This document shows, one piece after another, positions 1 to 64,000 of a stretch of 64,000 nt of DNA; position 1 is the first letter of the stretch, and each line of letters begins with the position of its first letter. Under the pieces are notes generated by a model, which saw only the letters and a program-made list of their open reading frames with translations, had not been told where the DNA came from and did not search any database. The stretch lies in NCBI GenBank assembly GCA_963705105.1, contig CAVPIW010000006.1, forward strand, positions 1,024,001-1,088,000, written 5' to 3'. The position numbers were made by a program, and so were the translations under genes. Source of the DNA: an uncultured Nitrospiraceae bacterium (GTDB lineage: Bacteria; Nitrospirota; Thermodesulfovibrionia; Thermodesulfovibrionales; Dissulfurispiraceae).

Positions 1-882
1 ATAGAGCTCCTCGACCTGGATCAGCCCCTTATGCGGAACATGCTCATCACCACCCCCGGCACGTACCACCACAGCGTCATCGTCGGCAACCTTGCCGAGG
101 CCGCCGCCGAGGCCGTCGGGGCCAATCCCCTCCTGGCCCGCGTGAGCGCCTATTATCACGACATCGGAAAGATGAAGATGCCCGAGTATTTCGTCGAAAA
201 CCAGACGAACAACGTGAACAGGCATGACAAACTCCTCCCCCACATGAGCAGCATGATCCTCACCGCCCATGTCAAGGAAGGGCTCGAACTGGCGAGGCAG
301 TATAAACTCCCCCAGACGGTGACCGACATCATCCAGCAGCACCACGGCACAAGCGTGATCACCTACTTCTATCAGAAGGCCGTCGATCAGAGCGCCGAGC
401 AGAAACCCCTGAAGGAGGACTACCAATACCCCGGCCCGAAACCGCAGACGCGGGTCGCCGCCCTCGTCATGATGGCCGATGCCGTCGAGGCGGCGTCACG
501 GACCCTGACGGACCCGACGCCGGCGCGCATCGCCGCCCATGTCGAGAAGATCATCAACAACATCTTTCTCGACGGCCAGATCGACGAGTGCGAGCTCACC
601 CTGAAGGACATCTCCGAGATCAAGCGGCGTTTCACCCATACATTGATGGGCATCTTCCACAGGCGGATCGTCTATCCGGAAGTGCAGAGAGGCCATCAGA
701 AGGCCGAAAAGTCGGCGACGGTCGTCGCCATGCCGGTCAAACCGCAGGAAAAGCCGGCACCGCTACCGGCGCCGCCACAGGGAAATGGACATCGTCATCC
801 GGAACAGCCAAAGGCTGATACGCATCCACCCCCCGCGGATCGAGAAGACGCTCAGGAGCGTTCTCAGGCACTTGGCCCGTAG
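1..882 (+). CDS. HD-family (7TM-HD/PgpH-like) phosphohydrolase, C-terminal part; 5' end lies before the window
   Basis: Frame open from base 1; motifs PGTYHHS, YYHDIGK, QHHGTS, YPGPKPQ, MADAVEAA; sits upstream of ybeY-dgkA as usual. Confidence 0.9.
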   Translation: MELLDLDQPLMRNMLITTPGTYHHSVIVGNLAEAAAEAVGANPLLARVSAYYHDIGKMKMPEYFVENQTNNVNRHDKLLPHMSSMILTAHVKEGLELARQYKLPQTVTDIIQQHHGTSVITYFYQKAVDQSAEQKPLKEDYQYPGPKPQTRVAALVMMADAVEAASRTLTDPTPARIAAHVEKIINNIFLDGQIDECELTLKDISEIKRRFTHTLMGIFHRRIVYPEVQRGHQKAEKSATVVAMPVKPQEKPAPLPAPPQGNGHRHPEQPKADTHPPPADREDAQERSQALGP

Positions 883-1333
883 GACCGGGGATTCCCTCGT
901 TATACCGGTCCGTTCATCATCGGGGCGTCGCATGCACATTCCCCTCGACAGCGTCGAGATCGGCATCCTTTTCGTCAATGACCGGCGGATCCGTGAGATG
1001 AACAGGCACTACCGCGGCATCGACAGAGTCACCGATGTGTTGTCCTTCTCTCAGCTGGAAGAGATGGCAGAGTCGCCGGGACAGGGGCGCATGCTCGGCG
1101 TCTCGGGGATGACGGACGTCCCGGTCCCCTTCGGCGATATCATCATCGGCCTGCACCAGGCACGGAGGCAGGCGAAGGAATACGGACTGACCCTTTCCGT
1201 CGAAATCTCCCGGCTCCTCGTTCACGGCCTGCTCCACCTCATCGGCTACGATCACGAGAAGGGCGGGCCACAGGCACGTACGATGCGGGCGAAGGAGCGT
1301 GAACTCCTCGGCGTCCTCGGCATCACCCTCTGA
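785..1333 (+). CDS. ybeY: rRNA maturation endoribonuclease YbeY
   Basis: MNRHYRGIDRVTDVLSF and HGLLHLIGYDH motifs. Confidence 0.95.
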   Translation: MDIVIRNSQRLIRIHPPRIEKTLRSVLRHLARRTGDSLVIPVRSSSGRRMHIPLDSVEIGILFVNDRRIREMNRHYRGIDRVTDVLSFSQLEEMAESPGQGRMLGVSGMTDVPVPFGDIIIGLHQARRQAKEYGLTLSVEISRLLVHGLLHLIGYDHEKGGPQARTMRAKERELLGVLGITL

Positions 1334-1336
1334 GCC

Positions 1337-2038
1337 ATGCCGCTCAGGAGGTGGGTCGACAGCGCGAACAACGCCATCGAGGGCATCCTTTACGCCGCCC
1401 GGACGCAGCCCCATGTCCGGTACCATCTCTATTCCGCGGCGATCATTTTGCTCATCAGCTACGTCCTCGGGATCGAACGCACCGACTTCCTTGTCATCAC
1501 CGTCGCCGTCATCCTCGTGCTCCTCGCGGAAATGATGAACACGGCCGTGGAATACGTCGTCGACATGATCTCACCGGAATTCAGCGAGGAGGCCCGCATC
1601 GCCAAGGATGTCGCGGCGGGAGCGGTACTTATCACCGCCTTCGGCGCCGTCGTCCTTGGCTACATCATCCTGTTTCCGTATTTCAGTACGATCTTCGAGC
1701 GGGGCCTGTCCGTCGCCCACCATTCCCGGGAGGAGATGATGCTCATCTCCGTCGTCATCGTCCTCATCGTCGTGATCATGATGAAGTCCTATTTCGGCAC
1801 GGGCCATCCGCTTCGGGGCGGCATGCCGAGCGGCCACGCCGCCATCGCCTTCTCCGTCTGGACGGCCGTCACGATCATCTCCCGGAGCTTCAGCGCCTCC
1901 CTCGCCTGCTTCATCCTGTCGATGCTCATCGCCCAGAGCAGGATCGCCGTGAAGGCCCACAGGCCTATTGAGGTGATCGCCGGCGCCCTCCTCGGGGCCT
2001 TTACAACAGGGCTGCTTTTCGCGATCTTTTACCTGTGA
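1337..2038 (+). CDS. dgkA: Diacylglycerol/undecaprenol kinase fused to a PAP2 domain
   Basis: EMMNTAVEYVVD...AKDVAAGAV (DgkA) followed by GMPSGHAA...SRI...H (PAP2). Confidence 0.85.
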   Translation: MPLRRWVDSANNAIEGILYAARTQPHVRYHLYSAAIILLISYVLGIERTDFLVITVAVILVLLAEMMNTAVEYVVDMISPEFSEEARIAKDVAAGAVLITAFGAVVLGYIILFPYFSTIFERGLSVAHHSREEMMLISVVIVLIVVIMMKSYFGTGHPLRGGMPSGHAAIAFSVWTAVTIISRSFSASLACFILSMLIAQSRIAVKAHRPIEVIAGALLGAFTTGLLFAIFYL

Positions 2039-2219
2039 AGGTCGTTTTCGTTGGGGTCAGACTTGCGTATTGCTTTTGCTGGGTATGGTTTAGGGGAGTA
2101 ACTCGGGAGGGAGGCAACGACGAATGAGTGAAGGTCGTTTTCGTTGGGGTCAGACTTGCGTATTGCTTTTGCTGGGTATGGTTTAGGGGAGTAACTCGGG
2201 AGGGAGGCAACGACGAATG
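2035..2219. repeat. Exact tandem duplication, 92 bp x2 (period 93)
   Basis: 2035-2126 is identical to 2128-2219. Confidence 0.95.
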
Positions 2220-2238
2220 TATCAACAGCGAGAACCGG

Positions 2239-2508
2239 TCATGTGGAAAATCTCCGGATAGCGCGTGCTCGCGCCTTGGCAGCCTCATCTGCACGGTTCC
2301 TCGGTGGCGCGTTCGTCTCAAGGGAGTCCAGGAGGGTTCTGGAAACTGCCGCCACCTCGTCAGCAGCCGCAAGGAAGGCAGCTTCGTTCGCTTTCGACGG
2401 CTTGTTGAAACCGCTCACTTTTCTGACGAATTGCAATGAGGCTGCACGGATCTCTTCGTCTGTAACAGGCGGCTCAAAGTTGAAGAGTGTCCTGATATTC
2501 TTACACAT
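2239..2508 (-). CDS. DUF2277 family protein
   Basis: MCKNIRTLFNFEPP...EEIRAASLQFVRKVSG signature. Confidence 0.85.
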   Translation of the reverse strand: MCKNIRTLFNFEPPVTDEEIRAASLQFVRKVSGFNKPSKANEAAFLAAADEVAAVSRTLLDSLETNAPPRNRADEAAKARARAIRRFST

Positions 2509-2544
2509 GAACGTTACCGTGACGCGTCAGATCACCTGACTTAC

Positions 2545-2746
2545 CCTTTCTGTTGCATGAAAAAAGGCGGGGCGAAGCACTCTGAAAACAGTGTCAGTGT
2601 CAGTGTGAGTGTCAGTGTCGGAAAAGATGTCCAGTTCTCCTGACATCGGCTTATGCCTCGCCTTCCGTAACGATACAGGTGTCGCCGCAGCAAGGCTTTC
2701 GGCGCATACACCCCGCCTTTTCGGAGACCCAATTGCAACAATAAGG
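2545..2746 (+). mobile_element. MITE copy (TIR ~CCTTATCGTTGCA), TSD TTAC
   Basis: cctttctgttgca...tgcaacaataagg flanked by ttac on both sides; internal AAAGGCGGGGCG/CCCCGCCTTT inverted repeat. Confidence 0.85.
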
Positions 2747-3106
2747 TTACTTTCCTGTTTTGGCCTGCCAGAGTCCGAAAGTCGCGCCCGTCGGATCCGT
2801 AATCACGCTGAACCACCCCATATCCGGGACCTCGGTAACGTCCTTGCAGATCGTCGCGCCCAGAGCCTGAGCCTTCCTTGTCGAGGCAGCGATGTCATCA
2901 ACGAGAACATAGGGAAACCAATTATCAGGTATTTCAGGCATGGGCTTCGTCATCATCCCTCCGCCTGTCCCCTCTCCAACGTTGATTATTGTGTAGTCCA
3001 TACCGGGGATTTGTTCCAGCTTCCAGTCGAACAAGCTGGTGTAGAACTGCCTGGATTTGCCGGTGTCTTGAGTCTGCAATTCGATGTGAACAAAAGGATT
3101 CCCCAT
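2747..3106 (-). CDS. VOC (glyoxalase/bleomycin-resistance) family protein
   Basis: FVHIEL...FYTSLFDW...GGGMM...DPTGATFGLWQ. Confidence 0.9.
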   Translation of the reverse strand: MGNPFVHIELQTQDTGKSRQFYTSLFDWKLEQIPGMDYTIINVGEGTGGGMMTKPMPEIPDNWFPYVLVDDIAASTRKAQALGATICKDVTEVPDMGWFSVITDPTGATFGLWQAKTGK

Positions 3107-3239
3107 GGTGCACCTCCCGCAGGTTACTCATATACTTAAGCCTATTTCACAAAATGTCTTCCGTCAAGTGGCCGGACCCTTGCACCCATTTCACAGGGCG
3201 CGGAACGCCGGATGGAACAGGTGTGAGGAATCCTTCTCC

Positions 3240-6440
<3,201 letters not shown>

Positions 6441-6562
6441 GGCTCCGTCCTTCCTTTACGTGAATGTATGTTTTCGAAAATAAGTGCTGCTGAACAATGC
6501 AGGCGCATAAAACCCGTGAATCGCCATGCGCAAACCGGGATTAACGGGATAAACCGGATAGA

Positions 6563-6592
6563 AGTATATATGAGGCGATCACGGACGGTCAA
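6563..6592 (-). promoter_or_regulatory. Putative sigma70 promoter of carB
   Basis: TTGACC-18 nt-TATACT on minus strand. Confidence 0.55.
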
Positions 6593-6686
6593 GAAACGGA
6601 TTCAGTATTTATGAATCCTGCCGCCGGCGTAGAGGCAGCATCTTACAGGGACATTGCACCTTATCACTTGCGGGAATGACGGTGTA

Positions 6687-6756
6687 CCCTATGGTTGCAT
6701 GAAAAGGCGGGGCGAAGCGCCTCAAAGCCTTGCTGAAGGCGTATGCAACAATGAGG
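6687..6756 (+). mobile_element. Minimal 70-bp MITE copy, TSD TGTA
   Basis: ccctatggttgca...tgcaacaatgagg flanked by tgta/tgta. Confidence 0.8.
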
Positions 6757-6793
6757 TGTATTTGCATTGCTGAAGGTATTATTGAGATGGGTT

Positions 6794-6976
6794 CTAAATT
6801 CTTCCTTCACGAAGTCCTTCCATGACTTCTTTGTCTCTTGCAGTCAGAAAAAGCCGATTGAACTGATTCACTTCTTCCAGCCACGTCAGCTTGTCCTCAA
6901 CGGAAAGGGCCATATATTCAATAATCTTTTCGTCTTCAAGGGTATAAATGAGTCCTTTATCCATTGTTTTCCTCAA
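6794..6976 (-). CDS. Small hypothetical protein, partner of the nucleotidyltransferase
   Basis: 60 aa, overlaps 3' end of upstream gene, AT-rich. Confidence 0.65.
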   Translation of the reverse strand: MRKTMDKGLIYTLEDEKIIEYMALSVEDKLTWLEEVNQFNRLFLTARDKEVMEGLREGRI

Positions 6977-7460
6977 GGTATTTCCTTACCTTTTCGAGCA
7001 TCGCAATATCGCTGAGGTCCTGACCACGCCCGCTGGCAGCCTTCATGGTTATCAGGTCATCAATAGATACGAGGTTGATGTCTATCCCCCCTGCTGATTT
7101 GACTGTCTTATGGCTAAAGGCCTTATTAAAATCAAGCGGGTGGACAAGAATTATATCCAGAACCTTATAATTCTCTTTCTTATGATAGAAGCTGAAGGCC
7201 TTGAGATTTCTTTCTTCTGTCCACTGTTTTACTGTTTCAGAATCAGCCATTTCATCCGGATTCACCGGCAGCCTCGGCACATACCCCAGTTCTTTCAGGA
7301 TGCCGTTCATCCTGAGAATGTTTTCTGTTTCGATGGCGATGACAATATCGAGGTCCTGCGTAACCCTCGGCACGCCATAAAGATTCACAGCTAACCCGCC
7401 AACGATCAGGTAGCGTATGTTGTTCTTATAGAACTGTTCAAGAAGGTCAAAATAAAACAT
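6957..7460 (-). CDS. Nucleotidyltransferase (DUF6036-like)
   Basis: YLIVGGLAVNLYG..R.TQDLD and K..SGR.QDL.D motifs; ATG at 7460 (TTG at 7466 is an alternative). Confidence 0.8.
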   Translation of the reverse strand: MFYFDLLEQFYKNNIRYLIVGGLAVNLYGVPRVTQDLDIVIAIETENILRMNGILKELGYVPRLPVNPDEMADSETVKQWTEERNLKAFSFYHKKENYKVLDIILVHPLDFNKAFSHKTVKSAGGIDINLVSIDDLITMKAASGRGQDLSDIAMLEKVRKYLEENNG

Positions 7461-7528
7461 GGTCAATGATCTCGCCGCAAGTTGTATGTTATACCATATT
7501 ACCGGGATTAATGCCTGCCCTCAGTCAA

Positions 7529-7603
7529 CCTTATCGTTGCAACACACTCCCGGGAAAGGCCGGGCGAAGCGCCGAAAATCTTGCTGCGGCGACACCTGTA
7601 TCG
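7529..7603 (-). mobile_element. MITE right-end fragment
   Basis: ccttatcgttgcaacacactcccgggaaaggc...gcggcgacacctgtatcg. Confidence 0.75.
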
Positions 7604-7727
7604 AAACACCACGCTGACCGTGGCGGGGCGATAAAAGAGATGACGGAAAAGGACTGTAATTCTCGTGCCCGCCCCCCCATGGAGGGCTTCATGGAGCTCC
7701 CCGGGACGGGCGATGAGGACGGGCTTG

Positions 7728-9032
7728 TCAGACTGCATGTCTGGAGAGGAACTCATCGACCAGACCGGAGAGGTCGACGTCGAAATCGTAGGACACCCGG
7801 ACGACGGGTTTGTCGATCTTCACCAGGCGCCGTAGGTCCACGGGCGTGGCGACGACGACCACATCGGCGGGAGAGTTCCGTATCGTCTGCTCCAGCTCGC
7901 CGATCTGCCCCCGGGAATATCCCATGGCCGGGAGCACAGGGCCGATGTGCGGATAGTCGTGGTAGATCTGTTTCAGCGAACCGGCTGCATATTCCCTCGG
8001 ATCGACCACACCGGCGACAAGGGACCGGGCGGCCGCATATCCCGCGCCGAAGGGCATGCCACCGTGTGTTATCGTCGGGCCGTCCTCGACGATGAGCGCC
8101 CTTTTCCCACGCACCGCGTCCTCGTCGCTCAGGGAGAGCGCTGTCGGCGCCTCGATGACGGCGGCGCGGGGATTGATCTCTGACACTGTATGCTTCATCG
8201 CCGCAACGGTTTCAGACGTTGCCTCGTTCACCTTTGCCAGGACAAGCACATGGGCGCGCCTCAGATTGACCTCGCCGGGGAAGTAGAGGGTCTCCTGGCC
8301 GGGCCTGAGGGCGTCGATAAGGACGATCTCAAGGTCCGGAACGATGAAGGGGAAATCGTTGTTCCCGCCGTCCCAGATGATCACGCTGCTCTCCTGTTCA
8401 GCCCTGCCGAGCACGTGGCGATAGTCGATCCCGGCAAAGACGGTGATCCCCTTTTCGACGAGGGGCTCGAACTCCTCCCTCTCCTCGATGGTGCATCCCC
8501 CGCGGTCGATGTCGCCGAGAGAACCGAAGCGGTGCCCGGGGATGAAATCGCAGTATGCCATGGGATGACGGATGACCGAGACGGCGGTCCCCCTTTTCAT
8601 GAGCAGGAGAGCCAGTTTTCGCGTCATGATCGACTTGCCGCAGCCCGTCCGGACGGCGCAGACGGAGATGACGGGCAGGCGACTCTTCAGCATCGTCCTG
8701 TCCGGGCCGTGGAGCACGAAGCCGGCCCCCTGGGCGAGGCAGCGTGAGGCCCGGTGCATGACGTGCTCGTGGGTGACGTCGCTGTAAGCGAAATTCACCT
8801 CCGCGACGGAACGGTCCTCAATGATTTGATCGATCATCTCTTCCGGTATGATCGGGATGCCGTCAGGATACAGCGGCCCCGCCAGTCCCGGCGGATAGGT
8901 CCGGTGAGCGATGTAGGGGATCTGGGAGGCCGTGAAGGCGACGACCTCACAGGACGGGTCGTCGCGGTAGACCATGTTGAAGTTGTGAAAATCCCTGCCG
9001 CCCGCCCCCATGATGACGACACGCTTCCTCAC
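7728..9032 (-). CDS. COG2403 P-loop enzyme (cyclic-2,3-DPG-synthetase-like / arginine synthetase ArcE-like)
   Basis: GAGGRDFHNFN, AVRTGCGKS, EEREEFEP, WDGGNND, EDGPTITHGGM motifs. Confidence 0.85.
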   Translation of the reverse strand: MRKRVVIMGAGGRDFHNFNMVYRDDPSCEVVAFTASQIPYIAHRTYPPGLAGPLYPDGIPIIPEEMIDQIIEDRSVAEVNFAYSDVTHEHVMHRASRCLAQGAGFVLHGPDRTMLKSRLPVISVCAVRTGCGKSIMTRKLALLLMKRGTAVSVIRHPMAYCDFIPGHRFGSLGDIDRGGCTIEEREEFEPLVEKGITVFAGIDYRHVLGRAEQESSVIIWDGGNNDFPFIVPDLEIVLIDALRPGQETLYFPGEVNLRRAHVLVLAKVNEATSETVAAMKHTVSEINPRAAVIEAPTALSLSDEDAVRGKRALIVEDGPTITHGGMPFGAGYAAARSLVAGVVDPREYAAGSLKQIYHDYPHIGPVLPAMGYSRGQIGELEQTIRNSPADVVVVATPVDLRRLVKIDKPVVRVSYDFDVDLSGLVDEFLSRHAV

Positions 9033-9036
9033 AGGA

Positions 9037-10324
9037 TCACTCGTCTTCCGTCACTCTCACCGCCTCGTCCAGGATGGCCAGCCCTCTCGTCATCTCCTCT
9101 TTCGTGATGATGAGGGGCGGGGCGAGGCGGATGATGTTCTTGTCCACGCCGGCATCGAGGAGCACAAGCCCCCTGTCGAGGCAGAGGTCCATGATCCTCT
9201 TCAGGCGCTGCCTGTCAGCATTCCCGTTGTCATCGACGAATTCGACGCCGATCATGAGCCCCAGGCCCCGCACGTCGCCGATGCACCGGTGCCTCTCCTG
9301 CATCTCCCTGAGGAAATCCATGGCATGGCCCCCTATGACCGCAGCGTTTTCGAGGAGCCGCTCCGACCGGATCACGTCGATGGTTGCGATGGCGGCGGCG
9401 CAGGAGACGGGGTTGCCCCCGAAGGTCGTCCCGTGGGCCCCGGGAGGCCATGCTCCCATGAGATCTCTCGTCGATATGACGGCGCCCAGAGGCATGCCCG
9501 ACGCGATCCCCTTTGCCAAGGTCATGATGTCGGGCCTGACGCCGAAATGCTCCGAGGCGAACCACTTCCCCGTCCTTCCCATGCCGGACTGCACCTCGTC
9601 GAAAACGAGGAGAATCCCATGTTCATCACAGAGTTTTCTCAGCCGGACGAGGAACTCCGCCGGCGGCACGACGTATCCCCCCTCGCCGAGGACGGGCTCG
9701 ATGATCATGCACGCCACCTCTTCAGGGTCGACGACGTGCTTCAGGAGCCTCAGGAGATGAGTGAAGCAGTCGAGGCTGCAGGCGGCGGGGCGCTGCCCGA
9801 AGAAACACCGGTAACAGTAGGGATAGGGAGAGTGATGCACGGACGGGAGAAAAGGCGCGTATGATCTGCGGTAACGGATGTTCGATGTCGTCAGGCTCAC
9901 GGACACCGAAGGTCCTGCCGTGAAAGCACCCCGTAAAGGCGATGATCCCCTGTCGCTTCGTGCTGAACCGTGCCAGTTTGAGAGCTCCCTCGACGGCCTC
10001 GGTGCCCGAATTGCCGAAGAAGAAACAATCGAGCCCCTCCGGGGTGACCGACGCAAGGCTTTCTGCGAGGCGCGCAAGGGGTTCATAATGGAACATGCAG
10101 CCCGAGTGGATGAAGCGGTCCGCCTGCCTCCGGACGGCATCGACGACGGCAGGATGATTGTGACCCGTATTCGTCGTGGCGAGGCCGGAGGTGAAATCCA
10201 TGTACCGCCTGCCCTTTTCGTCTTCGACGTAGAGCCCTTCCGCTTTCGTGACGACGACAGGCGTATGGATCACGAGGGCCGTCGTCAGGAGTTTCCCTGC
10301 CCGTGAAGGTATGCTCTCATCCAT
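9037..10324 (-). pseudogene. Class-III PLP aminotransferase (GABA/ornithine type) with a +1 frameshift at about 9903
   Basis: N-half (DFTSG, GHNHP, NSGTEAVE, FHGRTFG) and C-half (EPVLGEGG, FDEVQSGMGRTG, LAKG, HGTTFGGNP) are in different frames. Confidence 0.85.
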
Positions 10325-10337
10325 AGACACCCCGCCG

Positions 10338-11825
10338 TCAGTCGATCTGGGCCTTCTGGAGCCGGCCACTGTAATCCCTGTAGATCACCTTCCAGTGCGT
10401 GTAGAAGTCGAGTGCCCCTCCCCTGCCGCCGGCCTCACGATAGCCGTACCCGCTCCGCTTGACGCCGCCGAAGGGAAGCTGGATCTCCGCGCCAATGGTA
10501 GAGGCGTTGACATAGACGATGCCCGTGTCGAGTTCCCGCTCCGCCATGGCGGTCCTGTTGACGTCACGGGAATAGATGGCCGCGACGAGCCCGTACCCCG
10601 TGCCGTTGACAATCTCGATGGCGTCCTCAAGACTTGAGGCCTTTATGACGCAGACGACGGGGCCGAAGATCTCCTCCCTGGCGATCGTCATATGCGGCTC
10701 CACTCCTGCAAAAATGGTCGGCTCGATGAAGAAGCCCCGGGCGCATTCTCCGGTCAGGCAGCGTGCGCCACCGGTGACGAGGATGGCGCCCTCGCCTTTG
10801 CCGGTCCCGATGTAGGAGAGGACCCTTTCCATCTGCTGTTCGTTGATCAGGGGACCCACGTCCGTCTCTTTCAGAAGTCCGTTGCCGATCTTCAGTCTCC
10901 GCGCCGCCGCCGCGAACATACCGAGGAACCTGTCATGGACCGCTTCGTGCACGACGACACGGCTGGCTGCGGTGCAGCGCTGCCCGGCCGTCCCGAATCC
11001 TCCCCAGAGGGCGCCCTCGACGGCAAGGCCCAGGTCGGCGTCATCCATGACGATGATGGCGTTCTTTCCGCCCATCTCGCAGGAAACTCTCGTTCCCCGG
11101 GCAGCGCAGAGGCCGGCCAGGCGGGTGCCGACGGCCGACGAGCCCGTAAAGGAAAGGGCGTCGATGCCCGGATGGGAGGCGAGGTAGTCTCCTGTCTCCT
11201 CGCCCCTGCCGTGCACGAGGTTGAGCACACCGTCGGGGAGTCCCGCCTCCTGGAGAATCTCGACGAGTCTCGTGGCGCAGGCCGCCGTGAAACTGCTCGG
11301 CTTGAACACAACCGTGTTGCCGCTGACAAGGGCGGGCATGATTTTCCAGGCCGGTATGGCGACGGGAAAATTCCAGGGCGTGATCAGGCCGCAAACGCCG
11401 ACAGGCAGTCGGACGGACTTGCAGTCCTTGTCGGCCAATTCGGACGGGATGGTCTCGCCTGACAATCTCCTCCCCTCTCCGGCCATGTAATAGGCCATGT
11501 CGATCGCTTCCTGCACATCCCCGAGTCCCTCGGCGAGCACCTTGCCCATCTCCTGCGTCTCGAGGGCGCCCAGCTCCTCTTTCCTCTTCACGAGCAATTC
11601 AGCAGCGCGGAAGAGGATCTCTCCCCGCTTCGGCGGGGGCGTGAGACGCCATCGCCCGAAGGAACCCCGCGCGGCGGCGACAGCATCGTCCACATCCCGC
11701 CTGTCCGACTTCGTCATGGTAGCTACCACCAGCGAGGTGTCGGCGGGATTGATGCTCTCAAGGGTCTCTCCCGTGCATCCGTCGACCCATTTCCCGTTGA
11801 TCAGGTTCCTGATGTGCTCGCTCAT
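10338..11825 (-). CDS. Aldehyde dehydrogenase family protein
   Basis: ITPWNFP, FTGS, EMGGKN, GQRCTA, EEIFGP, PFGG motifs. Confidence 0.95.
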   Translation of the reverse strand: MSEHIRNLINGKWVDGCTGETLESINPADTSLVVATMTKSDRRDVDDAVAAARGSFGRWRLTPPPKRGEILFRAAELLVKRKEELGALETQEMGKVLAEGLGDVQEAIDMAYYMAGEGRRLSGETIPSELADKDCKSVRLPVGVCGLITPWNFPVAIPAWKIMPALVSGNTVVFKPSSFTAACATRLVEILQEAGLPDGVLNLVHGRGEETGDYLASHPGIDALSFTGSSAVGTRLAGLCAARGTRVSCEMGGKNAIIVMDDADLGLAVEGALWGGFGTAGQRCTAASRVVVHEAVHDRFLGMFAAAARRLKIGNGLLKETDVGPLINEQQMERVLSYIGTGKGEGAILVTGGARCLTGECARGFFIEPTIFAGVEPHMTIAREEIFGPVVCVIKASSLEDAIEIVNGTGYGLVAAIYSRDVNRTAMAERELDTGIVYVNASTIGAEIQLPFGGVKRSGYGYREAGGRGGALDFYTHWKVIYRDYSGRLQKAQID

Positions 11826-12997
11826 AAGGGACCTCCCTGCAGCACCGGGTCCGGCGCATCATTGCCCTTCTTCATCCTCGCCAGAACCCGTTCCGTGGCG
11901 ACGGCCATCGCCACGTCCCTCGGCTTCGTCATCGTGTATCCCGCTTTGAGCAGGATGGCCCGGACGTTTTTCACAATCTTCCGCTCGACGACGGTGAGCA
12001 TCTGCTTCGGGTTGTACCCGCGGTATTCCGCGTAGGACGAGATGACGCCGCCGGCATTGGCGATGATGTCCGGCACAACAAGGATCCCTTTCCGGTGGAG
12101 GCGGTCTTCCATCTCTTCGCTCATGGGGATGTTCGCGCCCTCCACAACGATCCTGGCCCTGACACGGTCCACATTCCCCCCGTGAATCACATCGGGCAAT
12201 GCTGCCGGAATTAGAATGTCGACGGGCAGCTCGAACAGCGACGCATTGTCGATTCTCGATGCGCCGCCGTAATTTCCGACGGATCTCGTCTCCCTTTTGA
12301 TCCTGATGAGTTCGTCGAGATCGAGGCCCCGGGGATCGTAGACCGCGCCCCCGGAATCGGACACGGCGACGATTTTGACGCCCATTTCTATGAGATGACG
12401 GCAGACGAAGGTGCCCACATTGCCGAACCCCTCGACGGCAGCCGTCGCACCCTTCGGCTCGATGCGGAGATAGTCCATGGCGACCCGGGCGGCCTTGGCG
12501 ACGCCGAAGCCCGTGCTCCCGAACTCGTGGGGAATGCCGCACTTCTCACCGGCCTTTCCGAAAATGGACATGCAGAGGTCGGCCGGTTTGCCCGTCGCCG
12601 ACCGCCATGACCCGTTGGCGTCAACGTACCACAGCATCTCCTGCTCGCCCGTATTCATGTCCGGACCGGCGATGTAGAGGCGCGGCGACAGGGGCTTCGT
12701 CTTCCTGGCGAACCACTGGATGACCGTCCTTTTCGACGTCGGACCGGGCGCCCTCGGATCGAAGGCGATGCCGGCCTTTGCGCCGCCGAAGGGGATGCCG
12801 GCAAGGGCGTTCTTGAAGGTCATGGTCCGGGCGAGCTTGAAGACCTCCTCTTCGGTGACGCCCGCAGTCATGCGGATGCCCCCCTTTCCAGGGCCGAGGG
12901 CGGTGTTGTCGATGACGAGAAAGGCCCAGACGCCGGCATCGGGGTTATAGAGCTTGACACAGTATTCCGGTCCGAAAATGTCTCCAGCGATCGTCAT
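11822..12997 (-). CDS. Glu/Leu/Phe/Val dehydrogenase
   Basis: GPGKGGIR, GGAKAG, GFGNVG, EGAN, PDIIANAGGV. Confidence 0.93.
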   Translation of the reverse strand: MTIAGDIFGPEYCVKLYNPDAGVWAFLVIDNTALGPGKGGIRMTAGVTEEEVFKLARTMTFKNALAGIPFGGAKAGIAFDPRAPGPTSKRTVIQWFARKTKPLSPRLYIAGPDMNTGEQEMLWYVDANGSWRSATGKPADLCMSIFGKAGEKCGIPHEFGSTGFGVAKAARVAMDYLRIEPKGATAAVEGFGNVGTFVCRHLIEMGVKIVAVSDSGGAVYDPRGLDLDELIRIKRETRSVGNYGGASRIDNASLFELPVDILIPAALPDVIHGGNVDRVRARIVVEGANIPMSEEMEDRLHRKGILVVPDIIANAGGVISSYAEYRGYNPKQMLTVVERKIVKNVRAILLKAGYTMTKPRDVAMAVATERVLARMKKGNDAPDPVLQGGPL

Positions 12998-13031
12998 AGT
13001 ATTCCTCTGACCTCACAGGTGATAGAGATTA

Positions 13032-13335
13032 CCTTATCGTTGCATATAAACCCCGTAGTTGTATAAAAAGGCGGGGCAAAGCGCCTCAAAGCCTTGCTGA
13101 AGGCGACGATACGCATTGTCATCTTCGTGTTTCAGGATTCCACTCTTTGTGTCATCGACCATTGGCGTATAGTTCGTCTGCCCTTTTGATACAGGTGTCG
13201 CCGCACCAAGGTTTTCGGCGCATACACCCCGCCTTTCCCGGGAGATGCTTTGAACCACATCTGCCTTCCCGGAGGCCGCGTCGCTTCAGCGAGGCTGTGA
13301 GGCACCTTGTCCCCTCTCTTTATGCAACCGCAGAG
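13032..13335. mobile_element. Nested MITE: outer element with TSD ATTA, inner copy about 13051-13245
   Basis: atta|ccttatcgttgca ... tgcaaccgcagag|atta; second left end ccccgtagttgta at 13051. Confidence 0.7.
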
Positions 13336-13506
13336 ATTACCATAAATATACCAAAAAACAGGGAGAAAACCTATTCCGGTGCGAACCGTGAAGACTGTTC
13401 AAAAAAACATTTATTTAAATTTTTATTTATGGTATGCTTTGTCGCAAAAGTAACAGCATACCATAGGGGATTGTTTCTGCGGAGAATACTGCGTTAAGGA
13501 GGGCAT

Positions 13507-14910
13507 ATGGGTAGAAAAGTATTTTTGCGGTTAGCTTTAATCGTATTCATGACTGTGGTCTTCGTGTCGTCCGCCTTCGCCGAGCACCTTTTCGGGCCCG
13601 ACGAACTCGACACGTCCTTCGGCGCCTACTTCAGGTTGAGGCAGGAGATCTGGGACAACAACTTCACGCTGGATACGCTGAACACGCCGCCGGCGCCGTT
13701 GGCGACGACGGCGAACAGGAACTTCTTCCGGCTGAAATCATCGGTATGGGGCAAGCTCGACTACGATAAGACCGCCGCCCTTTTCCTGAAGCTTACGAAC
13801 GAGATGAAGTACTACCTCCCCGTCTCGGAGTTCAGAGAACCCACGGGAAGCACGAGCCGGTATGTGGAGGACGAGCTCATCTTCGACAACCTGTATGCCG
13901 AATTCAACCTCAAGAAGCCGCTGAACATCCCCGTCAGCCTCAAGTTAGGCCGCCAGGACTTTATCATGACGCATGGCGAGGGTTTCCTCATCATGGACGG
14001 CACACCCGGTGACGGCTCCCGGTCATTCTATTTCGACGCGTTCAAGGCGAACATCCAGTTCAACGAGAACAACAACCTCGACCTCATCTACATCACGAAC
14101 CAGGAAACCGATACATACATGCCCGTCATGTACACGCCGCCCGGCAAGAGGCTGCTGAACAGCTCCGACGAGCAGGGCGTCGTCGTCTACTCGAGGAACA
14201 AGCTGAGCAAGAACGTGGCCATCGAACCCTACTACATGTGGAAGCAGGAGGAGGCCTTCGGCACCGTCCAGGAGCTGGACCTCCACACCCTGGGCATCAG
14301 GGGAACCGTGAACGTCGACGGATGGAAGTTCGATGGCGAGTTCGCCTATCAGTTCGGCGAATACGACGGCGGCAGGGACAGGACGGGCTACGGCGGATAC
14401 ATCACCGCCGGCCGGAAGTACGAGAACGTCACCCTGAAGCCGGAATGGTCCCTCAGCTTCATCTACCTCTCCGGTGACGACCCCGACTCGACCGACGAGG
14501 ACGAGGGCTTCAATCCCCTCTTTTCGCGCTGGCCCAAATGGAGTGAGCTCTTTGTGTTCACCCTCGTCCCGGAAACGACGCGGTACACGCGCACGCCGGC
14601 ATACTGGACGAATCTCCTGATCTACCGCGCGAATGTGAGGCTGAATTTCACTCCCCAGGCGAGCCTGTGGCTCTGGTACAACTATCTCCAGGCAGCCGAG
14701 GAGACGAGGATCACCGCCGGCCCCTTTGCCGGTATGTTCTCCAATAACAGCAAGGACAGGGGACACCTGCCCCAGGTACAGTTCAACTACAAATTCACGA
14801 AGAACATAGACGGCTACCTCCTCTGGGAGTACTTCATGCCGGGGGACTTTTACGCGAACGGCAAGAAGGACGCCAACTTCTTCCGCTGGCAGATACAGGT
14901 CAAGATATAA
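13507..14910 (+). CDS. Outer-membrane beta-barrel, alginate-export (AlgE-like) family
   Basis: Signal peptide, LKLGRQD, YLSGDD, FNPLF motifs, beta-strand C-terminus; SD AAGGAGG. Confidence 0.8.
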   Translation: MGRKVFLRLALIVFMTVVFVSSAFAEHLFGPDELDTSFGAYFRLRQEIWDNNFTLDTLNTPPAPLATTANRNFFRLKSSVWGKLDYDKTAALFLKLTNEMKYYLPVSEFREPTGSTSRYVEDELIFDNLYAEFNLKKPLNIPVSLKLGRQDFIMTHGEGFLIMDGTPGDGSRSFYFDAFKANIQFNENNNLDLIYITNQETDTYMPVMYTPPGKRLLNSSDEQGVVVYSRNKLSKNVAIEPYYMWKQEEAFGTVQELDLHTLGIRGTVNVDGWKFDGEFAYQFGEYDGGRDRTGYGGYITAGRKYENVTLKPEWSLSFIYLSGDDPDSTDEDEGFNPLFSRWPKWSELFVFTLVPETTRYTRTPAYWTNLLIYRANVRLNFTPQASLWLWYNYLQAAEETRITAGPFAGMFSNNSKDRGHLPQVQFNYKFTKNIDGYLLWEYFMPGDFYANGKKDANFFRWQIQVKI

Positions 14911-14928
14911 CAACCTGCCCATATTCAT

Positions 14929-14962
14929 CTGCAGGGTCACGACGCAGGTCGTGACCCTGCAG
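14929..14962. terminator. Perfect 15-bp stem hairpin (terminator or REP-like)
   Basis: ctgcagggtcacgac-gcag-gtcgtgaccctgcag just after the porin stop. Confidence 0.6.
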
Positions 14963-14993
14963 CGTCAAAAGGACATTTCTTGCGGTGCTCGCC

Positions 14994-15023
14994 TTGACAA
15001 GCTTTTTCCCGCATCTTTATACT
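14994..15023 (+). promoter_or_regulatory. Putative sigma70 promoter of plsX
   Basis: TTGACA-18 nt-TATACT. Confidence 0.65.
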
Positions 15024-15100
15024 TTTAATTTCAACGACGGTCCTTGACGTTGCAGACACCATGAGAAAAAGGCGGGCAATATCAGACAACATGAACCTTT

Positions 15101-15170
15101 CACTCACACTCAGACTCACACTGTCACTGAACCTTATCGCTGCAATACGCTCTCAGGCAGGCGGGGTGAA
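15101..15170. repeat. Hexamer tract (CTCACA)n plus MITE end fragment
   Basis: cactcacactcagactcacactgtcactg followed by ccttatcgctgca...ggcggggtgaa. Confidence 0.65.
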
Positions 15171-15199
15171 TCTGTCGGCATGATAACGAGGTTTCCTTC

Positions 15200-16234
15200 A
15201 TGAGGGTCGCCCTTGATGCCATGGGCGGCGATTTCGCCCCCAATGTGACCGTCGCCGGCGCCATCGAGGCGGTCAACGAACTCGACGTGGAGGTCATCCT
15301 TGTCGGGGACAAAGACCGCATAACGGCCGCTCTGGAAGGCAAGCGGTATCCGGAGCGGAAGATATCGGTTTTCCACGCACCCGAAGTCGTGGGGATGGAC
15401 GAGTCTCCTGCAGTCTCCCTCCGGAAGAAACGGGAATCCTCGATCCGCAAGGCCGTCGAGCTCGTGAAAAAGGGCGACGCCGACGCCGTCGTCAGCGCCG
15501 GCCATTCCGGCGTCGCCATGGCGACGTCCCTCTTCGTCCTCGGAAAACTGCCGAACGTCGACAGGCCGGCCATTGCCACCGTCATGCCCTCCCTGACGGG
15601 ATATTTCGTGATCATCGACGTGGGCGCAAATGTGGACAGCAAACCCGAGAACATCCTCCAGTTCGCATACATGGGCAACGCCTATTGCAAGACGATGCTC
15701 AACGTCCCGTCGCCGCGCGTCGCCCTTCTCAGCATCGGCGAGGAGGACACAAAGGGCAACGAACTGACGAAGGAATCCTTCAAGTACCTGAAGGGGTCCA
15801 CCCTGAACTTCATCGGCAATATCGAGGGCAAGGACATCTTTTCCGGCCATGCCGATGTGATCGTCTGCGACGGCTTCATCGGCAACGTGGTGCTCAAGGT
15901 GAGCGAGGGGCTCGCCGAAACGATCATCAAAATGCTGAAACTGGAGATCGCAAATATAGCGACAGGCAAGATCGGGTATCTTATGATCAAGCCGGCGCTG
16001 AGGAACTTCAAGAAGCGCTCCGATTATTCCGAGGTCGGGGGGGCACCCCTCCTCGGCATCAATGGTATCAGCATCATCAGCCACGGCCGTTCTTCGGCGC
16101 GCGCCATCAAAAACGCGGTCCGCTTCGCCGCCGAGATGGCGAGGAAAGAGGTCCACAAGATCATCGCCCGGGAAATCATGACGACGGACTTCACCGTCAG
16201 CACCCACGAAGAAGGCCCGGCAGTATCCCGGTAG
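15200..16234 (+). CDS. plsX: Phosphate acyltransferase PlsX
   Basis: MRVALDAMGGDFAP, DRPAI, DVGAN, CDGFIGN, GGAPLLG, HGRS. Confidence 0.97.
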   Translation: MRVALDAMGGDFAPNVTVAGAIEAVNELDVEVILVGDKDRITAALEGKRYPERKISVFHAPEVVGMDESPAVSLRKKRESSIRKAVELVKKGDADAVVSAGHSGVAMATSLFVLGKLPNVDRPAIATVMPSLTGYFVIIDVGANVDSKPENILQFAYMGNAYCKTMLNVPSPRVALLSIGEEDTKGNELTKESFKYLKGSTLNFIGNIEGKDIFSGHADVIVCDGFIGNVVLKVSEGLAETIIKMLKLEIANIATGKIGYLMIKPALRNFKKRSDYSEVGGAPLLGINGISIISHGRSSARAIKNAVRFAAEMARKEVHKIIAREIMTTDFTVSTHEEGPAVSR

Positions 16235-16246
16235 GCAACTTCAATG

Positions 16247-16301
16247 TCGCTATCAGCAAAACTTTGAGGCGCTTCTCCTGCCTTTCCAAACAATAACAGG
16301 G
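16247..16301 (-). mobile_element. MITE left-end fragment between plsX and fabH
   Basis: Reverse complement reads ...ggaaaggcaggagaagcgcctcaaagttttgctgatagcga. Confidence 0.6.
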
Positions 16302-16313
16302 TAATCGGATACA

Positions 16314-17294
16314 ATGGTCAAATCACGCATCATCGGCACCGGCTCTTACGTCCCCGAAAAGGTCCTCACGAACGAGGACATCGAAAGGATGGTCGACACC
16401 TCCGACGAGTGGATCAGGGAGAGGACGGGCATAAGGGAGCGACGACTCGCTGCCGACAACCAGTCGACGTCCGACCTCGCTTTCGAGGCCTCGAAGAGGG
16501 CCCTCGGAATGGCGGGCCTGGCGGCTGCGGACCTTGACATGATAATCGTCGCAACGATGTCGCCGGACATGCTCATCCCCTCGACGGCATGCTTTCTCCA
16601 GCGCCTCCTCGGGGCGACAAAAGCCGCCGCCTTCGACATCAACGCCGCCTGCTCAGGTTTCCTCTATGCCCTTTCCGTCGGGAACAGCTACGTGAAATCC
16701 GGCGATTACGGCACCGTCCTCGTCGTCGGATCGGAGATCCTCTCACGCTTCACGGACTGGAAAGACCGGAGCACATGCGTTCTCTTCGGCGACGGCGCCG
16801 GCGCCGTCATCCTCAGGCGGACAGAGGGCGACAGCGGGATTCTCTCGGTTCGTGTTCATGCCGACGGGACCCTCTGGCAGACGATCAACCTGCCCGGCGG
16901 AGGGGCGACGAACCCTTCTTCTGAGGAGACGATCCGGCAGCGCCTGCATTACATCAAGATGAAGGGAAACGAGACCTTCAAGATCGCCGTGCGCACCCTC
17001 GAGGCGATCGCTGTCGAGACACTCGCCGACAACGGTCTGAAGCCTGAAGACCTCTCCCTCCTCGTCCCCCACCAGGCGAACCAGAGGATCCTCCAGGCGA
17101 CGGCGAAAAGGCTGGGACTGCCCGGTGAGAAGGTGGTCATGAACCTTGACAGGTACGGGAACACGTCTGCCGCCTCGATACCGATCGCCCTCGATGAGGC
17201 GGTGCGGGGAGGGAGGATCAAGGAGGGAGATTACATCCTCCTCGAGGCCTTCGGTGGCGGGCTCACCTGGGCATCCGCCCTCATCAGGTGGTAA
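16314..17294 (+). CDS. fabH: 3-oxoacyl-ACP synthase III
   Basis: AACSGF, PHQAN, YGNTSAAS, FGGGLTW. Confidence 0.97.
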   Translation: MVKSRIIGTGSYVPEKVLTNEDIERMVDTSDEWIRERTGIRERRLAADNQSTSDLAFEASKRALGMAGLAAADLDMIIVATMSPDMLIPSTACFLQRLLGATKAAAFDINAACSGFLYALSVGNSYVKSGDYGTVLVVGSEILSRFTDWKDRSTCVLFGDGAGAVILRRTEGDSGILSVRVHADGTLWQTINLPGGGATNPSSEETIRQRLHYIKMKGNETFKIAVRTLEAIAVETLADNGLKPEDLSLLVPHQANQRILQATAKRLGLPGEKVVMNLDRYGNTSAASIPIALDEAVRGGRIKEGDYILLEAFGGGLTWASALIRW

Positions 17295-17336
17295 CCCTCA
17301 CCATTGCCCTTTCATATGCCTCTGCGACTGCAATAA

Positions 17337-18437
17337 ATGTCCGCTGAACCTCCGCGTATCACATCCGGAAGCATCCTTGTCTACCGTCTGTACGACATTG
17401 CATACGAGATCGACCTGAGAAAAGTCGAAGAACGGCTCCAGCTCGAAGCGCGGCGCCTGAAGATCGGCAGAAAGCCTTTCAGCAGGGCCTTCGAGTTTTC
17501 CAACCCGCCCGTCGTGTTTCAATTAAAGGCGGTCGACCGTGACATCGGCGGTCAGCGCTTCACCGTCAACGTTTCCGGCAAAGTCTACGACTACGGCGTG
17601 GTGAGCATCATCCTCGAGTTTCCCCTGCGCAATGCGGAGCTGCAATCATTTGAGCGTCTCGCCGGCCTCCTCGACGGAAATGATGAGATCGGAACCCTGT
17701 GCAGGGAACAGCTTGAGCACGTCGTTCCCGTCCTTGAGGCTGCTGCGTCGGGTTTTTCGATGAGCAACTTCGAAGAGGATTACACGATCTTCCTGATCCG
17801 GTCCTTCGAGCCGGAGATGACCTTCGACGACGTGCTCCGCGTCTATGATGTCAGCAGGCTGATGCTCTCGGAGGAGAAGCCGCTGCACGCGATCATCCGC
17901 AATGAGCTCCTGGCACGCCGTTTTTCCTATTATGAACACGACGGCGTCATTCTCAACTGGGACAACGCCCTGATGGTCGAACCGTCAAGCGACACGGAGA
18001 TTGCCGACATCCTTGAGTTCGTCAATGCCCAGGTGCTCGAGCTCCGGTATTATGATGCGCTTGTGGACCGGGAACTCGATTCGATCTACGAAAGCATTTC
18101 GGCAAAGGGCGCCCTGTCGATCCTCAGGATCCGGAAGTACGAGACGCTGGCGGCGAGGGTGCTCGGTATGATCACAGACCTTACGGAGGTGACGGAAAGG
18201 ATCGACACCTCCATCAAGGTCACCGAGGACGTCTACTACGCAAAGATATACCGGGCCGCGCTCAGTCTTTACAGGGTGAGGGATTGGGCGGAGGGCATCC
18301 GGAAGAAGCTCGAGATCGCGTCGCGTGTTTATGACATGCTCTACAGGGAGATCGCGAACAAACGTACGGAACTTCTCGAATTCGCCATCGTCGTCCTGAT
18401 CGTCGTCGAGATCGTGCTGTTTGTTTTCACGACATGA
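17337..18437 (+). CDS. RMD1/DUF155-like protein with C-terminal TM helix
   Basis: LEFVNAQVLELRYYD, DVYYAKIY, ELLEFAIVVLIVVE. Confidence 0.65.
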   Translation: MSAEPPRITSGSILVYRLYDIAYEIDLRKVEERLQLEARRLKIGRKPFSRAFEFSNPPVVFQLKAVDRDIGGQRFTVNVSGKVYDYGVVSIILEFPLRNAELQSFERLAGLLDGNDEIGTLCREQLEHVVPVLEAAASGFSMSNFEEDYTIFLIRSFEPEMTFDDVLRVYDVSRLMLSEEKPLHAIIRNELLARRFSYYEHDGVILNWDNALMVEPSSDTEIADILEFVNAQVLELRYYDALVDRELDSIYESISAKGALSILRIRKYETLAARVLGMITDLTEVTERIDTSIKVTEDVYYAKIYRAALSLYRVRDWAEGIRKKLEIASRVYDMLYREIANKRTELLEFAIVVLIVVEIVLFVFTT

Positions 18438-18486
18438 TGCGCCCCGCACCAGTCAGGACGTTGCCGCCCCTCGCGAGCGGCGGCAT

Positions 18487-18771
18487 AAACCGGACATTTT
18501 CACTTTGCCGAAAACCGGACATTTCTATCCTGCAGTTGCATGAAAAGGCGGGGCGAAGCGCTCTGAAAACAGTGTCAGTGTGAGTGTCAGTGTCAGTGAA
18601 AGGAATCGTTTTTATATCGACGCTGCCGTCCTGGTATTCGTGACCTTGTTCCGACTGTCGACTGCCGACAATGACTTTAATGACTCAATGACTTAATGAC
18701 TCTTGCGGTGGCATCTTCGCCCCGCCTTTCCGGAAAGCGTATGCAACGATACGGTCTATTTTGCCTTGACA
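18487..18771. mobile_element. Orphan IS end (TGTCAA terminus with repeated AAATGTCCGGTT), interrupted by a MITE
   Basis: aaaccggacattttcactttgccgaaaaccggacattTCTA[MITE]TCTAttttgccttgaca. Confidence 0.65.
18528..18754 (+). mobile_element. MITE copy, TSD TCTA
   Basis: tcctgcagttgca...tgcaacgatacgg flanked by tcta/tcta. Confidence 0.85.
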
Positions 18772-18787
18772 CCCGCCGCAGTCGCCA

Positions 18788-18816
18788 TTGACAATCAAGC
18801 AGTTTTCAGTTAATCT
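18788..18816 (+). promoter_or_regulatory. Putative sigma70 promoter of the carboxylase operon
   Basis: TTGACA-17 nt-TAATCT. Confidence 0.55.
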
Positions 18817-18931
18817 TATCTTGCAGTTCTGTTACATGCAGGGATGAGATGCCGCAATGGAATTTCCCATCCTCAGACGGCGGCCATCGGCCGATAGCAG
18901 GTCTTTCCCCCGTCACTAATTCGTTTTAACG

Positions 18932-20398
18932 GTGAAGACAATGACAAAGAAGATACGAAAAGTGCTTGTTGCAAACAGGGGTGTCCCCGCGGTGAGGGTC
19001 ATGCACACATGCCGCGACAGGAAGATCCCGACGACGGCCGTCTACAGCGCCCCGGACAGGCTCGCCCATCACGTGTTCATGGCCGATTCGGCCGTCTTCA
19101 TCGGAGACGCGCCGCCGGCTGCCTCATACCTCAACATGGACAAGATGATCGATGCGGCGCTGGCGAGCGGCTCCGATGCGATCCACCCGGGCTGGGGATT
19201 CCTGGCGGAAAACGCGGAATTCGCCCGGCGGGTGATCGACGCGGGGCTGATCTGGGTCGGACCGACGCCTGACGTGATCGGCCTCATGGGCGACAAGATC
19301 AGGGCCAAGATGATGGCGACGAAGGCGAACGTGCCGACCATTCCCGGCATCACCACTGTGCATGGCCCAGAGGACATCAGCAGATGGATGCGCGATGACT
19401 CGGTGAGTTTCCCCATCATGATCAAGGCCGCGGCCGGAGGCGGCGGCAGGGGGATGGTCAAGGTGGAGCGGGAGGATCAGTTGCAGGTTGCCCTGTCCCA
19501 GGCGAAATCGGAGGCGAAAAAGTCCTTCGGCGACGATACGATCCTCATCGAAAAGTACATCGAACGGGGGAGGCATATCGAGGTCCAGATCGTTGCGGAC
19601 GAGTGCGGAAACATCGCCCACCTCTATGAACGCGAGTGCACGCTCCAGCGGCGCAACCAGAAGATCATCGAGGAGGCCCCCTCACCGAGCCTCGACGACA
19701 CACTGAGGCAGGAGATCTGCGTCACCGCCGTGCGTCTCATGAGGGAGATCGGCTACACGTCCGCCGGGACCGTGGAGTTCATCTTCGACGCCCAGACCAA
19801 GAAGTACTACTTCCTGGAGGTCAACACGCGCCTCCAGGTCGAGCACGGCATCACCGAGCTCATCACCGGTCTCGACATCGTGGGCATCATGCTCGACGTT
19901 GCCATGGGCAAGAGCCTCCCCCTCCGCCAGCGCGACGTCGTACCGAACCGGTGGGCCCTGGAGGTCCGGCTCAACGCCGAAGACCCGAAGACGTTCAGCC
20001 CCTCCTTCGGCACGATCACGAGGCTTCATGTCCCGCAGGGGCCCGGCGTGAGGATCGCCACGGGCGTGTACGAGGGCGCCGACATCCCGCCTTATTACGA
20101 CTCGCTGTTCATGCTCCTCATGACTGCCGGCGCCGACAGGGCCGATGCCGTCCGCGTCATGGACCGCTCCCTGAGCAGGAACCTCAGGGTCGAGGGCATC
20201 AAGACGCTGGCGCCGCTCCTGCTCAGCATCATCAGGCACCCCAAGTTCGTCTCCGGGGAGTTTTCGACGCGGTTCATCGAGGAGCACATGGACGAGCTGA
20301 TATCCATGTTCAAGGAAAAAGACGCTGAAGACGAAGTGCTGAAGGTGGCCCGCTACGTCGCCGAGATATCCGCGCTGGGCCCCCGGAAATGGATGTGA
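18932..20398 (+). CDS. Biotin carboxylase subunit (pyruvate/oxo-acid carboxylase subunit A)
   Basis: VLVANRG, HPGWGFLAEN, GGGGRGM, ERECTLQRRNQKIIEEAP, EVNTRLQVEH. Confidence 0.93.
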   Translation: MKTMTKKIRKVLVANRGVPAVRVMHTCRDRKIPTTAVYSAPDRLAHHVFMADSAVFIGDAPPAASYLNMDKMIDAALASGSDAIHPGWGFLAENAEFARRVIDAGLIWVGPTPDVIGLMGDKIRAKMMATKANVPTIPGITTVHGPEDISRWMRDDSVSFPIMIKAAAGGGGRGMVKVEREDQLQVALSQAKSEAKKSFGDDTILIEKYIERGRHIEVQIVADECGNIAHLYERECTLQRRNQKIIEEAPSPSLDDTLRQEICVTAVRLMREIGYTSAGTVEFIFDAQTKKYYFLEVNTRLQVEHGITELITGLDIVGIMLDVAMGKSLPLRQRDVVPNRWALEVRLNAEDPKTFSPSFGTITRLHVPQGPGVRIATGVYEGADIPPYYDSLFMLLMTAGADRADAVRVMDRSLSRNLRVEGIKTLAPLLLSIIRHPKFVSGEFSTRFIEEHMDELISMFKEKDAEDEVLKVARYVAEISALGPRKWM

Positions 20399-20402
20399 CG
20401 AC

Positions 20403-22445
20403 ATGAACACACAGGAACCGCAGGACCAGAAAAACATGATCATCGTCAGGCCGGGGATGTCCCCCCGCGATATCGTCGGGGCCGTGAGGTCTCTCAACGG
20501 GGTGATGTTCACCTCCGTCGGCATGCGCGACGCCGGACAGTCGGACTTCAAGAACCGTCATCGCCTGTACGACCTCAAGACGCTCGCTCCCTTCTATGAA
20601 CGGATGGGGCTTTTCAGCGCAGAATGCCACGGCGGCGCGCGGTGGCACGTTGGTGTCATGAACCGCCGGGAAAGCCCCTTCGAAGAGATTGCCGTGCTGA
20701 GGGAGCTCATGCCGGACGTGCTCCTCCAGACGCTGATCAGGGAGACGAACCTCTTCGGGTACCGTCCCTATCCGAAAAACGTCATCGAGCACGTCGTTTC
20801 CGTCGTCGACATCGACGTCTGGCGGTGCTTCTCCTTCCTGAACGACGTGCGCAACATGAGAAGCGTCGCCGAAGTGGTGATGAAGAGGGAGCGTCTCTTC
20901 GAGCCCTCCATCTCCTTCACGACGGCTGACTGGGCGACGAACGACTACTACCTCGGTGTGGTGCGGGACATCGTGGACCTCTGCGGCGGCGTCGGGGAGA
21001 TCGTCCTCTGCGTGAAGGACATGGCCGGCGTCGGCAGCATCACCCGCATCGGCAACCTCATTGACGCGATCAAGCAGAGCTTCCCCGAGATCGTGATCCA
21101 GTACCACCGCCACATAACGGACGGGCTCGCCATGCCGGCCCTCCTCTCGGCCGCCAAGGCGGGGGCGAAGATCGTCGACGTGCAGGAGGACTCCCTCGTG
21201 CGGTTTTACGGGCACAGCCCCATTCTCGCCGTCCAGGCCTTCTTCGAAGAGTCGGGCATCCCTGTCCATCTCGACAGGCGCGAAGCGGAATCGGCGGTCC
21301 GGAAGGTGAGGGAGTGGATCGGTTTCTATGACTGGGCCGAGTCGCCCTTCAAGGGCTTCGACCATACCGTCACGTATCACAAGATGCCCGGAGGCGCCTT
21401 TCCGAGCTCCTTCGAGCAGGCGGCGAAGGGGGAGTTCCTCCACTTCATGCCGGCGATCCTGAAGATGATGTCCCTGTACAACAGGATCATCCATTACTTC
21501 GACGTGACGCCGGGGTCGCAGATCACCTGGGTCACCTGCAGCGGCATCGTCAACCGCTACGCAAAGGAGCGGGGCGAATCGGGGGTACAACACCTCCTCG
21601 ACCTGCTGACGCGCTTCATCGACGAGAGGTCCCTGGACTTTAACGCCATGGAGCCCCACGAGCAGGACGAGCTGCTCGGACTGTTCAGCCACGCACCCGG
21701 CGACTTCAAGAACCTCCTGCTGGGCCATTACGGGAAGCTCCCGATGGGATGGCCCCCCGATTGGGTCTACCGGAGCACCTTCGGCGCCGACTGGAAGAAG
21801 AAGATCAAGGAGCGCAGGGAGACATCACCGCTGGATCTCGTCAAGGATGACGATCTCGGCAGGCTGCGGAGGGAGTTGTCAGAAACGCTCGGCAGGATCC
21901 CGACGGAGGAGGAGTTCATCCTCTTTCTCATGCATCCCAAGGACGCCGTCGAGTACTTCGCCTTCCGGGAGAAGTACGGCGAGGCCCCCCTCGTTCTGCC
22001 CACCGACGTCTGGCATGAGGGCCTCAGGAAACAGGGCGAACGGGTGGACTTCGAGCTCTGGGGGAAACCCTATACGATCGAACTTCTGTCCGTGGGCGCC
22101 GAGCATGACGGCGTCATTCATGTGGTGATGAGGGTGAACAACAAGACCCGCGTGTACACCGTCGAGACGCCGAGGGCGAAAAAGGCCGAAATACGCATGG
22201 CAAAGGGGCCCCTCGACATCGGCACGCCGATCAACGGTACGGTCTGGAGGATCGGCAACCCTCAGAGAGGGACCATCAGGACAGGCGACATCGTCCACAA
22301 GGGAGAAGAGATCGCCAACATCGAGGCGATGAAGATGGAGAACGCCATCGTCGCGCCCTTCGACGGCCAGATCTCCGAAATCTGCATCAAGCTTAACGAC
22401 CAGGTGCAGGAGGGGCAGCTGCTCTTCGTCCTCGAAAAGTCATGA
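20403..22445 (+). CDS. Carboxyltransferase-BCCP subunit (pyruvate carboxylase B-like, divergent)
   Basis: RDAGQS, KDMAG, MPGG, VTPGS, EAMKM biotin site. Confidence 0.85.
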   Translation: MNTQEPQDQKNMIIVRPGMSPRDIVGAVRSLNGVMFTSVGMRDAGQSDFKNRHRLYDLKTLAPFYERMGLFSAECHGGARWHVGVMNRRESPFEEIAVLRELMPDVLLQTLIRETNLFGYRPYPKNVIEHVVSVVDIDVWRCFSFLNDVRNMRSVAEVVMKRERLFEPSISFTTADWATNDYYLGVVRDIVDLCGGVGEIVLCVKDMAGVGSITRIGNLIDAIKQSFPEIVIQYHRHITDGLAMPALLSAAKAGAKIVDVQEDSLVRFYGHSPILAVQAFFEESGIPVHLDRREAESAVRKVREWIGFYDWAESPFKGFDHTVTYHKMPGGAFPSSFEQAAKGEFLHFMPAILKMMSLYNRIIHYFDVTPGSQITWVTCSGIVNRYAKERGESGVQHLLDLLTRFIDERSLDFNAMEPHEQDELLGLFSHAPGDFKNLLLGHYGKLPMGWPPDWVYRSTFGADWKKKIKERRETSPLDLVKDDDLGRLRRELSETLGRIPTEEEFILFLMHPKDAVEYFAFREKYGEAPLVLPTDVWHEGLRKQGERVDFELWGKPYTIELLSVGAEHDGVIHVVMRVNNKTRVYTVETPRAKKAEIRMAKGPLDIGTPINGTVWRIGNPQRGTIRTGDIVHKGEEIANIEAMKMENAIVAPFDGQISEICIKLNDQVQEGQLLFVLEKS

Positions 22446-22466
22446 CGACACGCTGACCCGGATTCC

Positions 22467-23585
22467 TCACTTCTTCTCGAGCCAACGCACGGGGAAGACC
22501 ATCGTGAAGGTCGTCCCCTTTCCCTCTTCGCTCACGACGGCAATCTGCCCGAGGTGCTCGGAGATGATCTGCTTGATGAGGGAAAGGCCCATGCCGAAGC
22601 GCATCTGCTTCGTCGTGAAAAAGGGATCGAAGATCCTCTCGATCACCCCTGCAGGGATGCCCGGTCCTGTATCGGAGATGGTGAGGGTGACGTTGTCCCT
22701 GCCGCCGGCGCTTGCGACGGTGATTGTCCCCCCCGCCGGGATCACCTCGATGGCGTTTCTCAGGAGGTGAAAAATGGCCGCCCGGAGGAGGTTCTTCTGG
22801 GCATTGATCTTAAGCGGCTCCTCGGAGAGCCGGACATCGATTTTGCCGCCCTTCTCGCCGGCTTCCCTCTCTATTATCGCAATGACATCCCGGAGAATGC
22901 CGTTGATGTCCTCGTAGGAAAAAATGTTCTGTCTCGTTTTGAGCACGTTCTCGAATTCACTGACGATGCCCTCAAGTCTTTCCGCCTCCTGCACGACATC
23001 GGCCAGACTCTCCTTCACCGCATCGGAAAGCTGCCGCTCCTTTTCGAGAAGGCGCTTGCAGGTCCTGCCGATGATCATGGCGGGGTTCCTGACACGGTCG
23101 GCCACGGTCAGCCCCATGAGGCTCATCGTCCTCTCCGCGACGAGGGCCTCGAGTTCCTGATTGAACTCTTCGAGGATCCGCTTGTAGTCCTTCTCCATTC
23201 TCGTCAGCCGGTGGTAATTGATCGCCTTCTCGATGGAGTGAAGCAACTGGGGCGGCTTGTAGGGCTTGATGATGAAATCGAAGGCCCCTTTCTTGATCGC
23301 CTCGACGGCCTTCTCGACATCGGCATACGCTGTCATCAGGATCACCGGCACCTCTCCATCGACGGCGTGGATCTGTTCGAGAAGCTCGATGCCTGACACA
23401 TTCGGCATGACGATATCGGTCAGGACGACATCGCACCTGCTTTCGCCGAAAAGCGCCATCGCCTCCGCTGCGTTCTGCGCACCCGTGATCCTGAAGCCGA
23501 ACTGGGTGAGCAGAAGGGTGACCGACTGCAGAACAAAAGGGTCGTCATCGACGATGAGGATCGATCCGGAATGTTTCTCTATCAT
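22467..23585 (-). CDS. REC + atypical HisKA-like + HATPase protein (H-box His replaced by Asp)
   Basis: Receiver (VDDD, TDIVMP, MTAY, KP); TVADRVRNPA; DTGPGI; FDPFFTTK. Confidence 0.88.
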   Translation of the reverse strand: MIEKHSGSILIVDDDPFVLQSVTLLLTQFGFRITGAQNAAEAMALFGESRCDVVLTDIVMPNVSGIELLEQIHAVDGEVPVILMTAYADVEKAVEAIKKGAFDFIIKPYKPPQLLHSIEKAINYHRLTRMEKDYKRILEEFNQELEALVAERTMSLMGLTVADRVRNPAMIIGRTCKRLLEKERQLSDAVKESLADVVQEAERLEGIVSEFENVLKTRQNIFSYEDINGILRDVIAIIEREAGEKGGKIDVRLSEEPLKINAQKNLLRAAIFHLLRNAIEVIPAGGTITVASAGGRDNVTLTISDTGPGIPAGVIERIFDPFFTTKQMRFGMGLSLIKQIISEHLGQIAVVSEEGKGTTFTMVFPVRWLEKK

Positions 23586-26500
23586 GCTTCGAGCACCTGC
23601 CTGACTTTCTTGAGAAGGTCCTTCGGAGTAACGGGTTTTGTGATGAAGTTGATCCCCTCTTCGAGAATTCCCTTCTTATGAATTATATCGGGTGCATAGC
23701 CGCTCGTGAACAGCACCCTGATGCCGGGCTGCATCGCCGCAATCTCCTCGTAAGCCTCCTTGCCGTTTTTCTTCGGCATGATGACATCGAAGAGCAGGAG
23801 CCTGACCGTGTCTTTGTTTTCCTTGAATTTCCTCACGGCGTCTTCACCGTCCACGGCCTCGATCACGTCATAGCCGAACCTCTCGAGCATGGCCTTCGTG
23901 ATCTTCCGCACCTCCGGTTCATCCTCGGCGACGAGAATGGTCTCCGTTCCGCCCTGCAGGGCGGTCTCTTCCTTCAATCCCGCCTTCTGCACATCGCTCT
24001 TGATCAGGGGGAAGTAGATCCTGAACGTCGTGCCCTTCCCGGGCTCGCTGTCAACGTTGATGTATCCGTTGTGCTGCCTGATAATGCCATACACGATGGA
24101 AAGTCCGAGGCCCGTCCCCTTGCCGACCTCCTTGGTTGTGAAGAACGGTTCGAATATGCGCTCTTTCGTCTTTTCGTCCATCCCTACCCCTGTGTCCGTG
24201 ACGGAGATGACGGCGTACGCGCCGGGCTCCCCGAATCCGTAGTGCTGGATGAACTCGGTGTTGATCTCGGCACGGGCCGTCTCGATGGAGAGGACACCGC
24301 CGTCGGGCATCGCGTCGCGGGAATTGGTGACGAGATTCATGAGCACCTGCTCGATCTGACCGCTGTCCCCCATGATCATGAGGTCATCTTCTGCCACCAG
24401 GGTCCGGAGCTCGATATCCTCACCGATGAGCCGGGACAGGAGCTTTTCGACCCTCCTGATGACTTCGTTCACGTCGATCGGCTTCAGGAAGATGATTTGT
24501 TTCCTGCTGAAGGCAAGGAGGCTCTGGGTGAGGTTGGCCGCCTTGTCCGCCAGTGTGAGGATTTGGTCCACATGGGGGCGGGACGGATCATCGTCGCTCA
24601 TGATCATCTGGAGGAGGCTGCCATATCCGATGATCGCGGTCAGGATGTTGTTGAAATCATGAGCAATGCCGCCTGCGAGCTGTCCGACGGCCTCGAGCTT
24701 CTGGGAGTGCCGCAGCTGCTCCTCGAGCCTCTTCTGCTCCGTAATGTCCTCCTGGACTTCGAGGAAATGGGTGATGACGCCCTCACTGCTTCTGATCGGG
24801 GAAATCGACACCGACGCCCAGTAGAGATCGCCGTTCTTTTTCCTGTTGTGGAAGATGCCGCGCCATTCGCCCCCTTTCATGATCGTCTCCCAGAGCTTGC
24901 CGTACTCCTCAGGGGGAGTTTCGCCCGACTTGAGAATGCGCGGGTTCTGACCGAGCACCTCCTCGACGGCGTATCCCGTCATCTGGACGAACCGGGGATT
25001 GACATACTCGATGACCGCCTTCGCATCGGTAATCATCACCGCCGTAGGGCTCTGCTCGACAGCCCTGAAAAGCTTTCTGAGCTGCTGCTCGACGATCTTG
25101 CGCTCCGTGATGTCCGTCAGGATCGAGAGGGCTGCCCGCTCACCCCGGTATGTGATGATCTTCGCCGATGCGAGGACGTCGAAGCCGGTCCCGTCGATGC
25201 GTTTCAACCGCAGTTCGTAATTGTTGACGTAGCCCCGGCTGAGGAGCTCCCACATGAACCTCTCCCGGTCCCGGCGGTCTGCATAAAGATCGTCAATGCT
25301 CATGGCGAGACGGGTTCCCGCGCTGCCGCCGAAGAAGGGCGTCACCAGGCCGTTGCCGAAGAGGATCCGGCCGCTCTCCAGATGGGTGATGAGGACCGGC
25401 AGGGGAATGGATTCGACGAGGGAACGGAAGAGCTCCTCGCTCACCTTGAGCTCCTCCTCGGCCCTCTTCCGTTCCAGGGCGTTGACGAAAATCTCGCCGA
25501 GGAACTTGAGCATCGTGATGTCTTCTTCGAGCCATGTCTTCGTGATCCTGACCTGCTCGACGCCGAGAAACCCCCTGAGCGTTTTACCGTACACCATGGG
25601 GACGATGATCAGGCACTGGATGTCCCGGGAGGCGAAAAAGTCCCTCTCATGAGCGGCGTCGGCGGGCATCTCTGCGATCCTGTGAATATGAATGCTCTCG
25701 AACCCCCGGAGCTTTCTCACGAGCCATGGGAAGTCCGCGACGTCCATGACCGACGGGACGCCGCTGTCGGCCCTGGCGCTGTTCCCCGACCATTCATGGC
25801 TCCGTGAGAGCGTCGAGCCGTCGGCGCTGAAAAGAAACACATAACCCCTGTCGATGCCGGCGAATTCGCCGATCGTCTGCAGGGCCTTTCGGATGCCGCC
25901 GTCGATCTCCAGGAGCGAGAGGTTGATGAAGTTCGTTGAGATCGTGGCGATGTGTTTCTCCATCGTCGCGCGGTACTGGAGCTCGCGGTTCGCCTCGGCC
26001 AGTTCCTGGCGGGAAAAGCGCAGGTCGTCGGCGATCTGCTTGATCGACTGCGAGATCTCTTCGCGCTCCTTTTCGGTCAGGACAAACCTGTTGCCGCAGA
26101 TGATGGCGGCCATGGACGATCCGATGGCGCCGGAAAGGATGCGTTCGGCCTCGTTCCTCAGCTCATGGATATCACGGGATGTCAGCTCCTCCCTCGACTT
26201 CCCCTTGCGGTCGACAAAATTCCTGACTGCCTCGTGGGCCTCCATTTTGCCGAGGTACTGGCCGAGGATCGCCTCGACGTCCCTGATGTCATAGGTGCCG
26301 ACTCCGATCTGCCTCACCTTCTCGTAGGACTCGACGAAGATGAGGGACTGGATCTCCTCGTCCTTGGTCTGCTTCGTCATGATCGACAGTCCGATGTAGC
26401 AGAGAAGATTGAATAGCAGGCTCCACAGGAGGGAGTGGCTCCATTTTCCGAGCCCGGTGATGCCGAAGAGGCTGTTGGGGTTGAACATCTCCGAGCCGAC

Positions 26501-27910
26501 AATGCCGCCCATCAGGCCGGCGCTCTCGATGAGTCCCGCCTTCATGAGGGCCGGGACGAGGAGGGTGTAAAACCAGATGATGAAACCCGCCGTGATGCCG
26601 GCAATGGCGCCCGTGCGGTTTCCCTTTTTCCAGTAGAGCCCGAGAATGAAGGCGGGAGCGAAGAGCGTGACCGCCTCGAAGGACTTGAGCCCCATGTCGA
26701 CGAGGCTGTAGAACTCTCCGACAAGGACCGCGAAGAGATAGCCGAGAAAGACGATGGCGAGGATCACCATGCGCTTGATGTTCAGGATGATCGCCGGAAA
26801 CCGGGCCGCCTCATGATAACGGACGAGGGTCGGCATGATTATGCTGTTCATGACCATCGTGCTCAGTGCCAGGGCCTCGACGATGACCATGCCGATGGCT
26901 GCCGAGAACCCCCCGATAAAGACGAAGAGCGACAAAAGCTGCTGCCCGTGGCTCAGAGGAATTGTCAGGACGAAGGAGTCCGCTTCCGCCGGCGTTCCGC
27001 CGAGGAGCAGGCCGCCGAGGGCGATGGGCAGGACGAAAATGTTTATCAGGAGCAGGTACAGGGGGAAGAGCCAGGCCGCCTTCGAGATATGGGCCTCGTC
27101 GTAATTCTCCACCACCGCCATCTGAAACTGCCGGGGAAGAAACATGATCGCCATCATCGAAATCAGGAGGAGCGCGAACCACTCGCCGTAATCGGTCCCG
27201 CTCCCCGGCCCGAGTGAGAGAAGCGACGCATTGACCGTCCCCTGGACCCGGAAGAAGATATCGAGGAAACCGTCGAAGAGGTGATAGGTGACGAAGATGC
27301 CGACGAGGAGAAAAGCCGCGAGCTTCACGATCGATTCAAAGGCGATGGCGAAGACGAGGCCGCTGTGGCGCTCCGACTGTTGGAGGCTCCGCGCCCCGAA
27401 GATGACGGCGAAGACCCCGAGAATCAGAGTAATGAACAGCCCTGCGGCGATGCTGACCGTTGTCTTCCCCGTGATGATCGTCAGGGTGGTGATGATCGCC
27501 TTGATCTGGAGTCCCATGTACGGCGTGATCCCGATGACGGCGACGATGGCGGTGAGGGCCGACAGTGCCAGGGACTGACCGTACCGGGAGCCGAAAAAGT
27601 CCGAAATGGTGGTGATCCTGTTCGCCCGGGCGATCCTGACGACTTTCCGGAGAATGACAAGCCAGAGGGTTGCCATGAGGGTCGGTCCGAGGTACACGGG
27701 CAGAAAAGAGAGTCCCGAGGTGGCCGCTTTTCCGACGCTGCCGTAAAAAGTCCAGGATGTGCAATATACAGCGAGAGACAAAGAATAAATATAGGGGTTG
27801 TTGACGATACTCCGGCCTTCCTGCTCTCTCTTCTCTGCGTAATAGGCGGCGGCGAAGAGAAAGAGGAGGTAACAGAAGACGATGAAGAAGAGACTGAATG
27901 GTTCAAACAC
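23582..27910 (-). CDS. CrbS/CbrA-like sensor: SLC5-STAC-GAF-PAS-PAS-HisKA-HATPase-REC
   Basis: YSLSLAVYCTSWTFYGSVG, LPRQF; STAC-like AERILSGAIGSSMA; IAHDFNNIL; GTGLGL; C-terminal receiver. Confidence 0.9.
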   Translation of the reverse strand: MFEPFSLFFIVFCYLLFLFAAAYYAEKREQEGRSIVNNPYIYSLSLAVYCTSWTFYGSVGKAATSGLSFLPVYLGPTLMATLWLVILRKVVRIARANRITTISDFFGSRYGQSLALSALTAIVAVIGITPYMGLQIKAIITTLTIITGKTTVSIAAGLFITLILGVFAVIFGARSLQQSERHSGLVFAIAFESIVKLAAFLLVGIFVTYHLFDGFLDIFFRVQGTVNASLLSLGPGSGTDYGEWFALLLISMMAIMFLPRQFQMAVVENYDEAHISKAAWLFPLYLLLINIFVLPIALGGLLLGGTPAEADSFVLTIPLSHGQQLLSLFVFIGGFSAAIGMVIVEALALSTMVMNSIIMPTLVRYHEAARFPAIILNIKRMVILAIVFLGYLFAVLVGEFYSLVDMGLKSFEAVTLFAPAFILGLYWKKGNRTGAIAGITAGFIIWFYTLLVPALMKAGLIESAGLMGGIVGSEMFNPNSLFGITGLGKWSHSLLWSLLFNLLCYIGLSIMTKQTKDEEIQSLIFVESYEKVRQIGVGTYDIRDVEAILGQYLGKMEAHEAVRNFVDRKGKSREELTSRDIHELRNEAERILSGAIGSSMAAIICGNRFVLTEKEREEISQSIKQIADDLRFSRQELAEANRELQYRATMEKHIATISTNFINLSLLEIDGGIRKALQTIGEFAGIDRGYVFLFSADGSTLSRSHEWSGNSARADSGVPSVMDVADFPWLVRKLRGFESIHIHRIAEMPADAAHERDFFASRDIQCLIIVPMVYGKTLRGFLGVEQVRITKTWLEEDITMLKFLGEIFVNALERKRAEEELKVSEELFRSLVESIPLPVLITHLESGRILFGNGLVTPFFGGSAGTRLAMSIDDLYADRRDRERFMWELLSRGYVNNYELRLKRIDGTGFDVLASAKIITYRGERAALSILTDITERKIVEQQLRKLFRAVEQSPTAVMITDAKAVIEYVNPRFVQMTGYAVEEVLGQNPRILKSGETPPEEYGKLWETIMKGGEWRGIFHNRKKNGDLYWASVSISPIRSSEGVITHFLEVQEDITEQKRLEEQLRHSQKLEAVGQLAGGIAHDFNNILTAIIGYGSLLQMIMSDDDPSRPHVDQILTLADKAANLTQSLLAFSRKQIIFLKPIDVNEVIRRVEKLLSRLIGEDIELRTLVAEDDLMIMGDSGQIEQVLMNLVTNSRDAMPDGGVLSIETARAEINTEFIQHYGFGEPGAYAVISVTDTGVGMDEKTKERIFEPFFTTKEVGKGTGLGLSIVYGIIRQHNGYINVDSEPGKGTTFRIYFPLIKSDVQKAGLKEETALQGGTETILVAEDEPEVRKITKAMLERFGYDVIEAVDGEDAVRKFKENKDTVRLLLFDVIMPKKNGKEAYEEIAAMQPGIRVLFTSGYAPDIIHKKGILEEGINFITKPVTPKDLLKKVRQVLEA

Positions 27911-27961
27911 CCGTCACACCGGAAGTCTCAGGGTTTCGTTATTTTCATTTGCCTGCCCCCT

Positions 27962-28156
27962 TGCCTTACACACTCCCGGGAAAGGCGGGGCGTATACGCC
28001 GAAAACCTTGATGCGGCGACACCTTACCCGTCACAGAAGGCAGTGTTTCGAACCAATGGTCGAAGAAATGAGCCTTTTTCCCGACACTCACACTGTCACT
28101 GACACTCACACTTTTTTTTAGAGTGCTTCGCCCCTCCTTTCTATGCAACTGCAAGG
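27962..28156 (-). mobile_element. MITE copy, one end degenerate
   Basis: cactcccgggaaaggcggggcg...gacactcacactgtcactgacac...tgcaactgcaagg. Confidence 0.75.
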
Positions 28157-28178
28157 TTTACTCCGGGTCAATGTCACG

Positions 28179-28355
28179 TCATGTCCGCCTGTCGCCGTCC
28201 GATTTCCGCGTCGAAAACGCTATAAGGGCGATTATGACGATCCAGACGCCGAAGAGGTACACAACCGTCTCGCGACGGAAGATCTCCAGGAGCGGCCAGT
28301 TGAGACCGACGAGCCCCAGGATAAAAATGAATACCCATATTTCCGTTCTTTTCAT
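28179..28355 (-). CDS. Small two-TM protein upstream of the SLC5 kinase
   Basis: MKRTEIWVFIFILGLVGLNWPLL..YLFGVW; SD GGTGAAGGG. Confidence 0.7.
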   Translation of the reverse strand: MKRTEIWVFIFILGLVGLNWPLLEIFRRETVVYLFGVWIVIIALIAFSTRKSDGDRRT

Positions 28356-28511
28356 CCCTTCACCCTCTCCGGAGCCCGTCATTCAGCGGCATTCGACCCT
28401 TTTTAAGCAAACTATACCATAAAAAAAGGGCCGATGCAAAAAAGCGGCAAGGCAGTGGCAGTGTGAGTGTCAGTGTAAGTAAAAGGGCCGCGTTATTCAA
28501 ACATGCGCCTG

Positions 28512-28886
28512 AACGACGCCCTTTGGTTCGGCATGGTGACCCGTTGAACACAAGACGAACAACCTCACACTCACACTGACACTGCTCGTCTCTTTACCTT
28601 ATCGTTGCAATAAGACATCCGGAAGGGCGGGGCGAAGATGCCGAAAAGTCTTGGTGCTGAGAAACCTTTGCCTTCCCATACGGATGATGCCAGGCTGACG
28701 GTTGATGACACAAAGGGTGGAATCCCGAAGTCCAATCTCAAATGATCATGCTCGCTATCAGCAAGGCTTTGAGGCACTTCGCCCCGCCTTTTCATGCAAC
28801 TCGACGGTAAACGACGCCCTTTGGTTCGGCATGGTGACCAGTTGAAAACAAGACGAACAACCTCACACTCACACTGACACTGTTCG
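28512..28886. repeat. 77-bp direct repeats (28512-28588, 28810-28886) bracketing a MITE
   Basis: Two copies with 3 mismatches. Confidence 0.9.
28597..28807 (-). mobile_element. MITE copy (subfamily 2 ends)
   Basis: ccttatcgttgca...cagcaaggctttgaggcacttcgccccgccttttcatgcaactcgacgg. Confidence 0.8.
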
Positions 28887-30380
28887 CTACTCCTTTTCCA
28901 TCCACCGGACGGGGAAAACCATGGTCAAGGCGGTCCCCTTGCCCGGCTCGCTCTCGACCCTGAGCTCCCCGAGGTGCTCGGACACGACCTGTTTGACGAT
29001 GGGCAGTCCCATGCCGAACCGGAACTGTTTCGTACTGAAGAAGGGATCGAAAATTTTCTCGATATCCTCTTGCCCAATGCCCGGGCCGGTGTCCGATACG
29101 CCCAGGGACACCGTTTCGCGGTCAGCCTTCGTGGTGACCGTGATCTCACCCCCGGCGGGAGTCGCCTCGATGGCATTGCGGATGACGTGGAAGATGGCGA
29201 CGCGGAGCAGGTTTCTCTGCGTGTTGATCTTGAGCGGTCCCTCCGCGAGTTTCACCACCACGGAGACCCCCTTGTCGAGCGCCTCTTTTTCTATGGCGGA
29301 CATGACGACACTGACGATGGCGTTCATGTCCTCATAGCGGAACATGGACTTCTTGCTCTTCAGGAGGGTCTCAAAGTTCCTGACGATGGTCTCGAGCTTT
29401 TCCGACTCTTCGATGACGCTCTTCAGTTCATCTTGGAGGGTCTCGGGCAGGCGGCCCTTTTGAATAAGGCGCTTGCAGGTCCAGCTGATCACAGAGGCGG
29501 GATTTCGCACTTTGTCTGCAACGGTGAGGGCCATGACGCTCATGGTCCTCTCGGCGATAAGCGTCTCCAGTTCCTCGTTCAGCTCCGTCAGGTCGGCATT
29601 GATCGCCTCTATCTTTTTCCTGCTGCCCTCGACCTGATTATAGAGGTTCGTGAAACGAACATGGATGATGAGAAAAACGGCGCTGAAGAAAATCGTGTAG
29701 AGACCGACGAAAATCCCGACGCTCTTTTTTGCCGCGGCAAGGGGCACCTCGATCGGTATGTAGACGATCTTGGCGTCGATCAATTCCCCGACGGTCCTGC
29801 CGAAGCCGGCCAGTTTTCCGTACCTCGTGACGACTTCCGCGGGCGCCGCCGAAGGATCGCCGTGACAGTACAGGCAGGCGCTGTCGATCGGCTCCCCGGG
29901 CCGGGCCAGGACGTAGTACTGTTCGCCGTCCTTCGTCCTGAACCCCTGCCAGTCCCTGATTTTACGGTCCCTGATAAAAGTCCTGATGACGTCGGCCTCG
30001 AAGTCGTCAGCGAGATTCAGGGGGTTCATGGGGTTCGACAGGGCGGCGTTCTTGTACTTGAACCCCCCGTATTCGCTGTAAATCCTCCGGGCGATGCTGT
30101 TCGCCACGTAGGAACGCGACATCCCCTCGAGCACGAATTTTCCGGGAATGGCCCGGTAGAGGGACGGCCTCAGTTCGTCGGCGACGTAGTGCTTCGTCGC
30201 CTCGACGGAGGTCAGGTAGAGTTTCCCGGTGGTGTAGGCGTCACTGATCGCGTTGTCCCTCAGGATGAAATACGTTATGGACGATATGATCGGGACGGAG
30301 ACGATATAGATGACGATGAGCAGGAGGAGGAACTTCCTCCTCGGATCGATGATCGGCGGGATGCCTGAACGGGTCGTCAT
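28887..30380 (-). CDS. DUF3365 (heme-c CxxCH) membrane sensor with atypical HisKA-like/HATPase
   Basis: NPMNPLNLADDFE, CLYCHG, TVADKVRNPA, DTGPGI. Confidence 0.85.
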   Translation of the reverse strand: MTTRSGIPPIIDPRRKFLLLLIVIYIVSVPIISSITYFILRDNAISDAYTTGKLYLTSVEATKHYVADELRPSLYRAIPGKFVLEGMSRSYVANSIARRIYSEYGGFKYKNAALSNPMNPLNLADDFEADVIRTFIRDRKIRDWQGFRTKDGEQYYVLARPGEPIDSACLYCHGDPSAAPAEVVTRYGKLAGFGRTVGELIDAKIVYIPIEVPLAAAKKSVGIFVGLYTIFFSAVFLIIHVRFTNLYNQVEGSRKKIEAINADLTELNEELETLIAERTMSVMALTVADKVRNPASVISWTCKRLIQKGRLPETLQDELKSVIEESEKLETIVRNFETLLKSKKSMFRYEDMNAIVSVVMSAIEKEALDKGVSVVVKLAEGPLKINTQRNLLRVAIFHVIRNAIEATPAGGEITVTTKADRETVSLGVSDTGPGIGQEDIEKIFDPFFSTKQFRFGMGLPIVKQVVSEHLGELRVESEPGKGTALTMVFPVRWMEKE

Positions 30381-30420
30381 GCCCTCTCATTGCCGGTGAC
30401 GGTCGTCACCGGGCGTCTCC

Positions 30421-32049
30421 TCAGGGGATCGGCTGCCCGGCCGCCGGTTCCTCAGTCGGCGGGAATGCCGTCGTCGTTGTCCTGAAGGAGTTGTAAAACA
30501 TCTCCTGCTTCTCCGTCCACCGGACGGGGAAGACGATGGTGAAGGTCGTTCCCTTGCCGATTTCGCTTGCCACCTTGATCTCCCCGAGGTGCTCCGATAC
30601 GATCTGCTTGACCAGGGACAGGCCCATGCCGAACTTAAGGGCCTTGGTACTGAAGAAGGGATCGAACATCTTGTCCTTCACGTCCTTCGAGATGCCGTGG
30701 CCTGTATCGGAGATGGCAAGGGAGACGACGTCACCGTTTCCGGATGTGGCTATGGTGACCGTCCCGCCCTTGCCCGTCGCCTCGATGGCGTTCCTGGCAA
30801 CGTGAAAGATGGCGGCACGGAGGTGATTTTTCTGGGTATTGATCTTGAGGGGTTTGTCCGGGAGGTCGAGGACGAGATTCAGGTCCCTGTCCACTGCCTC
30901 CTTCTCTATGACCTTGCTGACATCCCGCACGATATCGCTGATGTCCTCGAAACGGAACATGCTCTGCCTCGACTTGAGAAAACCCTCGAAATCACCGACG
31001 ATCGTCTCGAGCTTCTGGCATTCATCCATAATGTCATGGATGTTTTCGCCCAGTTTTTCCGAAAGTTTTTCCTTCGCCAGTATCCTCTTGCAGGTGCAGC
31101 CGATGATCGCCGCGGGGTTCCTCACCTTGTCCGCCACGGTCAGGCCCATGAGCGCCATGGTCCTCTCGGCGACAAGGTTTTCCAGTTCCTGGTTCAGCTC
31201 CGTCAGGTCAATGTTGATCAGCTCGATCTCCTTCTTGTCCTCCAGCATCTTGAGATAGACGCGGTAGATCCAGATGAAGAAGAGGTTCACCGATCCGACG
31301 ATGATGAAGGTGAAGCTGTTGATGCTCCCGCTGTAAGGGTTCATGTAGGCCCAGATCGCATCATTGCCCGTCGCGGCCAGGATGTGCCTGAGGAAATGGC
31401 CGAAGGACCGGGAGACCGAGTAGAGGAGATAGGACGAGGAAAGCCACACGAAATAATTCCAGAGCACGTTGTCCGGCTCCTTCCGGTGGAGCTTCAGGCT
31501 GACGGACAGGCACATGACAGACAGAACAATGAAGACAGCGGCGCCTCCCATATCGACGAAATAGATGGGCAGGAGCGGCAGGATGACGGCGGCGTTCGTC
31601 GATGCCTGCTCCTCCTGTGCCAGGTGTTCGCGGAGCCCCAGGTAAAAGAGGCACATGGCCCCGTTGATGACGAGGAAATCGAAACGCGCGATATAGAAGA
31701 ACAGCTCCTTTCCCTCCAGCTGAATGCCCTGCCGGAAATAATCCCAGCCCGCCTTTCCGCCGATGAACTGCGACGGCTCTATCCAGAGCTCGGCGAACCG
31801 CCCCGCCGAGACGAGAACGTCCCAGACGGCGAAGAGGAGAACGGAATAGTACATGTATCTCCACCCCGCTTTCTGCTGAAGACGGTTCCGGACGATCGCC
31901 CAGAGGACGACGATACAGGAGACGAGATAGAAAACGCGGCCGATGTGGTGCAGGTAAATGCCCGAGTATTCATGGGGCTGGAAGGCGAGCGCCTGCCCGG
32001 GTATGAGAAGGATGAGAGCAGCTGTGAAAAACGACAGGGTGGTTGTCAT
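30421..32049 (-). CDS. Multi-TM membrane sensor with atypical HisKA-like/HATPase
   Basis: Signal-like N-terminus, about 7-8 TM helices, TVADKVRNPA, DTGHGI, FDPFFSTK. Confidence 0.85.
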   Translation of the reverse strand: MTTTLSFFTAALILLIPGQALAFQPHEYSGIYLHHIGRVFYLVSCIVVLWAIVRNRLQQKAGWRYMYYSVLLFAVWDVLVSAGRFAELWIEPSQFIGGKAGWDYFRQGIQLEGKELFFYIARFDFLVINGAMCLFYLGLREHLAQEEQASTNAAVILPLLPIYFVDMGGAAVFIVLSVMCLSVSLKLHRKEPDNVLWNYFVWLSSSYLLYSVSRSFGHFLRHILAATGNDAIWAYMNPYSGSINSFTFIIVGSVNLFFIWIYRVYLKMLEDKKEIELINIDLTELNQELENLVAERTMALMGLTVADKVRNPAAIIGCTCKRILAKEKLSEKLGENIHDIMDECQKLETIVGDFEGFLKSRQSMFRFEDISDIVRDVSKVIEKEAVDRDLNLVLDLPDKPLKINTQKNHLRAAIFHVARNAIEATGKGGTVTIATSGNGDVVSLAISDTGHGISKDVKDKMFDPFFSTKALKFGMGLSLVKQIVSEHLGEIKVASEIGKGTTFTIVFPVRWTEKQEMFYNSFRTTTTAFPPTEEPAAGQPIP

Positions 32050-32807
32050 GTCAGCGAGTTTTTTTGCATTCTTTTCTCTTTTTTCTTTCTGTAGTCTCTA
32101 ATATGCCATAATCTGAACCATCGTTCAAGTTTATCCCGGTAAGCCATGGCGATGAGCACGACGACAACGGAGACGCCGACGAGGATGGAAAAGCGGCCGT
32201 ACTGGTGATGCCTGATGAAATCGCCGCCGAGGGTCAGGAGCACCGTCCCGAAAAGCCTGCCTGTGCCGCCGATGACGAGGAACTCCATCGTCGAGAGGTG
32301 GCCGAGGCCGAGGATATAGCAGAGATAATCCTTGGGAAAGCCGGGAATGAGAAAGAGGAGGAAGACGAGGACCGCCCCTTTGTGATGGAGGAGATAGTCG
32401 AACCGTCCCATCGTCTTCATGTCGACGAACCGCTCCACGAAGGGCCGGCCGAAGGTCCTCGCAAGCGTAAAGGCGACGAAGGAGCCGAGGGTCAAACCTA
32501 TGGTGGAAAGGACGACGCCGAGGACGGGCCCGTAGAGGATGCCGCCGAGCAGGCCAGTCACCTCTCCCGGGATCGGGGCGGCCACCACCTGCGCAGTCTG
32601 CAGGAGGATAAAGGCGATGAACGAGGCGGGACCGAGGGAATTGATGAATGCCGTGAGGCGGTGCTTGTCGAGGAAGAAATGGATGAGGCCCGTCTCATAG
32701 AAGAGAAGCGTGATGCCGCCGATGATGCACAGGAAGACCGCCAGCCTTATCCAGATATGCTTCTTCCCGCCCGGATCCTCCTGAATCTCTTCTTCCCCTG
32801 CAGGCAA
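32046..32807 (-). CDS. TVP38/TMEM64 (DedA/VTT) membrane protein
   Basis: QVVAAPIPGE, FLIPGFPKDYLCY. Confidence 0.88.
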   Translation of the reverse strand: MPAGEEEIQEDPGGKKHIWIRLAVFLCIIGGITLLFYETGLIHFFLDKHRLTAFINSLGPASFIAFILLQTAQVVAAPIPGEVTGLLGGILYGPVLGVVLSTIGLTLGSFVAFTLARTFGRPFVERFVDMKTMGRFDYLLHHKGAVLVFLLFLIPGFPKDYLCYILGLGHLSTMEFLVIGGTGRLFGTVLLTLGGDFIRHHQYGRFSILVGVSVVVVLIAMAYRDKLERWFRLWHIRDYRKKKEKRMQKNSLT

Positions 32808-32812
32808 AGCGC

Positions 32813-33595
32813 TTATCCCTTTCCGGACCCGCCGCTCCCTTTCATATGTTCGATGAACGGTTTCAGGATGTCGATCGGCACCGGAAAGACGATGGTCGAG
32901 TTCTTCTCCGTGGCGATCTCGGTGAGTGTCTGGAGAAACCTGAGCTGGAGTGTGACCGGCTCGGTCGCGATGATCTGGGCCGCTTCGAGGAGCTTCTGCG
33001 ACGCCTGGAACTCGCCCTCGGCATGGATGATCTTCGCCCTCCGCTCCCGTTCGGCCTCGGCCTGACGCGCGATCGCCCGCAGCATCTCAGGCGGCAGGTC
33101 GACGTTCTTGACCTCAACGGCCGTCACCTTCACCCCCCACGGTTCGGTCTGCGTGTCGATGACCCGCTGCAGCTCGGCATTCAGCTCTTCGCGGTTCGTC
33201 AGGAGCTCGTCGAGCTGGCTCTGACCGAGGATGCTTCTGAGCGTCGTCTGGGCGATCTGGGAGGTGGCGAAAAAGTAATCCTCCACCTCGGTGATGGCTT
33301 TAATCGGCTCGATCGGCCTGAAATAGATGACGGCGTTGACCTTGACCGTGATATTGTCCCTGGTGATGATGTCCTGGGGTGGGACGTCCATCGTCACCGT
33401 TCTTAAGCTGACCTTGACCAGCTTGTCGATGATCGGCCAGATGATCACGAGACCCGGCCCCTTCACGGGGATGACCCGGCCGAGCCTGAAGACGACGCCG
33501 CGCTCGTATTCCTTGAGGATCTTGATCGCGCTGGACAGAAAATAGAGGACGAGAAAAACGACAAAAACGAAACTAAACAGTGACGTCGGCCACAT
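32813..33595 (-). CDS. Slipin/stomatin SPFH protein
   Basis: [37 protein letters not shown]. Confidence 0.93.
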
Positions 33596-33841
33596 ATACG
33601 CTTCCTTTCCTTGAACTATCGGTCTCTGACTCCCGTCGTGTCCGTGCCATGTCAGCCTTCACACAACGCATGACCGGGAATCGTTTATGCCCACTTCCAT
33701 GTACGCAGATTCGGGACCATCGGAGGGTTTGCATCTCAGTCCATTATACCTTATATGGCGTCCGTTTTTCTCTTTGACACCGACCACATAGAGTCAGGAA
33801 GCCGGCTATACTATAAAGGTCATAGATAGTCCTCACAATCT

Positions 33842-33886
33842 GTCATTCCCGCAACCCCGTACTTGATGCGGGGGCGTCGGGAATCC
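33842..33886. repeat. GTCATTCCC...GGGAATCC palindromic REP-like element
   Basis: Near-identical copy at 51134-51176; half copy at 6670-6680. Confidence 0.8.
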
Positions 33887-34096
33887 TTCCGAAACAGGCT
33901 TCACCTCACAGTTGCACCGCCGCCCTGCCCAGATTCGTTTGGTTCTGCAATATACAGCCACTGACGCGTCCTCCGGCATCTCTGGAAAACCTCTTTGATA
34001 AATGATAGTATACATCAGCAGTCGGTGTTGCAGTTCGTGCACATTGACAAAGACGGGCTATGGCCTGAAACAAACCCTTTTCCCGAGGAGGCAGCC

Positions 34097-36277
34097 GTGT
34101 CTAATAGGACGTTTTCCTTTCTCTTCATCTCAGCGCTTGTCCTGGTTTCGCTCTTGCCTTGCCTGTCAAGCGCCGACCCGCTTGACACCTGGCACTGGAG
34201 GAACCCTCTGCCCCAGGGGAACGGCCTCAGGGGGGCAACCTTCGGGAACGGAACCTTTGTTGCCGTGGGAAGATCCGGCACAATCGTCACCTCTCCTGAT
34301 GGCGTGACATGGACATCGAGGAACTCAGGGACTACGAATGGTCTCTTTGACGTGACCTTCGGGAACGGGATCTTTGTTGCCGTGGGGTATCCTGGCACAA
34401 TCATCACCTCTCCCGACGGCGTGACATGGACATCGAGGAGTTCAGGGACTGGCCATTCTCTCACCGGGGTAACCTTTGGCAACGGGACCTTTGTTGCCGT
34501 GGGGTATGCCACCACAATTGTCACTTCTCCCGATGGGGTGACATGGACCTCGAGGCACCTAGAGAGTGACTATGATCTCCTCGGGGTAGCCTTTGGCAAC
34601 GGGACCTTTGTTGCCGTGGGGGGGAGTTGGGGTTCAGATACCTTTTTTTCCTATGCGAAATTGGGCTTAATTGAGACTTCTCCTGATGGGGTGACATGGA
34701 CCTCGGGGAACTCAGGGACTGCCCGTCCTTTCGCCGGGGTAGCCTTTGGCAACGGGATCTTTGTTACCGTGGGTATTTATTCGGGCACAATCCTCACCTC
34801 TCCTGACGGGGTGACATGGACCCCGGGGAGCTCAGGGATTGCCAATCCTCCCGATCTCTCAGGGGTAGCCTTTGGCAACGGAACCTTTGTTGCCGTGGGG
34901 AATGGAAGCACAATTGTCACTTCTCCTGACGGCGTGACATGGACATCGAGGAGTTCAGGGACTGGCGAATTTCCCAGAGGGGTAACCTTTGGCAACGGGA
35001 TCTTTGTTGCCGTGGGGTATCCTGGCACAATCATCACCTCTCCCGACGGCGTGACATGGACCTCGAGGGTCTCATCAGTAACTGCCCGTCATAGTCTCAC
35101 AGGGGTAACCTTTGGCAACGGGATCTTTGTTGCCGTGGTGTATCCTGGCACAATTGTCACCTCTCCCGACGGCGTGACATGGACCTCGAGGGTCTCATCA
35201 GTAACTGCCCTTCATAGTCTCGCAGGGGTAACCTTTGGCAACGGGATCTTTGTTGCCGTGGGGTGGCCTGGCACAATCATCACCTCTCCCGACGGCGTGA
35301 CATGGACCTCGAGGAGTTCAGGGACTGGCCATTCTCTCACCGGGGTAACCTTTGGCAACGGGACCTTTGTCGCCGTGGGAGGATCCGGCACAATCGTCAC
35401 CTCTCCCGACGGCGTGACATGGACATCGAGGACCTCAGGGCCTGGCCAATTATTTGGTCACAATGGGGTAACCTTTGGCAGCGGGAGCTTTGTCGCCGTG
35501 GGGAATGCCGGCACAATCCTCACCTCTCCCGACGGCGTGACATGGACATCGAGGACCTCAGGGCCTGGCCAATTTCTTGGTCTCAATGGGGTAACCTTTG
35601 GCAGCGGGAGCTTTGTCGCCGTGGGGAATGCCGGCACAATCCTCACCTCTCCCGACGGCGTGACATGGACATCGAGGAGTTCAGGGACTGGCCAATTTCT
35701 CAATGGGGTAACCTTTGGCAACGGGACCTTTGTTGCCGTGGGCAGTTTTAGCGGAATCCTCACTTCTCCCGACGGCGTGACATGGACCTCGAGGAGTTCA
35801 GCAGGGACTGGCGAATTTCTCAATGGGGTAACCTTTGGGAACGGGACCTTTGTCGCCGTGGGGAGTGGTGGCGCGATTCTTCAATCAGATCCTGCACCCG
35901 CAACCCCGGCGGTGAGGGTGAACAACGCTTCTCAGCAGATCACCCTGAGATCGAATGAGGCGCTCTCGGTGACTGTGAGCTTCGACGCAGGAGGGATGTC
36001 CGGAATACATGCTGACTGGTGGGTTGTGGCGTATGCGCCTTATGGCTGGTCCTACTATGTGCATCCCGGCATGTGGTTCTATGCCCCTTCGCCGGAGTCA
36101 CTTCGCCCTGCCGCTCAGGGACCTCTCTTCAGCTTTTCCCCGATCGAGGTGCTCAATATGACAGGGCTCCACGCAGGGACATATTTCGTCTATTTCGGTG
36201 TCGACACAAACGCCAACGGTGTCATTGATTTCGACCAACTGATCCTTGACTCCACGACGATCGACATCGTGCCGTAG
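34097..36277 (+). CDS. Secreted BNR/WD40-like beta-propeller repeat protein (14 blades plus C-terminal beta domain)
   Basis: GTG at 34097 after SD GAGGAG; signal peptide; 13 TSPDGVTW and 14 FG[N/S]G.FV.V units. Confidence 0.85.
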   Translation: MSNRTFSFLFISALVLVSLLPCLSSADPLDTWHWRNPLPQGNGLRGATFGNGTFVAVGRSGTIVTSPDGVTWTSRNSGTTNGLFDVTFGNGIFVAVGYPGTIITSPDGVTWTSRSSGTGHSLTGVTFGNGTFVAVGYATTIVTSPDGVTWTSRHLESDYDLLGVAFGNGTFVAVGGSWGSDTFFSYAKLGLIETSPDGVTWTSGNSGTARPFAGVAFGNGIFVTVGIYSGTILTSPDGVTWTPGSSGIANPPDLSGVAFGNGTFVAVGNGSTIVTSPDGVTWTSRSSGTGEFPRGVTFGNGIFVAVGYPGTIITSPDGVTWTSRVSSVTARHSLTGVTFGNGIFVAVVYPGTIVTSPDGVTWTSRVSSVTALHSLAGVTFGNGIFVAVGWPGTIITSPDGVTWTSRSSGTGHSLTGVTFGNGTFVAVGGSGTIVTSPDGVTWTSRTSGPGQLFGHNGVTFGSGSFVAVGNAGTILTSPDGVTWTSRTSGPGQFLGLNGVTFGSGSFVAVGNAGTILTSPDGVTWTSRSSGTGQFLNGVTFGNGTFVAVGSFSGILTSPDGVTWTSRSSAGTGEFLNGVTFGNGTFVAVGSGGAILQSDPAPATPAVRVNNASQQITLRSNEALSVTVSFDAGGMSGIHADWWVVAYAPYGWSYYVHPGMWFYAPSPESLRPAAQGPLFSFSPIEVLNMTGLHAGTYFVYFGVDTNANGVIDFDQLILDSTTIDIVP

Positions 36278-36310
36278 TCATCGGACGTTCTTTTTTACAG
36301 AGAGCAAACC

Positions 36311-36345
36311 GGGGCATTGGGCCGGAACGTGCCGGACAATGCCCC
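36311..36345. terminator. Hairpin downstream of the propeller gene
   Basis: ggggcattg...caatgcccc. Confidence 0.5.
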
Positions 36346-36346
36346 A

Positions 36347-36571
36347 GCAGGGGTAAATTTCGAGCAGGTAGTTATCCTGATGGAACGAGGAGATGTCCTC
36401 GAAACAATTGAACACCCAAATCAAAAAAGATATCCTGGTCAGAAAATCGCAACATTCTGGATTGATGATTATGCTTATCTCGTTCCGTATGTTCAGGAAA
36501 GCGACGAAATATTCTTAACGACCATTATCCCGAGCCGAAAAGCAACGAACAAGTATATGAGGTCACAATAA
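36347..36571 (+). pseudogene. BrnT-like toxin, apparently 5'-truncated
   Basis: GVNFEQVV...EHPNQKRYPGQ...YAYLVPYV...TIIPSRKAT; the typical N-terminal segment is replaced by hairpin sequence. Confidence 0.7.
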
Positions 36572-36855
36572 TGAAAAAAACAGTATTGGATGAAGAAGAA
36601 AAAGATATTTTAGAGTCTTACGAACGTGGTGAATGGAAACCTGTCAATAATCCGAAGGCAGAAATTAAGAAACTGCAGGAATACGCAAGAAATACGCTAC
36701 AAAAAGACAAGAGGATAAATATCAGGATGTCATCAAAAGACTTGAACCAAGTTCAAGTCATCGCCGCACAGGAAGGAATCCCGTATCAAACCCTGATATC
36801 CAGCATCATTCACAAGTACGTTTCGGGCTATTTAACGGAGAAAAAGAGGGCTTAA
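36571..36855 (+). CDS. Antitoxin (CopG/BrnA-like RHH)
   Basis: LDEEEKDILESYERGEW...KDKRINIRMS...GIPYQTLISSIIHKY. Confidence 0.85.
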   Translation: MKKTVLDEEEKDILESYERGEWKPVNNPKAEIKKLQEYARNTLQKDKRINIRMSSKDLNQVQVIAAQEGIPYQTLISSIIHKYVSGYLTEKKRA

Positions 36856-36925
36856 TCGGGTAAGAAGCGGTGATTGGCCGTCCCTCCCCGCACCACCCAT
36901 CATGCGGGTCCGCAGTAGGCGGTTC
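36855..36925 (-). ncRNA. Group IIC intron 3' remnant (domains V-VI)
   Basis: Minus strand GAACCGCCTACTGCGGACCCGCATGATGGGTGGTGCGGGGAGGG...CTTACCCGAT; CGC triad, bulged A, AY end. Confidence 0.8.
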
Positions 36926-37247
36926 GCGGAAATCATCGGGAGCCCGGCAACGGAATTGAGACAAATCGAATACGTCACCCATGATCCTCACGGCCCGGAC
37001 GAGTCAAGAACGGCCGACCTCCCTATTTTTCTTCTCGATGTTTCCTATCTGTTCTGCAATGGGGTCATCCCCCTATCTCCGTCATCAATAACGTGCTGAA
37101 AACCGGCGGGGCGAAGATGCAAGGGTTGGAAAAAACCGCGGCTTGATATCGCCGTGCACAATTTCCGAAGGAAATCGGAAAGCGCGAGGGCAGATATATC
37201 TCCTGATAGGCGATAATAGGTGTCACCAATGTGACAGGAGGCGGTTC

Positions 37248-38018
37248 ATGAACATCATCTTTCATGATTCTTACTACCGGGTGTATGACAGGGACCCCGC
37301 GGCGGCGCCGGGGCGCATGGAACCGATAATGCGGGAGCTGAAGAAGCACCCGCACTACACGTTCATCACCCCCGAAGCGGCGACGGAGGAGGACCTCAAG
37401 AGGGCCCACTCGGTCCTCCATATTCAGACGATCCGCCGCTCCCCTCTCATCTACGAGATTGCGGTCCTCGCTGCGGGCGGCGCTATCGAGGCGGCTGAAC
37501 GGGCCTGGGCGGGAGAGCCTTCCTTCGGCTGCATCAGGCCCCCCGGTCATCACGCCTCTTCGGACAGTTGCTGGGGGTTCTGCTTCTTCAACAACATGGC
37601 CGTGTCCCTCCTGAAGCTCAAGGCTGAGGGGAAAATCTCGTCGGCTTTCATACTCGATTTCGATCTCCACTTCGGCGACGGGAATGTGAACATCCTCGAC
37701 GGTGTCAGGAACTTCACAATCCTGAACCCCTCTGCCCGGAACGAGAGGGATTACCTGAGGGAGGTCTCGTCGGTCCTGGACAGTGCCGGCGACTACGACA
37801 TCATCGCGGCCTCGGCGGGCTTCGACGAATATGTCAAGGATTGGGGCGGCAAGCTCTCGACGCAGGCGTACCGGGACATCGGGGCGTTGATGAAGGAGTT
37901 CTCGGAGAAACACTGCCAGGGGAGACGGTATGCGCTCCTCGAAGGAGGGTATCACTACGCGGACCTGGGGCTGAACATCCACGCCTTCTGTGAAGGCTTC
38001 CGCTGCGTCGGAATATAA
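37248..38018 (+). CDS. Histone deacetylase family protein
   Basis: RPPGHHA, GFCFFNN, DFDLHFGDG, SAGFD, LEGGY; ATG after GGAGG. Confidence 0.92.
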   Translation: MNIIFHDSYYRVYDRDPAAAPGRMEPIMRELKKHPHYTFITPEAATEEDLKRAHSVLHIQTIRRSPLIYEIAVLAAGGAIEAAERAWAGEPSFGCIRPPGHHASSDSCWGFCFFNNMAVSLLKLKAEGKISSAFILDFDLHFGDGNVNILDGVRNFTILNPSARNERDYLREVSSVLDSAGDYDIIAASAGFDEYVKDWGGKLSTQAYRDIGALMKEFSEKHCQGRRYALLEGGYHYADLGLNIHAFCEGFRCVGI

Positions 38019-38033
38019 TTTATAGCTTGTTAT

Positions 38034-39596
38034 TCATGAAATGAGGAGCTGGTTCTCCCTCGAGCGCGATTCGCCGAGATTCGTGACATAGATGGCGGGC
38101 TGCCCGAGGACGGGGCACTTCGTTTCGCAGATGCCGCAGCCGATGCAGAGTTCAAGATCGACCCGCGGCTGCTGCAGCGCCACCTCCCTGCCCTCCCTGT
38201 CCTTCACCCGCACTTCATCGAACCAGATCGCCTTTTTCGGCGTCGGGCAGACCTCCTCGCAAACGATGCAGGGAATCCCGTGGGCATGGGGCAGGCATCT
38301 GCCCTTGTCGATCATGGCGAGCCCGACTTTAACCTTCACCTTCTCATCAAGGGGCAGTTGCCTGATCGCCCCTGTCGGGCAGACCTGTCCACAGAGCGTG
38401 CACCGGTACTCGCAGTAACCTATCCGGGGGATGAGGACGGGGGACCAGATGCCTTCCAGGCCCGCCTCCAGGAGCGTGGGCTGGAGGCCGTTCGTCGTGC
38501 AGACCTTCATGCATTCGCCGCACTTGACGCAGCGTTTCAGGAAATCTTTTTCATCGAGCGAACCGGGAGGGCGGATCAGCTTCGGGTTGCTGTACGCCGG
38601 CATGGTGAGAGGCGTCGTCCTGATGAGCGGCACCGCGAAAGCGCCGGACAGGAACGACGTGATCACCCTCCTCCTGCCGAGGTCCATCCCTGCCCTGCCG
38701 CTGCCCCTGCCGAAGCCGAAGCGGACGGCATTGTGAGGACAGATATCGTCGCAGTTCCAGCACATGACGCATTCCGTGCCCTTCCATCCCTCGCGCTCGT
38801 CGGGCGCCGCATTGCCCTGGCACACCGTCGCGCAGGCACCGCAGGCTGTGCAGCCCTCGGTCACCGACCTCTTCAGGACGGAATAGCGGGAGAGGACACC
38901 AAGAAGAGCGCCGAGGGGGCAGAGAAACTTGCACCAGAACCTCTTCTCCAAAAGATTCAGGCCGATGACGGCAAGGAAGAGGAGACCGATGAAGGTACTC
39001 TGCAGGTAGAAGGGCTGCTGAAAGGAGAGGACGCTCTTTTTCAGCACCCCGTACACTGCCTCGGACACGGCGACGACACCCCCCGGGGCACTCCCGTAGA
39101 TGGTGTCGAAGAAGGACCTCGTCATGTAATTGAAAAGGGGATAGACGCTCACGGAGAAGGAGCGGATGAGCAGAGACAGGGGATCCATAATGCCCACAAG
39201 CTGCATGCCGAAGAGGGACGAAGCGACGAGAAAAACGAGAATGAAATACTTCAACCGGTGCCATGAGGGCTTCATCGTGCCGACGTTCCGCGTCCGGAGG
39301 GCGCCGGCCATTGTGTTCAGCGTCCCCAGGGGGCAGACCCATCCGCAGAAGATGCGGCCCAGGAGGACCGTCAGCACGATCACGATGAGGGAGAGATAAA
39401 ACGCGACGGCAGCCGCATGGGCCGACAGGAGAGTCGTCACAAGGATGAGGGGATCGAAGTCGAGGAAAAGCCGGACGGGATAGCCCAGCTCGTCATTTCC
39501 CTTCGACTCTGTCTGGATGAAGAGGAAAAGAAAGAGGACGAGAAAGAGCCCTTGGGACACCCTGCGGCCCTGCTTCAGAGCAGCCATCTTCTTCAC
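38034..39596 (-). CDS. Membrane polyferredoxin (NapH/MauN-like + NapG/MauM-like 4Fe-4S protein)
   Basis: FCGWVCPLG, WCKFLCPLG, several CxxCxxCxxxCP, IRPPG. Confidence 0.88.
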   Translation of the reverse strand: MKKMAALKQGRRVSQGLFLVLFLFLFIQTESKGNDELGYPVRLFLDFDPLILVTTLLSAHAAAVAFYLSLIVIVLTVLLGRIFCGWVCPLGTLNTMAGALRTRNVGTMKPSWHRLKYFILVFLVASSLFGMQLVGIMDPLSLLIRSFSVSVYPLFNYMTRSFFDTIYGSAPGGVVAVSEAVYGVLKKSVLSFQQPFYLQSTFIGLLFLAVIGLNLLEKRFWCKFLCPLGALLGVLSRYSVLKRSVTEGCTACGACATVCQGNAAPDEREGWKGTECVMCWNCDDICPHNAVRFGFGRGSGRAGMDLGRRRVITSFLSGAFAVPLIRTTPLTMPAYSNPKLIRPPGSLDEKDFLKRCVKCGECMKVCTTNGLQPTLLEAGLEGIWSPVLIPRIGYCEYRCTLCGQVCPTGAIRQLPLDEKVKVKVGLAMIDKGRCLPHAHGIPCIVCEEVCPTPKKAIWFDEVRVKDREGREVALQQPRVDLELCIGCGICETKCPVLGQPAIYVTNLGESRSRENQLLIS

Positions 39597-40699
39597 ATGA
39601 CCTCTTTCACGAGCCGGTTGACGAGGCGGGCGACGGAAAGGCAGGCTGTCAGCCCCGGCGACTCCATGCCGACGAGGTTGATGAACCCGTCCAATCCCCT
39701 GTCAGCCTCATGCATGATGACGAAGTCTTTCGTCCCTTCACCGGCGATCTTCGGCCGGACTCCGGCCATGTCGGGGATGAGGGCTTCACGGTCGAGTCCG
39801 CTGATGATCCGAGATGCGCCGTCGAAAAAGGCATCCCTTCTGGCCGGGTCGACCCGGTAATCGACGTCGTCGACATATTCAACATCGGGGCCGAACCGGA
39901 GCCTCCCCTTGAGATCGAGCGTCGCGTGGACACCGAGACCCATGAGGTCGGTGTGCGGGACAGGATAGACGAGTCTCGTCACGGGAGAAGGTTTTTCGTA
40001 GGAAAAGTAGGAACCCTTGCAATAGCGCAGGCGGTATCCCGCGTCGTCGACATCCATGCCTGCAAGCGCAGCGACCCTGTCCGACTGCAGGCCGGCGGCG
40101 TTGACGACGACGGCCGACCGGAACCGGTAGTTCTCCTCCTCGAGGCCGAGGATATATCCGTCTCCTGTCTTTTCGATCGAGGAAAGGGTGCTGTTGAAGG
40201 AGAAGAGCACTCCGCCGGCAGAGGCGCGGTGATAGAGATCCGCCATGAGGGAGTGCGAATCGACGATGCCCGTCCACGGCGAGAAGATGGCGGTGACGCA
40301 CCGCACAGCGGGCTCATCGGACCGGACGTCTCTTCCGTCACGCATCACGACATCGTCCACCCCGTTTTTCAGGGCAGTGCTGAAAAGCGATTCAAGGCAC
40401 CCCCTCTCACCCTCTTCCGTCGCAACGATGTATTTGCCGAGGCGGGCATGGGGAATCCCCGCATCCCGGCATCGCTGATAGAGGAGCGCAGCTCCCTCGA
40501 CGCAGAGGGAGGCCTTCAGGGAGCCCGGCGGATAATAGATGCCCGAGTGGATGACTTCGCTGTTGCGGCTGCTCGTCTCCCGGCCGAAGGCATCGTGACG
40601 CTCGAGCACGACGATGTCACCGCCGTCTCCGGCGAGTTCAGCGGCGACGGCGAGACCGATGACACCGGCCCCTATGATCGTTATGTCGATTCTATCCAT
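39593..40699 (-). CDS. FAD-dependent oxidoreductase, L-2-hydroxyglutarate oxidase (LhgO)-like
   Basis: IIGAGVIG, ETSSRNSEVIHSGIYY, GLGVH, ESPGLT. Confidence 0.88.
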   Translation of the reverse strand: MDRIDITIIGAGVIGLAVAAELAGDGGDIVVLERHDAFGRETSSRNSEVIHSGIYYPPGSLKASLCVEGAALLYQRCRDAGIPHARLGKYIVATEEGERGCLESLFSTALKNGVDDVVMRDGRDVRSDEPAVRCVTAIFSPWTGIVDSHSLMADLYHRASAGGVLFSFNSTLSSIEKTGDGYILGLEEENYRFRSAVVVNAAGLQSDRVAALAGMDVDDAGYRLRYCKGSYFSYEKPSPVTRLVYPVPHTDLMGLGVHATLDLKGRLRFGPDVEYVDDVDYRVDPARRDAFFDGASRIISGLDREALIPDMAGVRPKIAGEGTKDFVIMHEADRGLDGFINLVGMESPGLTACLSVARLVNRLVKEVM

Positions 40700-40717
40700 G
40701 GCGAAAACACAGTATAA

Positions 40718-40917
40718 CCTTGTAGCCGTATGAAAAGGCCGGGCAAAGCGCCTCAAAGCCTCGCTGATAGCGAGCATAATTGTTTATTATTGGTGTATCA
40801 GAATCATCCCCTGTGTCATAGACCTTCTGCCTGAAATGGTCTGTATGGGAAGGCAACGGTTTCGCAGCACCGAGGCTTTTCGGCGCATACACCCCGCCTT
40901 TCCGCGGAACGACGAGG
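40718..40917 (+). mobile_element. MITE copy (subfamily 2), right end partly deleted
   Basis: ccttgtagccgtatgaaaaggccgggcaaagcgcctcaaagcc...tatgggaaggcaacgg...ccccgcctttcc. Confidence 0.75.
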
Positions 40918-40971
40918 TGTAACACGTAACCCGCAACGCGTAACTCGAAACTTGCAACTTGTCTTTCACAC

Positions 40972-41898
40972 TCACACTGTCACTTTCTTTATCTTGAGCT
41001 TCCCAAGGTCCATGACGCCGAGCCCCGCGGCGGCGCCCTTCTTCACGTACCCGAGATTGGCCCCCTTGAGGCCGAAGAGGGTTGCCCCGTAGGCGTCGAC
41101 TGCTACCTGGTCGACACCGGCAATGACCGTGTCGAGCTTCCGCACGTCCCTCAGGTCTCCCCCCTGCGGACCGTTCGCCGTGAGTATCCTGACGGCGTCA
41201 AGCACCGTCAGTGCCGGCTTGACAAATCGGGCGAGATCCACGAGGTTCTCATCAATTCTCTGGTGAATCTGGCCTCTCCTGCCGCCCATGATCCCCATCC
41301 AGTTCTTCATCGCCAGGGTGAGCCCGGCGAGGCTATGGTGCTTCGCCACCGGCACGTTGATCACTTTGTCGGCCTCGAAGACCTCCGTATAAAGGGGCCA
41401 CGACTTGAGGGTCTCGCCCCTGAGACTCATGTCTTTGAATTTCCGGTCGTCGATGAACGACACCTCGGCGCCCGCCTTTTGCGCGGCGTCGATAATGCCG
41501 CTCTGTTTGTAGCATCTCCTCGGGTCGTTCACCGTCCTGTCGAAGACCTTCACCTTTTTCGCTCCCGCCTCGTAACAGAGGGCGACGATCGTGGCGACCA
41601 CCTCGGGATTCGTGTTCGCAGCCTGTTCCGGTGTCCTGTCCCAGCCGATGTTCGGCTTGACGACGACGATATCGCCCTTCGAAACGTACTTCCCTATCCC
41701 GCCCGCCGCGTCGATGGCAGCCCTCGTGGTCTTCGCCGGCGACGAGCCGCCGGCAACGGCAAGGTCGACTTTCTCAGCGCCTTCGACGTCTCCGATGATC
41801 CCGCCGGGAATCCTCCAGCTCAGGGGCACGGCGATGCCCGCCGCTGCGGCAAATCTTAGAAAATCCCGTCTTTTCATGGTCAACTCCTTACCGGACAT
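40972..41898 (-). CDS. DUF362 protein with Tat signal
   Basis: KRRDFL, VVKPNIGW, NVPVAKHH, MKNWMG, NGPQGG. Confidence 0.88.
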   Translation of the reverse strand: MSGKELTMKRRDFLRFAAAAGIAVPLSWRIPGGIIGDVEGAEKVDLAVAGGSSPAKTTRAAIDAAGGIGKYVSKGDIVVVKPNIGWDRTPEQAANTNPEVVATIVALCYEAGAKKVKVFDRTVNDPRRCYKQSGIIDAAQKAGAEVSFIDDRKFKDMSLRGETLKSWPLYTEVFEADKVINVPVAKHHSLAGLTLAMKNWMGIMGGRRGQIHQRIDENLVDLARFVKPALTVLDAVRILTANGPQGGDLRDVRKLDTVIAGVDQVAVDAYGATLFGLKGANLGYVKKGAAAGLGVMDLGKLKIKKVTV

Positions 41899-43845
41899 TT
41901 ATAACGCGTTCCGGTCCCGCTCTATCGGTCTGTACTCAAGGACCTCGGTGCTGATCATCTCCCGCGATCCGAAGAGGTATCCGTACCACCTTGTGAGCAT
42001 GTCCGTCAGGGCCACAACGGCGAGGGCGACCATGAGGACGATAAGAAAAGCGTCGACGCGATAATGGATCGATGCGGAGAGTGATGCCGCCCCTGCAGCC
42101 TTGTCCCGGAAGATCCGGAAGAGCTCCCACGAGGCGGTGAATGTGGTCGCGAACATGAAGCACATGGGGATAAAGGTCGTCCAGGCATACCGGAGCTTTC
42201 CCGATTTGATGATAACAGTCGTGCCGACGCCGAGGGCGATGGCCGACAGGAGCTGGTTCGACACGCCGAACATGGGCCAGATCGCCCCGATGTTGCCGGA
42301 ATAGATGAGGTAGCCCCAGGCGGCGACGACGGCCAGGCTCGTCGCGACGATACCCGGGATCCAGCCCTGCCGTGTCACCGGTTTCCAGACATGGCCCACC
42401 AGATCCTGGAGCAGGAAGCGGGCAACCCTCGTTCCCGTGTCGACGGTGGTCAGGATGAAAAGGGCCTCGAACATGAGTGCGAAGTTGTACCAATACGCCA
42501 TGAGCGTCTTCATGCCCGGGATGTTCGACAGGATAGAGGCCATGCCGACGGCCAGGGAGACGGCGCCGCCCGGCCTGCCCGCAACATTCGTCCCGACGAG
42601 TGCCGACAATTCGGCGATCTTCCCGGGCGGAAAGCCCAGGGCGGCTATCTTTTCGGGAGTGAGGGCCGTATTGATGGCGAAGTAGTCCCCAGGGATGAGG
42701 ATCGTCGCCGCAATGAGGGCCATGACGGAAACAAAGCCCTCGACGAGCATCGCCCCGTAGCCGATGAGGGGAATGTCCCTCTCGGAGCGGATCATCTTCG
42801 GCGTCGTCCCCGATGAAATGAGGGAATGAAAGCCCGATATGGCGCCGCAGGCGATGGTGATGAACATGAAGGGAAAGAGCTTGCCGGGGATGACGGGCCC
42901 CCCTCCGTGGATGAAGGGCGTGAATGCCGGCATCTGGATCGTCGGCGCCATGAAAAAGACGCCGCAGGCGAGGAGCAGCATCGTTCCGATCTTCATGTAC
43001 GTCGACAGGTAGTCCCTCGGGCAGAGGAGCATCCAGACGGGGAGTACCGACGCGACAAAACCATAGGCGGCAATGGCCACGACGAGGCCGTTTTTCGGGA
43101 GGCTGAACCAGGGCTCCAGGGATGAGCCGGGAATGTAGTGGCCCGCAAAGACGGCGGCAAGAAGGAGGACCACGCCGATGACGCTCACTTCGCCGACTCT
43201 GCCCGGCCTGATGCGATAGAGATAGAGGCCCATGAAAAGAGCGATGGGGATCGTTGTGGCGATGCTGAAAGTACCCCAGGGACTCTCGGCGAGGGCGTTG
43301 ACGACAGCGAGGCCCAATCCCGCGAGGGCGACGATAATGATGAAGAGAACTGCCAGGGACGCAGCCATGCCGCCGACAGGACCGATCTCATCCTTGGCGA
43401 TCCGGGCGAGGGACCGGCCGTTTCTTCTCACCGAAGCGGCGAGGATGACCATATCGTGCACGGCGCCTGCCATGACGGACCCGATGAGTATCCAGAGAAG
43501 GCCCGGCAGGTAGCCGAACTGCGCAGCGAGCATCGGGCCGATGAGCGGCCCTGCTCCGGCAATGGCGGCGAAGTGGTGGCCGAAGAGGATCCAGCGGTTC
43601 GTGGGGTGGAAGTCCATGCCGTCTCGGAGGCGCAGAGCCGGTGTCGCATGGCTTTCATTCAGGGAGAAGACCCGGGCTGCGAGGAAGGTGCCGTAGAAGC
43701 GGTAGGCGATGGCGTAGATGCAAGCCATGGCGACGATGATCCAGAGGGCGTTCACCTTCTCGCCGGGATTGACGAGCCCCGTCACGATCGACAGCGCAAG
43801 GGCGGCGACTAATGCGACGATGATCCAGAACAGGCGCCTCAGCAT
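41899..43845 (-). CDS. cstA: Carbon starvation protein A family transporter
   Basis: FGHHFAAIAGAGPLIGP, PRDYLS, FITIACGAISGFHSL, IWPMFGVSNQL. Confidence 0.95.
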   Translation of the reverse strand: MLRRLFWIIVALVAALALSIVTGLVNPGEKVNALWIIVAMACIYAIAYRFYGTFLAARVFSLNESHATPALRLRDGMDFHPTNRWILFGHHFAAIAGAGPLIGPMLAAQFGYLPGLLWILIGSVMAGAVHDMVILAASVRRNGRSLARIAKDEIGPVGGMAASLAVLFIIIVALAGLGLAVVNALAESPWGTFSIATTIPIALFMGLYLYRIRPGRVGEVSVIGVVLLLAAVFAGHYIPGSSLEPWFSLPKNGLVVAIAAYGFVASVLPVWMLLCPRDYLSTYMKIGTMLLLACGVFFMAPTIQMPAFTPFIHGGGPVIPGKLFPFMFITIACGAISGFHSLISSGTTPKMIRSERDIPLIGYGAMLVEGFVSVMALIAATILIPGDYFAINTALTPEKIAALGFPPGKIAELSALVGTNVAGRPGGAVSLAVGMASILSNIPGMKTLMAYWYNFALMFEALFILTTVDTGTRVARFLLQDLVGHVWKPVTRQGWIPGIVATSLAVVAAWGYLIYSGNIGAIWPMFGVSNQLLSAIALGVGTTVIIKSGKLRYAWTTFIPMCFMFATTFTASWELFRIFRDKAAGAASLSASIHYRVDAFLIVLMVALAVVALTDMLTRWYGYLFGSREMISTEVLEYRPIERDRNAL

Positions 43846-43879
43846 ACGTTATTATTACCGCCCCCAGCGCCGGTCTGTC

Positions 43880-44226
43880 AAATACATAAGGACAGTGTGC
43901 GTGTCAGTGTCAGTGTCTGTGTCTGTGAAAAGAAATACATAAGGACAGTGTGAGTGTCAGTGTCTGTGTCTGTGAAAAGAAACACTCGGGTTGCAGGGTA
44001 TGAGCCATAAAGGACAGAATACAGCAGTCAGTAGTCAGGCTACTGCAGAACTGCAAGTTAGACAAAGGGTTATCGATTATCTGCAGATTATCACAACTCG
44101 GAACCCGGGACTCGCAACCCGTTGAATCTCTATTCTCCAATCTCTGATCTCTCTCTGTGCCCTCTGTGGCTAATCTTAGTTTGTCGTGTCTGTCGTGCCT
44201 TGCGCTCTTTGCGACTTGCGTGAGGC
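43880..44226. repeat. Mosaic of short repeats: ~50-bp tandem duplication with (CAGTGT)n, then 7-mer and 9-mer tracts
   Basis: 43880-43932 ~ 43933-43979; cagtcagtagtcag; ctctgtgccctctgtgg; ttgcgctctttgcgacttgcgtgag. Confidence 0.75.
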
Positions 44227-44312
44227 GTTCTTTCGTATCGGAAGCTGTCGCGGTGTCAGTGAATGGAAAAGGCGGAGTTGCGCCGATGCGGTCCATATGA
44301 TATAGTGTTTCC

Positions 44313-45011
44313 ATGCCCCGTTTCCGGCAGAAATCCAGCCACGGCCAGCTGCGGCTGTTTCCGTACCACGATGAGGGGACTCTCCGGGAGTTCCTGGAGC
44401 GCCTGTCCGGAAAGCCCGTGAACCTCGCCCTGACCGATAACATCTCAAGCATGCTTTCTATCAGGCAGAAGGGACACGGGGTCACGGTGAGACTTCAGAA
44501 GATCTTCCTCTATGCCGGTCCCGACGTCCTTGTCGAGATCGGGACGCTCATCAGACACGGCAGGGGAAAGAGGGACCGACTGCGCGGATTCATCGAGGAG
44601 AACAGCCGCCTCATGGTGTCCCGGACCAAGGCGATGGAGACGATACGCACGAGAGGACGGCACCATGATCTGAAGGCGCTTTTCGACCGTCTCAATCGTG
44701 ACTATTTCGATGGCCGGATACGGTCCGTCATCACCTGGGCGCCGGGAAAAAACTTGCGCTCCGCCCGGAAACGCACCCTCGGGAGCTACATCAGGACGAC
44801 CGACACGATCCGCATCAATCCCGTCCTTGACAGGAAGTCCATCCCGCGTTACGTCATCGAGTTCATCATCTACCATGAGATGCTCCATGCGGACATGGGA
44901 GTCACCGTGACGAAGGGCCGCCGCATCGTCCATTCCGTTGAATTCAAAAGGCGCGAGAGACTTTTTCACGATTACGAGCGGGTCATCGAATGGGAGCGCA
45001 AACCTTTGTGA
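44313..45011 (+). CDS. SprT-like zinc metalloprotease domain protein
   Basis: LNRDYFDG, LGSY, IRINPVLD, YHEMLH, H..EF. Confidence 0.8.
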   Translation: MPRFRQKSSHGQLRLFPYHDEGTLREFLERLSGKPVNLALTDNISSMLSIRQKGHGVTVRLQKIFLYAGPDVLVEIGTLIRHGRGKRDRLRGFIEENSRLMVSRTKAMETIRTRGRHHDLKALFDRLNRDYFDGRIRSVITWAPGKNLRSARKRTLGSYIRTTDTIRINPVLDRKSIPRYVIEFIIYHEMLHADMGVTVTKGRRIVHSVEFKRRERLFHDYERVIEWERKPL

Positions 45012-45021
45012 AGGAGGAGAT

Positions 45022-46014
45022 GTGAAGATTCTCATAACGGGCGGCGCCGGTTTCATCGGCAGCGAATTCGTGCGCCAGGGGGTGAGCAAGGGTCACCGGG
45101 TCATCGTCATCGACAAGCTCACCTACGCGGCTGACATGGAGAGGCTCGGCGAATGCGAGGGGAACGTAGAGTTCTACCGCGCCGATGTGACGAACCGGGA
45201 CCTCGTCGATCACGTCTTCGTTCGCGAAAAACCGGATGTCGTCGTCCACTGGGCTGCCGAGAGCCACGTCGACCGCAGCATACTCGACGCCGCTCCCTTC
45301 ATCGAAGCGAACGTCAGGGGGACCCAGGTGCTCCTCGACGTCGCAAAGGAGCGCGGCGTGGGCGTCTTCGTCAACATCGCCACCGATGAGGTTTACGGAG
45401 AACTTGGAGAGGACGGTCAATTCACTGAGGATTCCCCGTTGGAGCCGAACTCTCCCTACTCCGTCAGCAAGGCCTCGGCCGATATGCTCGGACGGGCCTA
45501 TCAAAGGACTTTCGGCCTGCCTGTCATCACCGTCAGGCCGTCAAACAATTACGGGCCCTGGCAGTATCCTGAGAAGCTCATCCCCGTCGTGATCCTCAAG
45601 GCTCTCAGGGGAGAGCGTATCCCCGTCTACGGCAAGGGCCTCAACGTGAGGGAGTGGCTCTATGTCTCGGACTGCGCCGAGGCCGTTTTCCGGGTCATCG
45701 GGCGGGGCAAGGCGGGAGATGTCTTCAATGTCGGCAGCGGCGAAGAGCGGAGAAACATCGATGTCGTCACGGCCATCCTGAGGCTCCTGAACAAACCGGA
45801 GGACCTCATCGAATTCGTCAAGGACCGTCCCGGTCACGATTTCCGGTATTCGCTGAGCGTGGAAAAGATATACGGGGAGACGGGATGGCGCGCCTCCGTC
45901 GGCTTTGACGAAGGCATCTCGAAGACCGTTTCCTGGTATCTCGACCACATGACCTGGGTCGAGGAGAAGCTCGCCTATCTCAGAGACTACTGGGCGAAGG
46001 TCTACAGGCCGTGA
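45022..46014 (+). CDS. rfbB: dTDP-glucose 4,6-dehydratase
   Basis: GTG after GGAGG; TGGAGFIGS, AAESHVDRSI, TDEVYG, YSVSK, DRPGHD. Confidence 0.95.
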   Translation: MKILITGGAGFIGSEFVRQGVSKGHRVIVIDKLTYAADMERLGECEGNVEFYRADVTNRDLVDHVFVREKPDVVVHWAAESHVDRSILDAAPFIEANVRGTQVLLDVAKERGVGVFVNIATDEVYGELGEDGQFTEDSPLEPNSPYSVSKASADMLGRAYQRTFGLPVITVRPSNNYGPWQYPEKLIPVVILKALRGERIPVYGKGLNVREWLYVSDCAEAVFRVIGRGKAGDVFNVGSGEERRNIDVVTAILRLLNKPEDLIEFVKDRPGHDFRYSLSVEKIYGETGWRASVGFDEGISKTVSWYLDHMTWVEEKLAYLRDYWAKVYRP

Positions 46015-46856
46015 AATACCTCATTATCGGACATAAAGGTCAGCTCGGCAGTGAGTTCGTCAGGACCCTGAGCCTCCGGGGAGCCTCCTTCGCCGCGGCA
46101 GACTGCGATGCATGCGACGCCGGCGACCTCGACGCCGTCCTGTCCCTCATCGGCGCCGCCAGGCCGACGCACATCATCAATTGCAGCGCCTACAACCAGG
46201 TCGACGTCGCTGAAGAGCGCTTCGACCTCGCCTTCCGGACAAACGCGACAGGGGCCAGGAACCTCGCCTACGGAGCGAGAAAGCACGGCGCCTTCCTCGT
46301 CCATTACAGCACCGACTATGTCTTCGACGGGACCAAGGAGACGGGTCTCTACGGTGAAGACGACACCCCCAACCCGCTGAACGCATACGGCAGAAGCAAA
46401 TACCTCGGCGAGCTCGCGGTGCGGGATGAGACGGACAGGGCGCTCGTCCTCCGGTTGAGCTGGGTCTTCGGGGAGGGAACGCAGAACTTCATATACAAGG
46501 TCCGCCAGTGGGCCGGGCAGAACGACCGCCTCCGCATCTCCGCCGACGAGGTCTCCGTCCCGACTGCGACCTCAACGGTCGTCGACGTGACCATGAAGGC
46601 CCTCGACGGCGGACTCTCGGGCCTCTTCCACCTCACGAATTCAGGGTACGCGTCCCGCTACGAGTGGGCCCGGCGGATCATCGGCCTGCTGGGGCTGAAA
46701 ACGCTCGTCTTTCCCATCTCATCCGATGTCTTCAACCTGCCGGCGAAGAGGCCGAAGTTCTCGGCCATGAGCAACGAGGCGATCTCAGGGGAGCTCTCCC
46801 TCTCGATCCCGCACTGGGAAGAGGCACTCAAAGCGCACCTCGCACGCCGTGATTAG
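46011..46856 (+). CDS. rfbD: dTDP-4-dehydrorhamnose reductase
   Basis: GHKGQLG, STDYVFDG, YGRSK, AKRP. Confidence 0.95.
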   Translation: MKYLIIGHKGQLGSEFVRTLSLRGASFAAADCDACDAGDLDAVLSLIGAARPTHIINCSAYNQVDVAEERFDLAFRTNATGARNLAYGARKHGAFLVHYSTDYVFDGTKETGLYGEDDTPNPLNAYGRSKYLGELAVRDETDRALVLRLSWVFGEGTQNFIYKVRQWAGQNDRLRISADEVSVPTATSTVVDVTMKALDGGLSGLFHLTNSGYASRYEWARRIIGLLGLKTLVFPISSDVFNLPAKRPKFSAMSNEAISGELSLSIPHWEEALKAHLARRD

Positions 46857-46875
46857 CCCAAAGTTCCACCATTAA

Positions 46876-47043
46876 CTTTGTCGTTGCATAGAAAGGCGGG
46901 GCGAAACGCTCTGAAAAACAGTGTCAGTGACAGTGTGAGTGTCAGTAAAGGTTCATTTTTTCAACAGTCGGTATGGTGTCGCCGCAGCAAGGTTTTCGGC
47001 GCATACGCCCCGCCTTTCCCGGGAGTGTATTGCAACGATAAGG
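46876..47043 (+). mobile_element. MITE copy, near-TSD TTAA/TTCA
   Basis: ctttgtcgttgca...tgcaacgataagg. Confidence 0.85.
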
Positions 47044-47054
47044 TTCAGTTTTGC

Positions 47055-47231
47055 CACAGAGGTCACAGAGTAAAGACGGTTCAAGGTCCAAGGTCTACGG
47101 TTTAAGGTAAAAGACCTATCGCCGGAAATTAGAGATTCATGCCGTGGACCGTATACCGTGCACCTTGCACCGTTCCAAACAACCCGCAACTTCTTTTGCA
47201 GTTCTGTGCGCTCTTTGCGGCTTTGCGTGAG
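47055..47231. repeat. Inverted heptamer arrays and nonamer repeats
   Basis: cacagaggtcacagag; acggttcaaggtccaaggtctacggtttaagg vs ccgtggaccgtataccgtgcaccttgcaccgt; ctttgcggctttgcgtgag. Confidence 0.7.
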
Positions 47232-47253
47232 ACTGCGATTCGGGGCTTTTGCT

Positions 47254-49341
47254 TTACTGCCTGAGTTGTCCCTGAGTCTTTTCGAGGATGTAGGTGACGA
47301 GGCTGTTGTGGAGGACTTCCACTTCGTCGTCGGTGAGGGTCCGCTCGGGCGAGCGGTACCGGACTGTGAAGGCGAGGCTCTTCTTGCCCGCCGGGATCGA
47401 TCCGCCCTGGAAAACGTCGAAGAGCGTCATGTCCTCGATGAGGTCCGACGGGTATGCGGCGAGCATCTGCATGACCGCTGCCGATTCGAGCGAGGTATCG
47501 ACGATGATCGCCGTATCGCGGTCGACAAAGGGATATTTCGGGATCTGCCTGTATTGCACGACCTGCATGGCATAGGGCACAAGGGCGTCCACGTCGAGTT
47601 CGAGCACGAGAAAGGCCGGCTTTTGCGCTTTGATGTCGAGCTTCTCCACCAGCTCCGGTGACAGCACCCCCAGGAAGCCCGCCTTTTCTCCCTGCACGAG
47701 GATGTCGGCCGACTGCCCCGGGTGGAGGAAAGGCTCCCCGGACCGCTTGAAGGTGCATCCCGTTATCCTGAGGTCTGCAAGGATCGCCTCGACGACGCCC
47801 TTCAGGATAAAAAAGTCCGGAGTCTGATCCGGATAGAGCGATCTCGTTTTCTCGCGGTAGTACAGCACGGCGAGGTGCTCCTTCTCATCCGGCAGGCGGT
47901 TTTCCTCCGTTTTAGAGAACGCCCTGGCCATTTCGAAGAGCTTCAGGTCCCTGTTGCCATGGGCGAGATTGTGCATCAGGTTTCTCAGGAGCGCCGGGAC
48001 GAGGGTAGTGCGCATATAGGCATCCTCCACCCTGAGGGGATTCCTGACCTCGATGAGGCTGCGCCGCCGGTCTTCCTGCGCGATCCCCAGGAGATCGAGG
48101 TCCTGGGCCCCCATGAAGCTGAAGTTGATCGCCTCCGTAAAGCCCGCCATCAGGAGCGCCTTGCGGATGTGCCGTTTCACCGCCTCCCTGCCGTACTTTC
48201 CCTCGTCGGGCTCTTCGATCCCGAGGGTCGCTTCAGGGAGAACGGCGGGGATCCTGTCGTATCCGTACATCCTCGCCACCTCTTCGATGACGTCGGCGTC
48301 CCTCTTCATGTCCCTCCGGTACGCCGGTGGCCTGACACGGCAGTGATCACCCAGGTCTTCTATCTCGAGTCCGAGACCTTCAAGGCACCGGAGAATCTCT
48401 CTCCTGCCCAGTTCGAGGCCGAGGATCCTGTTGACCTTCTCGTAGCGGACGTCTATCTCGACGGGAACGAATCTCCTGGGGTAGATGTCGATCTTGCCGT
48501 GGATCGATCCCTTTCCGACCTGCTGCATGAGCAGTGCAGCCCTGTCGAGGGCCTTCTTGAGGAGCCTGATGTCCGTGCCCCGTTCGAAGCGGTAGGAAGA
48601 CTCGGTCCTGAGGCCCAGGGCCTTGGAGGTACGCCTGATCGAGGCGGGCTCGAAATGGGCACTCTCGATGAGCACGTCGACGGTATTCTCCGTCACCTCC
48701 GTGTCCCTGCCCCCCATGATGCCCGCCACGGCAACGGTCCTCTCGCCGTCGCAGATGAGGAGACCATCTTTCGGGATCTCCCGCTCCGTGCCATCGAGCG
48801 TCGTGAAGAGGACACATCCTTCAAGGCCGAAGACGCTCTTCGCAGTCCCGACTCGTATGCGGTGGCCCCTGAGCGTGCGGAGGTCGAAGGCATGGAGAGG
48901 ATGCCCGAATTCGAGGAGGACATAGTTCGTCACATCGACGATGTTGTTGAGGGACCGGATGCCGCACTTCTCGATCCTCTTTCTCACCCACTCCGGCGAC
49001 GGGCCGACCTTCAGGTTCTTGACGATCCGCCCGGCGTAGCGGTTGCACAGGTCGGGATCGAGGATGTCCACATTGAAGTCGAGCTCCGAAATCTCAGGGG
49101 CGATCGCGTGTTCGGGAATGGCGTGGGGAATGCCGTACGATGCGGAGACCTCCCGGGCGATGCCGAGGACGCTCAGGCAGTCCGGCCTGTTCGGGGTGAC
49201 GTTCACCTCGAGGACGATATCGTCATCAACGGGATCGAGGCCTTCCACCTCGAAGCCGATCATGGTCAGGCGCTCCGCCACCTCTTCGGCCGATGCCCTG
49301 ACAGGGACAATCGATGTGAGCCACTCGAAGGGAACGCGCAT
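47254..49341 (-). CDS. pheT: Phenylalanyl-tRNA synthetase beta subunit (short form)
   Basis: TPNRPDCLS, VDVTNYV, SSYRFERG, IEEVARMYGY, FDX-ACB tail. Confidence 0.96.
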   Translation of the reverse strand: MRVPFEWLTSIVPVRASAEEVAERLTMIGFEVEGLDPVDDDIVLEVNVTPNRPDCLSVLGIAREVSASYGIPHAIPEHAIAPEISELDFNVDILDPDLCNRYAGRIVKNLKVGPSPEWVRKRIEKCGIRSLNNIVDVTNYVLLEFGHPLHAFDLRTLRGHRIRVGTAKSVFGLEGCVLFTTLDGTEREIPKDGLLICDGERTVAVAGIMGGRDTEVTENTVDVLIESAHFEPASIRRTSKALGLRTESSYRFERGTDIRLLKKALDRAALLMQQVGKGSIHGKIDIYPRRFVPVEIDVRYEKVNRILGLELGRREILRCLEGLGLEIEDLGDHCRVRPPAYRRDMKRDADVIEEVARMYGYDRIPAVLPEATLGIEEPDEGKYGREAVKRHIRKALLMAGFTEAINFSFMGAQDLDLLGIAQEDRRRSLIEVRNPLRVEDAYMRTTLVPALLRNLMHNLAHGNRDLKLFEMARAFSKTEENRLPDEKEHLAVLYYREKTRSLYPDQTPDFFILKGVVEAILADLRITGCTFKRSGEPFLHPGQSADILVQGEKAGFLGVLSPELVEKLDIKAQKPAFLVLELDVDALVPYAMQVVQYRQIPKYPFVDRDTAIIVDTSLESAAVMQMLAAYPSDLIEDMTLFDVFQGGSIPAGKKSLAFTVRYRSPERTLTDDEVEVLHNSLVTYILEKTQGQLRQ

Positions 49342-50349
49342 TTAAAATTGCCTCAGAAAACGAATATCATTTTCGAAAAATAGCCGTATGTCGTCGATGG
49401 AATATTTGAGCATGGCGATGCGTTCGATGCCCAGGCCGAAGGCGAAACCGGAATAGAGCTCGGAATCATAGCCCACGTTCTCCAGGACGACGGGATTGAC
49501 CATGCCCGCACCGAGCACTTCGAGCCATCCCGACGTCTTACAGACCCTGCATCCCTGGCTGTTGCAGATGATGCAGCCAATGTCGATCTCGACGGACGGC
49601 TCAGTGAAGGGAAAATAGCTGGGCCTGAAACGGACGGGCGTGTCCGGGCTGAACATCTCGTGAACGAAGGCAATGAGAACGCCCTTGAGATTGCTGAAGG
49701 TGACCCTCCTGTCGATCATGAGCCCCTCGACCTGGTGAAACATGGGTGTGTGGCTCACGTCGGCGTCGCAGCGGTAGACCTTGCCGGGGACGATGAACCT
49801 GACGGGAGGCTTCCTCTTCTCCATGCCCCTGACCTGCACAGGTGACGTGTGCGTTCTCAGGACGATGTCTTCGGTGACGTAGAAGGTGTCCTGCATGTCC
49901 CGGGCAGGATGATCCTTCGGTATGTTAAGGGCCTCGAAATTGTAATAGTCGAGTTCGACCTCGGGACCCTCCTCGACGGTGAACCCCATCCTGACGAAGA
50001 TGTCGACGATTTCAGCGAGGGTCCTGTTGATGGGATGCTGCCTGCCGAAAGGCACGTATTTGCCCGGCAGGGTGACGTCGATGGACTCGGAGAGGAGGCG
50101 GGCCTGGAGGGCGTGCCGCTGCAGGGTCTCTTCCCGGGCGGCGATTTCTTCCTCGACAAAGGCCTTGAGCTCGTTGACCTTCTTCCCGGCGATGGGACGC
50201 TCGTCGGCAGGGAGGGATGAGAGAGACTTCAGCTCCGCCGTGACGATCCCCTTCCGGCCGAGATATCGGACGCGGAGGTCCGAGACCGCCTGCAGACTCA
50301 CGGCGGCTTCAAGGTCCCTGAGGAAGGCCTGCCTCGTGTCGTCGATCAT
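49342..50349 (-). CDS. pheS: Phenylalanyl-tRNA synthetase alpha subunit
   Basis: [37 protein letters not shown]. Confidence 0.98.
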
Positions 50350-50392
50350 GGATGACGCAATGGAAGCGTTGTAACGGCGGGGCCGGGGGCGC

Positions 50393-50749
50393 CTATGCCC
50401 TGGCTGCCTTGACCTCGGTGACGATGTCGCTGAACGCCTTGGGATCGTGATAGGCGAGATCCGCCAGGGCCTTCCTGTTCAGCGTGATGTTCGCCGCCTT
50501 CAGGCCGCTGATGAATTCGCTGTATGTCATTCCCAGGGACCTGACGGCAGCGCTGATCCTTGTGATCCAGAGGGACCTGAACTCGCGCTTCTTGAGCCTC
50601 CTGTCCCTGTATGAAGCGAGGAGCGCCTTCTCCACGGACTGGGCCGCAACCTTGTACAGCCGCCGTCTGCCGCTGTGGTATCCCTTCGCCTGGTCCAGGA
50701 CCTTCTTGTGATATTTCCTTGTCTTGTAGCCACCCTTTGCACGGGGCAT
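50393..50749 (-). CDS. rplT: 50S ribosomal protein L20
   Basis: MPRAKGG...[19 protein letters not shown]. Confidence 0.98.
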
Positions 50750-50820
50750 ATGATCTCACACTCCTTTTCGCAGAAGAAATCGCCGGAGGCCGCGGTGCCC
50801 CCCGCTCATAAAGAATATAA

Positions 50821-50850
50821 ATTTTACCGGATACATGGGAGAATCGTCAA
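50821..50850 (-). promoter_or_regulatory. Putative promoter of rplT
   Basis: TTGACG-18 nt-TAAAAT. Confidence 0.55.
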
Positions 50851-51133
50851 GGATTCGATGAACGGCAGCCGAAAGTCCGGACCAGGCCATGAACACCCGG
50901 ACGGGAAGGCTGACGTGGTGAAAAGCCTTTCCGCCAAGATACCCTGTCTATCCCCGGACCACCTTAGCCATGCCTATCGATACCTGAAGCCCGTCAGGGA
51001 ACAGGCACCGGACACCTTATGATGAATCATCATCGCATCGGAAAGGCCCTGATCCATGCCTGCCTTCCCGGGGAAGCAATGAAATTGAAGACGCTTGATT
51101 TCCTGAGCAGAGTCGCGATAGGTACCTTCATCC

Positions 51134-51211
51134 GTCATTCCCGCAACCCCGCACGATGCGGGGGCGTCGGGAATCCTTCTTAGAGAGTGATTCCGGACGA
51201 GCCGGAATGAC
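51134..51211. repeat. Inverted pair of GTCATTCC REP-like palindromes
   Basis: gtcattcccgcaacc...gggaatcc and gattccggacgagccggaatgac. Confidence 0.8.
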
Positions 51212-51246
51212 AAACAGACTGCGCGTCAGGAGGCTATGGACAGACT

Positions 51247-51447
51247 TTAATTGTTGTATGGCAGGAGTTTCTTGACGTTTTCGAGCTGGGCGTCCGCCAC
51301 GAGTCCGCTCTGACGCAGACTCCTCGTCCTTTTCGATGATTTCCCCGTCAGGAGGTGACTCTTGAAGCCCTTGTACCTCTTTATCTTCCCGCTTCCCGTC
51401 ACCTTGAAACGTTTGGCGGCTCCCCTGTGTGTCTTAATTTTCGGCAT
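51247..51447 (-). CDS. rpmI: 50S ribosomal protein L35
   Basis: [21 protein letters not shown]. Confidence 0.98.
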
Positions 51448-51537
51448 TTTCCCTCCTCTTTATTTCGAACAAAAAGCACCCTCTCACGGCGATCCGGCCA
51501 GAGCGCCGTTTCTCATCTTTTACCGTTCTATTATACT

Positions 51538-52038
51538 CTACTTTGCGCCCGGAGCGACCACCATGGTTATGTGGTTTCCTTCGAGCCTCGGCTGTTGCTC
51601 TATGGTGAATTTCCCTGTCAGCGTCTCCTTGATCCGGTGGAAGATCTTCATCCCCATTTCAGGCCTGATGATTTCACGGCCCCTGAAGAACATGGTCACC
51701 TTCGCCTTGTCCCCCTCGTCGAGGAACCGCCTGATATTCCTGATCTTGAGCTGCAGATCATGCTCGCCGATCTGCGGCCTGATTTTCACTTCCTTGACAT
51801 CGGTCCCCTTTTTCGAGGAATGCTTCTTGCCCATCTGGTATTTGTATTTACCGAAATCCATCACCTTGCAGACAGGCGGTACGGAATTCGGCGCCACTTC
51901 AACCAGGTCGAAGCCTTTTGTCCGGGCCATCACCATCGCGTCCCTGGTGGGTACGACACCCAGTTGTTTGCCTTCATCGTCGATGAGGCGCACTTCCCGC
52001 GCCCTGATACCCTCGTTCACTCTGATATCCTTGCTTAT
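51538..52038 (-). CDS. infC: Translation initiation factor IF-3 (probable ATA start)
   Basis: RVNEGIRAREVRLI, PPVCKVMDFGK, FRGRE; SD GGAGGTG-5 nt-ATA. Confidence 0.93.
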   Translation of the reverse strand: MSKDIRVNEGIRAREVRLIDDEGKQLGVVPTRDAMVMARTKGFDLVEVAPNSVPPVCKVMDFGKYKYQMGKKHSSKKGTDVKEVKIRPQIGEHDLQLKIRNIRRFLDEGDKAKVTMFFRGREIIRPEMGMKIFHRIKETLTGKFTIEQQPRLEGNHITMVVAPGAK

Positions 52039-52074
52039 TTTTTCACCTCCCAGAAAAGTACAGGATTCATACGT

Positions 52075-53973
52075 CTACGTCTTCAGCCTGACTTCTTCCG
52101 TAATGAGCCCGGCGAATTCCCCGATCGTGAAGGGCCCGATGTTTTCGCCCGACCTCTTCCGCACTGTCACATTCCGGTCTTCCACTTCACGGTCGCCGAT
52201 AATGACCAGGTAAGGGACCTTCCTGAGCGTCGCCTCGCGGATCTTATAGCCGATCTTCTCGTTATCGACATTGATCTCCGCCCTCACGTCGGCCTCCCTC
52301 AGGGCCTTGTAGATTTCCCGTGCGAAGGCCTCCTGCCTCTCGGCGATCGTCAGGATCGCGACCTGCACCGGCGAGAGCCAGAGGGGGAACTGCCCGGCAT
52401 AGTGCTCGATGAGGACGCCGAAAAACCGCTCCAGAGAGCCCATGAGGGCCCGGTGTATCATGATCGGGCGGTGTTCCTTCCCGTCGCTGCCCCTGAAGGA
52501 GAGATCGAACCGCTCGGGGTTGTTGAAGTCGACCTGGATGGTGCTGCACTGCCATGACCTGTTGAGGGAATCCTTGATCTTGATGTCGATCTTCGGCCCG
52601 TAAAAAACGCCTTCTCCCGGATCAACCTGATAGGAGAGCCCCTTCGTTTCGAGGGCTTCCCGGAGGGCGTTCGTCGCCCTCTCCCAGCTCTGGAGCGTGC
52701 CGACGTACTTGTCCGGTCTCGTCGAGAGATAGATGTCGTACGCGCTGAACCCGAATGTCCTGAGGATGAAGAGGGTGAAGTCGAGGACACTGAGGATCTC
52801 CTCCTCGATCTGGTCCTCCCTGCAAATGATGTGGGCATCGTCCTGGGTAAAGCCCCTCACCCGCAGGAGGCCGTGGAGCACGCCCGAGCGCTCGTACCGG
52901 TAGACCGTCCCGAGCTCGGCGTAACGGATCGGCAATTCGCGGTAACTTCGCAGCGCGCTCTTGTAGATGCTGATATGAAAGGGGCAGTTCATGGGCTTCA
53001 GCTCGTAGGAGATCCCCTCGATCTCCATGGGAGAGTACATATTTTCACGGTAGAAGTCGAGGTGCCCGCTCCGCTCCCAGAGGTTCAGCTTGGCGATATG
53101 GGGCGTATACAGGATCTTGTAATCCGCCCTCATGTGCTCGTTTCTCCAGAAATCCTCGATCGTCTTCCTGATGACGGCGCCGTTGGGGTGCCAGAGGATG
53201 AGGCCCGGGCCGATGTCGTCGCTGATGCTGAAAAGGTCCAGTTCCCTGCCCAGCTTCCGGTGGTCCCTCTTCTTCACCTCCTCCAGGAAGTCGAGATAGG
53301 CCTTGAGGTCATCCTTGTTCTCGAAGGCCGTCCCGTAGATCCTCTGGAGCATCTTGTTCTTTTCATCTCCGCGCCAGTAGGCGCCGGCGATCGAAAGGAG
53401 CTTGAAGGCTTTGATCCTTCCCGTTTTCAGCAGATGTGGTCCCCTGCAGAGATCGGTAAAGCCATCCTCCTCATAGACCGAAACGTATTCGTCGGGGATC
53501 TCGGAGATGATCTCGACCTTGTAATCCTCGCCCATCTTCCCGAAGAAGTCCATGGCCTCCGCCTTGGACATGACCCTGCGTTGAAAGGGTTTGTCCCTCT
53601 TGATGATCTCCTTCATCTTCTTTTCGATCAGTGCCAGGTCTTCCGGCGTGAAAGGCTTGTCCCGGTCGAAGTCGTAATAGAAACCCTCCTCCGTCGACGG
53701 CCCGATGGTGACCTTCGCATCGGGGAAAAGCTCCTTGACCGCGTGGGCCATCACGTGGGAGGTGCTGTGGCGGTATACATCTTTGCCCTCGGGCGAATCG
53801 AATGTGATGACGTCCACCTGCGCAGAGGGATCGAGTGATGCAAGTGATGACAGGTCCTTCAGCTCTCCGTCCGTCCTGATGGCGAGCGCACGGAAGGGCG
53901 ATGATGCGATTTGCCGCTGCGCCTCTTCAGGCGTCGTCTCCTGCTCAGTCCCGTCGGGAAAATGTAGTTTGAT
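52075..53973 (-). CDS. thrS: Threonyl-tRNA synthetase (probable ATC start)
   Basis: TGS-like IKLHFPDG..., RHSTSHVMA, DLCRGPH, KPMNCP, FYGPKID; GGAGG-5 nt-ATC. Confidence 0.95.
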   Translation of the reverse strand: MKLHFPDGTEQETTPEEAQRQIASSPFRALAIRTDGELKDLSSLASLDPSAQVDVITFDSPEGKDVYRHSTSHVMAHAVKELFPDAKVTIGPSTEEGFYYDFDRDKPFTPEDLALIEKKMKEIIKRDKPFQRRVMSKAEAMDFFGKMGEDYKVEIISEIPDEYVSVYEEDGFTDLCRGPHLLKTGRIKAFKLLSIAGAYWRGDEKNKMLQRIYGTAFENKDDLKAYLDFLEEVKKRDHRKLGRELDLFSISDDIGPGLILWHPNGAVIRKTIEDFWRNEHMRADYKILYTPHIAKLNLWERSGHLDFYRENMYSPMEIEGISYELKPMNCPFHISIYKSALRSYRELPIRYAELGTVYRYERSGVLHGLLRVRGFTQDDAHIICREDQIEEEILSVLDFTLFILRTFGFSAYDIYLSTRPDKYVGTLQSWERATNALREALETKGLSYQVDPGEGVFYGPKIDIKIKDSLNRSWQCSTIQVDFNNPERFDLSFRGSDGKEHRPIMIHRALMGSLERFFGVLIEHYAGQFPLWLSPVQVAILTIAERQEAFAREIYKALREADVRAEINVDNEKIGYKIREATLRKVPYLVIIGDREVEDRNVTVRKRSGENIGPFTIGEFAGLITEEVRLKT

Positions 53974-54070
53974 ATGCGCCTCCGGAAAAAATGTGGTGTC
54001 TATATTAACTGATTTAGAGTCTTCCGTTCAATAACAACCGCCGGGAAACGGGAGTGTGAGTGTAACTAAA

Positions 54071-54351
54071 CCTTTCTGCTGCATGAAAAGGCGGGGCGAA
54101 GCGCTCTGAAATACAGTGTCAGTGACAGTGTGAGTGTCAGCAAAAAGTTCACCTTTTTCAGCCGTCGGCCTGAAATAGCTTCATCGATGTCGGGCCGTTC
54201 GGGGAACGGCCCCTACAGAATTCCACTCTTTGTGTCATCGACCATTGGCGTATAGTTCATCTCTCGTTTTGATACAGGTGTCGCCGCATCAAGGTTTTCG
54301 GCGCATTCACCCCAGCCCCGCCTTTCCCGGGAGTGTATTGTACCGGTAAGG
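54071..54351 (+). mobile_element. MITE copy, TSD TAAA, carrying an internal GTAG-type REP
   Basis: taaa|cctttctgctgca...tgtaccggtaagg|taaa. Confidence 0.85.
54191..54216 (-). repeat. GTAG-type REP palindrome
   Basis: GTAGGGGCCGTTCCCCGAACGGCCCG. Confidence 0.75.
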
Positions 54352-54622
54352 TAAACCCCGTCGTTTCATACACCCCTGGCCAAAAACAGCATACGGTGAG
54401 AGCTTGTACGCGAGGATAGGATGTGGTTTCTAAAGCTAAATTCACGGGTAATGTGAACTGCGGAGTCGGAGGCGAATGCCGAAGCGGAAGCCGCACAGTG
54501 TGCCTGCGAAAATCGGTGTCTTCACAACAAGATTTGCGCAAGAGCGAAGGTAGTTTATTTTGCGAATAAATCATGCCCTATCCTCGCACCATGCTATTCT
54601 GCAGACCAGCAGGAAACAGACA

Positions 54623-55336
54623 CTATTGGTTGTTGCGCACATACAGCCTGCCGTCGACCATCTCGAGCACGCGGTGGCAGCGCCGCGAAAGGGACTCATT
54701 ATGCGTCACAACGATGAAGGTGATCCCCCTGCTCTCGTTGATGCGCTTCATGAGCCGGAAGAGGTCCTCGCCCGTTGCGGTGTCGAGGTTGCCCGTCGGC
54801 TCATCGGCAAGGATGAGCTCCGGCTCCAGGAACAGGGCCCGCGCGACAGCCACTCGCTGCTGCTCTCCGCCGGACAGCTCACCGGGCTTGTGGTCCTTCC
54901 TGGCAAGCAGGCCGAGGTCACCGAGGAGCGTTTCGGCCCGCTCCTTCAGGGACGACGGACGTGCGCCCGCAGCGTCCCGGTGCTGAGACAGGAGCCCCGG
55001 CATCATGACGTTTTCGATGGCACTGAATTCGGGCAGGAGATAGTGGAACTGGAAGACGAAGCCGATGACCCTGTTTCTGAAAAGGGCAAGGTCGCCGTTG
55101 CGGAGAGAAAAGGGATCAACGGGTTCCCCCTTATCACGGATTTTGAATCTCACGCTTCCCGAGGTCGGCCGGTCGAGGGTCCCGAGAATGTGGAGAAGGG
55201 TGCTCTTGCCCGCGCCTGAGGCGCCGACGATGCTCACCATTTCGCCGTGCCTGAACCCTGCGTCGATGCCTTTCAGCACCTCCAGGTCACCGGCAGGGGT
55301 GGTGAAGGATTTTCTGAGGTTTTCAACGACAATCAA
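54623..55336 (-). CDS. lolD: Lipoprotein-releasing ABC ATPase
   Basis: GASGAGKST, GFVFQFHYLL, LSGGEQQR, DEPTGNLD. Confidence 0.9.
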   Translation of the reverse strand: MIVVENLRKSFTTPAGDLEVLKGIDAGFRHGEMVSIVGASGAGKSTLLHILGTLDRPTSGSVRFKIRDKGEPVDPFSLRNGDLALFRNRVIGFVFQFHYLLPEFSAIENVMMPGLLSQHRDAAGARPSSLKERAETLLGDLGLLARKDHKPGELSGGEQQRVAVARALFLEPELILADEPTGNLDTATGEDLFRLMKRINESRGITFIVVTHNESLSRRCHRVLEMVDGRLYVRNNQ

Positions 55337-55590
55337 CTTCTGCCCTTGTCCCCGTACTGCTCATCTCTCGGACCGAATCTCCTGGCCAGGTTCTCCCTGA
55401 TCCTGTCCGCCTTGTCTTTGAGTTCGTCAGCCTCCTGGGCGAGCTTTTCGATCCCCTTCTGCGCCGTGCCGCTCGTGAAGTCGGCGAGCCACCGGATCTT
55501 TTCTCCCCCACCCCAGATGGCGATAATGGTGAAAACAGCCCAGAAAAAGACCGCCCAACCGATGGTCGTTTTGAGAAATTTAAACATCAC
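55333..55590 (-). CDS. Small membrane-anchored hypothetical protein
   Basis: Overlaps both neighbours by 4 nt; N-terminal TM plus coiled coil. Confidence 0.7.
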   Translation of the reverse strand: MMFKFLKTTIGWAVFFWAVFTIIAIWGGGEKIRWLADFTSGTAQKGIEKLAQEADELKDKADRIRENLARRFGPRDEQYGDKGRS

Positions 55591-56816
55591 TCATACCTCA
55601 ATGGTTCGACGGGATTGAGTTTCGCCGCGTGATATGAAGGGTACACGGTCGACAGAAAGCTGATGACGACGGCAGAGAGGGATACAACAACGAAATCGAA
55701 GACCTTCATCTTGACGGGCAGCTTGCTCAGGTAATAGACGTCGGCGGGCAGCTTGATGATCTCGTAATGATGGATCACCTTGCCCAGGACGTATCCCCCG
55801 GCGAGGCCGATCGATGTGCCGATCAGGCCGATCAGGAGCCCCTGGAGCATGAAGATCATCATGATCCCCCTGCTCGTTGCGCCCATGGCCTTCAAGATGG
55901 CGATCTCCCTCTGCTTTTCCATGACATTCATCATCAGGGTGCTGACGATATTGAAGGATGCGACGAGGACGATCAGGATCAGGATGACGAACATGGCGAA
56001 CTTTTCCAGTTTCAGGGCTGAAAAGAGGTTCCGGTTCATCTGCATCCAGTCTCTCGCGTAATAAGGCGGCGACAGTTTCGCGTTCAGCCTCTCCCGCAGC
56101 TCCGACGCGCGGTAGATATCGTCGATCCGGAGCTGGATGCCCGTCACCGTTGAGCCTATGCCGAAGAACTCCTGGGCCGAGGCCATATCCGTGATCACGA
56201 GATTCGAATCGTACTCGAACATTCCCATTTCAAATATCGCTGCTACCTTGAACTGTCTCACCCTGGGCAGCATCCCCAGTGGTCCCATCTCACCCATCGG
56301 GGAGAGCACGTTGACGGTATCGCCGACCATGACACCAAGGTTACCGGACAGTTCAGTCCCTATGATTATTTTCGGCGTTCCGTCCTTTTTTATGAAGTCT
56401 TCGTATTTTCCCTCACGCAGGTGTTTTAAAATGTCCGTCGTCGCAAGCTCCGTGGAGGGGTCGATCCCCCTCAGATATGCGCCGTGCGCCCTCTTGCCTG
56501 CCGACACCATGGCCTGGCCGAGGACGAAGGGCGACAGGGACACGATGTGAGGTTCTCCCCGCAGCTTTTCAATAAGGGCGCCGTGATTCTCGATGCCGCC
56601 CCGAAAGCTCAGAACGACGGCATGGGCATTGGCGCCGAGGATCTTCTTCTGGAGGTCTTCGTGAAACCCGCTCATGACGGAGAGGACGACGAGGAGCGCC
56701 ATCACGCCGACAGCGACGCCGCCGACGGAGACGACGGTATTGAACGACACCCCCCGGTGCCGCTTCTTTGCCTTCAGGTAGCGCAGGGCGATCAGCAACT
56801 GGTAGGGAAGCTGCAT
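55587..56816 (-). CDS. Lipoprotein-releasing ABC permease LolC/E
   Basis: IALRYL, VLSVMSGF, EIAILKAMGA, PVEPLRYE. Confidence 0.92.
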   Translation of the reverse strand: MQLPYQLLIALRYLKAKKRHRGVSFNTVVSVGGVAVGVMALLVVLSVMSGFHEDLQKKILGANAHAVVLSFRGGIENHGALIEKLRGEPHIVSLSPFVLGQAMVSAGKRAHGAYLRGIDPSTELATTDILKHLREGKYEDFIKKDGTPKIIIGTELSGNLGVMVGDTVNVLSPMGEMGPLGMLPRVRQFKVAAIFEMGMFEYDSNLVITDMASAQEFFGIGSTVTGIQLRIDDIYRASELRERLNAKLSPPYYARDWMQMNRNLFSALKLEKFAMFVILILIVLVASFNIVSTLMMNVMEKQREIAILKAMGATSRGIMMIFMLQGLLIGLIGTSIGLAGGYVLGKVIHHYEIIKLPADVYYLSKLPVKMKVFDFVVVSLSAVVISFLSTVYPSYHAAKLNPVEPLRYE

Positions 56817-56822
56817 CGGGCC

Positions 56823-58298
56823 TTACTGTTCAGGCTTGAGCTGGGGAAAAAGGATGACGTCCCTGATGGAGAGGGAATTCGTGAGGAGCATGACGAGGCG
56901 GTCGATGCCGATTCCCTCTCCGGCAGCGGGAGGCATGCCGTATTCGAGGGCCCGGACGAAGTCGTCGTCCATCCAGTGGGCCTCTTCATCGCCCTTCTGC
57001 TTCTCCTCCACCTGCTTCTGGAACCGGGACCGCTGATCGATGGGGTCGATGAGCTCGGAAAAGGCGTTGGCGATCTCGCGGGAGGCGATGAACAGCTCGA
57101 AGCGCTCGACGAGACCGGGATTGTCCGGTTTCCGCTTGGCAAGGGGCGAAAGCTCGACGGGATAGTCGATGATGAACGTGGGCTGAACGAGACCAGGCTC
57201 GACGACCTCCTTGAAGATCTCGTCGAGGATCTTCCCGTGGGAGGCCGTTTTGGGCAGATCGATCTTCTTTTGCCGGGCCCACTCCGCGGCCTGCTCCCTA
57301 TCCTTCATAACGGCTTCCGGCACCCCCGCGGAGGCGAGCGCTTCGAGCATGGGGACCCGGGGCCACGGCGGGGCCAGGTCTATCTCGAGGTCACCGAATG
57401 CCACTTTGCGGGACCCGAGGACCTTGGCCGCGATGTACAGGAACAGCTCCTCGGTGAGGTCCATCAGGAAGTGATAGTCCTTGTATGCCACGTAAAACTC
57501 GAGCATCGTGAATTCAGGGTTGTGCCGCGTCGATATGCCCTCGTTCCTGAAGTTCTTGTTGAGCTCGTACACGCGCTCGTAGCCGCCGACGAGAAGACGC
57601 TTCAGGTACAACTCCGGGGCGATCCTCAGGTAAAGGTCGATTCCGAGGGCATTGTGGTGGGTCTTAAAGGGACGGGCCGTGGCGCCGCCCGGTATCTGGT
57701 GCATCATCGGCGTCTCCACTTCAATGAAGCCCTTCGACTCGAGGAAATCCCTGATGCCCTTTATGATGGCGCTCCTCTTGGCGAAGATCTCCTTCACCTG
57801 GGGATTGACGATAAGGTCCACATATCGCTGCCTGTACCTCAGCTCGATGTCCCGCAGGCCATGCCATTTCTCGGGCAGGGGCCTCAGGGACTTGCTCAGG
57901 AGGGTGAAATCGAAGACCTCGATGGTCAATTCATTCGTCTTCGTCCGGAAGAGTTTCCCCCTGACGCCGACGATATCGCCGATGTCGAGCTTCCTGACGA
58001 GGGCATATTTTTCGCCCAGGACGTCCCTCTTGAGGTAGACCTGGATCTTTCCCGTCGCATCCTGTATATGGGCGAACGTGGCCTTGCCGAAACTCCTCAG
58101 GGCGATGACCCTGCCGGCGACGGACGCGGAGATGTCTTTCTGCTCCAGTTCCTCCTGCGATCGTCCCTCATACGTCTCAAGGAGGGCGCCGGCATTCGCG
58201 TCCTGCTCGAATCGCCCCTGGTACGGCTCGATGCCGGCATCGCGGAGTTCCGACAGTTTCTTCAACCGCTGTTCGATAAGCTCGTTCGTTTCTTCCAT
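56823..58298 (-). CDS. lysS: Lysyl-tRNA synthetase (class II)
   Basis: RYRQRYVDL, GGATARPF, LRIAPELYLKRL, HNPEF, YGMPP; ATG at 58298. Confidence 0.97.
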   Translation of the reverse strand: MEETNELIEQRLKKLSELRDAGIEPYQGRFEQDANAGALLETYEGRSQEELEQKDISASVAGRVIALRSFGKATFAHIQDATGKIQVYLKRDVLGEKYALVRKLDIGDIVGVRGKLFRTKTNELTIEVFDFTLLSKSLRPLPEKWHGLRDIELRYRQRYVDLIVNPQVKEIFAKRSAIIKGIRDFLESKGFIEVETPMMHQIPGGATARPFKTHHNALGIDLYLRIAPELYLKRLLVGGYERVYELNKNFRNEGISTRHNPEFTMLEFYVAYKDYHFLMDLTEELFLYIAAKVLGSRKVAFGDLEIDLAPPWPRVPMLEALASAGVPEAVMKDREQAAEWARQKKIDLPKTASHGKILDEIFKEVVEPGLVQPTFIIDYPVELSPLAKRKPDNPGLVERFELFIASREIANAFSELIDPIDQRSRFQKQVEEKQKGDEEAHWMDDDFVRALEYGMPPAAGEGIGIDRLVMLLTNSLSIRDVILFPQLKPEQ

Positions 58299-58452
58299 AA
58301 ACGTTAAGTATACCGGCCCGGAATTTGGGAAGTCAACGAATGTTGAGGAGACAACATAGAATGACGTTATTCTCACGCAAAGTCGTATAGCACTCAAAGA
58401 ACGACAGAAAAGAATAGACCGTCCCTGGAGATGTCTCATCATCGCATGGAAG

Positions 58453-58540
58453 GCTTTGAACCAATTTGCCTTCCCGGATGAAGCGTCGCATTCAGCCAGG
58501 CTCTGAGACGCTCCATCCCGCCTTTCCATGCAGCAATAGG
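58453..58540 (-). mobile_element. MITE end fragment homologous to 13248-13335
   Basis: ctttgaacca..tgccttcccgga..gcgtcgc.ttcagc..ggct.tgag...cccgcctttccatgcagcaatagg. Confidence 0.6.
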
Positions 58541-58627
58541 TGAAATATTATGACGACGGTTGTTATCTATGCTAAAATGTGAGACGACATAATCGTTAAA
58601 ATCCTATATAACCAGGGAAAGACAGCA

Positions 58628-60148
58628 ATGAAAAGAGTTTTTCCGCCGTCATTCTACAATATGACAACCCTTTCCGGTTCCGCGATCGCAGTGCTGAGCC
58701 TCATGATCATCTTCTTCCTCATGCTCCTCGAGACCTTCGCCGGCCACCAGAAACCATACATGGGCATCATCGCCTTCGTCATCATGCCGGCATTCCTCAT
58801 CCTCGGACTCCTGCTCATCGCCGTCGGCATCGTGCGTGAGCACCGGCGGGAGGTGCGGGAGGGAGACAGGGAACCTCACCTGCCCCGGATTAACCTGAAC
58901 GACCCCCGTCACCGGAAGGCATTCATCGTCTTTTCCGTCAGCAGCGTTCTCCTCCTTGCATTCACCGCCTTCGGGAGTTTCAAGGCCTATGAATATACCG
59001 ATTCAGACCAGTTCTGCGGGCAGATGTGTCACAAGGTCATGGGACCGGAATTCACCGCCTACTCATTCTCACCGCACGCCCAGGTCGGCTGCGTCCAGTG
59101 CCATATCGGTCCCGGCGCCGACTGGTTCGTCCGGTCCAAGATATCGGGGTCATACCAGATGTATGCAACCCTCATGAACAAGTACCCCCGGCCGATCCCC
59201 GCACCCATCGAAAACCTGCGCCCCGCCCAGGACACCTGTGAACAGTGCCACTGGCCGAGGCACTTTTACAGCGAAAAACTTCAGCAGAACACCTACTATG
59301 TCTCCGACAAGAACAATACGAAGTGGTCGCTCCGTCTCCTCATCAAGATCGGCGGCGGCAACATCGAGGTCGGACCGACGTCAGGGATCCACTGGCACAT
59401 GAACATAGCCAACGAGATCACCTACGGGGCGAAAGACCCCAAGAGGATGGTCATCCCCTGGGTCAAAGTGAAGAGAAGTGACGGGACGGAGCGGGTCTAC
59501 CGCAGCTCCGACGTAAAAGCGAGCGAGGAGGAGATCACCAAGGGGCCGAAGCGGCGCATGGACTGCATCGATTGCCACAACCGCCCCACCCACATCTACC
59601 ATCCCGCGGCCCGTTCGGTCAATCACCTCATGTCCCTCGGCTGGATCGACCCGGAACTCCCCTTCATCAAAAAAGTCTCCATCGAGGCCCTCGAGGCCCC
59701 CTATGAATCGACCAATGCGGGTCTCAGCGGGATTAAACGCGCTGTCGAGGAATTCTACGGTAAGGAGTACCCGGACCTGGCCGTCCGCAAGAAAGAGCAA
59801 ATCCAGAGGGCCGTCTCCGAGCTGCAGACGATATACAGCCGCAATTATTTTCCCTACATGAAAGTGGACTGGAAGAGATTCCCGAACCATATCGGTCATC
59901 TCTATTCTCCGGGATGTTTCCGCTGTCATGACGGAAAGCATGTGAGCGACGACGGAAAGGTTCTCTCGACGGACTGCAACGTCTGCCACACCATCATGGC
60001 CCAGCAGTTTCCGGGAGAAGAGGCACAGTTCTCCCGGACCGGTCTCGATTACCGCCACCCTGTCGACATCGGCAAAGCCTGGATGGACAGGAAGTGTTCG
60101 GACTGTCATGGCGGGGCTCCCTTGACAGCAAAAAAAGAGATCCATTAA
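58628..60148 (+). CDS. Membrane-anchored multiheme cytochrome c (NapC/NirT-like N-terminus)
   Basis: 3 TM helices; CGQMCH (CX3CH), CVQCH, CEQCH, CIDCH, CFRCH, CNVCH, CSDCH. Confidence 0.88.
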   Translation: MKRVFPPSFYNMTTLSGSAIAVLSLMIIFFLMLLETFAGHQKPYMGIIAFVIMPAFLILGLLLIAVGIVREHRREVREGDREPHLPRINLNDPRHRKAFIVFSVSSVLLLAFTAFGSFKAYEYTDSDQFCGQMCHKVMGPEFTAYSFSPHAQVGCVQCHIGPGADWFVRSKISGSYQMYATLMNKYPRPIPAPIENLRPAQDTCEQCHWPRHFYSEKLQQNTYYVSDKNNTKWSLRLLIKIGGGNIEVGPTSGIHWHMNIANEITYGAKDPKRMVIPWVKVKRSDGTERVYRSSDVKASEEEITKGPKRRMDCIDCHNRPTHIYHPAARSVNHLMSLGWIDPELPFIKKVSIEALEAPYESTNAGLSGIKRAVEEFYGKEYPDLAVRKKEQIQRAVSELQTIYSRNYFPYMKVDWKRFPNHIGHLYSPGCFRCHDGKHVSDDGKVLSTDCNVCHTIMAQQFPGEEAQFSRTGLDYRHPVDIGKAWMDRKCSDCHGGAPLTAKKEIH

Positions 60149-60159
60149 ATTATAAAGTT

Positions 60160-60903
60160 ATGCGCAGACCACTTATTGCCGCAAATTGGAAGATGCACAA
60201 AACGGCCGGTGAAACGAAGGATTTCATCGGGGAATTCCTGCCTCTTGTGCGGGATGCCCGTGATGTCGATATCGTCATAGCGCCGCCCTTTACGTCTCTC
60301 CCGGCTGCGTCGGCAATGCTGAAGGACACACCCGTCCATCTCTGCGCCCAGGACGTCTTCTCCGAGGACAAGGGCGCTTATACGGGTGAGATTTCGCCGC
60401 TCATGCTGACGGACCTCGGCTGTACATTCGTCATCATCGGCCATTCCGAGAGGCGCCAGTACTTCCACGAGACGGACCAGTCCGCCAACAGGAAGATCGG
60501 CGCGTCGCGGAACCACAATCTCCGGGTCATCCTCTGCATCGGCGAACTCCTGGAAGAGCGGGAGGCAGGCAGGACATACGACGTCCTCAGGAGGCAACTC
60601 GACGAGGGGTTGACCGGAATCTCACTGGACGGCATCGTCATTGCCTATGAGCCGGTCTGGGCGATCGGCACGGGCAAAACAGCGACGACTGACCAGGCCC
60701 AGGAAGCGCACCGTTTCATCCGGGACCATCTCGCCGCTCACTACGGCGAGACGGCAGCAGAAGTACGCGTACTGTACGGAGGAAGTGTCACACCCGACAA
60801 TATATCGTCGCTCATGAGCTGCGCCGATGTGGACGGCGCTCTCGTCGGTGGAGCGAGCCTGAAGGCCGACAGCTTCTCCCGGATCGTCAGATTCGGCAAA
60901 TGA
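60160..60903 (+). CDS. tpiA: Triosephosphate isomerase
   Basis: ANWKM, GHSERR, AYEPVWAIGTG, LVGGASL. Confidence 0.98.
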   Translation: MRRPLIAANWKMHKTAGETKDFIGEFLPLVRDARDVDIVIAPPFTSLPAASAMLKDTPVHLCAQDVFSEDKGAYTGEISPLMLTDLGCTFVIIGHSERRQYFHETDQSANRKIGASRNHNLRVILCIGELLEEREAGRTYDVLRRQLDEGLTGISLDGIVIAYEPVWAIGTGKTATTDQAQEAHRFIRDHLAAHYGETAAEVRVLYGGSVTPDNISSLMSCADVDGALVGGASLKADSFSRIVRFGK

Positions 60904-60942
60904 CGCCGGCCAGCCTATCAAGACAGTAACAAGGAGGCTTTT

Positions 60943-61305
60943 GTGGCTCAAATCATTCTCATGGTTCTGCATGTGCTTGCATGCCTGTTCCTCATCCTCA
61001 TCGTCCTGCTTCAGAGCGGAAAGGGCGCGGAAATGGGCGCCGCCTTCGGCGGATCGAGCCAGACCCTTTTCGGCAGCAGGGGAGCGGCGACCTTCCTCAA
61101 CAAACTGACGACCGTCGCCGCCGTCGTGTTCATGCTCACCTCCCTCACCCTTGCCATGATCACAAGCAAGGGGAGTTCCGTTATCCAGCAGGTACCGGTT
61201 GAACAGGCCGTACCCCAGAAAACACCTCAGCAGGTGCCGCTCCAGCCCCAGCAGACGGCGCCACAGGCACCCCAGCAGGCGCCGCAGCAACCGCCGGGCA
61301 AATAA
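60943..61305 (+). CDS. secG: Preprotein translocase SecG
   Basis: VLLQSGKGAEMGAAFGG; follows tpiA. Confidence 0.95.
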   Translation: MAQIILMVLHVLACLFLILIVLLQSGKGAEMGAAFGGSSQTLFGSRGAATFLNKLTTVAAVVFMLTSLTLAMITSKGSSVIQQVPVEQAVPQKTPQQVPLQPQQTAPQAPQQAPQQPPGK

Positions 61306-61506
61306 ACTTATCGTTGCATATGCGTTGCGGAAAGGCGGGGCTGGGGTGAATGCGCTGAAAACCTTGCTGCGGCAACACCTGTATCGTCACAATAGACAGC
61401 GTTTCAGAACGATATCTGAAAAAATGAGCCTTTCCCCTGACACTCACACTGTCACTGACACTAATTTTAGAGGCGCTTCACCCCGCCTTTTCATACAACG
61501 ACAAGG
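61306..61506 (-). mobile_element. MITE copy
   Basis: acttatcgttgca...ccccgccttttcatacaacgacaagg. Confidence 0.8.
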
Positions 61507-61546
61507 TAATCCGTTGCTGAAACGGGAAGTCGATAAGGAGGGCGAC

Positions 61547-63187
61547 GTGAGGAATTCACCGGCGCCCTTCGCCATTTTTTCCCCCCGCCGTTCTGCATCC
61601 CGTGCCCCCATTCCCGTGTTGCTCCTCCTCCTGCTCGCATTGACAGGGGGGTGCGCTCGGGAGCCCGAGGTCAAATATCCCGATACGATCACTATCGGGT
61701 TTCTGGCCGACGCGAAGCGTCTCCTCCCCCTGCTCGCCTCGGACAGCGCATCCGGTGAGATCAGCGGTCAGATCTTCCAGGGGCTCACGAAATATGACAG
61801 GGACATCAGGATCACCGGCGAGCTCGCCGAGTCCTGGGACATCAGTCCTGACGGACTCGCCATCACCTTTCATCTCCGCCGGGGCGTGAAATGGCACGAC
61901 GGTGAAGAATTCACCGCCGACGACGTTCTGTTTACCTACGAGACAGTGACGAACCCGAAGATTCCCACTCCATACAGCAGCAACTACGGGCCCGTCGACA
62001 GGGTCGAAGCCGTCGACCGTTATACGGTCCGCGTCAGGTACCAGAAGCCCTATGCCCCGGCCCTTGAATCGTGGGGCATGGGTATACTGCCGAAGCACGT
62101 CCTCGCGGGGAAAGATATCACGTCTCCCGAGATCAACCGGAACCCCGTCGGCACAGGGCCATACCGCCTGAAGGAATGGGTGACAGGCCAGAAAATCGTC
62201 CTCGACGCCTCTGAGGATTATTACGAGGGGAGACCCGGGGTAAACCGCTTTCTCGCGAGGATCATCCCCGATACGGCAACGATGTTCCTCGAGCTGAAAT
62301 TCGGGGGAATCGATTTCATGGGCATCACTCCTCCTCAATACAAGCTCCAGGCCCAGACGGACTTCTTCAACCGTTACTTTCAGAAATTCCGTTACCCATC
62401 CTTCGGATACACGTATCTCGGGTACAACCTCCTCAATCCCCTCTTCGCGGACCGCCGGGTGCGCCAGGCCCTCGCGCACGGGATCAACAAGCGCGAGCTC
62501 ATCGCCGGCGTTCTCCTCGGATACGGCATGCCCTGCACGGGGCCGTTCCCGCCCGAATCCTGGGCCTTCAACCCGAACGTCAAGGATCACGGGTACAACC
62601 CCGAAAGGGCACTGGAACTCCTCGCCGAGGCGGGATGGACGAAAAATGCGGCCGGCCGTCTCGAAAAAAACGGCAGGCCCCTTGCCTTCACGGTCCTGGT
62701 CAACCAGGGGAACGAGGCAAGAATGAAGTCGGCGCAGATCATCAAGGAACAGCTCCGGAGGATCGGCATCGACATGACGATCAAGGTGCTCGAGTGGCAG
62801 GCCCTCCTGCACGAGTTCATCAACAAGAGGCGCTTCGAGGCGGTGATTATGGGATGGGCGCTCTCGCGGGACCCCGATATCCATGACATATGGCACTCCT
62901 CAAAGACGAAAGAGGGAGAATTCAACTTCATCTCCTACAGGAACGACGAGGTCGACAGGCTCCTCATAGAGGGGCGGGAGACCTTCGACATCGAAAAAAG
63001 GAGGAGGATCTATCACCGGATCCACGAAATCCTCGCTGAAGATCAGCCCTGCACGTTCCTGTACGTGCCCGACGCCCTCCCCGTGCTCCACAAGCGCTTC
63101 AAGGGTGTCGAGAAGGCGCCCATCGGGATCTGGCACGACTTTGTCCGCTGGCATGTGCCGAAGAGCAGGGCTGAATGGTACCAGTGA
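61547..63187 (+). CDS. ABC peptide-binding lipoprotein (SBP family 5)
   Basis: GTG after AAGGAGG; lipobox-like LTGGC; LAESW, GVKWHDG, PVGTGPY. Confidence 0.9.
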   Translation: MRNSPAPFAIFSPRRSASRAPIPVLLLLLLALTGGCAREPEVKYPDTITIGFLADAKRLLPLLASDSASGEISGQIFQGLTKYDRDIRITGELAESWDISPDGLAITFHLRRGVKWHDGEEFTADDVLFTYETVTNPKIPTPYSSNYGPVDRVEAVDRYTVRVRYQKPYAPALESWGMGILPKHVLAGKDITSPEINRNPVGTGPYRLKEWVTGQKIVLDASEDYYEGRPGVNRFLARIIPDTATMFLELKFGGIDFMGITPPQYKLQAQTDFFNRYFQKFRYPSFGYTYLGYNLLNPLFADRRVRQALAHGINKRELIAGVLLGYGMPCTGPFPPESWAFNPNVKDHGYNPERALELLAEAGWTKNAAGRLEKNGRPLAFTVLVNQGNEARMKSAQIIKEQLRRIGIDMTIKVLEWQALLHEFINKRRFEAVIMGWALSRDPDIHDIWHSSKTKEGEFNFISYRNDEVDRLLIEGRETFDIEKRRRIYHRIHEILAEDQPCTFLYVPDALPVLHKRFKGVEKAPIGIWHDFVRWHVPKSRAEWYQ

Positions 63188-63232
63188 AACGACGGGGCAC
63201 TGTCCGCCCCTCGAACCCTCCTGCCTGATGCC

Positions 63233-64000
63233 ATGGCGGTTGAACGGGATAAAGACGTGACGGAGACACCGGACTCCTCCGCAAAGGAGCGGGAATTTAC
63301 GGCGCTATGGGATGCCCTGTCTGAAAGCGAGGAAAGACTCCGCACATTTTCCCGGGTTTCTCTCGAAGGCATCGCCCTTCTTGACGCCGGAAAGATCGTC
63401 GATTCGAACGAGGCACTTGCAACCCTTTTCGGGTGTGTCCACGGCAACGTAACGGGCAGACCGGTCACCGATTTTATTGCCGCCGAGCATCGCGGCCCGT
63501 TCATGAAATATCTGGAGTCGGCGCGTGAACAGCCCTACGAAGCCCTGTGCCTGCGGGAAAACGGGGCGACCTTTGCTGCTGAAATCAGAATAATGAACAT
63601 CCCGCTCCGCGGCAGACCGGTCAAGGCCGCTGTAATACGCGACATCTCCAGGCGCAAGGCGACCGAGGAGGCGCTGCGCCGTTCGGAAGAGCAATACCGC
63701 CTCCTTTTCGAGAACAACCCTCACCCCATGATGGTCTACAATGTCGAGACGCTCGCCTTCATCTCCGTCAACGACGCAGCGGTGAACCTTTACGGCTACT
63801 CAAGGGATGAGTTTTTATCGCTCACCGTCAAGGACATCCGGCCGCCCGAGGATGTGCCCGCACTGCTCAGGCATCTCTCCCGGAGGAACCCATCCTTCCA
63901 GAAATCCGGGGAGTGGCGCCATCGCAAAAAGGACGGGGCGATCATCCATGTCGAAGTGAGCGCCCACGACCTCACCTTCATGGGGAGCCCGGCCAGGTTC
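63233..64000 (+). CDS. PAS-domain sensor protein, runs off the window end
   Basis: ALSESEERLR.., RRSEEQYRLLFENNPHPM, VNDAAVNLYGYSRDEFL, WRHRKKDG. Confidence 0.8.
   Translation, partial: MAVERDKDVTETPDSSAKEREFTALWDALSESEERLRTFSRVSLEGIALLDAGKIVDSNEALATLFGCVHGNVTGRPVTDFIAAEHRGPFMKYLESAREQPYEALCLRENGATFAAEIRIMNIPLRGRPVKAAVIRDISRRKATEEALRRSEEQYRLLFENNPHPMMVYNVETLAFISVNDAAVNLYGYSRDEFLSLTVKDIRPPEDVPALLRHLSRRNPSFQKSGEWRHRKKDGAIIHVEVSAHDLTFMGSPARF

Follow-up and report, generated by a model that had tools for sequence, protein, structure and literature searches.

In the 64-kb window analysed here (the whole stretch of 64,000 nucleotides), a toxin-antitoxin gene pair is followed, on the opposite strand, by a short sequence that looks like the end of a group II intron. 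The question was whether this sequence is a genuine intron remnant, and whether the pair beside it was once an integron cassette whose attC site served as the intron target. Our analysis confirmed the sequence as the genuine, decayed end of a IIC-attC intron, lying in a toxin-antitoxin cassette that is now a fossil, a kind of locus that is already known and largely ordinary.

Identification and extent of the intron remnant

The remnant comprises the 3'-terminal 86 nt of a group IIC-attC intron and occupies positions 36855 to 36940 on the minus strand. Domain V, with the catalytic CGC triad, its bulge and a GACC loop, was recognized within the minus strand of 36925-36855, and domain VI, with its bulged A and a 3' end of the AY type, terminates in ACCCGAT at 36855, TAAGC following on the minus strand at 36854-36850. 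The stop codon of the intron protein also lies inside the remnant, which is 76-89% identical to four sibling introns of the same genome and 72% identical to positions 1902-2003 of a full, related intron in another genome (G025). The sequence-only reading, which had described domains V and VI ending in ACCCGAT before TAAGC, was thus borne out; it had let the remnant reach 36925, and the homology to the siblings extends slightly further, to 36940. At that point the homology ends, and domains I-IV and the intron 5' end, present in the siblings, were not found at the locus.

An Rfam scan for domains V and VI had been proposed as the check, with the lack of a covariance-model hit as the outcome that would count against an intron. 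The remnant gave no Rfam match at the gathering score in the 64-kb window, nothing relevant appeared at E<=5 over 36200-37400, and a whole-genome search with RF00029 returned a single match, the sibling at C6:558183-558251 (41.5 bits, cut-off 40), the remnant being unscored. The Rfam check therefore missed the remnant at every cut-off run, although the intron is real by our own covariance model, trained on 16 sibling ends with the window copy left out. This model gave one match in the 64 kb, at 36855-36944 (81 bits, E 8e-19), so that a covariance-model hit does exist. It marks a few pairs of domains V and VI as broken in comparison with the siblings, and it finds nine intron 3' ends in the genome, four of them belonging to the training set. 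By plain folding the remnant has a z-score of -1.5, 15 of 200 shuffles being equally good.

The toxin-antitoxin pair and its surroundings

The antitoxin gene (36571 to 36855, plus strand) is intact and encodes a 94-aa CopG/BrnA-like protein (PF12441, 28.7 bits, cut-off 28). It ends in GCT TAA, the final A of the stop codon being, on the top strand, the terminal base of the intron; the predicted overlap of a top-strand GCTTA (36850 to 36854, the left part of an attC R'' box) with the antitoxin stop was hence found as described. In front of the antitoxin lies a 5'-truncated BrnT-like toxin gene (36349 to 36571, plus strand), 81% identical to residues 19-91 of a homolog that scores 28.7 bits against PF04365, below the cut-off of 34.5; the BrnT and BrnA family scores fall below the curated cut-offs. 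Both genes have a G+C content of 37-39%, as compared with 57%. A working type II system has a full-length toxin and a promoter; here the first 18 toxin residues, the start and the promoter are gone, and the cassette core site is missing as well. Because the toxin gene is truncated, the pair can no longer work as a toxin-antitoxin system.

A G+C-rich hairpin at 36311-36345 (plus strand) directly abuts the broken toxin gene; it was recognized by folding, has no U-tract and is not listed as a terminator. Further upstream, at 33995-36277, the window encodes a protein of 760 aa, probably a beta-propeller, that has a likely signal peptide and numerous repeats of about 40 residues. We also observed an intergenic repeat scattered over the genome; its 16-base core is present there 67 times, in many cases embedded in a conserved stretch of about 100 bases. 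Within the window it was noted at 18711, 28626 and 37105-37120, a diverged copy being situated just past the intron remnant.

Beyond the remnant (36941 to 36967, plus strand), about 20 nt of possibly decayed intron, with a non-significant local match, are followed by ACAAATC at 36961. This heptamer, which was noticed by eye, is the commonest continuation of the attC site in the homologs (12 of 99) and is expected about 0.002 times in 30 nt; it may be the old 5' exon. When the re-joined site was folded with the sequence from 36961 onward, no attC hairpin was formed, so the TTGT located 20 nt past the remnant comes without an attC fold. The region 36941-37235 had no match in the fetched loci, and its only match at the protein level was itself.

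Evidence from homologous cassettes

A complete attC site (L boxes and R') and the 5' core site, which are present in homologs, are absent at this locus, and neither further attC sites nor an integrase neighbouring the cassette were found in the window. Since the attC body, the core site and the intron 5' end have all gone from this locus, the cassette status rests on the homologs. We fetched 160 loci with antitoxin homologs, namely the best 80 of 154 genome matches and the best 80 of 407 metagenome matches, and 133 loci were left after removal of duplicates. The junction reads GCTTAAC in 90 of these 133, and at the window locus GCTTA is kept of this R'' box (RYYYAAC) at the gene end. Several of 14 homologs inspected begin with the matching core GTTAAGC, and all 14 carry a TTGACA promoter and a toxin start, both of which the window copy lacks; a narrow pattern found the upstream core in only 50 of the scored loci. 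GCTTAAC, which had been proposed as the original site, is accordingly well represented among the homologs.

Whether antitoxin homologs are followed by attC sites had been put forward as a further check. The junction ends in AC in 104 of the 133 loci, and 38 of these 104 carry a full attC according to an L-box heuristic, which 66 fail. The same test was passed by 125 of 5200 shuffles and by 12 of 231 genes of the own genome ending in TAAC; it is home-made and noisy genome-wide, giving 59 candidates, many of them false. With a stricter test based on free folding, 33 of the 160 loci pass. Moreover, an intron end occurs at the same base in 8 of the 133 loci (six clear, two only a few bases long). 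The homologs are thus often followed by attC sites, the pair in the window is broken at both ends, and the interpretation of the locus as a fossil cassette is supported by these comparisons. The genome has another pair of this toxin-antitoxin family at C8:94560-95053; it is apparently complete, shows 49% and 56% identity, and has an attC-like site after it.

Target-site rule of the intron family

At the window locus the remnant lies within the bottom strand of attC's R'' box, antisense to the gene, and has T at IBS3. The family to which it belongs behaves similarly. Nine intron 5' ends were found in the genome, most of them after attC-like bodies ending in GT, which is where the siblings sit. 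Of the 22 5' exons seen over all fetched loci, 19 have GT as their last bases and 12 have TTGT; T is the opening base in 50 of 54 3' exons. In domain I there is an ACAA, complementary to TTGT; a 5' exon TTGT within an attC hairpin is seen in the siblings and is lost at the window locus. These figures agree with the postulated bottom-strand insertion at GT/T opposite to the cassette gene, with the TTGT/T consensus in R'' given for IIC-attC introns (PMC7923331), and with their insertion into the bottom strand of R'' as described in PMC3001079 and PMC7923331. Related loci commonly hold 3' remnants that are short and of many different lengths.

The proposed search for a full IIC intron elsewhere was successful in G025, where the intron is 2003 nt long and encodes a 446-aa reverse transcriptase/maturase scoring above the TIGR04416 cut-off. 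The best plasmid matches of this protein are 53-57% identical, those ranking second to fifteenth being ltrA proteins (53-55%). In the one ltrA plasmid record that was opened, the gene is part of a class 1 integron, where it is placed antisense, with aadA1 on one side and qacEdelta1 on the other.

An ORF-less lineage among the siblings

Three copies in the own genome (C6:555155, C6:558183 and C12:147924) lack the protein gene. In two of them, and in the third with an extra deletion, the start of the gene is joined, at one shared position, to the codons at its end, a short domain IV linking codon ~27 to codon ~431. A search for this join in 390 genomes of the class, with two candidates scored per genome, found it in six others, so that it is seen in seven genomes altogether: G189 (twice), G265, G271 and G097, as well as G300 and G388, where contig ends cut the copies. 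One G189 copy (L224:1-785) is about 800 nt long and has an attC as its 5' exon; the second is at L260, and the same genome also encodes an intact related intron protein.

In a tree of 247 columns, seven ORF-less copies stand apart from seven ORF-derived ones (SH-aLRT 96, UFBoot 89). The join closes a hairpin, and by eye the same hairpin pairs both gene ends in full introns; repeated deletion is therefore possible. In the short domain IV stem 94.8% of cells are paired and 2 of 12 pairs are changed on both sides, as much as is reached by 42-48 of 500 shuffles. The window piece was considered as a member of this lineage; it ends before the join, and its best local score, equalled by 21 of 500 shuffles, is not significant. 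ORF-less IIC introns are already known (PMC11754743), and ORF-less bacterial introns are treated in PMC4424553; our literature search, which covered the HYERs via PMC11754743 only, yielded no publication on an ORF-less lineage that targets attC.

Possible exchange of attC bodies between near-identical cassettes

Among 104 loci, 42 of 84 pairs of antitoxin genes at least 95% identical have attC starts less than 55% alike (the pairs are not independent), whereas none of 47 promoters differs to that degree. More than one type of attC body occurs in 8 of 14 gene clusters; where both members pass the attC test, 3 of 17 pairs differ in the body. Loci L102 and L073, for instance, differ in 18 of 557 gene bases, yet their attC bodies are unlike from the junction on; base counts for L152/L158 and L081/L092 were left out because of a locus edge and an indel. 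Near-identical cassettes with bodies differing from GCTTAAC onward were observed at L102, L073, L152, L210, L076 and L199.

Such an exchange at the junction would fit intron copies recombining with one another and then being lost precisely, with integrase top-strand recombination or misassembly as alternatives. The intron model of cassette building, as summarised in PMC7923331, predicts exchange at exactly the junction base. Recombination of the top strand by the integrase also cuts in R'', at a rate 1000- to 10000-fold lower (PMC5027507). De novo cassette formation is termed largely unknown in PMC5371416, and we found no paper on near-identical cassettes with switched attC bodies in our literature search. 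With introns at the junction base in 8 of 133 loci and half of the closest pairs differing in the attC body, the intron model becomes testable against integrase top-strand recombination, and the family constitutes a data set on de novo cassette formation. A broader proposal would be that in these sediment and groundwater bacteria abundant IIC-attC introns, among them a lineage without the protein that is mobilized in trans, re-join cassette genes to new attC bodies through intron-copy recombination and precise loss; the scar in the window would then be a failed product, and the switching of toxin-antitoxin mosaics at GCTTAAC a footprint of the intron model. We regard this as speculative and rather improbable.

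Integrases and reverse transcriptases in the genome

No integrase or reverse transcriptase was matched within the 64-kb window, as the sequence-only reading had stated, yet two full integron integrase genes (intI) are found elsewhere in the genome, on contigs C12 and C5, attC sites lying beside the C12 copy; attC arrays are present on other contigs. A conserved element of about 110 bases occurs just upstream of both integrase genes (C12:170000-170130 and C5:226220-226340) and beside the G025 intron (L053:1840-1945), and is possibly part of attI. Group II reverse transcriptase was found in the genome as fragments only, at C5:534416-534726 (a more distant group II enzyme), C6:406323-406481, C5:454270 and C9:210432; as the assembly consists of 19 contigs, a full copy could be missing. 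The 512-aa reverse transcriptase at L007:1141-2679 (C14) was rejected as a group II enzyme, its best match being the unrelated Drt4 (246 bits, below the cut-off of 450); it is likely a defence enzyme. Two cassette clusters lacking an integrase, C12:146478-149312 and C6:553000-559500, contain many toxin-antitoxin genes and attC sites full of intron pieces. At C7:187435 the 3' end of a different IIC intron is followed by TA.

Origin and fate of the locus

The best explanation, to which we assign a probability of about 90%, is a fossil BrnT/CopG-type toxin-antitoxin cassette that received a IIC-attC intron at R'' and suffered two losses. A self-promoted cassette of this type would have arrived at an intergenic spot away from any integrase. 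Before or after that arrival, the intron would have reverse-spliced into the attC bottom strand at R'' (..GT|TAAGC), opposite to the gene, at a site that can be read at the locus and by a mechanism taken from the literature. The intron 5' part and the attC body, both gone today, may have been lost later or in an incomplete copying step; as no attC fold lies behind the ACAAATC at 36961, incomplete copying and later deletion fit alike. Group II introns are often fragmented through incomplete reverse transcription or rearrangement, as reported in PMC2504315. A separate deletion, whose place in the order of events and whose cause are likewise conjectural, would have removed the core site, promoter and toxin start. 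What remains is a fossil: neither mobility nor recombination by an integrase is left to it, and splicing and retrohoming are excluded by the anatomy of the fragment.

Other explanations were weighed against this one. The missing Rfam match and the modest folding score would be expected if the likeness to domains V and VI were due to chance, but the identity to four genomic siblings and the score of an independent model refute this, the identical junction occurs in other genomes, and the probability left to chance is negligible. The intron could also have hit a terminator-like or fortuitous TTA behind a chromosomal gene that was never a cassette, or its insertion could have been a stage in the making of a new cassette out of a gene of this sort. 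IIC-attC introns retain some terminator targeting (PMC7923331), and the locus has no attC body or core site; however, intron-free homologs already end in GCTTAAC, often together with a complete attC and a GTTAAGC core upstream, and on the 5' side of the intron the junction lacks a hairpin. The homolog junctions have largely refuted this origin, which we consider highly unlikely.

Slightly less remote, though still very unlikely, is that the remnant has been retained for a function, such as terminating transcription of the antitoxin or serving as a small RNA, the locus then being a domesticated orphan antitoxin. The antitoxin frame is indeed intact, and contigs from public samples, shallow and of related strains, offer some parallels: one (X3) has 36878-36955 with 8 differences, joined to the upstream region of the next gene, and contigs from two samples (X1 and X4) are without most of the toxin and retain the start of the antitoxin. 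None of the contigs spans the stretch, and in a search for an empty site via the next gene, 2 of 25 relatives had this gene, in other neighbourhoods. Retention for a function is opposed by the broken pairs in domains V and VI, by the absence of a promoter-like site before the antitoxin on the plus strand and of a terminator call at the remnant, and by remnant lengths that vary freely between loci. Taken as a fossil, the lone remnant is one more decayed IIC-attC intron, and such remnants may mark cassettes invisible to attC scanners.

Comparison with known systems

As a toxin-antitoxin pair, the locus resembles integron BrnT/BrnA-like type II cassettes in the promoter of its homologs, in the overlapping stop and start and in the weak BrnT and CopG/BrnA matches; toxin-antitoxin cassettes carrying their own promoters are described in PMC11023631. 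It differs in its truncated toxin and in BrnT/BrnA scores under the curated cut-offs. The intron shares with the group IIC-attC introns S.ma.I2, G.s.I1 and N.e.I1, as presented in PMC3001079, the bottom-strand insertion into R'', the antisense orientation and the T as first 3' exon base, to which the TTGT 5' exons of the siblings and a related protein situated in a class 1 integron can be added. Unlike these introns, the window copy has only 86 nt, with no protein, 5' end or attC body, and the local family begins with GTACG instead of GUGYG. Siblings from the own genome and from six others resemble the ORF-less class IIC introns and HYERs (PMC11754743, from whose description the HYERs were compared; PMC4424553) in lacking the protein gene, whereas the window piece is too short to be placed. 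Another parallel is UHB.F1, which in the account of PMC7923331 is also a 5'-truncated IIC-attC intron, antisense and associated with toxin-antitoxin cassettes; most of its protein gene is retained and its setting is an array, while the window holds a single, doubly broken cassette.
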